The notes under the pieces: generated by a model
What the model was told of the DNA's origin: nothing
The model's input: only the letters and a program-made list of their open reading frames with translations
Databases searched by the model: none
Shown: positions 1 to 38,916 of the stretch, in pieces
How positions within the stretch are numbered: the stretch's first letter is position 1
Layout of the letters: every line of letters begins with the position of its first letter
DNA from: a virus
Virus record (IMG/VR): IMGVR_UViG_3300045988_128868
Coordinates: 1 to 38,916 of that record
Strand: one strand, 5' to 3'
DNA: 38,916 nucleotides
Made by a program: the position numbers and the translations under genes

Positions 1-52
1 TTTTTCATGGTCGGAGTGACGGGATTCGAACCCATGGCCTCTTGGTCCCGAA
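1..52 (-). repeat. attL core: displaced partial copy of the tRNA-Pro 3' part
   Basis: Identical to 38865-38916. Its reverse complement reads TTCGGGACCAAGAGGCCATGGGTTCGAATCCCGTCACTCCGACCA plus 7 nt. The flank at 53-90 cannot supply the 5' anticodon stem (GCTGT where CTTGG is needed) or an acceptor 5' strand, so this copy is truncated. Confidence 0.85.
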
Positions 53-154
53 ACAGCCGCATAGTATCTATATATAGAATTTTGCCGACACGGGCACAAT
101 ATATTGTATACCGACGCTTTCGCATGGCGATGAAAATGTAAGCGAAAATCCGCC

Positions 155-175
155 GTTACTACGGAATTACTACGG
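155..175 (+). promoter_or_regulatory. Putative integrase arm-type binding sites (tandem GTTACTACGG / ATTACTACGG)
   Basis: Two direct 10-mers at 155-164 and 166-175, just beyond the int stop codon. The same motif pair recurs in the right arm at 38771-38791. Confidence 0.5.
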
Positions 176-177
176 TT

Positions 178-1221
178 TTAAGATATCTTGGACATCTCTT
201 TTTGCAGGGTTTTATCCGACACCAAAGCGTAATATTTTAGCGTTGTGCTGTACTCTTCGTGACCGAGAATCATCTGGGTAGCCTCCGGGGTTACACCACT
301 TTCAACCATCATCGTTGCGCAGGTTTTACGGCAACTGTGAGGGGATAAGCGCCGTACTCCGATGGCATCAAGAGCACCATAATATTTTTTGCGCATGTAT
401 CCGGAGCTATAACCTGTACCGTCCTTTTTGCAAATCAATTTTTGACCACCGAGCTTTAATCTTGCCATGAGGTAGGGTTCTACGATTGGCAGTACCGGGA
501 CATGGCGGTTCTCTCCGGCTTCGGTCTTCAGACCGCCTATGAGCATTCTCTCTTTAATCAGATAGTCGTCTGGATTGAGCGCGAGCAATTCGGAGATGCG
601 GAAACCAGTGTAAATCAAAATTAATATGATATCTGCGTAGGGGACATTGTCCTCGGCGGCTTTCTTTATTTTCGCAACTTCTTCCTCTGTAAACGGGTGA
701 ACCTCGACTTTCTTTTTCTTTGGGAGTTTTAAAAATTTCGAGTAGTCCTTATAACAGATGTCGCGCTCCATCGCTATGTCGTACAGAACAGAAAACGATC
801 CTTTGATATATGACAATGAAGTTTTGCTTTGATTAAGATATGCATCAATACATTTCTGCATATCTTCCGTCCTTAATTCGCGGAACTTAATGCTTTTTAC
901 ATCTTCGGGGATCTTCTTCCATGCGGCGTTGTAGCAGTCCTTTGACTGCTTAGCCAGGTTCTTATATTCGGAACGAGAGAGCCACAAGGTGTGTAAGTCA
1001 TCGACAGTCATATTGATTTCAACTACCGGGTGTTCGAGGTAGTGAGCCAGAGCGGCTTTTGCCTCTTTGCTCGATGCGTAGTGCCCGAGGATTTCCTGCT
1101 TTTTAATCATCTTGCCTTGCTCGTCCAAGCTATAACTCGCCGGCAACGCGACGACCCAGGGACGCCGCTTGATATCCTTGCGTTTATATACGCTGCCTTC
1201 ACCGTTTTCACGCTTTGCCAT
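178..1221 (-). CDS. int: Tyrosine site-specific integrase
   Basis: 347 aa. Catalytic boxes are visible: TGFRISELLAL (Arg I), HSCRKTCAT (HxxR), LGHEEYSTTLKYY (His/Tyr). The gene is adjacent to attL. An AAGGAG RBS lies 11 nt upstream of the ATG. Confidence 0.93.
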   Translation of the reverse strand: MAKRENGEGSVYKRKDIKRRPWVVALPASYSLDEQGKMIKKQEILGHYASSKEAKAALAHYLEHPVVEINMTVDDLHTLWLSRSEYKNLAKQSKDCYNAAWKKIPEDVKSIKFRELRTEDMQKCIDAYLNQSKTSLSYIKGSFSVLYDIAMERDICYKDYSKFLKLPKKKKVEVHPFTEEEVAKIKKAAEDNVPYADIILILIYTGFRISELLALNPDDYLIKERMLIGGLKTEAGENRHVPVLPIVEPYLMARLKLGGQKLICKKDGTGYSSGYMRKKYYGALDAIGVRRLSPHSCRKTCATMMVESGVTPEATQMILGHEEYSTTLKYYALVSDKTLQKEMSKIS

Positions 1222-1227
1222 TAAAAA

Positions 1228-1264
1228 ATCCGCTCCTTTTCACTTGTGCTTTACCGGAGCGGAT
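1228..1264 (-). terminator. Terminator-like hairpin that contains the int RBS and ends at the int start codon
   Basis: A 9-bp stem pairs ATCCGCTCC (1228-1236) with GGAGCGGAT (1256-1264). On the minus strand it is followed by TTTTTTA and then the ATG. The loop is 19 nt, so the stem is only moderately stable. Confidence 0.4.
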
Positions 1265-1279
1265 GATATAATAATTATA

Positions 1280-1352
1280 TCAATCCACTCTATACGCATG
1301 GTGTGTGTTGATTCTCGAGCCCTCGGTGCTGGAACACCGGGGGTTCTTTTAT
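1280..1352 (+). ncRNA. Candidate ~70-nt small RNA (orphan promoter-terminator unit) between int and cI
   Basis: TTGTGC (1244-1249), a 17-nt spacer and TATAAT (1267-1272) on the plus strand. An intrinsic terminator follows about 45 nt downstream at 1317-1360. There is no RBS or plausible ORF in between. Confidence 0.25.
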
Positions 1353-1360
1353 TTATTTTC
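1317..1360 (+). terminator. Rho-independent terminator (plus strand only)
   Basis: A 12-bp stem pairs GAGCCCTCGGTG with CACCGGGGGTTC (two G-U pairs) around a 6-nt loop, followed by TTTTATTTATTTT. Confidence 0.6.
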
Positions 1361-1501
1361 CTTAAAGCGTCTCAGAACGCTTCAAATCGACTCAGGTTGT
1401 TTCTTGGAGATTATATATTCATTGGGTATGCATATTTTTAGCCTTTTTATCTGCAATTGCCCTTCATCTCACCGCGCTCAGATGGGCGACTGCTTTCTTA
1501 A

Positions 1502-2167
1502 TTAGTTTTTAATTATCTCTCTCACGAGGAGATAAGGAACGCCCAGGATGCGATAGTGCTCGAGATCCGTGCCGGTTAACTCTTTGGGCGGATATGACGG
1601 ATTGAGGGGGCTAAGCCTAACCATGTCATCAAAGATATCGATTCTCTTAAGGGTCGCACATTCGCCGTCGTAAATAACGGCACCAACATCCCCGCTGCGC
1701 TCAATAAAGGTTTGCCGAAGAATGAGGACTTTATCGTCAGTGTGGTATGTCGGGTACATTGAATCACCGTGTACCTTTAGAACAAAAAAGTCGGATTTGC
1801 TTCGTCCCTTGAGAAAAGAGCGCGGGACATCTATGGTTTCGCCGCTCCAATCCTCGACTGCAATTTCTTCATATCCGGCAGCAATATTGCCTATTACCGG
1901 GAACGTAACAACATCTTCGGTCACATTCGGAGAAACGAGATTTAGCGGCTTCATGGGAACATCTGCACCCATTAACCACGGTATAGATACATTTAAAATT
2001 TTTGATATTTCTTCAGTTCTTCTTTGTTTTGGTGCGTAGATTCCTTTTTTATAATTGCTTATTGTAGCGTCAGCGACATTCAATGCTCTCGCAAGTTCCG
2101 CTGCGGTCATATTTCTACATTCTAAAGCTTCGTTTAATCTTTCTGCAAAGCTCGGCATATTAATCAC
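1502..2167 (-). CDS. cI: CI-like prophage repressor, XRE HTH plus S24 (LexA-type) autopeptidase
   Basis: 221 aa. HTH is MTAAELARALNVADATISNYKKG. Also visible are the Ala-Gly site (IAAGY), the Ser motif GDSMYP and the Lys motif TLKRI. It is divergent from the cro-like gene. Confidence 0.92.
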   Translation of the reverse strand: MINMPSFAERLNEALECRNMTAAELARALNVADATISNYKKGIYAPKQRRTEEISKILNVSIPWLMGADVPMKPLNLVSPNVTEDVVTFPVIGNIAAGYEEIAVEDWSGETIDVPRSFLKGRSKSDFFVLKVHGDSMYPTYHTDDKVLILRQTFIERSGDVGAVIYDGECATLKRIDIFDDMVRLSPLNPSYPPKELTGTDLEHYRILGVPYLLVREIIKN

Positions 2168-2190
2168 CTCGCCTATACAATATCACAAAA

Positions 2191-2274
2191 CCAACGAAAA
2201 CGCAAGCAAAAATGAAAAAAACTTTTGAAAAACTTGTGAAAAGTATTGACTTGTGAAAACGCAAGTGATATAAT
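2191..2274 (+). promoter_or_regulatory. Immunity-region promoter (TTGACT-17-TATAAT) with CTTGYG-N4-CRCAAG operators
   Basis: -35 TTGACT at 2246-2251 and -10 TATAAT at 2269-2274, with an exact 17-nt spacer. The palindromic operator CTTGTGAAAACGCAAG (2250-2265) sits inside the spacer. Degenerate copies are at 2191-2206 and 2233-2248. Confidence 0.75.
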
Positions 2275-2300
2275 CGAACCAAAAGGAGGTGAAAGCGATA

Positions 2301-2507
2301 ATGTATGATTACTCGAATTTGCTCGGTGCAATGAGGCAAAGAGGTATAACCCAGAAAAGCCTTGCAAAAAGCATCGGAAAAAGCGAGGCGACGATTAACC
2401 GCAAGCTCTGCGGTGCCAGAGAGTTCACGCAAAGCGAAATGTTCAAAATACTCGAGATTATGGGCGAGCCGGTCGAAAGAGCCTCATTTTATTTTTTTAC
2501 TCATTGA
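2301..2507 (+). CDS. cro: Cro-like XRE-family HTH regulator
   Basis: 68 aa (MYDYSNLLGAMRQRGITQKSLAKSIGKSEATINRKL...). GGAGG lies 10 nt upstream of the ATG at 2301. The ORF-track GTG at 2289 lies within the RBS. Confidence 0.85.
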   Translation: MYDYSNLLGAMRQRGITQKSLAKSIGKSEATINRKLCGAREFTQSEMFKILEIMGEPVERASFYFFTH

Positions 2508-2524
2508 CTTGTTAAAACGCAAGT
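2504..2524 (+). promoter_or_regulatory. Distal copy of the -35/operator block (TTGACTTGTTAAAACGCAAGT)
   Basis: 20 of 21 nt identical to 2246-2266. It overlaps the cro stop codon and has no -10 element downstream. Confidence 0.5.
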
Positions 2525-2552
2525 TGCAAGCGACAAAAAAGGAAGTGAAGAA

Positions 2553-2729
2553 ATGAAAATTAAGAAAGCTTTTGCGCGTATGATGACATGCATACCCACA
2601 AAAGCCAAACCTAATGAGCTTGTTGCTTTCAGTCAGCCGCCATTCTGCAACGGCGGAAAACACTGCGGTAGGGACAAGAGCGGGCTGTGGCACTGTACCT
2701 GCATTAGCCAAAATAAGCCAAAGCGCTAA
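2553..2729 (+). CDS. Small Cys-rich hypothetical protein (58 aa, below the ORF-track cutoff)
   Basis: ATG preceded by AAAGGAAGTGAAG. Translation is MKIKKAFARMMTCIPTKAKPNELVAFSQPPFCNGGKHCGRDKSGLWHCTCISQNKPKR. Its 3' end overlaps minus ORF 2704-2892. Confidence 0.35.
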   Translation: MKIKKAFARMMTCIPTKAKPNELVAFSQPPFCNGGKHCGRDKSGLWHCTCISQNKPKR

Positions 2730-2892
2730 ATACTGCTGCGACAACCGAGGCTACCGTCGCCAATGCTGAAACCACAACAGTAATTATGAAGCGGTTGCGC
2801 TCCGTAATGGCTTTAGATGCGGGCGTTTCCTCAAGTTGATGTATTTCATCGACGCCCGGCAAATAGTAGCGTTTTCTCGACACATTATTCAC
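2704..2892 (-). CDS. Small membrane protein (C-terminal TM helix)
   Basis: 59-62 aa with a GTG start next to GAAAGGAAG. The C-terminal hydrophobic stretch is FIITVVVSALATVASVVAAVFSALAYF. It lies downstream of and co-oriented with 2966-3676. Confidence 0.45.
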   Translation of the reverse strand: MNNVSRKRYYLPGVDEIHQLEETPASKAITERNRFIITVVVSALATVASVVAAVFSALAYFG

Positions 2893-2965
2893 TTCCTTTC
2901 AAGGGAGTATATCACGCGAAAAGAAATAAATCAAGAAGGGAGGAAAAGAGGTGGACAACCCGCTG

Positions 2966-3676
2966 TTATTCAAAATATGTTTCGCTGTGGTAACCGGTGG
3001 CTTGGTCTTTGAAATCATTGCGCTGTGTGCAACTGCGAAAGCCAAAAGAAGAAAGAATGGTAATAATGCCAACCACAATGGTGATAAGCAATCCCAATTT
3101 TTGGGCGGAATCCCAGAATGCAGCCCTTTTCTTGTGGTGCTTGCTGTTTGGGCTGTCGTGGTTTGTGTCGCTATCATCACCACTACGTGATTCTTCTTGA
3201 GTCTTTGAAGCAGGTGCCTGTTGGATGCGGGAATCTTCGATGTTCTGCGCTGCGTTTGGTTCCGATAAAAACGGAATAGCAAGTGCTGTCATCTTCTTTA
3301 AAAAATCTTCTGCTTCTGCTTCTGTGAGACTTGAGGAAGAAATTGAAATGTAGCACTGATATGGAGTCTTATACAGAATGCTTTTGGTATCAAGATAAAG
3401 GTACGCGGACTCTTCGAGTGCGTTGGTACACAGGAGAGTTATAGACTTAAAAGGCGCACTGTCTGAAAAGTATTTCTTAAATTCCTCTAAAGTGTACCTT
3501 GTCTCATCGCTTATGTCACGACAGACAACTACGGTAGTTCGATAATTCTCCGATGCCGGAATCAGTGCGGTGTACTCATTTTCAATAGCCTTAAAAAGCT
3601 CAAGCAATGAAAATTTTTCGATTCTCCAGAAAGCAGATGCCGGGAGAGTAACATTCGTTGTTTTAGAAACTTGCAT
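2966..3676 (-). CDS. Tail-anchored membrane protein of unknown function
   Basis: 236 aa from MQVSKTT, with a GAGGTG RBS. It has a soluble N-domain of about 150 aa, a low-complexity acidic/Ser linker and a C-terminal TM (LGLLITIVVGIITILSSFGF). It has its own consensus-like promoter. Confidence 0.65.
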   Translation of the reverse strand: MQVSKTTNVTLPASAFWRIEKFSLLELFKAIENEYTALIPASENYRTTVVVCRDISDETRYTLEEFKKYFSDSAPFKSITLLCTNALEESAYLYLDTKSILYKTPYQCYISISSSSLTEAEAEDFLKKMTALAIPFLSEPNAAQNIEDSRIQQAPASKTQEESRSGDDSDTNHDSPNSKHHKKRAAFWDSAQKLGLLITIVVGIITILSSFGFRSCTQRNDFKDQATGYHSETYFE

Positions 3677-3702
3677 GACACACCTCAACATTTTTTGTTT
3701 TT

Positions 3703-3731
3703 AGTATATAAATTTCAAGACTAAAAGTCAA
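3703..3731 (-). promoter_or_regulatory. Sigma-70-type promoter for 2966-3676 (TTGACT-17-TATACT)
   Basis: The reverse complement of 3726-3731 is TTGACT and that of 3703-3708 is TATACT. The spacer is exactly 17 nt. Confidence 0.6.
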
Positions 3732-3748
3732 TATAAAGGAGCTACACA

Positions 3749-3922
3749 ATGAACAACATGCTAATAGCCGTTATAACATCAAGCGCAGTGACAATATTGT
3801 GGTTGAAGTGGTTTTGGTCTGCTGCGCAAAAAAAAATCGGTAAGCAAAACGAAGAGTTGGCTCGTATGCTCACCGAATTTGTTGAAAGGTATATCGAGAA
3901 AGTCATTAAAGACAGACATTAA
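3749..3922 (+). CDS. Small membrane protein (57 aa, not in the ORF track)
   Basis: AAGGAG RBS 7 nt upstream of the ATG. Translation is MNNMLIAVITSSAVTILWLKWFWSAAQKKIGKQNEELARMLTEFVERYIEKVIKDRH. Its 3' end overlaps the convergent Abi-like gene by 17 nt. Confidence 0.45.
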   Translation: MNNMLIAVITSSAVTILWLKWFWSAAQKKIGKQNEELARMLTEFVERYIEKVIKDRH

Positions 3923-4676
3923 TGAATGCCTCTCCGAATGGATTCAAGCAGGCTCGACCTTTTTCAATATATACTTTTCGCATTACATTGCTGAAGCTGT
4001 TTTGGAAAATTTCCAAGTTTTCAAATTCATCATAGCTTGTTGTGAGACTTGAACCATCAAAGCTTATGTCAACAAGTCCCAGGCGATCAAGGGATGTAAT
4101 TGATGTACTTTGCCTGCCTATATCGCCAATTTCCGAATTTGCAATGAATACATTTTGATGAAGAACGATGTGTACATTTGAAAAACCAGAAACCTTTTCC
4201 ATTTCGGCAGGCGGATTCCCGCAGATATTGACGATTGGGAGATTATGTGAGTTCTTAAAGCATTTCAAAGTGTAGGCATCGTCAGGGGATAGTTGCTTTA
4301 TTATTTCGACAAATGCCGGATGAACCGTATCAGCAGTATCTTTTTGCATTGCTTTCGCCAACAGATTGGCGAATAAGTCTCGTAATGTCTCATTGTCGGT
4401 AGTATAGGCGATTGCTTGTAATGCAGGCACTGCAACATAGGCTTCAGGAGTCTTTATTTGCTCAGGGTCAACATCTTTAAGCTTCTCTTCCAATAGCTTT
4501 TTTGTTGCCTTTAATGAGTACTCTCCGTTCAGCACATATTTTTCAAGAGGTGTCAAAGCAACGCCTATAGCACGAGGTAATAAACTGACAATCTCTCCGA
4601 TTCTTTTCGCCGACGGATGGACAAGATCATCGTAAGCTTTTTCAATCGTGTTGCCTAATCCAATGTTTGTATCCAT
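3906..4676 (-). CDS. Abi-alpha / DUF4393-like protein (candidate abortive-infection gene)
   Basis: 256 aa. The N-terminal AYDDLVHPSAKRIGEIV and central YVAVPALQAIAYTTDNETLRDLFANLLAKAM blocks match my recollection of the Abi_alpha (DUF4393) family. Local GC is low and the gene is oriented opposite to the early operon. Confidence 0.6.
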   Translation of the reverse strand: MDTNIGLGNTIEKAYDDLVHPSAKRIGEIVSLLPRAIGVALTPLEKYVLNGEYSLKATKKLLEEKLKDVDPEQIKTPEAYVAVPALQAIAYTTDNETLRDLFANLLAKAMQKDTADTVHPAFVEIIKQLSPDDAYTLKCFKNSHNLPIVNICGNPPAEMEKVSGFSNVHIVLHQNVFIANSEIGDIGRQSTSITSLDRLGLVDISFDGSSLTTSYDEFENLEIFQNSFSNVMRKVYIEKGRACLNPFGEAFINVCL

Positions 4677-4738
4677 TTATATCATATTCCTTTCTTTTGC
4701 CAATTGAAAACTGTTTCAATAAGCGAATATACAAATTA

Positions 4739-4767
4739 AGTATAACACATAAAAAGAAATAAAACAA
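4739..4767 (-). promoter_or_regulatory. Putative promoter for the Abi-like gene (TTGTTT-17-TGT-TATACT)
   Basis: The reverse complement of 4762-4767 is TTGTTT and that of 4739-4744 is TATACT, with an extended -10 TG. Confidence 0.4.
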
Positions 4768-4789
4768 CCGCGTGAAAGGAGCTTTGTAA

Positions 4790-5497
4790 ATGAACGAGTT
4801 AATCAAAATCAACTATGAAAGCGACAGACCTACGGTCTTAGCGAGAGATCTGCACGAATTTCTTGAGGTCAAAACCGCCTACAAGGATTGGTTCCCGAGA
4901 ATGTGCGAATATGGCTTTGCGGCAGGTGGGGATTTCAACCTGCTCAAAAATGAGCGGGTTCAGATCGAAGGTTCGAGAACTGTATCAAGAACTGTAGACG
5001 ATGCACAACTTACCATCGATATGGCGAAAGAGATCTGTATGCTTCAGCGCAACGAGAAAGGCAAGCAGGCGAGACAGTATTTCTTGCAGCTTGAAAGAGA
5101 GTGGAACTCGCCCGAAGCGGTGATGTCGAGAGCCCTCAGAATGGCTGAGGAAAGGCTTGAAAGATTCAAAGCTATAAACGCCAACCTCTCAGTTCAGAAC
5201 GCTATTATGCAGCCGAAAGCGGAATATTTTGACGGTCTGTGCGACCGTGAGAGTCTTACCGGAATCAGAGAGACGGCGAAGCTTCTCGGGCTGAAACAGA
5301 ATGACTTTGTAAAGTGGCTTATAGACCACAAATACATTTACCGCGACAAGCGCGGCAGGCTGATGCCCTATGCGGAACATGTCGATTCAGGGCTGTTCAC
5401 TGTCAAAGAGACATATAACGATAAGACCGACTGGACAGGCGTTCAGATGCTTATCACCGTCAAGGGCAAAGAACGCTTCTTGAAAGCGCTCTCGTGA
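4790..5497 (+). CDS. ant: Phage antirepressor (AntA/ANT N-domain plus KilAC C-domain)
   Basis: 235 aa. The N-terminal TVLARDLHEFLEVKTAYKDWFPRM and QARQYFLQLE blocks, and the C-terminal GIRETAKLLGLKQNDFVKWL block, are typical of the family. Confidence 0.85.
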   Translation: MNELIKINYESDRPTVLARDLHEFLEVKTAYKDWFPRMCEYGFAAGGDFNLLKNERVQIEGSRTVSRTVDDAQLTIDMAKEICMLQRNEKGKQARQYFLQLEREWNSPEAVMSRALRMAEERLERFKAINANLSVQNAIMQPKAEYFDGLCDRESLTGIRETAKLLGLKQNDFVKWLIDHKYIYRDKRGRLMPYAEHVDSGLFTVKETYNDKTDWTGVQMLITVKGKERFLKALS

Positions 5498-5512
5498 AAG
5501 GAGGAAAACACC

Positions 5513-5734
5513 ATGCGTAAAAAAATGGCACTTATGTCAGTCGACGAGGCGTCAATGTACCTGAGAGAGGTTATCTACATACCGCCGCATCAGATCCGTC
5601 TGCTCGCGAGGGAGGGAAAATGCACCTTCTGTATCGCGCTTCAGCACTCAAGCGGAGGCTGGTCGTACTACATCCGCCTTGACAAGCTCGAACAGTTCAA
5701 GCGCGGGGATATCGGATTGATGACTGAGCGGTGA
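5513..5734 (+). CDS. Hypothetical; possible Xis/MerR-like small DNA-binding protein
   Basis: 73 aa with AAGGAGG 7 nt upstream. The segment MSVDEASMYL...IRLLAREGK resembles excisionase-type HTH. Functional assignment is weak. Confidence 0.6.
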   Translation: MRKKMALMSVDEASMYLREVIYIPPHQIRLLAREGKCTFCIALQHSSGGWSYYIRLDKLEQFKRGDIGLMTER

Positions 5735-5758
5735 ATTGAAAGAAAGAGAGGTTTAACA

Positions 5759-5914
5759 ATGGCACTGAAATTTGCAATCCAGACGGTATTTGAAATCGCC
5801 GCCGTCGTACTTATCATCTATGGCTTTTGCCGTGAGGACAAGCTCATAGCCTTCGAGGACAGGCTCAAAGCAAAAATCAGAAAGGAGGTAAAACACCATG
5901 AAGAAAAAGATTAA
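5759..5914 (+). CDS. Small membrane protein (51 aa, not in the ORF track)
   Basis: GAGAGG RBS. Translation is MALKFAIQTVFEIAAVVLIIYGFCREDKLIAFEDRLKAKIRKEVKHHEEKD. It overlaps the next start and is preferred over antisense ORF 5753-5968. Confidence 0.5.
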   Translation: MALKFAIQTVFEIAAVVLIIYGFCREDKLIAFEDRLKAKIRKEVKHHEEKD

Positions 5915-6236
5915 GGTCATAGTAAAAGACCCGGAAAAACCTGCAAGAGTGGTGTGGATATCAAACACGCTGGAGAACCTGCAGAAAACGGTCGGCGGTT
6001 ATATCGAAACCGTCACGATATCGACGGACGCCGTCATTATTTGTAATGAAGAAGGTAACTTGTTAGGACTGCCACACAACTGTAGATTTTGCGGATGCGA
6101 TTTTGTCGGAACAATCATCGTTGCCGGCGTGGACAAAGACGAATTTTGCAGTCTGTCAGATGAGGTTATTAAATTGCTGAAACCGTGCATAAAGGAGGTG
6201 CCTGAACATGAAAAAGTCAACGACAGGGGAATTTGA
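5898..6236 (+). CDS. DUF3846-like protein
   Basis: 112 aa. The ENLQKTVGGYIE...ICNEEGNLLGLPHN pattern is recalled from DUF3846 proteins of phages and conjugative elements. Confidence 0.6.
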   Translation: MKKKIKVIVKDPEKPARVVWISNTLENLQKTVGGYIETVTISTDAVIICNEEGNLLGLPHNCRFCGCDFVGTIIVAGVDKDEFCSLSDEVIKLLKPCIKEVPEHEKVNDRGI

Positions 6237-6660
6237 AACGGCAGTCTTTGCCGCGCGCCTGCGTGAACTGATACGCGACACAAAAACCACGCAAAAAGAT
6301 CTTGCAAAAGCGATTGGCGCAGCAAAAAACACCGTATCCGCGTATGCACATGGTTTGTGCAGCCCCACGCTACCTATTTTGGTGCGTATAGCCAAACACT
6401 TTGATGTGTCTATGGACTATCTCGCGGGGCTGACAGACAAAAAACAAACATCGGAATCCAAGCCTGCGCCGAAGCGCCAGAGAAATGACCCGTGGCGCAA
6501 AATGGCGATTCGCAACAGCTGTGACTGGCGCAGACGTATGGCGGCTCCGTGCGGCGACTGGGACGGCACGGCATGTATGTACACCCACGAGACCGGGATT
6601 TTTCGCGAATCGCCGCCGGCGGACGATTACTGCGCATATTACAAAAGCCGCCAACGCTGA
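6208..6660 (+). CDS. XRE-family HTH protein with a Cys-containing C-terminal extension
   Basis: 150 aa with AAGGAGG upstream. HTH is TTQKDLAKAIGAAKNTVSAYAHG and DVSMDYLAGLTD follows. Confidence 0.75.
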   Translation: MKKSTTGEFETAVFAARLRELIRDTKTTQKDLAKAIGAAKNTVSAYAHGLCSPTLPILVRIAKHFDVSMDYLAGLTDKKQTSESKPAPKRQRNDPWRKMAIRNSCDWRRRMAAPCGDWDGTACMYTHETGIFRESPPADDYCAYYKSRQR

Positions 6661-6727
6661 GTGGGCAGCGAAGACGGCAAAGGTAAAACCTCAACATCAT
6701 GATAACACGAAGGGAGACTAATGTCAA

Positions 6728-8005
6728 ATGAAGATAAACAGCCTTGAGCTCGAGAATGTAAAGCGTATTAAGGCGGTCAAAATCGAGCCCACCGAAAACG
6801 GTCTGACTGTGATAGGCGGGCGTAACGGTCAGGGTAAGACCTCTGTGCTCGACAGCATTGCATGGGCGCTTGGGGGCGATAGATTTCGTCCGTCAGAGCC
6901 ACAGCGTGAGGGTTCTGTACTGCCGCCCAATCTCAAAATCACAATGGACAGCGGCATCATAGTGGAGCGCACCGGGAAGAACAGCACCTTGAAGGTCACA
7001 GACCCTACCGGCAGAAAAGGCGGTCAGCAGCTTATAAACGAGTTTATTTCTCAGCTTGCGCTTGATTTGCCGAGGTTCATGACCGCATCAAACAAGGAAA
7101 AAGCCAACACACTTTTGCGCATAATCGGCGTTGGAGACAGGCTCGCACAGCTTGAGCACGACGAGACGGAGCTCTACAACAAGCGCCACATGATTGGACA
7201 GATAGCCGATCAGAAACTCAAGTATGCCAGAGAGATGACGGAGTATTCGGATGTACCGGAGCAGCTGATTTCCGCATCCGAGCTTATCAAACAGCAGCAA
7301 GGTATTATGACGCATAACGCCGAGAATAAGCGTAAGCGTGACCGAGCCGCCGAGATACAGCATCATTATGACGCCGTCAACAGCAAAATAAACGGAATCC
7401 AGGCTGAGCTTCAACGTCTTATGACGGAGCAGCAGAGCCTTATGGATGACCTCAGAATCGCGCGCATGGAGACGGAGCACCTCGAGGATCTGAGCACCGC
7501 CGAGCTCGAAGAGGATATCGAAAATGTCGAAAAAACCAACATTAAAATCCGTGCCAACCTTGAAAAAGAGAAAGCGGAAGAGGATGCGAAAGTGTATCAG
7601 ACTCAGTACAGCCAGCTGACAAACGAGCTTGAAGATGTCAGGCAAAAGAAAACCGACTTGCTCAAGTCCGCACAGCTTCCGTTGCCGGGGCTGTCGGTCA
7701 AGGATGGCGAGCTGACATACAACGGCTTCAAGTGGGACAATATGTCCGGAGCGGATCAGCTCAAGGTTTCCACGGCCATCGTGCGCAAGCTCAACCCCAG
7801 TTGCGGGTTTGTGTTGCTTGATAAGCTCGAGCAGATGGATCTTGACACTCTTGCTGAGTTCGGCAAATGGCTTGAGTCTGAGGGGCTACAGGCGATAGCA
7901 ACGAGGGTCAGCACCGGCGATGAATGCAGTGTCCTTATAGAGGACGGATATGTGGTGAACGAACCGACGGAGACTAAAAAAGCATGGAAGGCAGGACAGT
8001 TTTAA
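6728..8005 (+). CDS. SMC/Rad50-like AAA ATPase (recombination/replication)
   Basis: 425 aa with Walker A GGRNGQGKTS, a long central coiled coil and a Walker B/D-loop FVLLDKLEQMDLDT. Confidence 0.8.
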   Translation: MKINSLELENVKRIKAVKIEPTENGLTVIGGRNGQGKTSVLDSIAWALGGDRFRPSEPQREGSVLPPNLKITMDSGIIVERTGKNSTLKVTDPTGRKGGQQLINEFISQLALDLPRFMTASNKEKANTLLRIIGVGDRLAQLEHDETELYNKRHMIGQIADQKLKYAREMTEYSDVPEQLISASELIKQQQGIMTHNAENKRKRDRAAEIQHHYDAVNSKINGIQAELQRLMTEQQSLMDDLRIARMETEHLEDLSTAELEEDIENVEKTNIKIRANLEKEKAEEDAKVYQTQYSQLTNELEDVRQKKTDLLKSAQLPLPGLSVKDGELTYNGFKWDNMSGADQLKVSTAIVRKLNPSCGFVLLDKLEQMDLDTLAEFGKWLESEGLQAIATRVSTGDECSVLIEDGYVVNEPTETKKAWKAGQF

Positions 8006-9078
8006 TGAACATAACATCAGGAATAATCGAAGATGCACAGCGGGTCATAGTTTACGGTCCGGAGGGAATCGGCAAATCAACCTTTGCTTCCAAGTTCCCG
8101 GGCGCGATTTTCATCGACACGGAAGGCAGCACAAAGAGGCTGAACGTTAAGCGTTTTGACAAACCGAGCAGTTGGACGATGCTTATCGAAGAGGTCAAAT
8201 ATGTTCGCGATCACCCCGAACTGTGTATGACGCTTGTCATCGACACAGCGGACTGGGCAGAGCAGCTTGCAAGTAATCATATATGTTCCGTAAATCACAA
8301 ACAGAGCATTGAGGACTTCGGATACGGCAAGGGCTATACAAAGCTCTACGAAGAGTTCGGCAGGCTTCTTGACCTGCTCAATGAGGTTATATCAAAAGGT
8401 ATTAACGTCGTGCTGACCGCTCACGCCAAAATGCGTAAGTTTGAGCAGCCGGACGAGCTCGGCGCATACGACCGCTGGGAGATGAAACTTTCAAAAAATG
8501 TCGCGCCGATCGTAAAAGAATGGGCAGACACGGTTCTCTTCGTCAACTATAAGACGTTCGTGATAAAGGACGAGAAGACTGACAGCAGAAAGGCACAGGG
8601 CGGCAGAAGGGTAATGTATACCAATCATCATCCCTGCTGGGATGCGAAGAACAGATACGGGCTGCCGGACGAGGTCGATTTCGATTTCAGCGTCATCGCA
8701 CCGTTTATTCCGTCTTCCGGTGCATATGTCGCAGCGGCGCCGGAAGATAAGCCGCAGACGAATGCGCTACCCGACCCGCCGAAAAAAAGCATAGAGGAGC
8801 TCAAGGCAAAAATCGACGAGTTTACCGCCGATGCCGATGAGCCTACTCCGAACACTGAGAACATTGAACCGAGTTCTGGCTTACCGGCAGCGCTGCGTGA
8901 ACTCATGACGGCGAACAACGTTACCGAAGATGAGCTTAGAAGTGCGGTAGCGTGGAAAGGTTACTTCACTGCCGACACGCCGATTCTCAATTATGGCGAA
9001 GCTTTCATTAACGGCTGCCTTATCGGCGCATGGGAGCAGGTCTACGATATCATCGTCAATCATATAAGAAAATTTTAA
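8005..9078 (+). CDS. AAA_24 / Sak4-like RecA-fold ATPase
   Basis: Starts at the TAATG overlap. Walker A is VYGPEGIGKSTF, with IFIDTEG and LVIDT motifs. There is a C-terminal extension of about 100 aa. Confidence 0.8.
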   Translation: MNITSGIIEDAQRVIVYGPEGIGKSTFASKFPGAIFIDTEGSTKRLNVKRFDKPSSWTMLIEEVKYVRDHPELCMTLVIDTADWAEQLASNHICSVNHKQSIEDFGYGKGYTKLYEEFGRLLDLLNEVISKGINVVLTAHAKMRKFEQPDELGAYDRWEMKLSKNVAPIVKEWADTVLFVNYKTFVIKDEKTDSRKAQGGRRVMYTNHHPCWDAKNRYGLPDEVDFDFSVIAPFIPSSGAYVAAAPEDKPQTNALPDPPKKSIEELKAKIDEFTADADEPTPNTENIEPSSGLPAALRELMTANNVTEDELRSAVAWKGYFTADTPILNYGEAFINGCLIGAWEQVYDIIVNHIRKF

Positions 9079-9097
9079 ATAAAAAGGAGTATTAACT

Positions 9098-9553
9098 ATG
9101 AACGAAAACTACAATACCAACAGAAACGACGCCCTCGACTGGGACAGTGTAATCGAAGCCGAAAACGAATTTGTACTTCTGCCGGAAGGGGAATATGAAT
9201 TCACCGTCAAGAGCTTTGAACGCGGCTATTTTAACGGCTCGGAGAAGATGTCTGCCTGCCCGAAAGCGGAGCTTACGCTTCAGATAGATGCGCCGCAGGG
9301 TACAGCAATCGTCAAACATAATCTTTTCCTCTCGCGTAAAACAGAAGGGCTTGTGTGCGCGTTTTTTATCAGTATCGGTCAGAAGAAACACGGCGAACCT
9401 CTGAGAATGAACTGGGCGCAGGTTGTAGGTTCAAAAGGCCGCTGCAAGATAGGGCAGAGACTTTACAACGATAATTATTACAATGAGGTCAAGAAATTCC
9501 TTGAGCCGGACGAATCCACTCAGCGTCCTGCTTTCACTCCGGGGAATTTTTAA
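9098..9553 (+). CDS. DUF669-like phage protein
   Basis: 151 aa. It sits in the conserved position between AAA_24 and the helicase. The N-terminal LDWDSVIE...FVLLPEGEYEF pattern is visible. Confidence 0.6.
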   Translation: MNENYNTNRNDALDWDSVIEAENEFVLLPEGEYEFTVKSFERGYFNGSEKMSACPKAELTLQIDAPQGTAIVKHNLFLSRKTEGLVCAFFISIGQKKHGEPLRMNWAQVVGSKGRCKIGQRLYNDNYYNEVKKFLEPDESTQRPAFTPGNF

Positions 9554-9556
9554 TCC

Positions 9557-11149
9557 TTGGACGCGAGACCTTATCAGCTGGAAGCAGAACGGGCAATATT
9601 CAACGAGTGGGCGAGCGGCAATAACCGCACATTGCTTGTCCTGCCGACCGGCACCGGCAAAACAGTCGTTTTCGCTAATGTTGCAAAGCAGTGTGTTCAG
9701 AACGGTGAGCGGGTTCTTGTGCTCGCTCACCGCGGCGAGCTGCTTGAACAAGCGGCGGACAAAATACTGAAATTTACCGGCTTGATGTGTGCCACAGAGA
9801 AAGCCGAAGAAAGCTGCCTCGGCAGCTGGTACCGTATAACCGTTGGCTCGGTGCAATCTTTACAGAGAGAAAAACGGCTCGAACAGTTCGACAGCGACTA
9901 TTTTGACGCCATAATCATCGACGAGGCGCATCACTGTCTTTCCGATGGTTATCAGCGCGTGCTTGAGCACTTTGGAGACGCGCATGTCTTAGGCGTCACC
10001 GCTACGCCGGACAGAGGCGATATGCGCAATCTCGGCACATACTTTGATTCCCTTGCTTATGAATACACTCTTCCACAGGCTATCAAAGACGGTTATCTTT
10101 CGCCTATAAAAGCCCTCACGATTCCTTTAGCTCTCGACTTAACGGGCGTATCTATGCAGAACGGAGATTTCAAGGCGGCCGATATCGACAACGCCTTGGA
10201 TCCGTATCTGTATCAGATTGCCGACGAGATGATAAAGAACTGCAAGGAGCGCAAAACAGTCGTGTTTCTGCCGCTTATAAAGACCTCGCAAAAATTTCGG
10301 GATATTCTGAATGAGCGCGGTTTCCAGGCTGCGGAAGTCAACGGCGGAAGTCAGGACAGGGCTGAAATAATCGAAGCCTTTGAGCGCGGCGAATATAATG
10401 TGCTTTGTAACTCCATGCTCTTGACGGAAGGCTGGGACTGCCCGGCGGTCGATTGCGTCATCGTGTTAAGACCGACAAAGGTCAGAAGCCTATACAGTCA
10501 AATGGTCGGGCGCGGAACGCGCCTTGCGCCCGGCAAGAAGGATCTTCTGCTGCTCGATTTCTTGTGGCACACAGAGCGCCATGAACTTTGTCATCCTGCT
10601 CATCTGATATGTGAAAACGAAGAGGTCGCAAAAAAGATGACGGAGAATATCGAAGCGGCAGGTTGTCCGGTTGATATTGAGGCTGCCGAGCAGCAAGCCG
10701 AGAGCGATGTCGTCGCTCAGCGTGAAGAAGCTCTTGCGGCGCAGCTCAAGGAAATGAGGAAGCGCAAGCGCAGACTTGTCGACCCGCTGCAGTATGAAAT
10801 GTCGATTTCCGCGCAGGATCTTTCAAGCTATGTTCCGGCGTTCGGTTGGGAATGCGCTCCGCCGACGGAAAAACAGATTAAAACGCTCGAAAAGCTCGGT
10901 ATATTTCCCGACGCAATCGAGAACGCCGGCAAGGCAAAGCTTCTGCTTGACCGCCTCAGCAAGCGCCGCGAAGAAGGTCTCACAACGCCGAAACAAATAC
11001 GCTTTTTGGAATCCCGCGGTTTTCTGCATGTAGGCGAATGGAGCTTTGACGCTGCAACAAAGATGATAAATCGCATAGCTGCAAACGATTGGCGTGTTCC
11101 GCGCGGCATTGTGCCTAAAGACTATAAACCGGAGGCAATGACGATATGA
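9557..11149 (+). CDS. SF2 DEAD/DEAH-box helicase
   Basis: 530 aa with RPYQ, LPTGTGKT (motif I), IIIDEAHH (motif II), TATP and QMVGRGTR (motif VI). It has a TTG start, so the start position is uncertain. Confidence 0.88.
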   Translation: MDARPYQLEAERAIFNEWASGNNRTLLVLPTGTGKTVVFANVAKQCVQNGERVLVLAHRGELLEQAADKILKFTGLMCATEKAEESCLGSWYRITVGSVQSLQREKRLEQFDSDYFDAIIIDEAHHCLSDGYQRVLEHFGDAHVLGVTATPDRGDMRNLGTYFDSLAYEYTLPQAIKDGYLSPIKALTIPLALDLTGVSMQNGDFKAADIDNALDPYLYQIADEMIKNCKERKTVVFLPLIKTSQKFRDILNERGFQAAEVNGGSQDRAEIIEAFERGEYNVLCNSMLLTEGWDCPAVDCVIVLRPTKVRSLYSQMVGRGTRLAPGKKDLLLLDFLWHTERHELCHPAHLICENEEVAKKMTENIEAAGCPVDIEAAEQQAESDVVAQREEALAAQLKEMRKRKRRLVDPLQYEMSISAQDLSSYVPAFGWECAPPTEKQIKTLEKLGIFPDAIENAGKAKLLLDRLSKRREEGLTTPKQIRFLESRGFLHVGEWSFDAATKMINRIAANDWRVPRGIVPKDYKPEAMTI

Positions 11150-13425
11150 CAGAAGAAAAGCTCGACCTGAAAGAGCTGATAAAATACATAGACCCGGCTG
11201 CTTGCACATATTCCGAATGGGTGGAAGTCGGCATGGCGCTTAAGCATGAGGGATACAGCTGCGATGACTGGGATGAATGGTCACGCCCGGACAAGCGCTA
11301 TCATGCCGGCGACTGCGAAAAAAAGTGGAATACCTTCAACGGCGCCGCTGCACCGGTTACGGCGGGGACTATCGTTCAGATGGCAAAAGATAACGGCTGG
11401 CATTTTCAGGCAGATGACGGCGCGCTTGACTGGGACAGCGTTATCGGAGAACAAAAGGATGATCTTGTTCTTGTCGACAAAAGCTGGATTGAAGGCAAGG
11501 AGTTGAATATTCCCGACAAATGGAATCCCGTAGAGCAGATTACCAAATATCTCGAAACGCTCTTTGAGGCGGGGGAGACGGTCGGTTATGTCACCGAAAG
11601 CTGGGAAAAAGACAGTAAATACCTGCCGACGAAAGGCGTGTATACCAGGACTGCGGGAGAGCTTATAGAGGCTCTGAGCAAATGCGAGGGCGACATAGGT
11701 CGCGTAATAGGCGACTGCAAGCCGGAGGCGGGGGCGTGGATACGCTTCAATCCTCTGGACGGCAAAGGCGTCAAAAATGAAAATGTGACGGAGTTCCGAT
11801 ATGCTTTGGTCGAATCCGATACGACCGACATCACTCATCAAAACCAGATAATACGCGAGCTCGAGCTGCCGATTGCCTGTCTCGTTTATAGCGGAGGAAA
11901 GAGTCTGCACGCCATTGTACGCATCGATGCCGCGAACTTTGACGAATACCGCAAGCGCGTTGATTACCTCTATGACGTATGCAAGAAAAACGGCATAGAT
12001 ATCGACCGCCAGAACAAAAATCCGTCGCGGCTGAGCCGTATGCCGGGCATTGAACGCAACGGAAAGAAACAATATCTGCTTGATACCAACATCGGCAAGA
12101 GCTCATGGAACGAATGGAAAGAATGGATTGAAAGCATAAACGACGACCTGCCGGATCCGGAGAGTGTCGCCGATGTGTGGAACGACCTGCCGGAGCTTGC
12201 GCCGCCGCTTATAGACGGAGTTCTGCGGCAGGGACACAAAATGCTTGTCGCAGGACCGTCAAAGGCCGGCAAGTCTTTTGCGCTGATAGAGCTGTGCTGC
12301 GCCATAGCCGAGGGGCGCGCATGGCTGGGCTTCAAATGTACCCAGGGCAAGATAATGTATGTCAATCTCGAGCTTGACCGTGCGAGCTGTCTGCACCGTT
12401 TTAAAGATGTCTATACAACGCTCGGCTGGGCTGCGGAAAACCTACATAACATCGATGTGTGGAACCTGCGCGGCAAGTCCATTCCGATGGATAAACTCGC
12501 GCCGAAGCTCATCAGACGCGCTGCAAAGAAAAACTATATCGCCATTGTCATTGACCCGATTTATAAAATCATCACCGGCGACGAAAACAGCGCAGATCAG
12601 ATGGCGCATTTCTGCAACCAGTTTGACAAGGTCTGTACCGAGCTCGGGTGTGCGGTTATCTACTGCCACCACCATTCAAAAGGCGCTCAGGGCGGCAAGA
12701 GGAGCATGGACAGAGCATCCGGCAGCGGAGTGTTCGCCCGCGACCCCGACGCGCTGCTCGACCTCATAGAGCTTGATATAACCGACGGTATCCGCAAACA
12801 GCAAGAGGACAAGGCACAGCAGGAAATCTGTCTCAAATGGATGCGCCGCTTCAAGCTGCCGGAACCGTCGCAGGACGAAGAGAATACCGCGCACGAGCTG
12901 CTCAAAATGTGCGGCGAGAGTCTATCTCCGGCATCCCGCGATCTTATGCTTGCCGAAGTCAGAACAGCGTGGAACAGCATAGAGCAGCGTACCGCGTGGC
13001 GCGTCGAGGGCACCCTGCGTGAGTTTCCGAAGTTCGCTCCGGTCAATCTTTGGTTCGATTATCCCGTGCATCGGATAGATGATACCGGTGTGCTGGAGGA
13101 CATAAAGCCGGAGGATGATAAGCCGGCATGGCAGAAAAAACGTAGCGACCCGCAAAAGAAAGAAAATGTGAATAAGGGCAAAAAGACAGAATCAAGTGCT
13201 ACATTAAAAAGATATAACGAACTCGAAATTGCTTATTCATCTTTGAAGTTTGGTCAGGAAAAAGTGAGAATAGGTGATATTCAAAAAGCGTTAAACCTCA
13301 GTCGAAACGCTGTAAGGGTACGCATTGATAATCACCCGAATTTTTACCGTGATGATAGGGGGTATGTTTTTAGAAGTGACGGGGAAACACGACCCCCTAA
13401 ACCAGAGGAAAAAGAGGGGGTGTAA
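11146..13425 (+). CDS. Primase (PriCT-2 / prim-pol-like) fused to an AAA_25 RepA-like ATPase, with a C-terminal wHTH-like tail
   Basis: 759 aa with an ATGA overlap to the helicase. The N-terminal WVEVGMALKHEGYSCDDWDEWS is PriCT-2-like. Walker A is VAGPSKAGKSF. Confidence 0.8.
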   Translation: MTEEKLDLKELIKYIDPAACTYSEWVEVGMALKHEGYSCDDWDEWSRPDKRYHAGDCEKKWNTFNGAAAPVTAGTIVQMAKDNGWHFQADDGALDWDSVIGEQKDDLVLVDKSWIEGKELNIPDKWNPVEQITKYLETLFEAGETVGYVTESWEKDSKYLPTKGVYTRTAGELIEALSKCEGDIGRVIGDCKPEAGAWIRFNPLDGKGVKNENVTEFRYALVESDTTDITHQNQIIRELELPIACLVYSGGKSLHAIVRIDAANFDEYRKRVDYLYDVCKKNGIDIDRQNKNPSRLSRMPGIERNGKKQYLLDTNIGKSSWNEWKEWIESINDDLPDPESVADVWNDLPELAPPLIDGVLRQGHKMLVAGPSKAGKSFALIELCCAIAEGRAWLGFKCTQGKIMYVNLELDRASCLHRFKDVYTTLGWAAENLHNIDVWNLRGKSIPMDKLAPKLIRRAAKKNYIAIVIDPIYKIITGDENSADQMAHFCNQFDKVCTELGCAVIYCHHHSKGAQGGKRSMDRASGSGVFARDPDALLDLIELDITDGIRKQQEDKAQQEICLKWMRRFKLPEPSQDEENTAHELLKMCGESLSPASRDLMLAEVRTAWNSIEQRTAWRVEGTLREFPKFAPVNLWFDYPVHRIDDTGVLEDIKPEDDKPAWQKKRSDPQKKENVNKGKKTESSATLKRYNELEIAYSSLKFGQEKVRIGDIQKALNLSRNAVRVRIDNHPNFYRDDRGYVFRSDGETRPPKPEEKEGV

Positions 13426-13437
13426 GAGGGGGGTGGT

Positions 13438-13467
13438 AAAAGCCCTTATATACATAAGGGCTTTTTA
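13438..13467 (+). terminator. Rho-independent terminator after the replication module
   Basis: The stem pairs AGCCCTTAT with ATAAGGGCT around a 4-nt loop, followed by TTTTT. Confidence 0.75.
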
Positions 13468-13470
13468 CAC

Positions 13471-13557
13471 ACACCCCCCCTCACCCCCGAATCTCTCTTT
13501 CCTAAAAGCAAAACAGCCCCCCTGTAAAAAAAACACCCCCCTTAAAAATAGCCCCCT
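13471..13557 (+). repeat. Cluster of five C-tract motifs, including three AAAAnAnCCCCC iteron-like direct repeats
   Basis: C7 at 13474-13480, C5 at 13484-13488, C6 at 13517-13522, C6 at 13536-13541 and C5 at 13552-13556. Inverted G-tract copies (GAGGGGGTGT, GAGGGGGGTGG) at 13415-13437 flank the terminator. Confidence 0.7.
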
Positions 13558-13576
13558 ATAGAAAGGAGTGAAAACG

Positions 13577-13789
13577 ATGAGGAACATATTAAGAGAAGAG
13601 CGTCACAAAAAAGGAATGACGCAGAAGCAAGTAGCTGATTTGTTGGGAATTTCAGAACGCGGTTATAAATTCATAGAATACGGTCAACGAACGGGATCAA
13701 TTGAGATATGGGATAAACTTGAAGATATATTCAATGTTCATCAGCGCCTTTTGAGATGCAATTCCGTCCCAAAAGATAGTCGGTCGTAA
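13577..13789 (+). CDS. XRE-family HTH regulator
   Basis: 70 aa from MRNILREERHKKGMTQKQVADLLGISERGYKFIEYG, with AGGAG 8 nt upstream. Its 3' end overlaps the convergent HTH gene by 59 nt. Confidence 0.75.
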   Translation: MRNILREERHKKGMTQKQVADLLGISERGYKFIEYGQRTGSIEIWDKLEDIFNVHQRLLRCNSVPKDSRS

Positions 13790-13955
13790 CGCGCAGTTTG
13801 TCGGCGATGCGCGATAATGTTTCAAGATTTGGTTCTCTCGAACCGGATTCGTAGAATCTATATGCTCTAAGGCTTATTCCGAGATAATCAGCCATTTGCT
13901 GTGCGGTAAATCCGCATTTGATTCGCGTATCGTGCAAACATTTCCCGAAATTCAT
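13731..13955 (-). CDS. XRE-family HTH regulator (convergent with 13577-13789, divergent from the 14059 operon)
   Basis: 74 aa from MNFGKCLHDTRIKCGFTAQQMADYLGISLRAYRFYESG, with a GGAGG RBS at 13964-13968 (reverse complement). Confidence 0.8.
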   Translation of the reverse strand: MNFGKCLHDTRIKCGFTAQQMADYLGISLRAYRFYESGSREPNLETLSRIADKLRVTTDYLLGRNCISKGADEH

Positions 13956-13977
13956 TTTAAAAACCTCCAAAAAAGTC

Positions 13978-14039
13978 TTGACAATGTACAAAGTGTACAC
14001 TATAATCAAACAAAAAAACAGTGTACAAAATGTACACTA
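13978..14039 (+). promoter_or_regulatory. Consensus promoter (TTGACA-17-TATAAT) with two 19-nt TGTACA-containing operators
   Basis: -35 at 13978-13983 and -10 at 14001-14006. ATGTACAAAGTGTACACTA (13984-14002) fills the spacer. GTGTACAAAATGTACACTA (14021-14039) lies between the predicted transcription start and the RBS. Confidence 0.75.
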
Positions 14040-14058
14040 ACAAATGGAGGTTAATAAA

Positions 14059-14346
14059 ATGTCAGACTTCAAGATCGTAAATGCCAGATTTGTGCCAGCT
14101 CCCGAAAACACTACAACGGAGATTGTCCCCGGAGTGTTCTTGCCGGTAAAAGAGTATGCTCTGTTAGAGGGAGACAATTATCCTATCCCGGTTATTGAGA
14201 CTGTATCGGATTACAAGTGGCAGCTTGATTGTTTAAACAGCCGTCTCGAAAATCCCGAAAAATACCGAGAGGGTGGGGAGGATGTCGAAGCGGTAATTGC
14301 AAAGCTTCGGCAATGGCTTGAAGAACATAAAAACGAAAAAGAATAA
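14059..14346 (+). CDS. Acidic hypothetical protein
   Basis: 95 aa from MSDFKIV, with a GGAGG RBS. It is the first gene of the operator-controlled operon. Confidence 0.7.
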   Translation: MSDFKIVNARFVPAPENTTTEIVPGVFLPVKEYALLEGDNYPIPVIETVSDYKWQLDCLNSRLENPEKYREGGEDVEAVIAKLRQWLEEHKNEKE

Positions 14347-14368
14347 TAGTAAAGGGAGAATTAATGCC

Positions 14369-14560
14369 ATGAAAAAATATTGCCCATTGATAAGAAAGAA
14401 ATGCTTAAAAAGTAAGTGCTGCTGTTGGGAAGACAAGGGGTGTTTTTGTAACTTTTTCTCTAACATTGGAGCCATTTATAAACTCGACTACATACAAGAA
14501 GCAGTAGAAGAGATTTTAGAAAGTTTAGATGATATATTGGAGAATCAAAATGACAACTGA
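14369..14560 (+). CDS. Small Cys-rich hypothetical protein
   Basis: 63 aa (MKKYCPLIRKKCLKSKCCCWEDKGCFCNFF...) with a GGGAG RBS. Confidence 0.6.
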   Translation: MKKYCPLIRKKCLKSKCCCWEDKGCFCNFFSNIGAIYKLDYIQEAVEEILESLDDILENQNDN

Positions 14561-14957
14561 ATTTTTCATGCCGATGCATCCGCCCACGGTAACGCATCAC
14601 GACAAAAAGATAACCGTCAAAAACGGTAAGGCGATAATGTACGATTCAACCGAGCTGAAAGCGGCAAGGAGTAAGCTGACGGCACACCTGGCAGAACACA
14701 TTCCGCAGGAACCGTATTCGGGCGCGGTCAGGCTGATGGTCAAATGGTGCTTCAGCAATACAGGGACTAAGCACAGAGACGGGGAATGGAAAACCTCGAA
14801 GCCCGATACGGACAATCTCGAGAAAGCCTTGAAGGACTGCATGACCCGCCTGCACTTTTGGAAGGACGATGCGCAGGTCGCATCGGAGATCAGCGAAAAG
14901 TTTTGGGCTGCCGTGCCGGGAATTTATGTGAGAATAGAGGGGCTGCTTTCAATATGA
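14550..14957 (+). CDS. rusA: RusA-family Holliday junction resolvase
   Basis: The KPDTDNLEKALKDCMT...WKDDAQV motif is diagnostic of RusA. The start is at MTTEFF. Confidence 0.85.
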   Translation: MTTEFFMPMHPPTVTHHDKKITVKNGKAIMYDSTELKAARSKLTAHLAEHIPQEPYSGAVRLMVKWCFSNTGTKHRDGEWKTSKPDTDNLEKALKDCMTRLHFWKDDAQVASEISEKFWAAVPGIYVRIEGLLSI

Positions 14958-15154
14958 AACAAATAACTCAGGAAGAGACCAACAGGCGCTACATACGGGA
15001 GCGGACAAGTGACCGGGAAACACACTGCCTGAGATGTTATTACTGCTGCAAGATATTCGAGGCAGGAGATGATAGTCGGTATGTTTGCCCGAAATGCGGC
15101 CGAGAACTCATTGAAACGGGATTTTTGAAAGTGAGTGACGACTATGATGTATGA
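14954..15154 (+). CDS. Zinc-ribbon small protein
   Basis: 66 aa with an ATGA overlap to rusA. The CLRC...CPKC pairs are visible. Confidence 0.6.
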   Translation: MKQITQEETNRRYIRERTSDRETHCLRCYYCCKIFEAGDDSRYVCPKCGRELIETGFLKVSDDYDV

Positions 15155-15449
15155 AGATGCGCTTCGCGAGGTATTAAACCGAGTTTATCGAAACACAGAT
15201 GATTGCGAAATGTTAAGCATAAAGTCAGCTCCCGCCGCCGCCGACTATTGGCTTAGACAGGGTTATTCCCTTGAGGACACCAACGAACTTATCAAGGCAA
15301 GTACCGCCCTTTCCAAGACAGGTCTTATTAGTTCTGCTGAGGCAGCTCAGTACCTCACCTCAGCGATTGGCGGTTTTGCCGAAGGTATGAGTAACATCGC
15401 AAACTCGGCACGTCTTGCGGCGCAAAAATGGAAAAATGGACGGAGGTAA
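15144..15449 (+). CDS. Hypothetical; resembles a tape-measure-protein core fragment
   Basis: The segment GYSLEDTNELIKASTALSKTGLISSAEAAQYLTSAIGGF looks like the TP901-type TMP core repeat. It is displaced into the early/middle region. Confidence 0.45.
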   Translation: MMYEDALREVLNRVYRNTDDCEMLSIKSAPAAADYWLRQGYSLEDTNELIKASTALSKTGLISSAEAAQYLTSAIGGFAEGMSNIANSARLAAQKWKNGRR

Positions 15450-15454
15450 CAACA

Positions 15455-15829
15455 ATGCGTGAGATACTTTTCCGTGGCAAAGGCGATAAAAAATATAATG
15501 GTGGTATGTGGTATTTCGGTGTGCCTATTCGCTGTTATGACGGCGACTGGCAGATTTGCACCGATAATAGCAAAAGGACGGTAATCCCTGAAACGATAGG
15601 GCAGTACACAGGTCTTAAAGATAAAAACGGCACAAAGATTTTTGAGGGCGATATTGTTTTGTTGAAAGGCGATGAGGAGCCTTATCAAGTCGCTTTTGAT
15701 GAATCCTGTTTTCAAGTTTATGGCAACAGTATTTGCTATGTTATGGATAACTTTTACGACCACGATATAGAGGTCATCGGTAATATCTATGATAACCCCG
15801 AGCTATTGGAAGGTGATGGCAGTGCCTGA
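15455..15829 (+). CDS. YopX-family protein
   Basis: MREILFRGK..., GQYTGLKDKNGTKIFEGDIV and EVIGNIYDNPELLE are hallmark YopX blocks. Confidence 0.85.
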   Translation: MREILFRGKGDKKYNGGMWYFGVPIRCYDGDWQICTDNSKRTVIPETIGQYTGLKDKNGTKIFEGDIVLLKGDEEPYQVAFDESCFQVYGNSICYVMDNFYDHDIEVIGNIYDNPELLEGDGSA

Positions 15830-15830
15830 G

Positions 15831-15959
15831 ATGTGTCCGGATGAGCATTGTGTGTTTCTCGTCCAGACCGGCGGAGAAAAGCCTTTGTGCCCGTTTTGGC
15901 ATTGTCTGAAGCCGGAGATTGAAAAGCACGACAAAACCCGAGAGGAGGCTGTTAAATGA
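15831..15959 (+). CDS. Small Cys-containing hypothetical protein (42 aa)
   Basis: Translation is MCPDEHCVFLVQTGGEKPLCPFWHCLKPEIEKHDKTREEAVK. It fills the gap and has an ATGA overlap with the next gene. The RBS is weak. Confidence 0.35.
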   Translation: MCPDEHCVFLVQTGGEKPLCPFWHCLKPEIEKHDKTREEAVK

Positions 15960-16354
15960 CGCTTAAAGAGTTGTCGCAGCTGTACTACCTTGACAAGGAG
16001 ATAGAGCTTGACCGTGAGAGGCTTGCGGAACTGCGGGCAAATTTGCTCTGCCCGAGGTCGCCGAACTACGACGGTATGCCGCATAGCCCGAACCCTGAGC
16101 CTGCGCTTGAACGCTGCATAGCGGAGATAACGGATCTCGAAGCTATAATCCAGGCTAAAATCGAGCAGCGCATATATGAGCGCAGCCGACTTGAGCGCTA
16201 CATATCAGATATTCCCGACAGCCTGACCCGGCAGATATTCACGCTGCGCTTTATCGAGGGACTGACATGGGAAGATGTGGCGGCAAAGACTGGCGGTAAT
16301 AACACCGCTAAGAATTGTAGCAATATTTGCTATCGCTATATTCGGCAAAGTTGA
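15956..16354 (+). CDS. DUF1492 / sigma-70 region-4-like putative late-gene regulator
   Basis: 132 aa. The pattern LSQLYYLDKEIELDRERLAELR...SPNYDGMPHS...ITDLEAII...RQIFTLRFIEGLTWEDVA is visible. The gene lies immediately upstream of terS. Confidence 0.7.
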   Translation: MTLKELSQLYYLDKEIELDRERLAELRANLLCPRSPNYDGMPHSPNPEPALERCIAEITDLEAIIQAKIEQRIYERSRLERYISDIPDSLTRQIFTLRFIEGLTWEDVAAKTGGNNTAKNCSNICYRYIRQS

Positions 16355-16388
16355 GGACAATGAGGAATTCATTTCTGTTAGCATTAGG

Positions 16389-16425
16389 ATGAAGAATGTT
16401 ACCGATATTCTATTCTTCATTTTTA
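16389..16425 (+). terminator. Intrinsic terminator-like hairpin 1 upstream of terS
   Basis: The stem pairs ATGAAGAAT with ATTCTTCAT (9 bp) around a 14-nt loop, followed by TTTTTAT. Confidence 0.5.
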
Positions 16426-16446
16426 TGTCCCCTTTCACACACGCCT

Positions 16447-16478
16447 GCCCCGCGGCGTCATAAATAGCGGGGCTTTTG
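16447..16478 (+). terminator. Intrinsic terminator-like hairpin 2 upstream of terS
   Basis: The stem pairs GCCCCGC with GCGGGGC (7 bp, GC-rich) around a 13-nt loop, followed by TTTTG. The terS RBS follows within 20 nt. Confidence 0.55.
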
Positions 16479-16505
16479 ATTTACGACAAGAACGGAGGTG
16501 AACCC

Positions 16506-16943
16506 ATGACCGACAAGCAAAGGCGGTTTGCAGATGAGTACATCATCGACTGCAACGCGACAAGAGCATACAAGGCTGCTTATCCACGGATAAAATCGGA
16601 TGATGCTGCGAGAGCCAATGCGTCAAGGCTGCTAACAAATGCTAATGTTAAAGCCTACATCGAAGCAAAACTCGATGAGCTGAGCTCGAAAAAGATAGCC
16701 GACGCGCAGGAGGTCATGGAGTACCTCACCGCCGTGATGCGCGGAGACAGCACGGCGAGCGTCGTTGTTGTGGAAGGTCAAGGTGACGGCTGCTCGGCGG
16801 CAAAGGTGCTGAATAAGCCGCCGGACGAAAAGGAGCGTCTGAAGGCTGCGGAGCTGCTTGGCAAGCGTTTCAGCCTGTTTAAGGATGGAATTGAAGTCTC
16901 CGTCAACGCGCCGCAGATTATCGACGATATAGGGGGCGGCTAA
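16506..16943 (+). CDS. terS: Terminase small subunit (Terminase_2 type)
   Basis: MTDKQRRFADEYIIDCNATRAYKAAYP...NASRLLTNANVKAYIE. A GGAGG RBS is present. Confidence 0.9.
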   Translation: MTDKQRRFADEYIIDCNATRAYKAAYPRIKSDDAARANASRLLTNANVKAYIEAKLDELSSKKIADAQEVMEYLTAVMRGDSTASVVVVEGQGDGCSAAKVLNKPPDEKERLKAAELLGKRFSLFKDGIEVSVNAPQIIDDIGGG

Positions 16944-16944
16944 C

Positions 16945-18177
16945 ATGGCCGTCAGGCTTACTGACATAATCGCGCCGTCGTTTTATGAGGTGCATCGCGA
17001 TGTGTGTGCTGGGCAGCATACGCACTATGTGCTTAAAGGCGGGCGCGGAAGCACGAAGAGCAGCTATATATCGCTTGAAATTGTCTGCGGCATCATTAAA
17101 AACCCTGACGCGCACGCGATCGTGTTCCGCAAAATTGCAGACACGCTGCGGGACAGTGTTTTTGCACAAATGCTGTGGGCTATTGATAAACTGGGCGTGT
17201 CGCAGTATTTTAAAGCGACGGTCAGTCCGATGAAAATCACATATCTGCCGAGCGGGCAAACGATTATGTTTCGAGGTCTTGACGATCCGATGAAAGTCAA
17301 GTCCATAAAAATCCCGTTCGGCTATTTTCGTTATATCTGGTTCGAGGAATGGAATCAGTTTTCCGGGATGCGGGAAACCGATAATGTGCTGCAGTCGGTC
17401 ATGCGCGGCGGCAGTAAATTCGATGTTTTTTATTCGTACAATCCCCCTGAGTCGCTGCGGGCGTGGGTGAATGATGAGGTGCGCGTAGAGCGCGCCGACC
17501 GCCTGGTACATCACAGCACATATTTGACTGTGCCGCAGGACTGGATAGGCGCGCCGCTGCTGTTGGAGGCGGAGCACCTGAAACAGCACTCACCGGAACG
17601 ATATAGGCACGAGTTCCTCGGTGAAGTCACCGGCACGGGCGGCGAGGTATTCCGGAACATCAGTATCCGACCCATCAGCAATGAAGAGATTGCGCGGTTT
17701 GACCATATCAGGCGCGGCATAGACTGGGGCTATGCGGTTGACCCGTTTGTTTTTATATCGTGCAACTATGACAAGCCGCGCAGGCGGCTGTACATATACG
17801 ACGAGATATACGCGGCGGGCATGAGCAACAGACTTGCCGCCGACCGTATAAAATCTCGTGGAGTTGCCGGCGAAATTATCGCAGACTCCGCTGAACCGAA
17901 GTCTATAGCGGATATGTATGAATACGGTCTGAGAGTCAGAGGCGCACGCAAGGGTCCGGACAGCGTGAAGCACGGCATAGAATGGTTGCGCGACCTCGAC
18001 GAAATAATAATAGATCCCGCCCGCTGTCCAAACGCGGCGCGGGAATTTTCATCGTATGAGCTCGAACGAGATAAGGACGGCAATTATAAGGCGAACTATC
18101 CCGATAGAGACAACCACACGATTGACGCCACGCGCTACGCCACCGAGAACGACCAGCAGAATGTGAGGGTAACTTAA
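16945..18177 (+). CDS. terL: Terminase large subunit (PBSX/Terminase_3 type)
   Basis: 410 aa. Walker A-like motif is LKGGRGSTKSS. The nuclease half carries DWGY...DP and DxxRY motifs. Confidence 0.92.
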   Translation: MAVRLTDIIAPSFYEVHRDVCAGQHTHYVLKGGRGSTKSSYISLEIVCGIIKNPDAHAIVFRKIADTLRDSVFAQMLWAIDKLGVSQYFKATVSPMKITYLPSGQTIMFRGLDDPMKVKSIKIPFGYFRYIWFEEWNQFSGMRETDNVLQSVMRGGSKFDVFYSYNPPESLRAWVNDEVRVERADRLVHHSTYLTVPQDWIGAPLLLEAEHLKQHSPERYRHEFLGEVTGTGGEVFRNISIRPISNEEIARFDHIRRGIDWGYAVDPFVFISCNYDKPRRRLYIYDEIYAAGMSNRLAADRIKSRGVAGEIIADSAEPKSIADMYEYGLRVRGARKGPDSVKHGIEWLRDLDEIIIDPARCPNAAREFSSYELERDKDGNYKANYPDRDNHTIDATRYATENDQQNVRVT

Positions 18178-19712
18178 TGATTAACAATATGGACTTGATA
18201 AGAGAAAAGCTCGCGTATCACCATACGGCTACGGACGATGAGATTATCAAAACCGTGCTTAAAAATGCGCGGGAAGACCCGGAGTATCTGGCGGCATGCG
18301 AGGGACTCCGATATTATCGCGGTATGCAGGACATTCTTCAGAAAGATTTTCGCGAGACGGTTGTCTACGAAGAAGACGAAAACAGCCCGGCGGGCATAAA
18401 GCGCGGCGGCGTTAAGATAATCAATGAAAACAATTCGAATCACCACAATGTGCATAATTTCCATGCGCTGATGGTCGATCAGAAAGTCGCGTACATTCTC
18501 GGCAAGCCGCTTTCCGTCTCCGTCGAGGGTGCAAATGATGGAGCGGGCAGTGTGGATGAAAGCCTGAAAGCTTTTGAGGACGCTGTCACCGCAGTGACCT
18601 CAGACGAGGCTTTTGTGGACATGCTCCCCGACCTCGCGACAAATGCGTCGAATTGTATCGTCGGATGGCTGCATGTCTATTACTCGGCAGCCGGCAAGCT
18701 TTGTTTTGTTGTTATCCCGACGACAGAATGTATTGCCTGCCGCGATATGAGTTATCAGCAGGTGATTACCGACTTTTTCCGCCACTATAAAATAACCGTC
18801 GTGCAAAACGGCACAGAGACGGAGCGGGAGCGGGTAGAGTGGTGGACTGCGACAGGGGTAAAACGCTATGTCGAAAACGATGCCGGAGAGTTTGTGCTCG
18901 AAAGCAACAGCCCGCACTGGTATAACGAGCAGATAATCAACGATGAGCGCGTCTCGGTTGAGGCGAAATCGTGGGGAAGAATCCCGTTTGTTCCGCTTTA
19001 TAACAACTCTGCGCATCAGACCGACCTTTCGCGAATCAAAGGTCTGCTTGACGCATATAACCTGATATCTTCTGCGTCGACGAATAATCAGATAGATCTC
19101 GTCGAGCTCTATTGGATGATACAGGGATACGGCGGCGAGACCGCAAAAGCGATACAGCAGAAGCTGCAGATAAACAAGGCGGTGTCAATAAGCGATCCGT
19201 CCGGCAAGATAAGCGCGGAGCAGGTCACACTTAATGTCACCGAGCGCCTCGCCTGGCTCGATATGCTGCGCCGGGACATATATCATATTGGACGCGGCAT
19301 TGATATGAACGATGAAAAGCTCGGCAGCGCGCCGTCAGGCGTCAGTCTGAAATTCCGCTACACCCTGCTTGACCTTAAGGCTGACCCGCTTGTCTCAAAG
19401 TTAAAGGTCATGCTGAAAGAGCTGTCATGGTTTATTACGCAGGACATTAACCTGAAGAACGGTACTGACTATGACTATACACTTATCAAATACGATGTCC
19501 ACAAGTCGATGATAGTCAATGACGCGGAGACGGTGGATATAATTCAGAAGTCGCAGGGGCTTGTGCCCGATAAGATGCTTTTAGCAAAGCACCCGTTTGT
19601 TGACGATGTCGCGCAGGCGTATGAGGAGCTGCAGAAGCAGCGCGAGGAAAACGCAAAGATGTTTATCGGCGACGATGACGACAAGGACGATTCCGAAAAG
19701 GATGATGAATAA
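18177..19712 (+). CDS. Portal protein (SPP1 gp6-like)
   Basis: 511 aa, positioned after terL with a TAATG overlap and an acidic C-terminus. Confidence 0.85.
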   Translation: MINNMDLIREKLAYHHTATDDEIIKTVLKNAREDPEYLAACEGLRYYRGMQDILQKDFRETVVYEEDENSPAGIKRGGVKIINENNSNHHNVHNFHALMVDQKVAYILGKPLSVSVEGANDGAGSVDESLKAFEDAVTAVTSDEAFVDMLPDLATNASNCIVGWLHVYYSAAGKLCFVVIPTTECIACRDMSYQQVITDFFRHYKITVVQNGTETERERVEWWTATGVKRYVENDAGEFVLESNSPHWYNEQIINDERVSVEAKSWGRIPFVPLYNNSAHQTDLSRIKGLLDAYNLISSASTNNQIDLVELYWMIQGYGGETAKAIQQKLQINKAVSISDPSGKISAEQVTLNVTERLAWLDMLRRDIYHIGRGIDMNDEKLGSAPSGVSLKFRYTLLDLKADPLVSKLKVMLKELSWFITQDINLKNGTDYDYTLIKYDVHKSMIVNDAETVDIIQKSQGLVPDKMLLAKHPFVDDVAQAYEELQKQREENAKMFIGDDDDKDDSEKDDE

Positions 19713-21451
19713 TGCGCTCTGATCTCTATTGGGAGGAGCGGGCACTGCAGCGCGAGGAATATGCCCGACGTGCCTCGACGCGGGCTATAAAGACAAAAAC
19801 GGTCAAGTTATACGCCAAGGCGCAGAAGGACCTCGACGCCCGCATAAATCGGATATTTTCGCGTTATGCGGCAAATGGTGAATTGACGCCGGAAGAAGCT
19901 CGTCGGATGTTGAACACCAAAGAAGCGGAAGCGGAATTGGAAGCACTGCGCAAAGAGCTCAATAACATAAAAGACCCGGTCATAAAGAGAAAAGCACTTG
20001 CTCGTCTCAATGCGCCGGCATACGCCGCGAGGATAAACCGCCTTGAGGCTTTGAAAGCCAATATCGAGACGGAAACGGCATTGCTTGCCGACCGGGAGAA
20101 GCGGGAGCTCAAGCGGCTGTTTGAAGACGTGAGCGGGGATACATACTATCGCAGTATATATGACACGCAGATCGGTACGGGATTAGGCTTTGAGTTCTCA
20201 GCCCTGCCGAAAGGTTCCGTAAACACCATAGTAAATGACCGATGGAAAGGTGCGAATTTTTCCGACCGCATCTGGCAGAACACATCCGCGCTTGCCAACA
20301 GCGCATACGGTATTGTGACGCGTGGAATTATGACGGGAGCGGGTCCGCAGGTAATGGCGCGCCAGCTCGCCGAAGCTATGCAGTCCGGAATGTATAACTC
20401 GATGCGGCTGATACGCACCGAGACTAACCGTGTGCACAACGCTGCTGAAAAAGCGGCATACGAAGAGGAAGGCATAACGGAATATAGATTCCTCGCCACT
20501 CTTGACGGGTGCACCTGCGATGTCTGCGGCGCTTTGGACGGCAAGACTTTTCCGGTCTCCGAAGCGAAGGAGGGCATAAACTATCCGCCGCTTCATCCGA
20601 ACGACCGCTGCACCACAACGGCAGTCATAGAGGGACAAAACCGAGCCGAACTCAAACGCAGGGCATTGGATCCCGAGACCGGGAAAACGGTGCTTATTCC
20701 GGCAGAAACGACATATGAAGAGTGGCTTGCGGATAATATAAATCCTCTTACCGGGAAGCTTAAATATTATCCGCCCAGGACTTTGACACAAGTGTCCTCC
20801 TACAATAGAGATCAGTTCGAACGGTATTCGGCAGTCTTAAAAGAAAACGTGCCGGATTCTCTTGATGAATTCTTAAAAATAAAGTATAATGATCCTGAGA
20901 AGTGGAAGACGCTCAAGAGGCAATACCGCTTGGTGAATCAATACAAGATAGATTCAGGCAATTTATCTACTGATGAAATCTTACGGTTTGATAAAAAGGT
21001 TATTTATGAAAAAAGACTCCAGTTCACGAGCAAATACAAAAGAAGCGGAAACATTGCCGGAGCATATATCGATGATGATTTTGACAATATGTACTATGCA
21101 CATAGTGCAGTATCTACAAAAGCAGATAGCAGTGGGTATAAAGGAACTGGAAAATTGGTCTTACTAAAAGAGGCACGACGTTTTAAATATATTGCTGTTC
21201 GCCGAGAGGATGGAACGATAAGAGAAGGAACCCACAATGATACTGAGGCAAAGCTTTTTGAGTTCTTTGCTGATTTGTATGAAACAACCCCCTTTAAAAA
21301 GATATGTATGCTTTCCGAACGTGGAATGTGTGATAGCTGTAAAGGGGTGATGCAGCAATTTAAAGAACTATACCCGGATGTTGAAGTGAATGTTATCTCA
21401 AACAAAAGGGTTGAAGGCAATGTTTGGAAAGAAAGGGTGAGAAAAAGATGA
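19712..21451 (+). CDS. MuF/SPP1 gp7-like minor head protein fused to a deaminase-like polymorphic-toxin C-terminal domain
   Basis: 579 aa. The MuF core is RTETNRVHNAA...ATLDGCTCDVCGALDGKTF...PPLHPNDRCT. The C-terminal ~150 aa carry HNDTEAK (H/DxE) and CDSC (CxxC) 28 aa apart. GC falls from about 57% to 30-43% after roughly nt 20790. Confidence 0.8.
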   Translation: MRSDLYWEERALQREEYARRASTRAIKTKTVKLYAKAQKDLDARINRIFSRYAANGELTPEEARRMLNTKEAEAELEALRKELNNIKDPVIKRKALARLNAPAYAARINRLEALKANIETETALLADREKRELKRLFEDVSGDTYYRSIYDTQIGTGLGFEFSALPKGSVNTIVNDRWKGANFSDRIWQNTSALANSAYGIVTRGIMTGAGPQVMARQLAEAMQSGMYNSMRLIRTETNRVHNAAEKAAYEEEGITEYRFLATLDGCTCDVCGALDGKTFPVSEAKEGINYPPLHPNDRCTTTAVIEGQNRAELKRRALDPETGKTVLIPAETTYEEWLADNINPLTGKLKYYPPRTLTQVSSYNRDQFERYSAVLKENVPDSLDEFLKIKYNDPEKWKTLKRQYRLVNQYKIDSGNLSTDEILRFDKKVIYEKRLQFTSKYKRSGNIAGAYIDDDFDNMYYAHSAVSTKADSSGYKGTGKLVLLKEARRFKYIAVRREDGTIREGTHNDTEAKLFEFFADLYETTPFKKICMLSERGMCDSCKGVMQQFKELYPDVEVNVISNKRVEGNVWKERVRKR

Positions 21452-21807
21452 AATACGACCTTGATTATCAGGGCGCAACAGAAATTTTTGAAAGTCGTGT
21501 GATTACGAGTATACCGCCAATAACGGGAAGACTTCTCGAAAATTCATATCTTTCGGAGTTCGATCAGGATATCCTTGAAGAAGCCGAACGTCTTAACGCG
21601 GTGCTTCCGCTGATAAAGTGGGAAGTGGACAACGACGACCTCACAGAAGCTATGAGTGATGAGCTCTATCTCTACTATGAGGATTTGCTCAAAGGTCGCC
21701 TCGACGGAATACTGGACGAAGAAGAAGCCCCGATTATCATAAAAGACCTCACCGAGAGCTATATAAAGGCTTTCGGAAAAGATACTCTTGATGAAGAGGA
21801 TCAATAA
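21448..21807 (+). CDS. Acidic small protein, putative cognate immunity protein
   Basis: 119 aa with an ATGA overlap to the toxin-fusion stop (translational coupling). It is highly acidic and is followed by two hairpin terminators. Confidence 0.6.
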   Translation: MKYDLDYQGATEIFESRVITSIPPITGRLLENSYLSEFDQDILEEAERLNAVLPLIKWEVDNDDLTEAMSDELYLYYEDLLKGRLDGILDEEEAPIIIKDLTESYIKAFGKDTLDEEDQ

Positions 21808-21816
21808 TAAATAACA

Positions 21817-21844
21817 AGCCGCCAAGCGAAAGCGAGGCGGTTTT
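21817..21844 (+). terminator. Intrinsic terminator after the immunity-like gene
   Basis: The stem pairs AGCCGCC with GGCGGTT, followed by a T run. Confidence 0.5.
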
Positions 21845-21869
21845 GTCATATCACAACATAATAATTACA

Positions 21870-21902
21870 GCGTTTTGCAGTCAAATGCAAAGCGCTGTTT
21901 TT
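21870..21902 (+). terminator. Second terminator-like hairpin
   Basis: The stem pairs GCGTTTTGCA with TGCAAAGCGC (10 bp, one G-U pair) around a 6-nt loop, followed by TGTTTTT. Confidence 0.5.
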
Positions 21903-21992
21903 ATATCCAAATTTATCCGCCACCCGGAGCAAAATGGTGTCGCGCAGTATTGGGACTGGCCAAGTAAAAAGGGAGCGCGGGAAAGGACAGAC

Positions 21993-22550
21993 ATGGACTG
22001 GCTTAAAGACATTTTAGGCGACGCACACACCGAGGACATCGACAAGAAGATAGCGAGCTATATCGGCAAGAACTTTGTTTCAAAAGCAGATTTTCGCGCC
22101 GAGTCCGACAAGGTCAAGAACCTTGAGGGTCAGATAGCAGAGCGGGACAGTCAGCTTGAAGAGCTCAAAAAGGTTGATACCGCCGGGCTGCAAGCTACGA
22201 TTACACAGCTGCAGAACGAAAACAAGCAGGCTAAGGCTAAGTATGACAGCGATATTGCCGCCATGAAGCTTGACTCCGCTATCGATGCCGCTATTACAGC
22301 CGCCAAAGGCAAGAATGCAAGAGCTATAAAAGCCTTGATAACGCCCGGCAGCGTGAAGCTCGACAAAGACGGCAAGCTCGAGGGCTTTGACGATCAGCTC
22401 AAGGCAATCAGAGAAAGCGACGCCTATCTCTTTGACAAAGTCGAAACCAGACAGAGGGGCGGAGACCCCGACCACGGCGGCGGAGACCCCGAACCGGGCG
22501 AAGCCCCCGAGAACTATGCCGATTATGTGAATTGGCGCAAAAATCAGTAA
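21993..22550 (+). CDS. Scaffolding protein (DUF4355/GP20-like)
   Basis: 185 aa from MDWLKDILGD. It is coiled-coil rich and lies directly upstream of the coat gene. The ORF-track start at 21843 has no RBS. Confidence 0.75.
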   Translation: MDWLKDILGDAHTEDIDKKIASYIGKNFVSKADFRAESDKVKNLEGQIAERDSQLEELKKVDTAGLQATITQLQNENKQAKAKYDSDIAAMKLDSAIDAAITAAKGKNARAIKALITPGSVKLDKDGKLEGFDDQLKAIRESDAYLFDKVETRQRGGDPDHGGGDPEPGEAPENYADYVNWRKNQ

Positions 22551-22568
22551 AAACGGAGGATTTAACAA

Positions 22569-23681
22569 ATGTCAAACAAATTCCTGACTCCTCAGATAGT
22601 CGCGAACGAGGCTCTTATGGTGCTCGAGAACAATCTCGTTGCTGCCGACCTTGTCCACAAGGACTATTCCAAGGAGTTCGCACACGTCGGTGATACTATC
22701 ACCATCCGCAAGCCCGCGAAGTTTTCCGCGAAGAACTTCGTCGGCGAGACCGTAGACCAGAATGTGAACGAGGGCAGCGTCAAGGTGACCCTTGACCATT
22801 TCCGCGATGTCACCGTTCCGGTCACTTCCAAGGAAATGACCCTCGACATCAAGTCATTTTCTGAGCAGATCATATCTCCTGCGGTGCAGGCCATATCCCA
22901 GGCTATCGACAGCGATATTATTGCTGAGGGCATCGCGAATGCCGGCAACACCGTGAGCGGCACCGCGAACGCGACCGACCTCAAGGACATTGCCAACATT
23001 GCCAAGGCGTTTGACCTCAAGGGCGTGCCGATACAGCAGCGCAGACTGCTCGTCAACCCGACGCACAAGTATCGCTATCTGACCACGGAGAACCTCTCAA
23101 AGGTCGCATACGCGGGCAACTCCGACGCCCTGCGTTCGGCGGAGCTCGGCTCTATTTATGGTCTTGACACCTATATGTCGCAGAATGCCCCCGATACCCT
23201 CGCGGCAACTGCGGGTACTGCGACCGCTGCAAAGGTCTCCTGCACCGCCGGCGAGACTAAGGTCGCACTCTCGGATGTCACTGCGACGACCGGCACCTTT
23301 AAAAAGGGCGACGGCTTTATCCTCGACGGCTATCTTTACAGATTTGCCGCCGATGCAACTGCCGCAAGCGGCGCGGTCGCCGAGGTCGCGATAGATCAGC
23401 CTATCCACCGCACTATTGCCTCGGACGCGGCAGTCAAGGTGTATCTCGTCAAAACGACCCACTCCCTCGCGTTCCACCGCAACGGCCTTGCACTCGTCAC
23501 CCGTCAGCTTGAGCTGCCTATGGGCGCGAATAATGCGGCTATTGCATCGAGCAGGAACGGTCTTGCTATCAGAGTCGTATATGATTACGACATCAAGCAC
23601 AAGACCGACCGCGTCAGCTTTGATATCCTGTACGGCGTCAAGACCCTTGACAGCGACATGACCGCAAGGCTGGTGGGCTAA
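22569..23681 (+). CDS. Major capsid protein (P22 coat-like fold family)
   Basis: 370 aa. The N-terminus LTPQIVANEALMVLENNLVAADLVHKDYSKEF..VGDTITIRKP is typical of P22_CoatProtein-type capsid proteins. Confidence 0.85.
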   Translation: MSNKFLTPQIVANEALMVLENNLVAADLVHKDYSKEFAHVGDTITIRKPAKFSAKNFVGETVDQNVNEGSVKVTLDHFRDVTVPVTSKEMTLDIKSFSEQIISPAVQAISQAIDSDIIAEGIANAGNTVSGTANATDLKDIANIAKAFDLKGVPIQQRRLLVNPTHKYRYLTTENLSKVAYAGNSDALRSAELGSIYGLDTYMSQNAPDTLAATAGTATAAKVSCTAGETKVALSDVTATTGTFKKGDGFILDGYLYRFAADATAASGAVAEVAIDQPIHRTIASDAAVKVYLVKTTHSLAFHRNGLALVTRQLELPMGANNAAIASSRNGLAIRVVYDYDIKHKTDRVSFDILYGVKTLDSDMTARLVG

Positions 23682-23682
23682 T

Positions 23683-24036
23683 ATGACGGAGCAGAACAAG
23701 GCCGACCTCATAGCCCGGATGCGCGTGATGTTGGGTAAGGAAATGTCGCTGCCGGCTGCCCGGTATCTGCTGGACAGCGTCGAGTCCAAGGTATTGCGAT
23801 ATACCAAGCGGCGTGAGCTTGTTCCCGGTCTTGATCTGCTTGTGGCAGAGATAGCCGCGCAGCGTTACCGCACGCAGCAGCCGGGCTCTACCGATGCGGC
23901 GCAGACCGTTGCAAGCATAACGGACGGCGACCAGAGCGTGAGCTTTAAGCACAGCGACTCAGACCTCGCCACAACGGCGGAACTGAGCGACAGCGAAAAA
24001 GTGATGCTCAACGAGTGGAGGAGGCTTTTCTGGTGA
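23683..24036 (+). CDS. Head-tail connector (gp6-like)
   Basis: 117 aa. Assigned by position and size. Functional assignment is by synteny. Confidence 0.55.
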   Translation: MTEQNKADLIARMRVMLGKEMSLPAARYLLDSVESKVLRYTKRRELVPGLDLLVAEIAAQRYRTQQPGSTDAAQTVASITDGDQSVSFKHSDSDLATTAELSDSEKVMLNEWRRLFW

Positions 24037-24386
24037 AGATCCCCGACGCCTTCAGACGCGCACAGCGCGCCGTATTTCAAGACAAAGCAGTCGAGCACTA
24101 TAAGGCCGTCAAACAGACGGGAACGCTCGGCAGCGAAACAGTGAAGCCCGCAGAAACACCTGCGGGCTCTTTTACTGTCAACTTCCGGCTTGTTACCGAT
24201 GCTATGCAGGCGCAGGAATGGGGGCTGCAGTGCAACAAAGACGCCACCTTTTCAACATCCGATACGCTCGCTGTCGAGAAGGGCGACTATGTGAAATACG
24301 GTGGCGCTTATTACCGAATCACCGAGATCCAGCCGCACGACAGCCACACGCTGTATCTTTGCAAGGCGGTGAGCCATGAGTATTGA
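24033..24386 (+). CDS. Head closure / head-tail adaptor protein
   Basis: GTG start in a TGGTGA overlap. Assigned by synteny. Confidence 0.5.
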   Translation: MKIPDAFRRAQRAVFQDKAVEHYKAVKQTGTLGSETVKPAETPAGSFTVNFRLVTDAMQAQEWGLQCNKDATFSTSDTLAVEKGDYVKYGGAYYRITEIQPHDSHTLYLCKAVSHEY

Positions 24387-24858
24387 AATTAAGGGTCTCG
24401 GCGAGCTGGCTAAAAAGCTCGCAAAGCTCGGCGGCACTGATACCGCTATTTCAAACGGCACGCGCGAGGCGGCGCGAATAGTCAACAACAGCGCAAAAGA
24501 GTTGTGTCCAGTAGATAACGGCAATTTGCGCGCGTCGCTGCATACCGACTACAAGCGCGAGGGTAGCAAGCATATCGGCAGCGTATTGACCAATGTTGAA
24601 TACGCCGCCTATGTGGAATTCGGTACGGGTCCTAAAGGTAACGGCACATATACTTATGAGCTCCCGGGCGGGATCCATTACAAGGCGGACAAGTGGCGCG
24701 GCAAAATCCCTGGTGTCGGCTGGCGAATGATAAGCGGACAAAAGGCGCAGCCGTATCTCTATCCTGCGCTTATAAACAATCGCGAAGCAATACTCGAGTG
24801 CTATAAGCGCGCGATACAACAGGAAATAAGTCGTAAAGGCGGTCAGAAAAATGGTTGA
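24376..24858 (+). CDS. HK97 gp10-family head-tail joining protein
   Basis: The pattern IKGLGELAKKLAKLG...AKELCPVDNGNLRASL...VEYAAYVEFGTG is visible. Confidence 0.8.
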   Translation: MSIEIKGLGELAKKLAKLGGTDTAISNGTREAARIVNNSAKELCPVDNGNLRASLHTDYKREGSKHIGSVLTNVEYAAYVEFGTGPKGNGTYTYELPGGIHYKADKWRGKIPGVGWRMISGQKAQPYLYPALINNREAILECYKRAIQQEISRKGGQKNG

Positions 24859-25228
24859 TATCGAACAGGTGACTTATGATGTGCTTTCACTCGCTGTACC
24901 GGGCGTGAAATGGTCTGCGGAATATCCGCAGAGTTTTGAACGGCACGGTTTGATAAAGCAGATGGATAACTCCGTTAAAATGCCATCCTCTTCGCGTCCG
25001 GACCATTTTTCCCGGATCGCCGTGCAGATCCAGGTGTGGATGGCGACGCCGGAGGGCAGAAACGAGGTCGAGAGACAAGTTGACGATGCAATGCTCCGCC
25101 TCGGTCTGCTTCGCGGCAGTCCTAACCACCTTGAGGACGAACAGCAGGACGGTACGGTGTTATACCGCACCGTCCTGCTTTATAACGGAGTCTACGACAA
25201 CAACACGAAGCGGTTTTACCGCAGTTAA
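24851..25228 (+). CDS. Tail completion/terminator-like protein
   Basis: 125 aa. Assigned by synteny only. Confidence 0.45.
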   Translation: MVDIEQVTYDVLSLAVPGVKWSAEYPQSFERHGLIKQMDNSVKMPSSSRPDHFSRIAVQIQVWMATPEGRNEVERQVDDAMLRLGLLRGSPNHLEDEQQDGTVLYRTVLLYNGVYDNNTKRFYRS

Positions 25229-25245
25229 TAAGGAGGTAAGTACAA

Positions 25246-25665
25246 ATGGAAGATTATCAGACTTCTATAGGCGTGATTCTGAAAATGGGCGCGAGCGCAG
25301 AAGCGGCATCTGAAGTTCCCGGTCTGCTTGATTTTCCCGATATGCTCGGCGAATCGGACAAAATCGACGTGACCACGATGAAGGACACGCAGAGAAAGTA
25401 TAAGCCCGGGCTTTCCGACCCCGGGGATATGGCGTTTACTTTCGGCTATGAGGGTATGAAGACCGGCACGAACTGGGCGACCCTCAAGGGAGCTAAGGAT
25501 GCAGACAAGACCTTTATTCTGCTGTTCCCGGACGGTTCCGGTTTCACATGGACAGGCAGAGTGTCACTTTCGATGCCCGGAAAGGGCGTCGCAGAGGCGC
25601 TGACCTTTACTGCAAAAATCACTCCATCGTCGGATATAGAGGAATATACCTCGTCCGGCGGCTAA
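25246..25665 (+). CDS. Major tail (tube) protein, phi13-like
   Basis: 139 aa with an AAGGAGG RBS. The pattern DVTTMKDTQRKYKPGLSDPGDMAFTFGY is visible. It precedes the chaperone and TMP genes. Confidence 0.7.
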   Translation: MEDYQTSIGVILKMGASAEAASEVPGLLDFPDMLGESDKIDVTTMKDTQRKYKPGLSDPGDMAFTFGYEGMKTGTNWATLKGAKDADKTFILLFPDGSGFTWTGRVSLSMPGKGVAEALTFTAKITPSSDIEEYTSSGG

Positions 25666-25721
25666 AGAACACATCGGCGGGGGAAACTCCGCCGAAAATT
25701 TAAAATAAGGAGACAACAACT

Positions 25722-26087
25722 ATGCTTACTGCGTGTAATGCACCTTTTTATAGATTGACCGCCGGCGAGAAGGAGTACAAGCTCAAGCTCACGACGGCGA
25801 CAAAAATCGAAGTGGAAGACCGTATAGGCTGCAGCCTGCTTGAAGCTCTTGACAAGCTGGCATACACCAAGGTCTTTGCAGTGACCCTCTGGGGCGCGCT
25901 GCAGAAATACCAGGCGAATATGACGCTCCCCAAGACATATGAGCTCATCGATGCGCTTGAAGCCGAGGGCTTTACCCTCGAGGACAGAGCGGACACATTC
26001 CTCGGCATTATGAAGGTGTCCGGTTTTTTTACACCGGAACAGATAGCGGACATGGAGCGGGAGGACGAGGAGCAGGAGATAGAGTAA
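25722..26087 (+). CDS. Tail assembly chaperone (gpG-like)
   Basis: 121 aa with an acidic C-terminus. It lies upstream of the TMP gene and contains the slippery site. Confidence 0.75.
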   Translation: MLTACNAPFYRLTAGEKEYKLKLTTATKIEVEDRIGCSLLEALDKLAYTKVFAVTLWGALQKYQANMTLPKTYELIDALEAEGFTLEDRADTFLGIMKVSGFFTPEQIADMEREDEEQEIE

Positions 26088-26437
26088 TCTTCTCCTCGGC
26101 GACCGAGTGGGTCGCGGATCTCAAACCTCGCGCTTTTGCGGTCGGGATAACCCCGGACGAATTCTGGAGCATGTCGGCCGGAGAGGTTGAGGACCTTATA
26201 TCCGCAAGGCAAAAGGCAGAAAATGAGCGGCGCAAATGGCAGTTACAGCTGATATGGAATCTCGGGCAGCTTGATTCTTTCGCGTTTAACGACCCGAAAA
26301 AATATCCTACGCTTGAAAAGGCGTTCCCGTCAGCTTTCGGCATGCAGCAAACCGGGTGGATGGTAATCAAAGCTCGGATGTCCGCTTATGCCAAATCAAA
26401 AAACGCCGCAAGGCACAGGGCAGGTGAGAAAAAATGA
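25722..26437 (+). CDS. Tail assembly chaperone -1 frameshift product (gpGT-like)
   Basis: The -1 frame is open from before 25982 through 26437. The slip at T_TTT_TTT (26024-26030) joins ...KVSGFF to YTGTDSG... . It ends in an ATGA overlap with the TMP start. Confidence 0.65.
26024..26030 (+). promoter_or_regulatory. Programmed -1 ribosomal frameshift slippery heptamer T_TTT_TTT
   Basis: In the zero frame the codons read GGT TTT TTT ACA, which matches X_XXY_YYZ. Confidence 0.65.
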
Positions 26438-29202
26438 CAGTTGAAGAACTGCAAGTGCTGATTACAGCAAACACCAAGGACTTTAACGCCAAGATTGATA
26501 AGGCGAACAAGAGGCTGGGATCGCTCGAACAGCAGGCAACGCGCACGGGAGCGGGTGTCGGAAAGCTTTTTACAGGCTTAAAAACGGCCGCTGCCGTTGC
26601 GGCTATACAAAAAGTAGTGAGCGAAGTCAAGAAGCTGACGGACGCATATGCGGAAAACGAAGCCGCGCAGATGGGCTTGTCGAGCATATTGACCGCGCAG
26701 GGAAAAGACCTGAACGCCGCGAAAGCGTGGCTTAAATCGTATACCAAAGACGGCCTTATCCCGATGATGGACGCTTACACCGCGTATAAGAGACTCGCGG
26801 CGGCAGGGTATTCCGACGAGCAGACACAGTCCATACTGACCAACCTGAAAGACTCGGCGGCATTTAACCGTCAGGGCAGTATGACGATGGGCGAAGCCAT
26901 CAAGAGCGCAGCCGAAGGTATCAAAAACGAAAACAGCATTCTTGTCGACAACGCCGGCGTTACAAAAAACCTGTCCGTTATATGGGACGAATACGCGGCA
27001 TCGATAGGCAAGACTGCAGCAACGCTGACCGACGCAGAAAAGCGCATAGCCACGACACAAGGCATCATGCGGGAGACGGCATTCCAGACCGGGGATGCTG
27101 CGAAATATTCGAACACCCTCGCAGGAGCGCAGGCTGCTTTGAAAGCTCAGACAAAAATGTTGTCAAGTGCGCTCGGGTCGATGTTTGCGCCGGCTTTGCA
27201 GCAGTGTATTCCGCAGGTCACGGCGTTGCTTGAAAGATTGACCGCTCTCGCCGAAAAAACCGGGCAAGTTATGGCTATATTGTTCGGCACGTCGAGTGCA
27301 ACGAGCCGGACATCGTCAAACACCGCCAAGCTTGCCAATAGCACACAGCAAGTGTCCACAAACCTCGGCAGTGCGGCGAAAAAGGCGAAAGATTATAAAA
27401 ACGCTTTGCTCGGCATCGATGAAATCAATCGTCTCGGAACGCCGGATACCGGATCTGATAGCGGCAGCGGCGGCGGAAGCAGCACAACGGTATCAAGCGG
27501 GGGGAACAATTTTAAGAGCCCATTTTCCGACGCCGACAGCGTTATTGACCCGAAGCTTGCAGAGCGCGCAGAGGAGCTGAAGCAGAAGCTTAAAAAGGTG
27601 AAATCCACAGTCTCGGCGCTTGAGCCGGTGATAAAGGGAGTTGCAGCCGGCGCGACCGCCGCTTTCGGCGTAAAGGTGCTGCGCAAATGGTATTCCGGCG
27701 CAAAAGGTGTGTGGAATAGCTTTAAGGGGCTGAGAGTTGTCTCTACTTTTACCGAGAGTTTTTCTTGGATAAAGGAGACTGGAGGAAGCACAGCGCAGGC
27801 GTTAGGCTATGGATGGAAGAAAGCCGCGGGTGCCGCCAAAGACAGTTTGAAGCAGTTCCGAGCGGGTTTGTCGGCAACTCAAAAAGTCATGATAGGCGCG
27901 GCAGGATTCGCGGCATCGCTGGCGATGGCAAAATCTGCTTTTAAGGCATTCGGCGCGGGCGCAGAAGACGCCAAAGCCAAACTGGCGGTTATGGCAGTAG
28001 GACTTACTGCCGTTGCAGTGGCTATGTATGCGGCGTTGGGTCCGGCCGGACTGGTCGTCGCGGCAATTGGTGCAATCACGGGAGCTATCATAGGTTTTGA
28101 ACAAGGCGCAGATGAGCTTGCAGAAAAGACCTACCAATCCTCCGATGCCTATAAGGTGTTGTCAGAAAACATCGCATCCTCTGAGGCAATCATCCAAAGA
28201 ACAAAGGAAAATATGGATGGTCTTAATCAGAAGATAGAGGGATTGAACACCGTCAGTGCGGAGTACGGTGCAGTTAAAATGCTCACCGACGAGATATATC
28301 AGCTGAGCGAAAAGTCAAATAAGTCCGCCTATGAAATGGACTTGATGCGCGTCAAGGTCGACACTCTGAATGCTATGAATATCGACGGATTGCATTTGAG
28401 TATCGACGAGACCAAAGGCGTAGTTGTGGAGACTAAGGACTCAATTTACGGGGTCATAGAGGCTTTGAAGAAACAGGCCGAAATGGCTGCAATACAAGAC
28501 ATTCTGACTGAGTCATACAAAGCCTTTTATCAAGCAACAATTGACAACAAGACGGCGACTGACAATTACAAGGTTGCGTCAGATAGGCTTGCCGAGGCAC
28601 AAAATAAGTTAAACGAAAAGGCGGCAGAACTTGACAAGAAAAATCAGGGCGTATCAGGTGGCTTTCGTGATGTCGCGAACTGGATATCGCAAAAGCTTAG
28701 TCCGGAATATCGAGCTCTTAAAAAAGAAGTCGAACATGCCGAAGACGCTTTGGAACAGTCACGCAAGGCTATTAAGAACACGTCTGCTGCAATGGATGAC
28801 GCAAGCAAAAAGACGAAGTATTATTCGGATCAGCTCGTCAAGCTTAAAAATAACATCAACAATATAAACGGTGTAAGCTGCGATGTGACAGTAAAAACCC
28901 GATCTACCGGGGCACAGCAGTATGCATCCGGCGGATATCCTGATACCGGACAACTCTTTATTGCTCGAGAGAGCGGCCCCGAGATGGTTGGACAAATCGG
29001 AGGCAGGACGGCAGTTGCCAACAACAGCCAAATTGTGGACGGTGTTTCTTCGGGTGTTGAGCGCGGTGTTGAAAGAGCTATGGAACGAAGCAATGGCGGA
29101 ACCGTAACGATTGTCGTTATGAACGAGCGCGGTGATATTGTAAACGAGCTTAGAAATGTCAACATGCGTGCCGGTAAAGTAATCATTCCGATAAACGAAT
29201 AA
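26434..29202 (+). CDS. Tail tape measure protein
   Basis: 922 aa, with a TMP core (GYSDEQTQSILTNLKDSAAF...MGEAIKSAAEGI), Gly/Ala-rich TM-like segments and long coiled coils. Confidence 0.92.
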   Translation: MTVEELQVLITANTKDFNAKIDKANKRLGSLEQQATRTGAGVGKLFTGLKTAAAVAAIQKVVSEVKKLTDAYAENEAAQMGLSSILTAQGKDLNAAKAWLKSYTKDGLIPMMDAYTAYKRLAAAGYSDEQTQSILTNLKDSAAFNRQGSMTMGEAIKSAAEGIKNENSILVDNAGVTKNLSVIWDEYAASIGKTAATLTDAEKRIATTQGIMRETAFQTGDAAKYSNTLAGAQAALKAQTKMLSSALGSMFAPALQQCIPQVTALLERLTALAEKTGQVMAILFGTSSATSRTSSNTAKLANSTQQVSTNLGSAAKKAKDYKNALLGIDEINRLGTPDTGSDSGSGGGSSTTVSSGGNNFKSPFSDADSVIDPKLAERAEELKQKLKKVKSTVSALEPVIKGVAAGATAAFGVKVLRKWYSGAKGVWNSFKGLRVVSTFTESFSWIKETGGSTAQALGYGWKKAAGAAKDSLKQFRAGLSATQKVMIGAAGFAASLAMAKSAFKAFGAGAEDAKAKLAVMAVGLTAVAVAMYAALGPAGLVVAAIGAITGAIIGFEQGADELAEKTYQSSDAYKVLSENIASSEAIIQRTKENMDGLNQKIEGLNTVSAEYGAVKMLTDEIYQLSEKSNKSAYEMDLMRVKVDTLNAMNIDGLHLSIDETKGVVVETKDSIYGVIEALKKQAEMAAIQDILTESYKAFYQATIDNKTATDNYKVASDRLAEAQNKLNEKAAELDKKNQGVSGGFRDVANWISQKLSPEYRALKKEVEHAEDALEQSRKAIKNTSAAMDDASKKTKYYSDQLVKLKNNINNINGVSCDVTVKTRSTGAQQYASGGYPDTGQLFIARESGPEMVGQIGGRTAVANNSQIVDGVSSGVERGVERAMERSNGGTVTIVVMNERGDIVNELRNVNMRAGKVIIPINE

Positions 29203-29228
29203 AAGCCCTCTCAATCGAGAGGGCTTTT
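29201..29228. terminator. Bidirectional terminator between the TMP gene and the antisense lipoprotein gene
   Basis: A 12-bp stem pairs AAAAGCCCTCTC with GAGAGGGCTTTT around a 4-nt loop. It is flanked by an A run and a T run. Confidence 0.8.
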
Positions 29229-29244
29229 CCTTTGTAATATTGCG

Positions 29245-29850
29245 TCAGTCCACTTTTTCACCAAGTGCTCTGGAAATCTGCAAATATTGTCCGTCTTGGA
29301 CAGTGATATATGCATTGTTGCTGAAGTTATCGTTAGCAACGATATTATCGCCGTAATTGTACGAACTCGACAGCACGGCGTAATAACCGTCGTTTCCCGC
29401 CTCAGTGGCAACGAGCTTGTACTCTCCGGCGGGAATATCCTTTCCAATCTTATAAACCCCTTCGAGCACGGCGGAACTGTTGAAGTGCATGTCCGGAGCT
29501 TTTTCCGAGGAACACATTTCTGCCCGTGTAATTTCTATGTATTCGCCGTCCTTGACAGTGGCATAAACCCAAGTGTCAAAGTTTTCGTTAAAAATAATCG
29601 AATCTCCGGAACTGTCGGACGACACACAGAAATATCCTGAATAATCTTTTTCTGTGGCGATTATCCAGTATTCTCCGGCGGGAATGTCTTTTCCAACCTT
29701 GTACATTCCCTCGCCGTAATGGTCATTCGGCAAATCTACTTTGCTGATATTATCTGGAGTAGTGGGGGAGTTGATGGTTGTAGAATTGCCGCATCCACAG
29801 AGCCCAATCAGCATAATACCTGCGATAAGTAAAGCAATAAATTTTTTCAT
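29245..29850 (-). CDS. Lipoprotein with two tandem ~68-aa repeat domains (moron)
   Basis: 201 aa with signal/lipobox MKKFIALLIAGIMLIGLCG|C. The repeats are YKVGKDIPAGEYWIIATE... and YKIGKDIPAGEYKLVATE... . It is the only minus-strand gene in the structural module and has its own promoter. Confidence 0.85.
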   Translation of the reverse strand: MKKFIALLIAGIMLIGLCGCGNSTTINSPTTPDNISKVDLPNDHYGEGMYKVGKDIPAGEYWIIATEKDYSGYFCVSSDSSGDSIIFNENFDTWVYATVKDGEYIEITRAEMCSSEKAPDMHFNSSAVLEGVYKIGKDIPAGEYKLVATEAGNDGYYAVLSSSYNYGDNIVANDNFSNNAYITVQDGQYLQISRALGEKVD

Positions 29851-29873
29851 CAGAATTTCTCCCTTTTCTTTTT

Positions 29874-29902
29874 AATCTATCATATTTCATTTTTTATGTC
29901 AA
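29874..29902 (-). promoter_or_regulatory. Promoter of the lipoprotein gene (TTGACA-17-TGA-TAGATT)
   Basis: The reverse complement of 29897-29902 is TTGACA and that of 29874-29879 is TAGATT, with an extended -10 TG. A GGGAG RBS follows. Confidence 0.55.
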
Positions 29903-29920
29903 GAAAGAAGGTGAACAGCA

Positions 29921-30316
29921 GTGGCAACCGCTTTTAATCCCGGCGACAATCCGATAGCTACCGTGGACGGCGTAACTATGCCGGTATATCCTGACTCGGA
30001 GGACGGATATAAATGGGAGCTTGAGGACGCTTCTGCCAGCGACGCAGGGCGTACCGAAGATGTCGTCATGCACAAAAAGCGCATAGGACAGACCGACGCG
30101 GTAACGCTTAAATTTTCCGGGTTGTCCATAGCGAACGCGAGCAAGATTCTGAAAATGTTCAATCCGGAGTATATAACGGTCAAGTACTTAAATATGCTCG
30201 AGGGCGGATATGTAACAAAAGAGTTTTATGTCGGCAACAGAAGTGCGCCGCTGTACAACAGCAGTCTGAATGTTGTTGACAATGTGACCTTTAAAATCGT
30301 GGCGCGAAAGGGGTGA
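29921..30316 (+). CDS. Small tail protein (possible distal-tail-protein role)
   Basis: 131 aa with a GTG start after GAAGGTGA. It lies between the TMP and Tal-like genes. Function is assigned by position only. Confidence 0.5.
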   Translation: MATAFNPGDNPIATVDGVTMPVYPDSEDGYKWELEDASASDAGRTEDVVMHKKRIGQTDAVTLKFSGLSIANASKILKMFNPEYITVKYLNMLEGGYVTKEFYVGNRSAPLYNSSLNVVDNVTFKIVARKG

Positions 30317-30320
30317 TGTT

Positions 30321-32516
30321 ATGTATCCAATAACTTCTGCCGGGCTTGCTGCTCTGCGAGAGGATGTGGTGCAGTCCGTCAATATCCTCTGTACGCCTAC
30401 AAAAGGCACGGCATTTAATATCACCGACAAGGACATCATCGGCGCGGTAACGGTGGACTGGTCGAGCGTCACGGGCAGTAAGCTTGATTTGGGCTCGGCG
30501 TGTATGTCAGAGCTGAGTTTTACTCTTGAGAATACCGACGGCGCGTTTGACGACAAGGTGTTCGAAGGTGCGCAGCTGTATGTCACTACAAGCTTTCCGA
30601 CGGGCTCGACAACGGAGACCGTGCCTATCGGCTATTACACGGTGGACAGCCCCCCGCGCAAGCTCAGAAGCATCAAAATAACGGCTTATGACCGCATGGC
30701 GAAGTTTAACCGAGCCTATGATACTGAGCTTGCCTATCCTGCAACGCTGTATCAGATAGTCGCCGATGCCTGCACAAAGTGCGGGGTGTCGCAGAAGCTC
30801 CCAACGAACACGCTGCATCGGGGTGTATCGATACTAAAACGCCCGGAGGCGGACAACCTGACCTATCGTCAGGTGCTTGTCTGGGCTGCGGAGCTTATGG
30901 GCGTGAGCTTGTATATCGACTATGACGGCAAGCTGACAGGCGGGTGGTATGCGACAAACGCCAAACACGCGGTTATAAAAGCTTCAGATCGTTTTACTTC
31001 CGGCAATACCAATTTTGCCGAAAATAACATCGTGTTTTCCGGTGTGCGCATCGTCGGAAACGACGAGAACAAGACAGAATACCTCGCGGGCACAAAGGAC
31101 TATGCCTTTAACATCGAGGGCAATCTTCTTGTGCAGAGCGATATGAATCTCAGCACACTGGCGACGGAACTCAAAACCGCACGGTGCAGTCTTACATACA
31201 CGCCTATGTCCTGCACTACACACTCTTTCCCGCACCTCAGACCGCTCGATGTGATGAATTTTGAGACGGCTCAGGGGACGAAAAAGGTCGTGCTGACAAA
31301 TGTCAAGTGGCAGTCACAAAACCGCTGCACGAAGCTCGAGGGCAAGGGCGAAACGGCAACGCAGTCAGGATATGCCACGATGGGTGCTTTTACACCAAAG
31401 CAGCAGGCGGTACTCGAGCAAACCCGCGCCCAACAGGCAGCGCAAATCAACGACTACGAACAGGCGACACTCGCGCTGAACGAGACCATTGCGAATAGTA
31501 TGGGCTTATATGTCACGCGGAAAGCAGACAGCAGCGGCGCGGTAATTACTTATTACCACGACAAGCCTACGCTTGAGGGAAGCAACACCATCTACTGCCG
31601 CAACGCCGGCGGTTATGCCTGGACTAATAACGGCTGGAACAACGGATCACCGAACTGGGAGTACGGTGTTTCAAAAGACGGTGACGCGGTTATCCGAAGC
31701 ATTGCCGCAAACAAGATTTCCGCGAGTTATATTACGACGGATATCCTTTCGTCGCCGACCGGGAAGTTTTCGTTTAACTTGGACACGGGTCATATCGAAG
31801 CCTCCGACATCAACATCACCGGCGGAGATATCAACCTCGACGGTGGAATGTTGTCTGTTAAAAGTTCTGACGGATATCGAGTTGATTTATCGTCAGGTTC
31901 TATCGAACTTTATCAGGGCGCGGGCAGCAATTCGGACGCTGAAAAAAAGTACATGGGCGTCGGAAACACATTGATATATAAATCCGTTGATGATGTCCTT
32001 TTGTACGCTACTTTTGCATCAGCCGATTATTCGCTTGGCGGTCATTCAAACGGAGGCTTTAGGTTCGGAAAATCGCTTAATAATGGTCGCGACTTTGACA
32101 CCACTGCAAAGCCGTATTCTGAGATGGAAAAGGCATGGACTTATGATTACATGCGCGTAGAGTATGATGCGACATATATTCGCCGATTGCTGTCTGTCAA
32201 TGAAATGGGATATCCGACCGACACAGGAGAATATCTCGCATATCGGGCTACAGGATTTAATGCGCAGCTGGTCAAATTTACTACAGACTTCGGCGCGTCG
32301 TTAGTGGCAGGAGTTCCTGCCTTTTCCGTGCGTGTGAGAGACAACACAACGCAGAGAAACGATTATGTTCGTGCTGATGTTTTCGCGGCGCAGAGCGACC
32401 GGGCGGAAGTCAGATTAAAAGACCCGAGCGGCAACGTGTACAGACTGACATTTACTCAGAGCGGCATAACATTTTGGTCAAATACAACCGGTTCGAAAAA
32501 ACTCGCTTTTGTATAA
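30321..32516 (+). CDS. Tail-associated (Tal-like) baseplate/hub protein
   Basis: 731 aa. The N-terminal region resembles phage minor structural/tail endopeptidase-type N-domains. Position is syntenic with Tal. Confidence 0.6.
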   Translation: MYPITSAGLAALREDVVQSVNILCTPTKGTAFNITDKDIIGAVTVDWSSVTGSKLDLGSACMSELSFTLENTDGAFDDKVFEGAQLYVTTSFPTGSTTETVPIGYYTVDSPPRKLRSIKITAYDRMAKFNRAYDTELAYPATLYQIVADACTKCGVSQKLPTNTLHRGVSILKRPEADNLTYRQVLVWAAELMGVSLYIDYDGKLTGGWYATNAKHAVIKASDRFTSGNTNFAENNIVFSGVRIVGNDENKTEYLAGTKDYAFNIEGNLLVQSDMNLSTLATELKTARCSLTYTPMSCTTHSFPHLRPLDVMNFETAQGTKKVVLTNVKWQSQNRCTKLEGKGETATQSGYATMGAFTPKQQAVLEQTRAQQAAQINDYEQATLALNETIANSMGLYVTRKADSSGAVITYYHDKPTLEGSNTIYCRNAGGYAWTNNGWNNGSPNWEYGVSKDGDAVIRSIAANKISASYITTDILSSPTGKFSFNLDTGHIEASDINITGGDINLDGGMLSVKSSDGYRVDLSSGSIELYQGAGSNSDAEKKYMGVGNTLIYKSVDDVLLYATFASADYSLGGHSNGGFRFGKSLNNGRDFDTTAKPYSEMEKAWTYDYMRVEYDATYIRRLLSVNEMGYPTDTGEYLAYRATGFNAQLVKFTTDFGASLVAGVPAFSVRVRDNTTQRNDYVRADVFAAQSDRAEVRLKDPSGNVYRLTFTQSGITFWSNTTGSKKLAFV

Positions 32517-32529
32517 TAAGGAGGTTTAT

Positions 32530-32763
32530 ATGACTAAAGCTCAACTTGAAAAACGGCTCGGCACAACTCGAGAGACCGCACGACAGCTCGAGCAGGAAAC
32601 AAAACAGCTGACAAGCCGTCTTGAATATGTCAGGGCGGAGCTTATTAAACAGCTTGGCAAAATCGAACTGTTGTCCGATATGCTCTCAGAGCTCGAAAAA
32701 ACGCCCACAGAGGACGAGAACGGGGAGGCGGAAAAAGATGCAGACAAGAACAATAACGGTTGA
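32530..32763 (+). CDS. Small coiled-coil protein
   Basis: 77 aa from MTKAQLEKRLG, with an AAGGAGG RBS and an acidic tail. Confidence 0.6.
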   Translation: MTKAQLEKRLGTTRETARQLEQETKQLTSRLEYVRAELIKQLGKIELLSDMLSELEKTPTEDENGEAEKDADKNNNG

Positions 32764-33379
32764 CTATGCCCGCCCGCGTGGCTACGACGTAGGCTACCGC
32801 GCCGAAAATAACTTTACCTTGCTCGCTCTGCCTATCCCGGCAGAGCTTGAGGGCGCAGACAGCTATCGTGTCTACTTTGAGTCGACGGTCGGGGAGTATT
32901 TGCAAACCGAGCTGTTGACTCCTACGGACGGCTATGTGACTGTCAAAATTACAAGCGATGTTGTGCCCGAGCCGGGGAACATGACCGCGCAGCTTGTCGC
33001 CTTTGCGGACGGCGAGAGAGTCGGCTATGCGCCAATGATAACAGGCTCTGCCAAAGTGTCTATCCCGGACGGCACGGAACGTCTGAGTCACAGTCTCGCC
33101 GCCGAAATCGCGCTTAACACCGCCGCACGGCATTCGCACGAAAACAAGCTGGTGCTTGATAAGTTTGACGACTCAAACGGCATTTTGACCTATGACGGCA
33201 AAGCCCTCGGCGGTGGCGGCGCAGGAGGTTATGCTATCGGTGACGGTTTAAAGGTGGAAAACGGCAAGCTGTCCGTCGATACCGCGACTTCTGCCGAGCA
33301 AGACAATACTAAGCCGATAACATCGGGAGCAGTCTACACGGCTGTTGGAAATATCAATGCGCTTTTAGCGACAATCTAA
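32738..33379 (+). CDS. Tail fibre protein 1
   Basis: 213 aa from MQTRTITV, with a GGGGAGG RBS, a Gly run and C-terminal TKPITSGAVYTAVGNINALLATI. The ORF-track start at 32621 lies inside the previous gene. Confidence 0.65.
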   Translation: MQTRTITVDYARPRGYDVGYRAENNFTLLALPIPAELEGADSYRVYFESTVGEYLQTELLTPTDGYVTVKITSDVVPEPGNMTAQLVAFADGERVGYAPMITGSAKVSIPDGTERLSHSLAAEIALNTAARHSHENKLVLDKFDDSNGILTYDGKALGGGGAGGYAIGDGLKVENGKLSVDTATSAEQDNTKPITSGAVYTAVGNINALLATI

Positions 33380-33391
33380 GGAGGCTAATAT

Positions 33392-34273
33392 ATGAGCACA
33401 CAGGCAGAAATCACCAGACTGCAAAACGCGAGAAATAAGATAAGGACATGGCTTGTCGGGTTGGGGCTTGCCACAAGCACGGACAAGCTTGACGAACTCG
33501 CAACTAAAGCCGCCGCTATCAAAAATCAGGGTGCGGTTGACGCGAGCGTCAAAGAGGGCGAGAGCTATACTATCCCCGCCGGATATCACAACGGCAGCGG
33601 TACAGTTAAAGGTGTCTCGGGCGGCGGCAATTACAACTTGCAGACAAAATCCGTAACGCCGACCAAAGAGCAACAGTCCATATCTCCCGACCAAGGTTAC
33701 TACGGCTTATCGGCGGTTACAGTCGGCGCAATCCCCGAAAACTATCAGGATGTTAGCGCAACAACCACCGAAGAGGGCGATGTTCGTGCCAATAAGGTAT
33801 TTATTAAGTCGGACGGCACAACTGCTACGGGTACTTTAACCGATAACGGCGCTGTGTCAAAGGTTCTCGATGCCACTAAGGGCAACCAGTCTTACACTGT
33901 CCCTGATGGCATACATAACGGCAAAGGTGCAGTGAGCATAGTGCTCGAAAACAAGACCGCCACACCTGCTAAAGCGGCGCAGGATATCACCCCGACGGCG
34001 GGCAAGGTGCTCGGCAGGGTCTCTGTGGCAGCTATCCCCGCCAAATATCAGGATGTTAGCGGCGTAACCGCTGGTGCCGAAGATGTCGTGGAAGGGAAGA
34101 AAATAGTCGCCGCCGATGGCTCGGTCGTTGAGGGTGCTATGGCGGACAACGGTACTCTGACAGGGACGATAGACGGCTTGACGACGACCAGTTACACCAT
34201 ACCCGCAGGCAAGACTTCGGGCGGCACAGTATCACTTACTAACGCAATTGAAGCAGCTCTTGCAGCGATTTAA
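33392..34273 (+). CDS. Tail fibre protein 2 with internal repeats
   Basis: 293 aa. Repeated units are ...SYT(I/V)P(A/D)G(Y/I)HNG(S/K)G(T/A)V... and ...TPT...Q.I.P..G....V.V.AIP..YQDVS... . The N-terminal helical module is shared with the next gene. Confidence 0.7.
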   Translation: MSTQAEITRLQNARNKIRTWLVGLGLATSTDKLDELATKAAAIKNQGAVDASVKEGESYTIPAGYHNGSGTVKGVSGGGNYNLQTKSVTPTKEQQSISPDQGYYGLSAVTVGAIPENYQDVSATTTEEGDVRANKVFIKSDGTTATGTLTDNGAVSKVLDATKGNQSYTVPDGIHNGKGAVSIVLENKTATPAKAAQDITPTAGKVLGRVSVAAIPAKYQDVSGVTAGAEDVVEGKKIVAADGSVVEGAMADNGTLTGTIDGLTTTSYTIPAGKTSGGTVSLTNAIEAALAAI

Positions 34274-34287
34274 GGAGGTGCTTGCAT

Positions 34288-38916: not shown

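Follow-up and report, generated by a model that had tools for sequence, protein, structure and literature searches.

A recombination-prone slot beside cro in a gut prophage probably holds three independent counter-oriented cassettes, one of them a single-gene Abi-alpha

In the viral DNA analysed here (IMG/VR record IMGVR_UViG_3300045988_128868, 38,916 nt; 'the window'), about 2.2 kb separate a cro-like gene from an antirepressor gene, and the main genes in this interval run head-on to the lytic transcript. Do they form one multi-gene, membrane-associated defence module of an undescribed kind, as the original prediction proposed, or are they separate cargos that share a site? We favour the second answer. 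The cro–antirepressor interval (2525-4775) is taken to be a recombination-prone accessory ('moron' or defence) slot in a temperate, siphovirus-like prophage of a human-gut Clostridia-type host, occupied by three independent counter-oriented transcription units; this explanation, in which functions are proposed from sequence, seems to us quite probable as a whole. The region is an ordinary defence/moron hotspot with no novel multi-gene defence system, and its central gene is a member of an already described single-gene Abi family. The genes, with positions in the window, are:

2302-2507, plus strand: cro-like gene (DUF739/HTH_3 by Pfam), left border of the variable slot
2553-2729, plus strand: 58-aa Cys-rich ORF, overlying a minus-strand terminator
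2704-2883, minus strand: 59-aa tail-anchored membrane protein, GTG start at 2883 (alternative start at 2892, 62 aa)
2966-3676, minus strand: 236-aa tail-anchored protein, RBS GAGGTG, one hydrophobic segment (residues 194-212 of 236)
3749-3922, plus strand: 57-aa ORF, N-terminal TM segment and charged helix, convergent with abi with a 17-nt overlap
3906-4676, minus strand: Abi-alpha (DUF4393, PADLOC PDC-S47), 256 aa, soluble (Pfam, PADLOC, PHROG)
4790-5497, plus strand: antirepressor (AntA and ANT by Pfam), right border of the slot

The borders were set by blastn against related phages. On the left, similarity stops at 2524-2559; on the right, similarity to relatives lacking abi picks up again at 4775. 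Next to cI/cro genes of 76-98% identity, the slot content varies in at least five ways, so the predicted variable hotspot beside the immunity region is indeed present. The ORFs, their coordinates, the promoter of the 236-aa gene and the AT-richness are likewise as first described. GC is 0.41 in 2553-4767 compared with 0.487 in the whole window, at the 4th percentile of same-size windows; this description of an AT-richer island holds overall, but the low GC is concentrated in 3200-4800, and cassette A (2553-2934) stands at 0.463. Similarly, the orientation against the lytic direction applies to abi and to the 236-aa and 59-aa genes but not to the 57-aa ORF, which is on the plus strand. ARAGORN found no tRNA within the window, and no regulatory RNA family was matched inside the island when 1-6000 was scanned against Rfam. 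The partners of the Abi-like gene had been described as lacking a recognisable family, and the partner proteins (236, 59, 57 and 58 aa) gave nothing usable in Pfam, PHROGs, PADLOC or NCBIfam; PHROG annotation of the small ORFs returned matches of unknown function only.

The central gene was resolved by profile search, which upheld the proposed Abi-alpha/DUF4393 likeness. Its 256-aa product matches PF14337 (Abi_alpha) over profile positions 3-196 of 196 (E=2.8e-48; 165 bits, cut-off 29), PADLOC PDC-S47 through PDLC05025 over residues 9-256 (E=3.2e-75), with PDLC05024 and PDLC05026 matching too, and phrog_2232 (E=1e-51). As expected of the family, it is a single soluble protein of about 250-280 aa in which no further domain is seen, and none of its hydropathy windows exceeds 1.6. 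Its AF2 model (pLDDT 79) shows one helical/beta fold, whose sole PDB fold match by Foldseek is the uncharacterised 3H35, the structure likewise given as fold match for EF2833 (PMC6356687); a PDB sequence search gave no match. The homologues form 407 clusters, and the neighbours of the gene differ among 98 lineages, as expected of a gene free of obligate partners. A search of genome contigs with the single protein found no close relative, while a profile search of the contigs gave relatives at 55% identity or less (mostly 34-44%), mostly in Clostridia MAGs; the closest relatives from cultured phages are about 33% identical.

The validated relative is EF2833 of prophage 6 of E. faecalis V583, the founder of PF14337/DUF4393, which has its own mapped TSS and which, cloned alone with its own promoter, gave an Abi phenotype (Lossouarn et al. 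2019, PMC6356687). Abortive infection by the gene alone, with premature lysis, low ECOI and cell death, is a demonstration confined to EF2833. The likeness is at the level of the Pfam family, matched full-length here, and includes size (272 aa versus 256 here), solubility, a prophage location, an own promoter, counter-orientation to lytic genes and neighbours that vary between phages. The differences are the host (Enterococcus versus a gut Clostridia-type bacterium) and the terminator, which in the clade studied here is embedded in a convergent small ORF. PDC-S47, whose HMM PDLC05025 is matched here, is a single-gene candidate system in PADLOC; our literature search found no experimental paper on it. 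A more distant comparison is phiNM1 gp17 (A0EWI8; DUF4393, also in 80alpha-like phages), about 34% identical over 64% of the query. It too lies counter-oriented within the early region, and its expression in lysogens is high, a DUF4393 protein being the most abundant phiNM1 prophage protein, at 42% of the total (bioRxiv 10.1101/2025.10.23.684294), but it sits in the replication module and not beside cro. In phiNM1 a distance of 105 nt separates the DUF4393 gene from the closest annotated convergent gene downstream, and an ORF scan found only an unannotated 38-aa ORF, which overlaps the abi stop by 8 nt. By analogy with its validated relative EF2833, Abi-alpha would act alone: it would sense or perturb the late or lysis stage of a superinfecting phage, and the infected cell would die or lyse early.

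Against this stands the idea of one new multi-gene membrane-associated defence system in which Abi-alpha and the membrane proteins depend on each other. The genes do lie side by side in one orientation, several metagenomes and two phage backbones with different replication modules carry the entire region at 100% conservation, and no terminator separates the 236-aa and 59-aa genes. However, none of the more distant relatives examined shows the genes conserved together. The blastn breakpoints delimit blocks 2562-2934, 2964-3759 and 3735-4798, the second of which is homologous to related locus L016. The 236-aa gene is never a neighbour of the Abi homologues (96, 83 and 78% identity), and its own homologues, from 86 down to about 25% identity, never adjoin Abi-alpha; they stand alone in L012 and L015, with a DUF2513 gene in L007 and with a KTSC gene in L016 and L203. 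The 59-aa gene is on the opposite side of abi in L021-28, and in L199-202 and L207-210 a cassette of a 41-aa gene and HTH78 replaces abi at the same junctions. The Abi, 236-aa and 59-aa genes thus assort independently across diverged genomes. That the identical region occurs on backbones with two different replication modules also counts in favour of independence. Moreover, each gene has its own conserved promoter and abi its own terminator, the PADLOC model is a single-gene candidate, and Abi-alpha is sufficient by itself in E. faecalis (PMC6356687). Since related prophages do not conserve the genes together, the very result that the original prediction had set as a refutation, and since a family member, EF2833, already works as a single gene (PMC6356687), we abandon the multi-gene module, a mutually dependent system being very improbable.

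We conclude instead that the region consists of three independent cassettes, A (the 59-aa gene), B (the 236-aa gene) and C (Abi-alpha with the convergent 57-aa ORF). The abi and 59-aa cassettes show the full set of moron features (promoter, terminator, deviant composition, presence/absence), and the 236-aa cassette has its own promoter and presence/absence polymorphism, with no terminator of its own in the window. Known morons and prophage defence hotspots include the HK97 gp15 moron, lambda rexAB/sieB, lactococcal Sie2009 in the lysogeny module and the P2/P4 hotspots; sie genes sit in the lysogeny module of lactococcal P335-type prophages. The slot resembles these in its autonomous promoter-gene-terminator units with GC below that of the surrounding genome, in presence/absence between near-identical phages, in its immunity-adjacent position and in its membrane-anchored cargos. 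It differs in its place, past cro within the early lytic operon, where cargos are head-on to the lytic promoter, and in reusing one 29-nt promoter module for at least four unrelated cargos. It thereby adds a gut-Clostridia example to the temperate phages that keep swappable defence cargos beside the immunity switch. The control elements are:

2246-2274, plus strand: PR-like lytic promoter TTGACT-17-TATAAT with TG (promoter scan, 11/12 matches)
2249-2266, plus strand: operator copy 1, ACTTGTGAAAACGCAAGT, overlapped by the PR-like promoter
2507-2524, plus strand: operator palindrome copy 2, ACTTGTTAAAACGCAAGT, directly after the cro stop codon
2549-2606, minus strand: intrinsic terminator, long hairpin and U-tract (RNA fold)
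2906-2934, minus strand: portable promoter module, TTGATTTATTTCTTTTCGCGTGATATACT, predicted to drive the 59-aa gene
3703-3731, minus strand: promoter of the 236-aa gene, TTGACT-17-TATACT (promoter scan, 10/12 matches)
3827-3880, minus strand: intrinsic terminator of the abi transcript, antisense within codons 27-44 of the 57-aa ORF
4704-4719, no strand: perfect 16-nt palindrome, TTGAAAACTGTTTCAA, in the abi 5' leader (from the sequence)
4739-4767, minus strand: portable promoter module, TTGTTTTATTTCTTTTTATGTGTTATACT, predicted to drive abi

Independent promoters had been predicted, and each cassette does have one, of sigma-70 type, with motifs conserved across diverged homologues. For the 236-aa gene the -35, the -10 and the RBS are kept across five loci with protein identities of 53-86%; abi, in its prophage context, has a conserved sigma-70-type promoter with an extended -10. 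The portable 29-nt module occurs twice in the window, where no copy is expected by chance, and also lies upstream of the DUF2513 and KTSC genes in related loci, giving four different cargos. As a reusable 'plug' for cassettes of unrelated content it is potentially useful to specialists. The cI/cro operator palindrome has two copies against 0.1 expected (palindrome search), and no usable -10 follows copy 2. The palindrome in the abi leader is identical in L021; its over-representation was not significant in a pattern search.

All three units would be expressed in the lysogen from these sigma-70-type promoters. For DUF4393 genes as a family, lysogenic expression is on record, through the mapped TSS of EF2833 and the abundance of the phiNM1 protein. 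In unit C, transcription would run from the portable promoter (4767-4739) through Abi-alpha (4676-3906) to the intrinsic terminator (3880-3827), predicted as a hairpin followed by U9 in a region with a z-score of -3.1, with a stem that covaries in L029 and L030. Unit B would run from its promoter (3731-3703) into the 236-aa tail-anchored protein, and unit A from the portable promoter (2934-2906) through the 59-aa tail-anchored protein to the terminator at about 2606-2549. The latter keeps its stem and T-tract despite base changes in L021 and would halt minus-strand transcription of cassettes B and A short of cro. Since no terminator was found in the window between the 236-aa and 59-aa genes, unit B probably reads into unit A in this phage, and with such co-transcription a local functional interaction of the two is possible.

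On the opposite strand, the promoter scan found no good promoter or terminator between 2275 and 4790, and the 57-aa ORF, with its RBS, lies on this lytic strand within the island. Antisense read-through from PR across the slot is plausible from this layout: after induction, PR transcripts would cross the slot antisense to reach the 57-aa gene and ant. The consistently head-on arrangement of lysogen-type cargos and small early lytic ORFs makes Abi-alpha interference or self-immunity experimentally approachable. A conceptual parallel for a prophage that protects its lytic cycle from the Abi it encodes is BstA-aba self-immunity of the Salmonella prophage BTP1, in which the aba DNA element is located within bstA. 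The two are unrelated in sequence, and what is considered here is an antisense or peptide hypothesis and not a DNA element.

That hypothesis concerns the 57-aa ORF. Its RBS, AAAGGAG, is present in all homologues, and differences by codon position in its TM part are 9/3/15, 9/8/11 and 13/6/14; the promoter scan gave it no promoter of its own, and it had no Rfam antitoxin match. In this clade every Abi homologue (100-78% identity, at least eight backbones) has the ORF with a 3' overlap of 17-20 nt, and in L029 and L030 the abi/57-aa pair is the only DNA in common with the window. As the ORF contains the abi terminator, the two mRNAs would share a complementary stretch of about 95 nt. This constant company leaves room for a functional pair, in which, once the prophage is induced or the cell infected, PR-driven transcription and translation of the peptide gene would silence abi (by antisense or transcriptional interference), or the peptide would neutralise Abi-alpha, or both, with self-immunity or an anti-Abi counter-defence as the outcome. 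In a variant the arrangement would be a type-I-toxin-like 3' overlap, with a peptide that would be toxic; the sequence shows a small TM peptide and a predicted overlap of about 95 nt with the abi RNA, alongside the lack of an own promoter and of an Rfam antitoxin match. The same 'TM plus charged helix' small ORFs are also found convergent to Abi-alpha genes only about 30-40% identical (e.g. in S. agalactiae Javan35, S. pneumoniae IPP23, L037, L085, L138 and L139), and hhalign between two of the small-ORF groups gave a probability of 71% (41% in another comparison).

We nevertheless regard such a pair as unlikely. The ORF is intact without abi in L199-202 and L207-210, and in the case of L206 the identical protein (P0150) occurs in loci that have abi and in loci that lack it. 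A credible convergent small ORF was seen in only about 19 of the 98 Abi lineages; these are of at least four unrelated types, and the sequence homology of the small ORFs to one another is weak. Other slot cargos have convergent small ORFs too, overlapping by a few nt in the case of DUF2513 and KTSC and separated by a gap in the case of a 235-aa gene, so the pattern belongs to the slot and is not specific to Abi. The physical linkage is already accounted for by the embedded terminator: because this sits antisense inside the ORF, the ORF travels with abi. EF2833, finally, is active by itself. The 57-aa ORF was therefore rejected as an obligate Abi partner, given its persistence without abi and the analogous neighbours of other cargos. 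Under our preferred reading of independent cassettes, the 57-aa gene would belong to the early operon and merely abut the abi cassette. We give only a small chance to the view that abi cassettes are wired, as a self-immunity or counter-defence switch, to a lytic-strand peptide gene that houses the abi terminator and that would act on induction or in a superinfecting relative; if true, such an abi/peptide-gene switch would recur from gut Clostridia prophages to streptococcal prophages.

The two membrane proteins would be separate cargos, most plausibly acting at the cytoplasmic membrane face as superinfection-exclusion, defence or lysogenic-conversion factors. The 236-aa protein is tail-anchored behind a near-consensus promoter, just as predicted. 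It has an N-terminal alpha/beta domain (1-140; pLDDT 57-89 within the domain in the AF2 model), followed by a polar linker that is disordered, then a TM helix (about 190-212) and a conserved tail that opens with RSC. Only 12 matches to the family were found among 1.84 billion representatives. The family is restricted to prophages, always in the cro-proximal slot. Foldseek gave weak START/Bet v 1-like matches to the model (E about 1e-3, TM-score 0.2-0.4), which we treat as a hint at a ligand-binding domain and not as an assignment.

Rather than acting against phages, the 236-aa gene (and possibly its 59-aa neighbour) may serve lysogenic conversion or prophage maintenance, for example by tuning a membrane process of the host or the circuit that decides between lysis and lysogeny. 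We consider this possible but somewhat doubtful. It fits the lack of similarity of the 236-aa protein to any defence model, the weak ligand-binding-domain match as its sole fold hint and the company of KTSC and DUF2513, cargos that do not look like defence genes. On the other hand, an immunity-adjacent position, counter-orientation, a strong constitutive-type promoter and a membrane anchor are typical of Sie/Abi morons, and even the remote homologue in this prophage-confined family occupies the same slot. Both the 236-aa and the 59-aa protein have a predicted membrane anchor and promoter; searches of Pfam, PHROGs with function, PADLOC and NCBIfam linked neither of them to a Sie family already known. 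By the positive-inside rule the 236-aa protein is predicted to have its large N-terminal domain inside, which differs from classical Sie proteins. Tail-anchored, START-like and specific to the cro-proximal slot, the family could represent a new exclusion or defence protein; small and confined to one slot as it is, it can reasonably be put forward as a new exclusion-factor candidate.

In cassette A, the predicted protein of about 60 aa with a C-terminal TM segment (2704-2892) stands, with the hydrophobic segment at residues 33-51 and a slight change at the start: the GTG at 2883, which is also the choice of the gene callers, is likelier and gives 59 aa. Compared with the L021 homologue (74% aa identity), the gene differs at 10/6/42 sites in the three codon positions, a pattern that indicates strong purifying selection. 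The 58-aa ORF on the other strand, despite its conserved Cys motif, was rejected as a gene, as its differences from L021 are spread 21/19/23 over the codon positions and it coincides with the conserved terminator; what it probably represents is the opposite strand of the 59-aa gene's 3' UTR and terminator.

The window spans an entire temperate phage or prophage (~38 kb). Downstream of the accessory island, the slot between cro and the antirepressor gene (ant) at ~2525-4775, the plus strand holds nearly all genes (antirepressor, replication, structural, holin and NlpC/P60 lysin). Landmarks and island genes are:

178-1221, minus strand: integrase
1502-2167, minus strand: S24-type cI repressor
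2246-2274, plus strand: lytic promoter PR, TTGACT-17-TATAAT
2302-2507, plus strand: DUF739/HTH cro
2704-2883, minus strand: 59-aa membrane protein (62 aa from an alternative start at 2892)
2966-3676, minus strand: 236-aa membrane protein
3749-3922, plus strand: 57-aa ORF
3906-4676, minus strand: 256-aa Abi-alpha protein (abi)
4790-5497, plus strand: AntA/ANT antirepressor
36896-37243, plus strand: holin

All of the ORFs named in the original prediction are present, and the island GC is indeed low (0.41 versus 0.487 for the window, 4th percentile), with the fall mainly within 3200-4800. The prediction had suggested that 2553-4767 could be one multi-gene, membrane-associated defence module. Human-gut metagenomes contain identical copies of the entire region on two different replication-module backbones; in more distant relatives the parts separate, and the island does not represent a novel multi-gene defence system. 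Breakpoints in blastn comparisons with related phage loci (L numbers) define three blocks: 2562-2934, 2964-3759 and 3735-4798. Abi homologues of 96% (L021-28), 83% (L029) and 78% identity (L030/31, L204/205) all lie immediately after cro and against the lytic direction, in phages whose integrases and repressors differ, and the 236-aa gene was never found with any of them. Its own homologues occupy the same slot and orientation, always without Abi-alpha, either alone (L012, L015) or with DUF2513 (L007-11) or KTSC (L016-20) genes; a remote homologue in L203 is again paired with KTSC. Behind cI/cro 76-98% identical to those of the window, the slot has at least five different kinds of content. The core abi cassette (3927-4774) is an indel, its junctions being the 3′ terminus of the 57-aa ORF and the AAGGAGCTTTGTAAATG RBS region; at the same junctions L199-202 and L207-210 carry instead a plus-strand cassette of a 41-aa ORF and a 78-aa HTH gene (L199 2850-3500; L207 520-1190). 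The region is thus a prophage accessory/defence hotspot of a known kind, holding a known single-gene Abi and two uncharacterised membrane-protein cargos, with some neat modular regulatory features. The observation behind the prediction held; its interpretation did so only in part.

In the Abi-less L206 (879-908), the 3′-terminal part of the small ORF still resembles the last 10 abi codons, a match that is not significant (70% identity, E=0.16); it suggests that abi was lost through a deletion or replacement that broke just within the gene.

Assignment of the 256-aa product to Abi_alpha/DUF4393 is unambiguous (a full-length PF14337 match scoring 165 bits, where the cut-off is 29), and it also matches PADLOC PDC-S47 (E=3e-75) and phrog_2232. 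With 407 clusters at E<=1e-10, the family is large, and Clostridia predominate. A PDB sequence search found no relative, and the sole match of the AF2 model (pLDDT 79) is the uncharacterised 3H35, also noted for the founder, EF2833 of Enterococcus faecalis V583 prophage 6 (PMC6356687). Cloned alone with its own promoter, EF2833 abolished plaquing of picovirus Idefix; it lowered the ECOI, killed infected cells and brought lysis forward by ~10 min, and its homologues were reported mainly from Firmicutes prophages (PMC6356687). A DUF4393 protein makes up 42% of total prophage protein in phiNM1 lysogens (bioRxiv 10.1101/2025.10.23.684294). The L029 host, which carries an Abi-alpha prophage, has an Abi_2 (PF07751) gene just beyond the integrase end (10713-11696), which suggests that Abi genes cluster around the integration site.

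The 57-aa ORF, predicted as a third membrane protein of the island, lies on the lytic strand. A good RBS precedes it, and its product has a hydrophobic segment at the N-terminus; its homologues all have an RBS and conserve the hydrophobic and WLKWFW motifs. Outside the terminator its substitutions follow a coding-like pattern (pos2 < pos1 < pos3), and the ORF is probably a genuine early gene. Every abi gene of this clade has it alongside, with a 3′ overlap of 17-20 nt, and the pair is the only DNA that L029 and L030 have in common with the window, as a specific functional link between Abi and the peptide might produce. We consider such a link unlikely. The abi terminator sits within codons 27-44 of the ORF, which by itself ties the two genes together physically; the ORF is intact without abi in L199-202 and L207-210, and an identical protein (P0150, L206) occurs both with and without it. 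A small convergent ORF at the abi stop codon is credible in ~19 of 98 Abi lineages, and these are of several unrelated types (TM plus helix, found also in S. agalactiae Javan35 and S. pneumoniae IPP23; coiled-coil 'MWIxKK'; 36-aa; 2-TM), with weak profile comparisons between groups. Small convergent ORFs also adjoin the DUF2513 and KTSC cargos of the slot, with an overlap of a few nt, and a 235-aa gene, after a 112-nt gap. We conclude that such interleaving follows from the way counter-oriented cassettes insert into a tightly packed early operon.

Both membrane-protein products (236 aa and 59/62 aa) carry a single hydrophobic stretch close to the C-terminus, and searches of Pfam, PHROGs, PADLOC and NCBIfam placed neither in a family. 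The family of the 236-aa protein is very small, with 11 clusters at >=53% identity and only 12 hits in a search of 1.84 billion representatives. Its conserved N-terminal domain of ~140 aa (motifs include EEFKKxFSDS and SSSLTExEAEDFL) is followed by a variable polar linker, a run of basic residues next to the membrane, a single TM helix and a short tail; the positive-inside rule would put the N-domain in the cytoplasm. The tail starts with (K/R)SC directly after the helix (residues 213-216, ~3029-3040), kept even in the remote homologues P0135, P0136 and P0139; its exposed Cys may be functionally important. The AF2 model is of moderate confidence, for the N-domain only, and gave weak START/Bet v 1-like Foldseek matches. 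From its context (position, promoter and membrane anchoring), the 236-aa gene may be an exclusion or defence moron. For the 59-aa gene, differences by codon position are 10/6/42; its homologue in L021-28 (74% identity) lies on the opposite side of abi.

The TTGACT-17-TATACT promoter predicted for the 236-aa gene is present at 3731-3703 and is kept in five loci whose proteins are just 53-86% identical (-35 TTGACTTTT, -10 TATACT or TATAAT, RBS GAGGTG). The abi and 59-aa genes share a 29-nt module, TTGWTTTATTTCTTTTNNNGTGWTATACT, with two copies in the window (2906-2934, 4739-4767) against none expected; it also lies upstream of DUF2513 and KTSC genes in related loci, and copies are at ~6840 in L007, ~7004 in L016 and ~4221 in L033. 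It is a portable promoter that recurs in front of four or more unrelated, counter-oriented cargos (Abi-alpha, 59-aa TM protein, DUF2513, KTSC), and may also act as a site where cassettes are exchanged by recombination. Between the abi promoter and RBS, a perfect 16-nt palindrome, TTGAAAACTGTTTCAA (4704-4719), may act as an operator or fold into a hairpin in the mRNA; it is the same in L021 and is not kept in L029/L030.

The predicted abi terminator is a strong minus-strand hairpin with U9 (3880-3827), its stem covarying in L029 and L030. A long minus-strand hairpin with a U-tract (~2606-2549), kept with base changes in L021, is the predicted terminator that ends minus-strand transcription before cro. 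No terminator was found between the 236-aa stop codon and the 59-aa promoter in this window, and therefore the 236-aa cassette probably reads into the 59-aa cassette here; stand-alone 236-aa homologues have a terminator. We rejected a plus-strand 58-aa 'Cys-rich' ORF (2553-2729) as a gene: it overlies the 2549-2606 terminator, and its codon-position differences (21/19/23) show no bias.

From PR to ant, scans of the plus strand gave no promoter above 9/12 matches and no convincing terminator; the slot holds a plus-strand gene bearing an RBS, and early genes in relatives begin right beside cargo promoters (e.g. L007). Because of these sequence features, PR transcripts probably cross the cargos head-on, as originally proposed, and might silence them. 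An 18-nt palindrome overlapping PR, ACTTGTGAAAACGCAAGT (2249-2266), has one further copy at 2507-2524, directly after the cro stop codon. This exact-type copy is accompanied by a -35-like TTGACT with no -10. It could serve in repressor looping as a distal operator, or act as a roadblock, like the OD site of TP901-1. L012 has a similar palindrome at the 3′ end of a 228-aa gene.

Elsewhere, a counter-oriented 201-aa ORF (29245-29850, minus strand) between a 922-aa tape-measure-like gene and the distal tail genes has no above-threshold Pfam match and no PADLOC match, and is possibly another moron. ARAGORN found no tRNA or tmRNA in support of a weak tmRNA-like match beside the integrase (8-55, minus strand; 13.7 bits, E=0.02, below gathering), which may be an att-site remnant of a tmRNA or tRNA 3′ end. 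Just upstream of the holin gene, in the lowest-GC part of the window (~0.39), an unusual late-region cargo (34282-36294, plus strand) encodes a 670-aa protein with a Y_phosphatase3 domain (E=1.5e-23).

Follow-up and report, generated by a model that had tools for sequence, protein, structure and literature searches.

The window, by which we mean the whole analysed stretch of 38,916 nucleotides of the virus record IMGVR_UViG_3300045988_128868, carries a phage head module with the gene order terminase large subunit (TerL), portal, MuF-deaminase fusion, immunity candidate, scaffold and major head protein (Table 1). The phage is regarded as temperate because an integrase gene is present on the minus strand. 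Bases 1–52 are an identical copy of bases 38865–38916, and these identical ends indicate that the genome is complete, being circular or terminally redundant. Among GenBank phages, a DNA search gave no match, and protein searches led to two distant phages only and, for the immunity protein, to none.

Table 1. Features of the MuF-deaminase locus and of the surrounding phage genome (coordinates in the window).
Feature	Position	Strand	Basis
Tyrosine integrase	178–1221	-	phrog_1 integrase, 1.6e-49
Large terminase, upstream of the fusion gene	16945–18177	+	PHROG terminase large subunit, 1.6e-56
Portal, directly 5′ of the fusion gene	18177–19712	+	PHROG, 1.2e-97
MuF-deaminase fusion gene, 579 aa	19712–21451	+	Single ORF; PF04233 + PF14424, TIGR01641, phrog_115
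MuF/SPP1-gp7 minor head protein module, residues 1–360, presumed capsid-targeting	19712–20791	+	PF04233, TIGR01641
Pre-toxin linker, residues 361–430, low GC	20792–21001	+	GC 37.6%; accompanies the deaminase on different head-protein scaffolds
BURPS668_1122-type deaminase toxin domain (predicted), residues 431–579	21002–21448	+	PF14424; AlphaFold model
Hypervariable island within the phage lineage: toxin domain and first ~55 immunity codons	21012–21612	+	DNA identity, dS
Codons for D510-T-E512-A-K514, helix-2 catalytic motif DxExK	21239–21253	+	Invariant in 63/63 distinct sequences
Codons for C540-D-S-C543, helix-3 CxxC, predicted zinc ligands	21329–21340	+	C540, S542 and C543 invariant in 63/63
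Cognate immunity candidate, 119 aa, pI 4.05, five predicted helices	21448–21807	+	ATGA overlap, linkage, co-variation
Hairpin 1, terminator-like, G+C stem then UUUUG	21814–21846	+	-17 kcal/mol, z -5.2
Hairpin 2, terminator-like, 13-bp stem (21867–21898) then UUUUUAU	21861–21904	+	-23.5 kcal/mol, z -8.3; terminator scan
Head scaffolding protein, downstream	21993–22550	+	PHROG, 6e-50
Major head protein, after the scaffolding gene	22569–23681	+	PHROG, 5e-87

The fusion gene is one unbroken ORF encoding a MuF head protein with a C-terminal deaminase. An earlier note on this DNA had assigned the N-terminal part to MuF/SPP1 gp7, which is confirmed by matches to PF04233 (residues 202–302, E 1.8e-16, 61.3 bits against a cut-off of 29.6) and to the SPP1 gp7 model TIGR01641 (residues 201–306, E 3e-23, 82.2 bits against a cut-off of 39.65); phrog_115, “minor head protein,” spans residues 1–462 (E 1.9e-106). 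Among about 50 related viral contigs, the MuF part is 96–98% identical and the toxin part 74–100% identical. Features of MuF polymorphic toxins that are found here are a MuF N-terminus, a position in the head module next to the portal, a polymorphic C-terminus with a predicted toxin domain and a small downstream ORF.

The C-terminus is a predicted BURPS668_1122-type zinc deaminase. PF14424, the “BURPS668_1122 family of deaminases,” matches residues 433–565 (E 3.5e-35, 121.7 bits against a cut-off of 29.6), and positions 3–146 of the 146 in the model are aligned, i.e., the match is full-length and far above chance. Thus, of the two families named in the earlier note, BURPS668_1122 holds while YwqJ does not: PF14431 gave no match, and besides PF14424 there was just an insignificant one to PF14427 (E 0.17). 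The THNDTEAK motif (residues 506–514) and the CDSC motif (residues 540–543) are separated by the 28 residues that had been claimed, as measured from E512 to C540. Likewise, the proposed H/DxE motif is right as DxE, in the form D510-x-E512-x-K514, and wrong as HxE, since H507 lies outside the conserved motif; some relatives have TYNDTEAK or TFRDTEAK at this place. The DxE motif is the one by which the BURPS668_1122 clade is defined in its published description. In 63 distinct toxin-domain sequences with 35–100% identity, R504, D510, E512, K514, C540 and C543 are invariant, so that the check proposed earlier, whether homologues keep the H/DxE and CxxC residues, finds DxE and CxxC in every one of them. 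The second residue after C543 is Gly, where the published pattern CxxCxS has Ser. An Asp replacing the usual His or Cys zinc ligand is unusual, and counts against the reading of the locus favored below.

An AlphaFold model of the toxin domain (pLDDT 94.6) has the secondary-structure order of the deaminase core, α1-β1-β2-insert-α2(DxE)-β3-α3(CxxC)-β4 followed by truncation, in agreement with the published clade description. In the numbering of the model, strands at 49–54 and 62–65 and an insert of ~45 residues are followed by a helix at 112–126, which is opened by DxExK, a strand at 131–136, a helix at 142–154 with CxxC at its N-terminus, a strand at 159–165 and a tail. Foldseek comparison of this model with the PDB gave no match with E < 0.03; among the weak matches, deaminases are the sole coherent group, headed by APOBEC3C (probability 0.69, TM 0.35) and followed by CDD1, APOBEC1, A3G and TadA. 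The BFVD search yielded weak matches to dCMP deaminase and RadC, none of them significant, and no deaminase was detectable in the PDB by sequence searches with a single sequence or a profile. Weak APOBEC_N Pfam matches are found among relatives. Because the structure searches gave nothing significant, the assignment of the deaminase fold rests on Pfam and the published profile analysis.

Between the MuF part and the toxin domain, the linker is 43–100% identical in all loci with toxin-domain identity of 52% or more, PF06152 scaffolds included, and its last ~30 residues pack against the deaminase domain in the AlphaFold model. GC content is 53.1% in the MuF part, 37.6% in the linker, 38.2% in the toxin domain and 43.6% in the next ORF, falling from 0.575 to a minimum of 0.355 in 200-nt windows. 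The fall at about 20790 described in the earlier note is therefore real, but its boundary is not the point at which toxin tips are swapped: the drop begins at ~20750–20800, about 210 nt upstream of the actual swap boundary among relatives (~21000). A promoter-like site (10/12 matches) is located at 20862–20890 inside the fusion gene; the region is A+T-rich, and the scan returned 12 sites against 5 expected.

The 119-aa ORF downstream contains 32 Asp and Glu residues, and its start codon, ATG at 21448, overlaps the TGA stop of the toxin (AGATGAAA); an in-frame TTG at 21424 provides an alternative start (127 aa). The very acidic ORF, its ATGA overlap and the two hairpins behind it, all pointed out before, are located where they were said to be. 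The encoded protein is modeled by AlphaFold with pLDDT 90. It has no Pfam, PHROG or NCBIfam match, Foldseek of its model against the PDB and BFVD found nothing, PADLOC defence models matched neither this protein nor the toxin at E up to 0.1, and a search of Rfam around both hairpins gave no family above threshold. Imm2, Imm3 and SUKH are the immunity families tied to the BURPS668_1122 deaminase clade in the literature. The protein, all-helical and acidic, is similar to Imm2 and Imm3 as these are described in a single line each in print, a likeness by description only. Searches with 31 aligned homologues (E up to 5) and with 10 distant representatives gave no match to the Pfam model of any immunity family, and membership in the three was rejected on this basis.

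There is strong comparative evidence that the toxin domain and the 119-aa ORF form a candidate toxin-immunity pair. The linkage is obligate: in about 90 related loci the toxin domain has, without exception, an overlapping acidic ORF of the same family behind it, and an immunity profile matched 20 of the 21 downstream ORFs tested, which come from loci with toxin identity of 35–100%; the sole miss (locus L096) was a wrong-frame ORF pick. Downstream ORFs from the toxin loci overlap the toxin gene by 4–34 nt, are 107–130 aa long and have pI values of 4.1–4.8. Furthermore, the two proteins co-vary, with a Spearman coefficient of 0.94 between toxin and partner identity (39 distinct identity pairs), and of 0.78 when only the lineage with MuF identity of 95% or more is taken. 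The toxin-immunity layout proposed from the sequence is thus supported by linkage, by co-variation and by a hypervariable island that the two genes have in common.

In phages with a MuF part 96–98% identical, this island shows DNA identity of 53–95% against 93–100% in its flanks. Its dS is 0.3–1.8 as compared with ~0.1 in the flanks, i.e., raised 3- to 15-fold, and dN/dS is 0.09–0.26. Positive selection in situ was considered as the cause and rejected, since dS is up as much as dN; the raised dS together with the low dN/dS points to functional old alleles exchanged by recombination. The specificity between toxin and immunity protein probably resides in the first ~55 residues of the latter. Between the natural alleles of the window and of L067, for instance, identity is 75% in the toxin and 49% in the N-terminal half of the immunity protein.

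All relatives of the toxin clade are carried on a PF04233 or PF06152 phage head-protein scaffold or on what is left of a truncated one. The 277-aa proteins P0003 and P0010, which have a different N-terminus and non-phage neighbors, were considered as evidence of a second type of delivery scaffold that is not of phage origin, and this was rejected. Locus L015 starts with the last MuF motif (HPxCR), and the chromosomal locus L001, whose toxin domain shows ~99% DNA identity to the window, also has the phage hairpin region (21819–21911, 91% identity), a 60-nt piece of the phage right end and flanks of 151-bp direct repeats. These loci are truncated prophage relics in which just the toxin-immunity pair is retained.

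The immunity gene is also found by itself. In gut metagenomes, 30 of 76 assessable loci with the immunity gene have no toxin, and in an Oscillospirales bacterium a single chromosomal site harbors 29 of 31 orphan copies. Homology between orphans and window covers exactly 21443–21807, and the orphan genes start at the ATG of the 119-aa ORF behind a near-consensus promoter (TTGACA-17-TATATT). Their alleles are 84–100% identical to toxin-linked ones, with a hot spot of variation at the N-terminus, and two contigs harbor both an orphan and a prophage of the window's lineage. That the host has its own variable immunity copy suggests that the toxin is truly used against cells. Orphan immunity genes and acquired interbacterial defence islands are known against type VI toxins, and those orphans are likewise toxin-free, under their own promoter and polymorphic between strains; the present ones differ in that the matching toxins occur solely on phage head proteins and in that each orphan is a single gene at one fixed site. 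Orphan immunity genes are mentioned in the MuF literature as well (PMC11699363), and in the literature searched no description was found of such an arrangement for MuF toxins. What is new here is the presence of toxin-free, promoter-equipped and polymorphic immunity genes at one host chromosomal site.

The type of system is already known. MuF polymorphic toxins of temperate phages, which the earlier note, too, called a described class, were reported in 2017 (Jamet et al., 2017; PMC5576092), and a deaminase toxin packaged in capsids had been predicted as early as 2011; the immunity family found here gives no match to a Pfam model. The characterized MuF toxins, the Apk2 (p)ppApp synthetases and the ADP-ribosyltransferase Bxa, are toxic and neutralized by adjacent immunity genes (PMC11699363, PMC12226406). 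The present locus has in common with MuF toxins the N-terminal MuF, a head-module gene after the portal, a variable C-terminal toxin, a small immunity ORF directly 3′ and a temperate phage, while its cargo is a predicted nucleic-acid deaminase and it has one non-enzymatic immunity candidate with no second, hydrolase-type immunity gene. The word “deaminase” is absent from the main text of the 2017 survey (PMC5576092), and the sole “deaminases” noted among Bxa relatives are glutamine deaminases.

Further close cases belong to clostridia. AC5_0860 of Clostridium perfringens was described as a “terminase-based” BURPS668_1122 deaminase toxin for which capsid packaging was predicted (Iyer et al., 2011; PMC3239186), and this protein and gp40 of Clostridium phage phiCT9441A have a deaminase of the same clade tied to phage DNA-packaging genes. 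The toxin domains of both are 37–41% identical to that of the window, and the GenBank annotation is just “minor head protein.” In phiCT9441A, gp40 combines PF04233 with PF14424 and lies between the portal and the scaffold; the ORF behind it (110 aa, acidic) is unmatched by the immunity profile built from the window's family. CdiA-CT toxins of Pseudomonas aeruginosa LESB58 and Yersinia intermedia belong to the same PF14424 family and are followed by a small immunity gene; they are delivered by contact-dependent inhibition in Proteobacteria, and their activity is predicted as well. DddA (SCP1.201/BaDTF1), SsdA (DYW-like/BaDTF2) and BaDTF3 (Pput_2613-like), all mutagenic C-to-T enzymes, are likewise deaminase-fold toxins with a cognate immunity protein, but they differ in Pfam family, in having mostly HxE rather than DxE, and in type VI secretion between Gram-negative cells. 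Their solved structures gave no sequence match or significant fold match to the window's domain. SCP1.201 is described as the sister clade of BURPS668_1122, with a common polar residue two positions past the catalytic Glu.

Probably, the locus as a whole encodes a MuF-family polymorphic toxin of a temperate gut Oscillospirales phage, that is, an immunity-paired and head-delivered deaminase. From the comparisons above, we infer its toxicity, binding, packaging, ejection and substrate as follows. Delivery would depend on the N-terminal MuF/gp7 part, which in SPP1-like phages binds the portal and is placed inside the capsid in few copies, and the cargo would be the ~70-residue linker with the zinc deaminase (D510/E512/K514, C540/C543). 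In the producing cell, the co-translated 119-aa acidic helical protein would bind and block the deaminase, shielding the cell and the replicating phage DNA during late gene expression. The head-borne toxin would then be ejected with the genome into the next cell and deaminate cytosine, most likely in single-stranded DNA, unless the recipient is equipped with an immunity allele that fits it. Together with the toxin domain, the N-terminal half of the immunity protein would diversify by recombinational swapping of old alleles between conserved flanks. For the MuF family as a whole, the literature puts forward packaging into virions and entry into infected cells as hypotheses. Several points count against this reading of the locus. 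MuF proteins are thought to be present at 2–3 copies per virion, which may be too few for killing a cell, and a DNA deaminase, once injected, might also attack the genome of the phage itself. Being part of the late operon, the immunity gene might go unexpressed in lysogens; toxin copies inactivated by a frameshift (P0076) or an internal deletion (P0032) exist, and a frameshifted orphan immunity copy (P0135) is common.

The deaminase might instead be a phage effector that aids the phage's own infection, through damage to host DNA or RNA, blunting of defence or a bias between lysis and lysogeny, with the partner protecting the phage factory only. A gene in the head module ties delivery to infection itself, the partner shares its transcript with late genes and its start overlaps the toxin stop, and the literature calls the biological role of MuF toxins unknown. 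We nevertheless regard such an effector as unlikely, because allelic diversification and polymorphic, promoter-equipped host orphans are the signature of a toxin-immunity conflict and would not be expected of a factor with a housekeeping role in infection; in either case, the target is the recipient cell. As to the substrate, enzymes acting on tRNA, mRNA and nucleotides belong to the deaminase superfamily, the BURPS668_1122 clade was defined with its substrate left open, and the weak fold matches include TadA, CDD1 and dCMP deaminases, all of which would fit RNA (e.g., tRNA or rRNA) or free nucleotides rather than DNA. PF14424 members, however, deaminated cytidine in single-stranded DNA (C-to-T) in base-editor reporters, and DNA is what the sister clade SCP1.201 (DddA) and the other toxin clades tested deaminate, so that RNA or nucleotides appear improbable as the target.

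That the 119-aa ORF encodes an assembly chaperone, a packaging adaptor or a head accessory protein, as its place among head genes and the want of a match to a known immunity family would allow, is very improbable: it follows the toxin domain and not the scaffold type, being found with PF04233 and PF06152 fusions and with truncated relics outside phages, it co-varies with the toxin, and it occurs by itself, behind a promoter of its own, in chromosomes of bacteria, where heads are not assembled. No more credible would be a catalytically dead C-terminal remnant that serves as structural head decoration only. Indeed, some members of the clade (Perkinsus) are predicted to be inactive, many are truncated after helix 3, and the aspartate ligand is atypical; still, no catalytic or surrounding residue varies among the 63 sequences, the most distant of which are 35% identical, dN/dS is 0.09–0.19, and an inactive domain would have no use for a dedicated partner that co-varies with it.

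For the orphans, a more specific scenario is conceivable, though doubtful: the injected deaminase would harm recipients, and the host would have domesticated the immunity gene, giving it a fixed site and a promoter of its own, with the N-terminal specificity region tracking the toxin alleles. If this is true, there is an arms race over a virion-delivered DNA-editing enzyme, and the stand-alone immunity gene guards against a phage-borne toxin in a manner that is new. Injection of a small number of deaminase molecules might, in addition, be mutagenic to cells that have just been infected or lysogenized. Temperate phages of gut and pathogenic bacteria commonly carry MuF toxins, of which just two types of cargo (Apk2 and Bxa) have been studied; the deaminase-tipped member is abundant in human gut metagenomes. 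With clear pair boundaries, several natural allele pairs and matching host orphans, it offers a concrete system for packaging and injection, for the effect on the recipient and for specificity. The toxin domain is, in addition, a compact (~150–180 aa) uncharacterized branch of a deaminase family relevant to base editing.

The 579-aa protein is composed of a phage head part and a toxin part, and confidence is high, on comparative grounds, that it is a MuF-deaminase toxin with a cognate immunity protein; DNA as its substrate and injection are predictions held with moderate confidence. The reading in the earlier note holds overall, with small corrections to the motif, to the G+C boundary and to the families considered for the partner. 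The N-terminal MuF/SPP1 gp7 head protein that it described is recognized by models at residues 201–306 (PF04233, 61 bits; TIGR01641, 82 bits) and by PHROG “minor head protein” families over residues 1–462. PF14424, “the BURPS668_1122 family of deaminases,” matches residues 433–565 over the whole model at 121.7 bits (E 3.5e-35; cut-off, 29.6 bits), so that the first of the two families named there is the right one; the second, YwqJ-type, gave no match to the toxin domain in the profile search. The gene lies behind those for the large terminase and portal and ahead of those for the scaffold and major head protein. An integrase is encoded in the window, whose opening 52 bases (1–52) are the same, base for base, as its last 52 (38865–38916); the window is therefore taken as a complete temperate phage genome. 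The identical ends fit a genome of about 38.86 kb that is either closed into a circle or terminally redundant.

Catalytic-type motifs are found at D510-T-E512-A-K514 and C540-D-S-C543. Among 63 distinct toxin-domain sequences of 35–100% identity, drawn from genomes, viral contigs and metagenomes, R504, D510, E512, A513, K514, E517, S535-E-R-G-M-C540, S542 and C543 are invariant, and H464 is kept in 62. The CxxC proposed earlier is therefore invariant, and of the proposed H/DxE only the DxE form is correct. An AlphaFold model from 36 homologues (pLDDT 94.6, pTM 0.91) has the predicted order helix, two strands, an insert of ~45 residues, DxE helix, strand, CxxC helix, strand, and then only a tail. 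The predicted order is that of a deaminase core bearing the insert and C-terminal truncation which, along with the DxExK signature, are described for the BURPS668_1122 clade (Iyer et al., 2011; PMC3239186). Independent confirmation of the fold did not come from structure searches, as Foldseek with the model gave no significant match; the coherent weak matches were deaminases alone (APOBEC3C, probability 0.69, TM 0.35; CDD1, APOBEC1, A3G and TadA), and those in a viral library were dCMP deaminases and RadC. No related solved structure was found by sequence or profile search. PF14424 members are reported to deaminate ssDNA cytidine in base-editor reporters, the sole functional evidence for the family, and the deaminase activity of such domains in CDI papers is prediction only. 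By analogy, ssDNA cytosine is most likely the substrate here. Inactivated alleles also occur among relatives of window 20980–21200: P0076, on a 150-kb contig, is frameshifted at about residue 445, and in P0032 an internal deletion takes out the AHS motif and adjoining strands.

The definition of MuF polymorphic toxins goes back to Jamet et al. (2017; PMC5576092), and the MuF/capsid route was listed by Zhang et al. (2012). A “terminase based” route for the BURPS668_1122 clade was listed by Iyer et al. (2011; PMC3239186), who proposed capsid packaging of the toxin for a Clostridium perfringens protein. Therefore the gene is of a kind already known and bioinformatically predicted. Apk2 and Bxa are the only characterized MuF toxins (PMC11699363, PMC12226406), and the biological role of the group is stated in the literature to be unknown. 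The characterized DNA deaminase toxins DddA, SsdA and BaDTF3, delivered by type VI secretion, belong to other clades. Two isolated and sequenced phages have the same PF04233 and PF14424 combination under the sole label of minor head protein: Clostridium phage phiCT9441A (gp40 in GenBank; L100, record 20319–22335) and Terrisporobacter phage TVCOM_ph1. No family was detected for the 110-aa acidic ORF downstream of the former.

Features of the window and of related loci
Feature	Location	Strand	Remarks
MuF-deaminase fusion gene, 579 aa	19712–21451	+	single unbroken ORF
Immunity candidate, 119 aa	21448–21807	+	pI 4.05; 32 acidic residues; ATG in ATGA overlap with toxin stop
Hairpin 1	21814–21846	+	−17 kcal/mol, z −5.2, then U run
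Hairpin 2	21861–21904	+	−23.5 kcal/mol, z −8.3, then U run
Free-standing immunity gene (orphan)	L101:3001–3360, also L103–L176, L003–L006		matches window 21443–21807
P0135, 150 aa	L003–L006:5001–5453		frameshift after residue ~83; unrelated tail
Relic: 5′-truncated MuF-linker-toxin gene and immunity gene	L001:5994–7949		non-phage neighbours
Relic, same composition	L010:5608–7489		non-phage neighbours
Relic, same composition	L015:5527–6864		non-phage neighbours

The partner is very acidic and overlaps the toxin gene, as described in the earlier note. It is predicted to fold into five helices (pLDDT 90), and no structural neighbours of the model were found. At the level of Pfam models, Imm2, Imm3 and SUKH, the immunity families reported alongside the BURPS668_1122 clade, are rejected, since neither these nor any other Pfam, NCBIfam, PHROG or PADLOC model matches the partner. 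Its family has few members: 1.84 billion representatives include 66 clusters of it at 50% identity. At window 21408–21451, and equivalently in the related loci L011, L018, L019, L083 and L088–L091, the conserved toxin C-terminal motif V-E-G-(N/D)-V-W doubles as a GGAGG/GAAGG Shine-Dalgarno-like sequence and as a possible ATG or TTG start in the immunity frame, made of the last Val-codon base and the Trp codon. Because of this arrangement, the start is ambiguous between TTG 21424, in frame, and ATG 21448.

The toxin-immunity layout is borne out by family-specific linkage, co-variation and a shared hypervariable block, which together lend strong comparative support to the downstream ORF as the immunity protein. 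Toxin-domain relatives are encoded at 20 genome loci and on 72 viral contigs; the downstream ORFs extracted there are 107–130 aa long with pI 4.1–4.8 and overlap the toxin gene by 4–34 nt. A profile of the partner family matches 20 of the 21 tested, even behind toxins of 35–57% identity; the exception, at L096, was an ORF picked in the wrong frame. Identities of toxin and partner to those of the window rise together (Spearman 0.94 for 39 distinct pairs; 0.78 among phages with MuF parts at least 95% identical), the sequences being related and not independent points. Within the phage lineage, DNA identity is 53–95% at about 21012–21612, covering the toxin domain and the first ~55 partner codons, and 93–100% on both flanks; the C-terminal half of the partner is 94–100% identical. 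The dS is 0.3–1.8 in the block versus about 0.1 outside, with dN/dS of 0.09–0.26 in the block. By these sequence measures, the alleles are old, functional and swapped by recombination between conserved arms. Polymorphic toxin-immunity cassettes are well known to behave in this way. The G+C drop noticed earlier is real (MuF part 53%, linker and toxin domain 38%, immunity ORF 44%), but its boundary precedes that of swapping by ~210 nt.

The two hairpins noted after the immunity gene are present, each with a U run, and are 97–100% conserved within the lineage. This strong terminator-like pair separates the immunity gene from the scaffold gene midway through the head operon; it could be the boundary of a separately expressed unit, or antitermination could be needed for late transcription.

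Furthermore, the immunity gene occurs without the toxin. Metagenome contigs were searched with the immunity family, a query not biased towards toxins, and 80 loci were found: 46 toxin-linked, four too short to judge, and 30 (of 76 assessable) orphan, their upstream sequence being free of any toxin for 700 nt or more. For 28 of these 30, the part of the window with homologous DNA is exactly 21443–21807, the ORF and 5 further nt, which also supports the view that ATG 21448 suffices as the start. A single chromosomal location, with a sodium/proline symporter gene on one side and an opposite-strand 312-aa gene on the other, is common to 29 of 31 orphans, with flanks 94–100% identical. The gene there is intact (119 aa), with a near-consensus promoter (TTGACA-17-TATATT, 11/12) and the ribosome-binding site AGGAGGG. 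Variation in this otherwise conserved region is concentrated in the first 100–200 nt of the orphan (60–95%), and its N-terminal alleles are 84–100% identical to toxin-linked ones. A single exact orphan protein is found on 694 contigs, and the frameshifted variant P0135 is also very common (841 collection blocks in the index); at P0135 loci, MerR, aldo-keto reductase, cupin and flavodoxin genes intervene between symporter and orphan. The carrier is a gut bacterium labelled Oscillospiraceae, Acutalibacteraceae or Ruminococcus sp. in the sources. Because two long contigs bear both the orphan and, 150–200 kb apart, a prophage from the lineage to which the window belongs, with 97% identity in the MuF part, this bacterium is the host of the phage. 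In the simplest reading, the toxin reaches non-producing cells and the host population is selected to neutralize it; the orphans would then give indirect support to toxin delivery with the phage particle. No report of such a polymorphic chromosomal orphan immunity locus was found in the searchable literature, beyond which the uncurated immunity family and the mapped swap boundaries also go. At L007:1459–2651, an orphan homologue (P0166, 54% identical) stands in divergent orientation beside a repressor-like gene (HTH_3/Peptidase_S24) and a Fic/antitoxin pair, and may be a cargo gene of a prophage lysogeny module.

Relatives of the toxin clade are all carried on phage head proteins, either PF04233 (MuF) or PF06152 (phage minor capsid protein 2), and the low-GC linker of ~70 residues moves with the toxin domain on both scaffolds. 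Some shorter proteins differ at the N-terminus (P0003, P0010 and that of L015, which begins at the last MuF motif) and have ordinary chromosomal genes as neighbours, and their loci are judged to be truncated prophage relics. For example, L001 is 95% identical to window 21000–21806 overall and about 99% over the toxin domain, retains the hairpin region (21819–21911) together with a 60-nt stretch from the right end of the phage (38807–38866), and is bracketed by 151-bp direct repeats. Since the relics hold the toxin-immunity pair, decaying prophages tend to keep exactly that pair. There are also phage contigs resembling deletion derivatives (L055:1–3200, L036 and L071), in which all scaffold-to-lysis genes are absent. 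Their order is toxin, immunity gene, hairpins, a short fragment like the scaffold N-terminus, window 38807–38866 and integrase, and L071 shares one 41-kb contig with a full phage copy, L058.

What the first reader, a model, noticed from the sequence alone, without database searches (positions are those of the whole stretch)
29201..29902. Antisense lipoprotein moron with two tandem repeat domains placed directly after the tape measure gene
This is the only minus-strand gene in the 22-kb structural operon. It has its own promoter (TTGACA-17-TGnTAGATT), an RBS and a shared bidirectional terminator.

It encodes a lipobox protein (LIGLCG|C) with two ~68-aa repeats: (M/V)YK(V/I)GKDIPAGEY...ATE...GY(F/Y)...S(S/Y)...(I/V)...N(E/D)NF...Y(A/I)TV(K/Q)DG(E/Q)Y(I/L)(E/Q)I(T/S)RA.

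The overall design (surface-anchored lipoprotein, two repeat domains, expression from the prophage) parallels Ltp of Streptococcus phage TP-J34, which blocks TMP-dependent DNA injection. I see no sequence similarity to Ltp. Its placement beside the TMP gene is suggestive of a superinfection-exclusion function against relatives of this phage.
Basis: partly seen in the sequence, partly recalled or inferred. Interest (0 to 1): 0.65.

Follow-up and report, generated by a model that had tools for sequence, protein, structure and literature searches.

The report
Prophage surface lipoprotein, candidate phage-exclusion factor
A temperate phage of an uncultured gut Clostridia bacterium carries, backwards between two tail genes, a self-contained gene for a membrane-anchored surface protein from a very large uncharacterised family that turns up again and again in the "lysogeny" parts of prophages, and it most likely protects the lysogen against incoming phages, although that function is untested.

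Summary
A 201-aa ORF (29245..29850, minus strand) has its own extended -10 promoter, an RBS and a bidirectional terminator. It is the only antisense gene in the packaging-to-lysis block. It encodes a lipobox signal peptide, a disordered linker and two homologous all-beta domains.

It is not an orphan. Both domains belong to the Rv1352/Rv1906c domain family (NCBIfam NF053833, Pfam PF27111), which has about 5,700 clusters at 50% identity and no known function or solved structure.

Eight of nine sampled distant relatives sit in prophages or mobile elements, mostly between repressor and integrase or at the prophage end. The ninth lies in a chromosomal array of paralogues.

In this phage lineage the slot between the tape measure gene and the next tail gene is a cargo site. 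A near-identical phage keeps the promoter and the first codons of the signal peptide but carries an unrelated lipoprotein.

There is no homology to Ltp, but the design is the same. The mycobacteriophage exclusion protein NormanBulbieJr gp45 also shares that design, is linked to the tape measure protein, and matches the same NCBIfam model below its cut-off.

Superinfection exclusion is the best-supported reading (about 0.45). Adjacency to the tape measure gene is probably incidental.

The parts
29874..29902 (-). Sigma-70-type promoter of the moron. -35 TTGACA is at 29902..29897, the spacer is 17 nt, the extended -10 TG is at 29882..29881, and -10 TAGATT is at 29879..29874.
   Evidence: (10 of 12 matches, TG present). 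The promoter is conserved in L029. The same design with a different sequence occurs in L031.
29859..29865 (-). Ribosome-binding site AAGGGAG, 8 nt upstream of the ATG.
   Evidence: Read from the sequence.
29245..29850 (-). CDS of the 201-aa lipoprotein, stop codon included.
   Evidence: dN/dS is 0.08-0.13. NF053833 scores 57.6 bits against a cut-off of 25. phrog_23726 matches at E 2.8e-40.
29791..29850 (-). Signal peptide (aa 1-19: MKK, then a 14-residue hydrophobic core) and the lipobox L-C-G|C, with Cys20 as the lipidated residue.
   Evidence: Pattern match by hand against the PROSITE PS51257 rule. AF2 models an N-terminal helix here. A lipobox is conserved in 39 of the 120 best homologues.
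29713..29790 (-). Low-complexity spacer rich in S, T, P, N and D (aa 21-46), predicted disordered.
   Evidence: pLDDT is 60-71 over this stretch. The composition is given.
29509..29712 (-). Rv1352-type domain 1 (aa 47-114), a 7-stranded all-beta domain that contains the Cys75/Cys113 pair.
   Evidence: (pLDDT 93-98).
29248..29466 (-). Rv1352-type domain 2 (aa 129-201), a 7-stranded all-beta domain.
   Evidence: single-domain model, pLDDT 90.8. In one search the best stretch, residues 130-189, matches model positions 4-63 of 76.
29201..29228 (.). Bidirectional intrinsic terminator (12-bp stem, 4-nt loop) shared by the tape measure gene on the + strand and the moron on the - strand. The U-tract is better on the - strand.
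   Evidence: (-20.5 and -22.3 kcal/mol, z about -5.5).
26434..29202 (+). Tape measure protein gene (922 aa), the left border of the cargo slot.
   Evidence: phrog_1535 and phrog_1686. Homology with L029 ends exactly at 29202.
29921..30316 (+). DUF6711 / phrog_1194 protein (131 aa) at the position where siphovirus genomes usually encode the distal tail protein (positional inference). It is the right border of the cargo slot.
   Evidence: It is 98-100% identical in all close relatives.

Best explanation
This is a prophage moron, an independently transcribed accessory gene set antisense into the late operon.

Mechanism (inferred): in the lysogen, while the late operon is silent, the moron's own promoter would drive synthesis of a lipoprotein. 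The lipoprotein would be exported, lipidated at Cys20 and tethered to the outer face of the cytoplasmic membrane. A flexible spacer of about 26 residues would hold a strongly acidic head made of two Rv1352/Rv1906c-type beta domains in the wall zone.

Most likely function: superinfection exclusion acting at the envelope after adsorption. The head would bind a component of an incoming siphovirus tail tip. The tape measure protein is the precedent-based candidate. Binding would stop formation of the DNA channel.

Shown here: the gene, its signals, the purifying selection, the domain family, the predicted fold, and the recurrent prophage lysogeny-type locations of the family.

Inferred: expression in the lysogen, lipidation, surface location, the exclusion activity and its target.
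For: - Self-contained unit: promoter, RBS and terminator. The design is conserved with different sequences in the L031 homologue.
- Antisense to an otherwise unidirectional packaging-to-lysis block, so late transcription would oppose it.
- Purifying selection, dN/dS 0.08-0.13.
- Surface display is a family-wide feature with interchangeable anchors. Among the 120 best hits, 39 have a lipobox, 13 a Zn-ribbon plus TM segment and 50 a signal peptide or TM segment. Some relatives also carry precomputed choline-binding or PG_binding_1 hits. 101 of the 120 have the two-domain head.
- Location of relatives: 8 of 9 sampled distant homologues are in prophages or mobile elements. Four lie between a repressor or ImmA gene and the integrase/recombinase. 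One lies in an immunity region, one next to an S24 repressor, one at the prophage end after the lysis genes and one at the edge of a primase-bearing element.
- Among 118 neighbouring ORFs of 33 non-redundant IMG/VR relatives, the commonest Pfam hits are Cro/CI-type HTH (12), integrases or resolvase (6), lysis genes, antirepressors, HicB and Abi_2.
- The slot is a cargo site. L029 and L030 keep the promoter and about 10 codons of the signal peptide but carry another lipoprotein.
- Precedents:
  - Ltp is a lipid anchor, spacer and repeat domain, is expressed from the prophage and targets the TMP (PMC3952083).
  - The HK97 gp15 moron lies next to the TMP gene and blocks DNA entry (PMC3594210).
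  - NBJ gp45 has a signal peptide, a 24-aa disordered tail and an acidic beta-barrel. It sits in an operon with the repressor and acts after adsorption. It has a TMP escape mutant and a two-hybrid interaction with a TMP fragment (bioRxiv 10.64898/2025.12.12.693979).
- gp45 and all 13 of its relatives tested have NF053833 as their best or only consistent NCBIfam match (E 7.4e-4, model positions 1-74 of 76).
- The mature protein has net charge -16 and pI 4.2, like the acidic heads of Ltp and gp45.
Against: - There are no expression, localisation or phenotype data.
- No PADLOC model matches.
- The family is almost absent from cultured phages in INPHARED, so nothing has been tested in it.
- The family also occurs outside phages: a chromosomal array of six tandem paralogues, and the name-giving secreted M. 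tuberculosis proteins, which appear in the literature retrieved only as antigens. The domain is therefore not intrinsically anti-phage.
- The gp45 link is below the curated cut-off (19.8 against 25 bits).
- Direct profile comparisons between the clostridial domain and the gp45 family find nothing.
- gp45 relatives carry no precomputed PF27111 hit.
- Acidic charge is common in secreted proteins.
Confidence: 0.45

Rival explanations
1. Lysogenic-conversion factor unrelated to phage defence. The two beta domains would bind a cell-wall polymer, a host or dietary glycan, or another envelope component. The effect would be on adhesion, nutrient capture or envelope properties of the lysogen, as with lambda Bor or Lom.
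For: - The family has chromosomal paralogue arrays.
- The family's name-giving members are M. tuberculosis proteins Rv1352/Rv1906c, which the literature retrieved treats only as antigens.
- Domain partners are cell-wall-binding modules: choline-binding repeats, PG_binding_1 and Cu_amine_oxidN1.
- There is a sub-threshold Pfam match to the CBM-like X25 pullulanase domain (20.5 against 27 bits). Precomputed PF22058 hits occur on several relatives.
- The best PDB fold neighbours, none significant, include collagen-binding domains, lectins, CBMs and glycosidase sugar-binding domains.
Against: - No fold match reaches E < 1e-3 or TM > 0.5, so the CBM link is not confirmed.
- The strong bias to repressor-integrase positions in prophages fits any lysogen-expressed cargo and does not favour this reading.
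- The closest functional precedent with the same design is an exclusion protein.
Confidence: 0.3
2. It acts for the phage during lytic growth or at release. For example, it might mask the receptor or envelope of the infected or lysed cell so that progeny are not wasted on debris (as described for T5 Llp), or it might modulate lysis.
For: - It is a surface lipoprotein, as is T5 Llp (PMC9586334 appears in the list; I did not read it).
- Some relatives lie directly after the lysis module.
Against: - The gene is convergent with the late operon, so late transcription would interfere with it.
- Most relatives are in immunity or integration modules.
- No plus-strand promoter was found in 28800..30400, so late transcription has to read through this region.
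Confidence: 0.12
3. It specifically blocks the tape measure protein of this phage's own relatives, and that is why it sits next to the TMP gene.
For: - Adjacency to the TMP gene in all 28 relatives.
- The HK97 gp15 precedent, also adjacent to the TMP gene.
- The TMP has a variable patch at about aa 650-850 among otherwise near-identical phages, while its last 70 aa are conserved.
Against: - The same slot carries unrelated cargo.
- Family members elsewhere are not next to TMP genes.
- The TMP variable patch is separated from the cargo by a conserved stretch. It is driven mainly by L029 and L030, so a link with the cargo is not shown.
Confidence: 0.15

Closest known systems
Mycobacteriophage NormanBulbieJr gp45, a secreted superinfection-exclusion protein of Cluster F phages (bioRxiv 10.64898/2025.12.12.693979)
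   Same: - Prophage-encoded, with an N-terminal export signal, a disordered tail of about 24-26 residues and a small acidic beta domain.
- Its family sits in the lysogeny module between integrase and repressor, as many relatives of the window protein do.
- Its best NCBIfam match is the same Rv1352_Rv1906c model.
   Different: - It has one domain, not two.
- The preprint describes an N-terminal signal peptide and export to the periplasm; it does not describe gp45 as a lipoprotein.
- Its match to NF053833 is below the cut-off.
- No direct profile-profile similarity to the clostridial domain.
- The host is Actinobacteria.
- gp45's function is demonstrated experimentally; the window protein's is not.
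Ltp of Streptococcus thermophilus phage TP-J34 (Ltp-type exclusion lipoproteins)
   Same: It has a lipid anchor, a Ser-rich spacer and a tandem repeat head. It is transcribed from the prophage. Its negatively charged head acts on the TMP of the incoming phage (PMC3952083).
   Different: - No sequence similarity.
- The window protein's domains are all-beta.
- No Ltp structure appears among the listed fold matches.
- ltp lies in the lysogeny module, whereas this gene lies between the TMP gene and the next tail gene.
HK97 gp15 moron
   Same: It is an independent transcription unit inserted in the tail operon right beside the tape measure gene. It is expressed from the prophage and blocks DNA entry in a manner that depends on the phage tail (PMC3594210).
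   Different: - gp15 is a small YebO-like inner-membrane protein of a Gram-negative host.
- It lies upstream of the TMP gene.
- It is not a lipoprotein and has no beta domains.
Rv1352 / Rv1906c of Mycobacterium tuberculosis (NCBIfam NF053833, Pfam PF27111)
   Same: Same domain family by HMM score: 57.6 bits against a cut-off of 25, with two stretches. The proteins are exported.
   Different: - They are chromosomal proteins.
- In the literature retrieved they are mentioned only as antigens or in gene lists.
- No function is known that could be transferred.
Lambda Bor, a moron lipoprotein
   Same: From my own knowledge, and cited as reference 24 in PMC3594210: it is a prophage-expressed lipoprotein.
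   Different: It is an outer-membrane lipoprotein of a Gram-negative host with a serum-resistance phenotype. No homology.

Membership tests
Rv1352/Rv1906c domain family (NCBIfam NF053833; Pfam PF27111) | HMM score above the curated cut-off | tested here: met
   NF053833 gives E 1.2e-15 and 57.6 bits against a cut-off of 25, with 2 stretches. The database precomputes PF27111 on the window protein and on almost all of its listed homologues. PF27111 is not in the local Pfam copy, so I did not rescore it.
Rv1352/Rv1906c domain family (NCBIfam NF053833; Pfam PF27111) | Extracytoplasmic location (export signal) | tested here: met
   The lipobox signal peptide was read from the sequence. 102 of the 120 best homologues have a lipobox, a signal peptide or TM segment, or a Zn-ribbon plus TM segment. 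A Cys pair at equivalent positions occurs in a subset. No SignalP or LipoP run was possible.
Ltp-type superinfection-exclusion lipoproteins (TP-J34 Ltp) | Sequence or fold homology of the repeat domain to Ltp | tested here: not met
   There is no Ltp-family hit in Pfam at E <= 10. The model is all-beta. No Ltp structure is among the 50 matches listed for each PDB fold search.
Ltp-type superinfection-exclusion lipoproteins (TP-J34 Ltp) | Lipid anchor, spacer and tandem repeat head | tested here: met
   The Ltp design is taken from PMC3952083.
Ltp-type superinfection-exclusion lipoproteins (TP-J34 Ltp) | Blocks DNA injection by interacting with the TMP | not testable with these tools
   This needs infection assays, escape mutants or interaction assays.
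Moron (independent transcription unit in a phage late operon) | Own promoter and terminator; present or absent, or swapped, between otherwise collinear relatives; compositional difference from the flanks | tested here: met
   - Promoter and terminator.
- Cargo swapped in L029 and L030, with breakpoints at 29202 and 29822.
- dS of the gene is 0.34-0.43 against 0.05-0.17 for the flanking genes in L024-L026, which indicates allele exchange.
- GC is about 0.40-0.46 against about 0.50 for the flanks, a mild difference.
NBJ gp45-type secreted exclusion proteins | Detectable homology to gp45 | tested here: inconclusive
   gp45 and 13 relatives all match NF053833, but below the cut-off (best E 7.4e-4, 19.8 bits). 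Direct hhalign and hmmsearch between the two families are negative.
X25 / CBM-like carbohydrate-binding modules (PF22058) | Pfam score above the gathering threshold, or a fold match | tested here: not met
   The score is 20.5 bits against a cut-off of 27. No pullulanase or X25 structure is among the listed fold matches. The PDB profile search was empty.
Known anti-phage defence systems (PADLOC-DB 2.0) | Match to any model | tested here: not met
   0 families at E <= 10.

The most novel reading that the evidence does not exclude
The Rv1352/Rv1906c-type two-domain surface proteins would be a very large, so far unrecognised class of prophage-encoded superinfection-exclusion proteins. The class has about 5,700 clusters at 50% identity and is concentrated in lysogeny modules of gut Clostridia prophages. 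It would be shared between Firmicutes and Actinobacteria, with mycobacteriophage NBJ gp45 as its first characterised, remote member. These proteins would act after adsorption on the tape measure or tail-tip complex. The anchor would be interchangeable (lipid, TM segment, Zn-ribbon plus TM segment, choline-binding) and the acidic beta head would be the active part.
Probability: 0.25. Interest if true: 0.75.

Novelty: new variant of a known kind. Interest (0 to 1): 0.55.

Why it matters
Exclusion proteins that act at the envelope are hard to recognise from sequence. In Gram-positive bacteria only a few families have been characterised, such as Ltp and the lactococcal Sie proteins (my own knowledge).

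If this family is an exclusion family, a single domain signature would flag a candidate exclusion gene in thousands of prophages of uncultured gut Clostridia. That would help explain phage host-range barriers in the gut.

It would also give a function to the long-orphan M. tuberculosis Rv1352/Rv1906c domain.

The conserved promoter and signal-peptide cassette with swappable mature parts shows how such cargo is exchanged between phages.

Tried and rejected
- **Ltp homology:** rejected. There is no Pfam hit and the fold is all-beta.
- **Solved-structure relatives:** none were found by sequence. None were found by fold for the full model (best E 2.9e-3, TM 0.22) or for the single domain (best E 0.17, TM at most 0.48).
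- **X25/CBM link:** it stayed below threshold and is not backed by fold search.
- **PADLOC:** no match.
- **Cultured phages (INPHARED):**
  - No hit with the window protein at E <= 1e-5.
  - With relative P0017 at E <= 1, one unannotated faecal phage fragment matched at E 1e-6 and two Listeria phage records matched at a non-significant E 0.09.
- **Genome-contig scan:** wasted.
- **Host identification:** the flanking MFS transporter resolved the host only to 'Clostridia bacterium' MAGs.
- **Direct homology to NBJ gp45:** hhalign and hmmsearch were negative.
- **Positive selection on the lipoprotein:** rejected; dN/dS is about 0.1.
- **Co-transfer of the TMP 3' end with the cargo:** rejected. 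The last 70 TMP residues are conserved between the variable patch and the slot.
- **Structured RNA in the region:** only sub-threshold terminator-like matches.
That drops Met1, so positions printed are the protein position minus 1.


Full report
**1. The observation**

The window is a temperate siphovirus-type prophage.
- The lysogeny module holds a tyrosine integrase (178..1221, -), an S24/HTH CI-type repressor (1502..2167, -), an Abi_alpha gene (3906..4676, -) and an antirepressor (4790..5497, +).
- A unidirectional plus-strand block follows, from packaging to lysis.
- A 201-aa ORF lies on the minus strand at 29245..29850. It sits between the tape measure gene (26434..29202; phrog_1535 and phrog_1686) and a DUF6711/phrog_1194 gene (29921..30316) at the position where siphoviruses usually encode the distal tail protein.

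- Promoter: TTGACA, 17 nt, TAGATT with an upstream TG (29902..29874).
- RBS: GGGAG, 8 nt before the ATG.
- Terminator: a 12-bp stem-loop at 29201..29228, scored on both strands. It folds at -20.5 and -22.3 kcal/mol, and 0 of 200 shuffles fold as well.

A promoter-like match by itself is not above chance in this region (2 found, 2.6 expected). Comparison makes it credible:
- The 61%-identical homologue in L031 has a different promoter of the same design (TTTACA-17-TAAATT with TG) and its own terminator.
- L029 conserves the window's promoter.

Independent gene calls on two contigs with the identical protein show it as the only gene on the opposite strand from portal to lysis.

The two halves of the protein are clearly homologous: local score 191 against 26.8 +/- 5.1 for shuffles.

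dN/dS against four allelic variants is 0.08-0.13. It is therefore a real gene under purifying selection.

**2. What the protein is**

Protein numbering is used here.
- Residues 1-19 are a signal peptide: MKK, then a 14-residue hydrophobic core.
- The lipobox is L-C-G|C20. Only Cys20 fits the PROSITE-type lipobox rule.
- Residues 21-46 form a spacer rich in S, T, P, N and D, modelled with low confidence.
- Residues about 47-114 and 129-201 are two seven-stranded all-beta domains, modelled with pLDDT 93-98. The whole model has pLDDT 89.8 and pTM 0.79. The single-domain model has pLDDT 90.8.
- The mature part is strongly acidic, with net charge -16 and pI 4.2.

The protein is not an orphan.
- NCBIfam NF053833 (Rv1352/Rv1906c domain) matches with 57.6 bits against a cut-off of 25, in two stretches.
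- The big protein database precomputes Pfam PF27111 'Rv1352' on it and on nearly all of its 909 relatives found at E <= 1e-3.
- PHROGs has it as phrog_23726, function unknown (E 2.8e-40).
- A profile search of 1.84 billion representatives finds 5,699 clusters at E <= 1e-3 and 2,617 at E <= 1e-10.

No solved structure is related.
- By sequence: none.
- By fold, full model: best E 2.9e-3 and TM 0.22.
- By fold, single domain: best E 0.17 and TM at most 0.48.

Against predicted viral structures, the confident matches (probability 1.0) include small actinophage proteins annotated as lipoproteins:
- Mycobacterium phage Aggie, rmsd 2.3 A over 79 columns.
- Gordonia phage VanLee.

Uncharacterised proteins of Mycobacterium phage Aziz and Rhodococcus phage ChewyVIII match at the same probability.

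The literature retrieved on Rv1352 and Rv1906c treats them only as antigens or list entries.

**3. Family architecture**

Among the 120 best homologues:

| N-terminal anchor | Count |
|---|---|
| Lipobox | 39 |
| Zn-ribbon plus TM segment | 13 |
| Signal peptide or TM anchor | 50 |
| No recognisable anchor | 15 |
| Apparent fragments | 3 |

- 101 of the 120 have exactly two domain motifs.
- Some relatives carry precomputed choline-binding, PG_binding_1 or Cu-amine-oxidase-N hits alongside PF27111.
- The constant part is therefore the two-domain head, and the variable part is the device that holds it at the cell surface.
- A Cys pair occurs at equivalent positions. It is present in domain 1 of the window protein (C75, C113) and in domain 2 of 16 of 58 relatives. 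This fits an extracytoplasmic protein.

**4. Where the family sits**

In this phage lineage, all 28 relatives in IMG/VR and in the assemblies that carry the gene have it in the same slot.

The slot is a cargo site.
- L029 and L030 are collinear with the window. Their DUF6711 protein is 100% identical and their TMP gene is about 93% identical at the DNA level.
- Homology stops exactly at the TMP stop codon (29202). It resumes at 29822, about 10 codons into the signal peptide.
- The promoter, the RBS and the start of the signal peptide are shared.
- The mature protein is an unrelated 274-aa lipoprotein with its own terminator.
- In L031 the slot holds the 61% homologue plus an acetyltransferase-type gene (phrog_1758) with a small upstream partner.
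- In L024-L026 the lipoprotein's dS (0.34-0.43) is far above that of its flanks (0.05-0.17). This shows allele exchange rather than positive selection.

I sampled nine distant homologues on long contigs.

| Homologue | Location |
|---|---|
| P0048 | Between HTH repressor / ImmA and a serine recombinase |
| P0119 | Between HTH repressor and a tyrosine integrase |
| P0085 | Between repressor and a serine recombinase |
| P0020 | Between ImmA and an integrase |
| P0042 | Inside an immunity region |
| P0018 | Beside an S24 repressor |
| P0098 | Prophage end, after the lysis genes |
| P0055 | Edge of a primase-bearing element |
| P0075 | Non-phage chromosomal array of six tandem paralogues |

In IMG/VR, 177 stretches encode relatives. 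I took 33 non-redundant distant ones and scanned their 118 neighbouring ORFs:
- Cro/CI-type HTH: 12
- Phage integrase: 5, plus 1 resolvase
- Amidases, GH25, M23 peptidase and holins: about 9
- Antirepressors: 4
- HicB: 2, and Abi_2: 1
- Tail proteins: about 4

The family is therefore recurrent cargo of the two classical lysogenic-conversion positions. The TMP-adjacent position is a peculiarity of this lineage.

**5. Mechanism**

What is shown supports a protein made from its own promoter, exported and held at the outer face of the membrane. It is carried by prophages where lysogen-expressed genes normally lie.

Three precedents fit this design.
- **Ltp.** It has a lipid anchor, a Ser-rich spacer and a repeat head. 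It is transcribed in the prophage, and its acidic head acts on the TMP (PMC3952083).
- **HK97 gp15.** It is a moron beside the TMP gene that blocks DNA entry in a tail-dependent way (PMC3594210).
- **Mycobacteriophage NormanBulbieJr gp45.** This comes from a 2026 preprint (10.64898/2025.12.12.693979).
  - It has a signal peptide, a 24-residue disordered tail and an acidic beta-barrel.
[quoted passage not shown] It sits between the integrase and the repressor.
  - Protection requires export.
  - It acts after adsorption.
  - An escape mutation maps to the TMP.
  - It interacts with a TMP fragment in a two-hybrid assay.

I fetched gp45 and scanned it. Its best NCBIfam hit is the same Rv1352_Rv1906c model, covering positions 1-74 of 76. 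The score is below the cut-off (E 7.4e-4, 19.8 against 25 bits). All 14 members of its family match that model and no other consistently.

Against this, several tests were negative:
- hhalign between the clostridial profile and gp45 or its family.
- A filter-free hmmsearch of the clostridial domain model against the gp45 family.
- gp45 relatives have no precomputed PF27111 hit.

Homology to gp45 is therefore possible but unproven. The functional analogy is strong.

I put superinfection exclusion at the envelope at about 0.45. The TMP-specific version scores about 0.15. A non-defence conversion function, such as wall or glycan binding or adhesion, scores about 0.3. A lytic-cycle role scores about 0.1.

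**6. Novelty and score**

The gene is a member of a named but functionally blank domain family. As a candidate exclusion protein it has Ltp's design with an unrelated fold.

The searches I ran turned up no paper linking this family to prophage lysogeny modules. One search did surface the gp45 preprint, but the passages I read do not mention Rv1352.

The case is worth follow-up because one signature would mark thousands of gut prophage genes. Nothing here demonstrates the function.

Interest is 0.55.

Noticed in passing
window 19712..21451 (+): The 579-aa minor head protein combines a Phage_Mu_F domain (E 1.8e-16) with a C-terminal Toxin-deaminase domain of the BURPS668_1122 family (E 3.5e-35). 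It looks like a MuF-type polymorphic toxin packaged with the virion.
   Followed up: no
window 3906..4676 (-): An Abi_alpha (abortive infection alpha) gene (E 2.8e-48) sits in the lysogeny module next to the repressor. The prophage therefore carries a second candidate defence gene. The neighbouring 241-aa ORF at 2966..3691 (-) has no Pfam or PHROG match.
   Followed up: no
window 34282..36294 (+): A 670-aa protein in the tail-fibre region carries a tyrosine-phosphatase-like domain (Y_phosphatase3, E 1.5e-23). That is unusual for a tail-region protein.
   Followed up: no
window 26434..29202 (+), TMP residues about 650-850: Among 27 near-identical TMP alleles, amino-acid variation is concentrated in residues about 650-850 (12-18 variable sites per 50 residues in aa 701-850, 9 in 651-700, against 2-8 in the blocks before aa 651). 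The last 70 residues are almost invariant. L029 and L030 are only 50% identical in residues 751-800.
   Followed up: partly
L029 4387..5211 (+), also L030: An unrelated 274-aa lipoprotein occupies the same slot behind the same promoter and the first ~10 signal-peptide codons. It has no significant Pfam or PHROG match.
   Followed up: partly
L031 7104..7888 (+): In a more distant relative of the phage, the slot also holds a 203-aa acetyltransferase-type protein (phrog_1758, E 6e-47). A small 57-aa upstream gene (phrog_3291) overlaps it. This is possibly a GNAT toxin-antitoxin pair.
   Followed up: partly
L060 2471..8840 (+): A chromosomal, non-phage array of seven tandem genes, six of which have PF27111 (Rv1352) hits. 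It lies between a GyrI-like gene and an Fe-ADH / pyruvate-formate-lyase cluster.
   Followed up: no
window 28800..30400: No plus-strand promoter-like site was found after the bidirectional terminator. Expression of the roughly 8.5 kb of tail and lysis genes downstream therefore requires read-through of 29201..29228 on the plus strand, where the U-tract is poorer (TTTTCCTTTG).
   Followed up: partly
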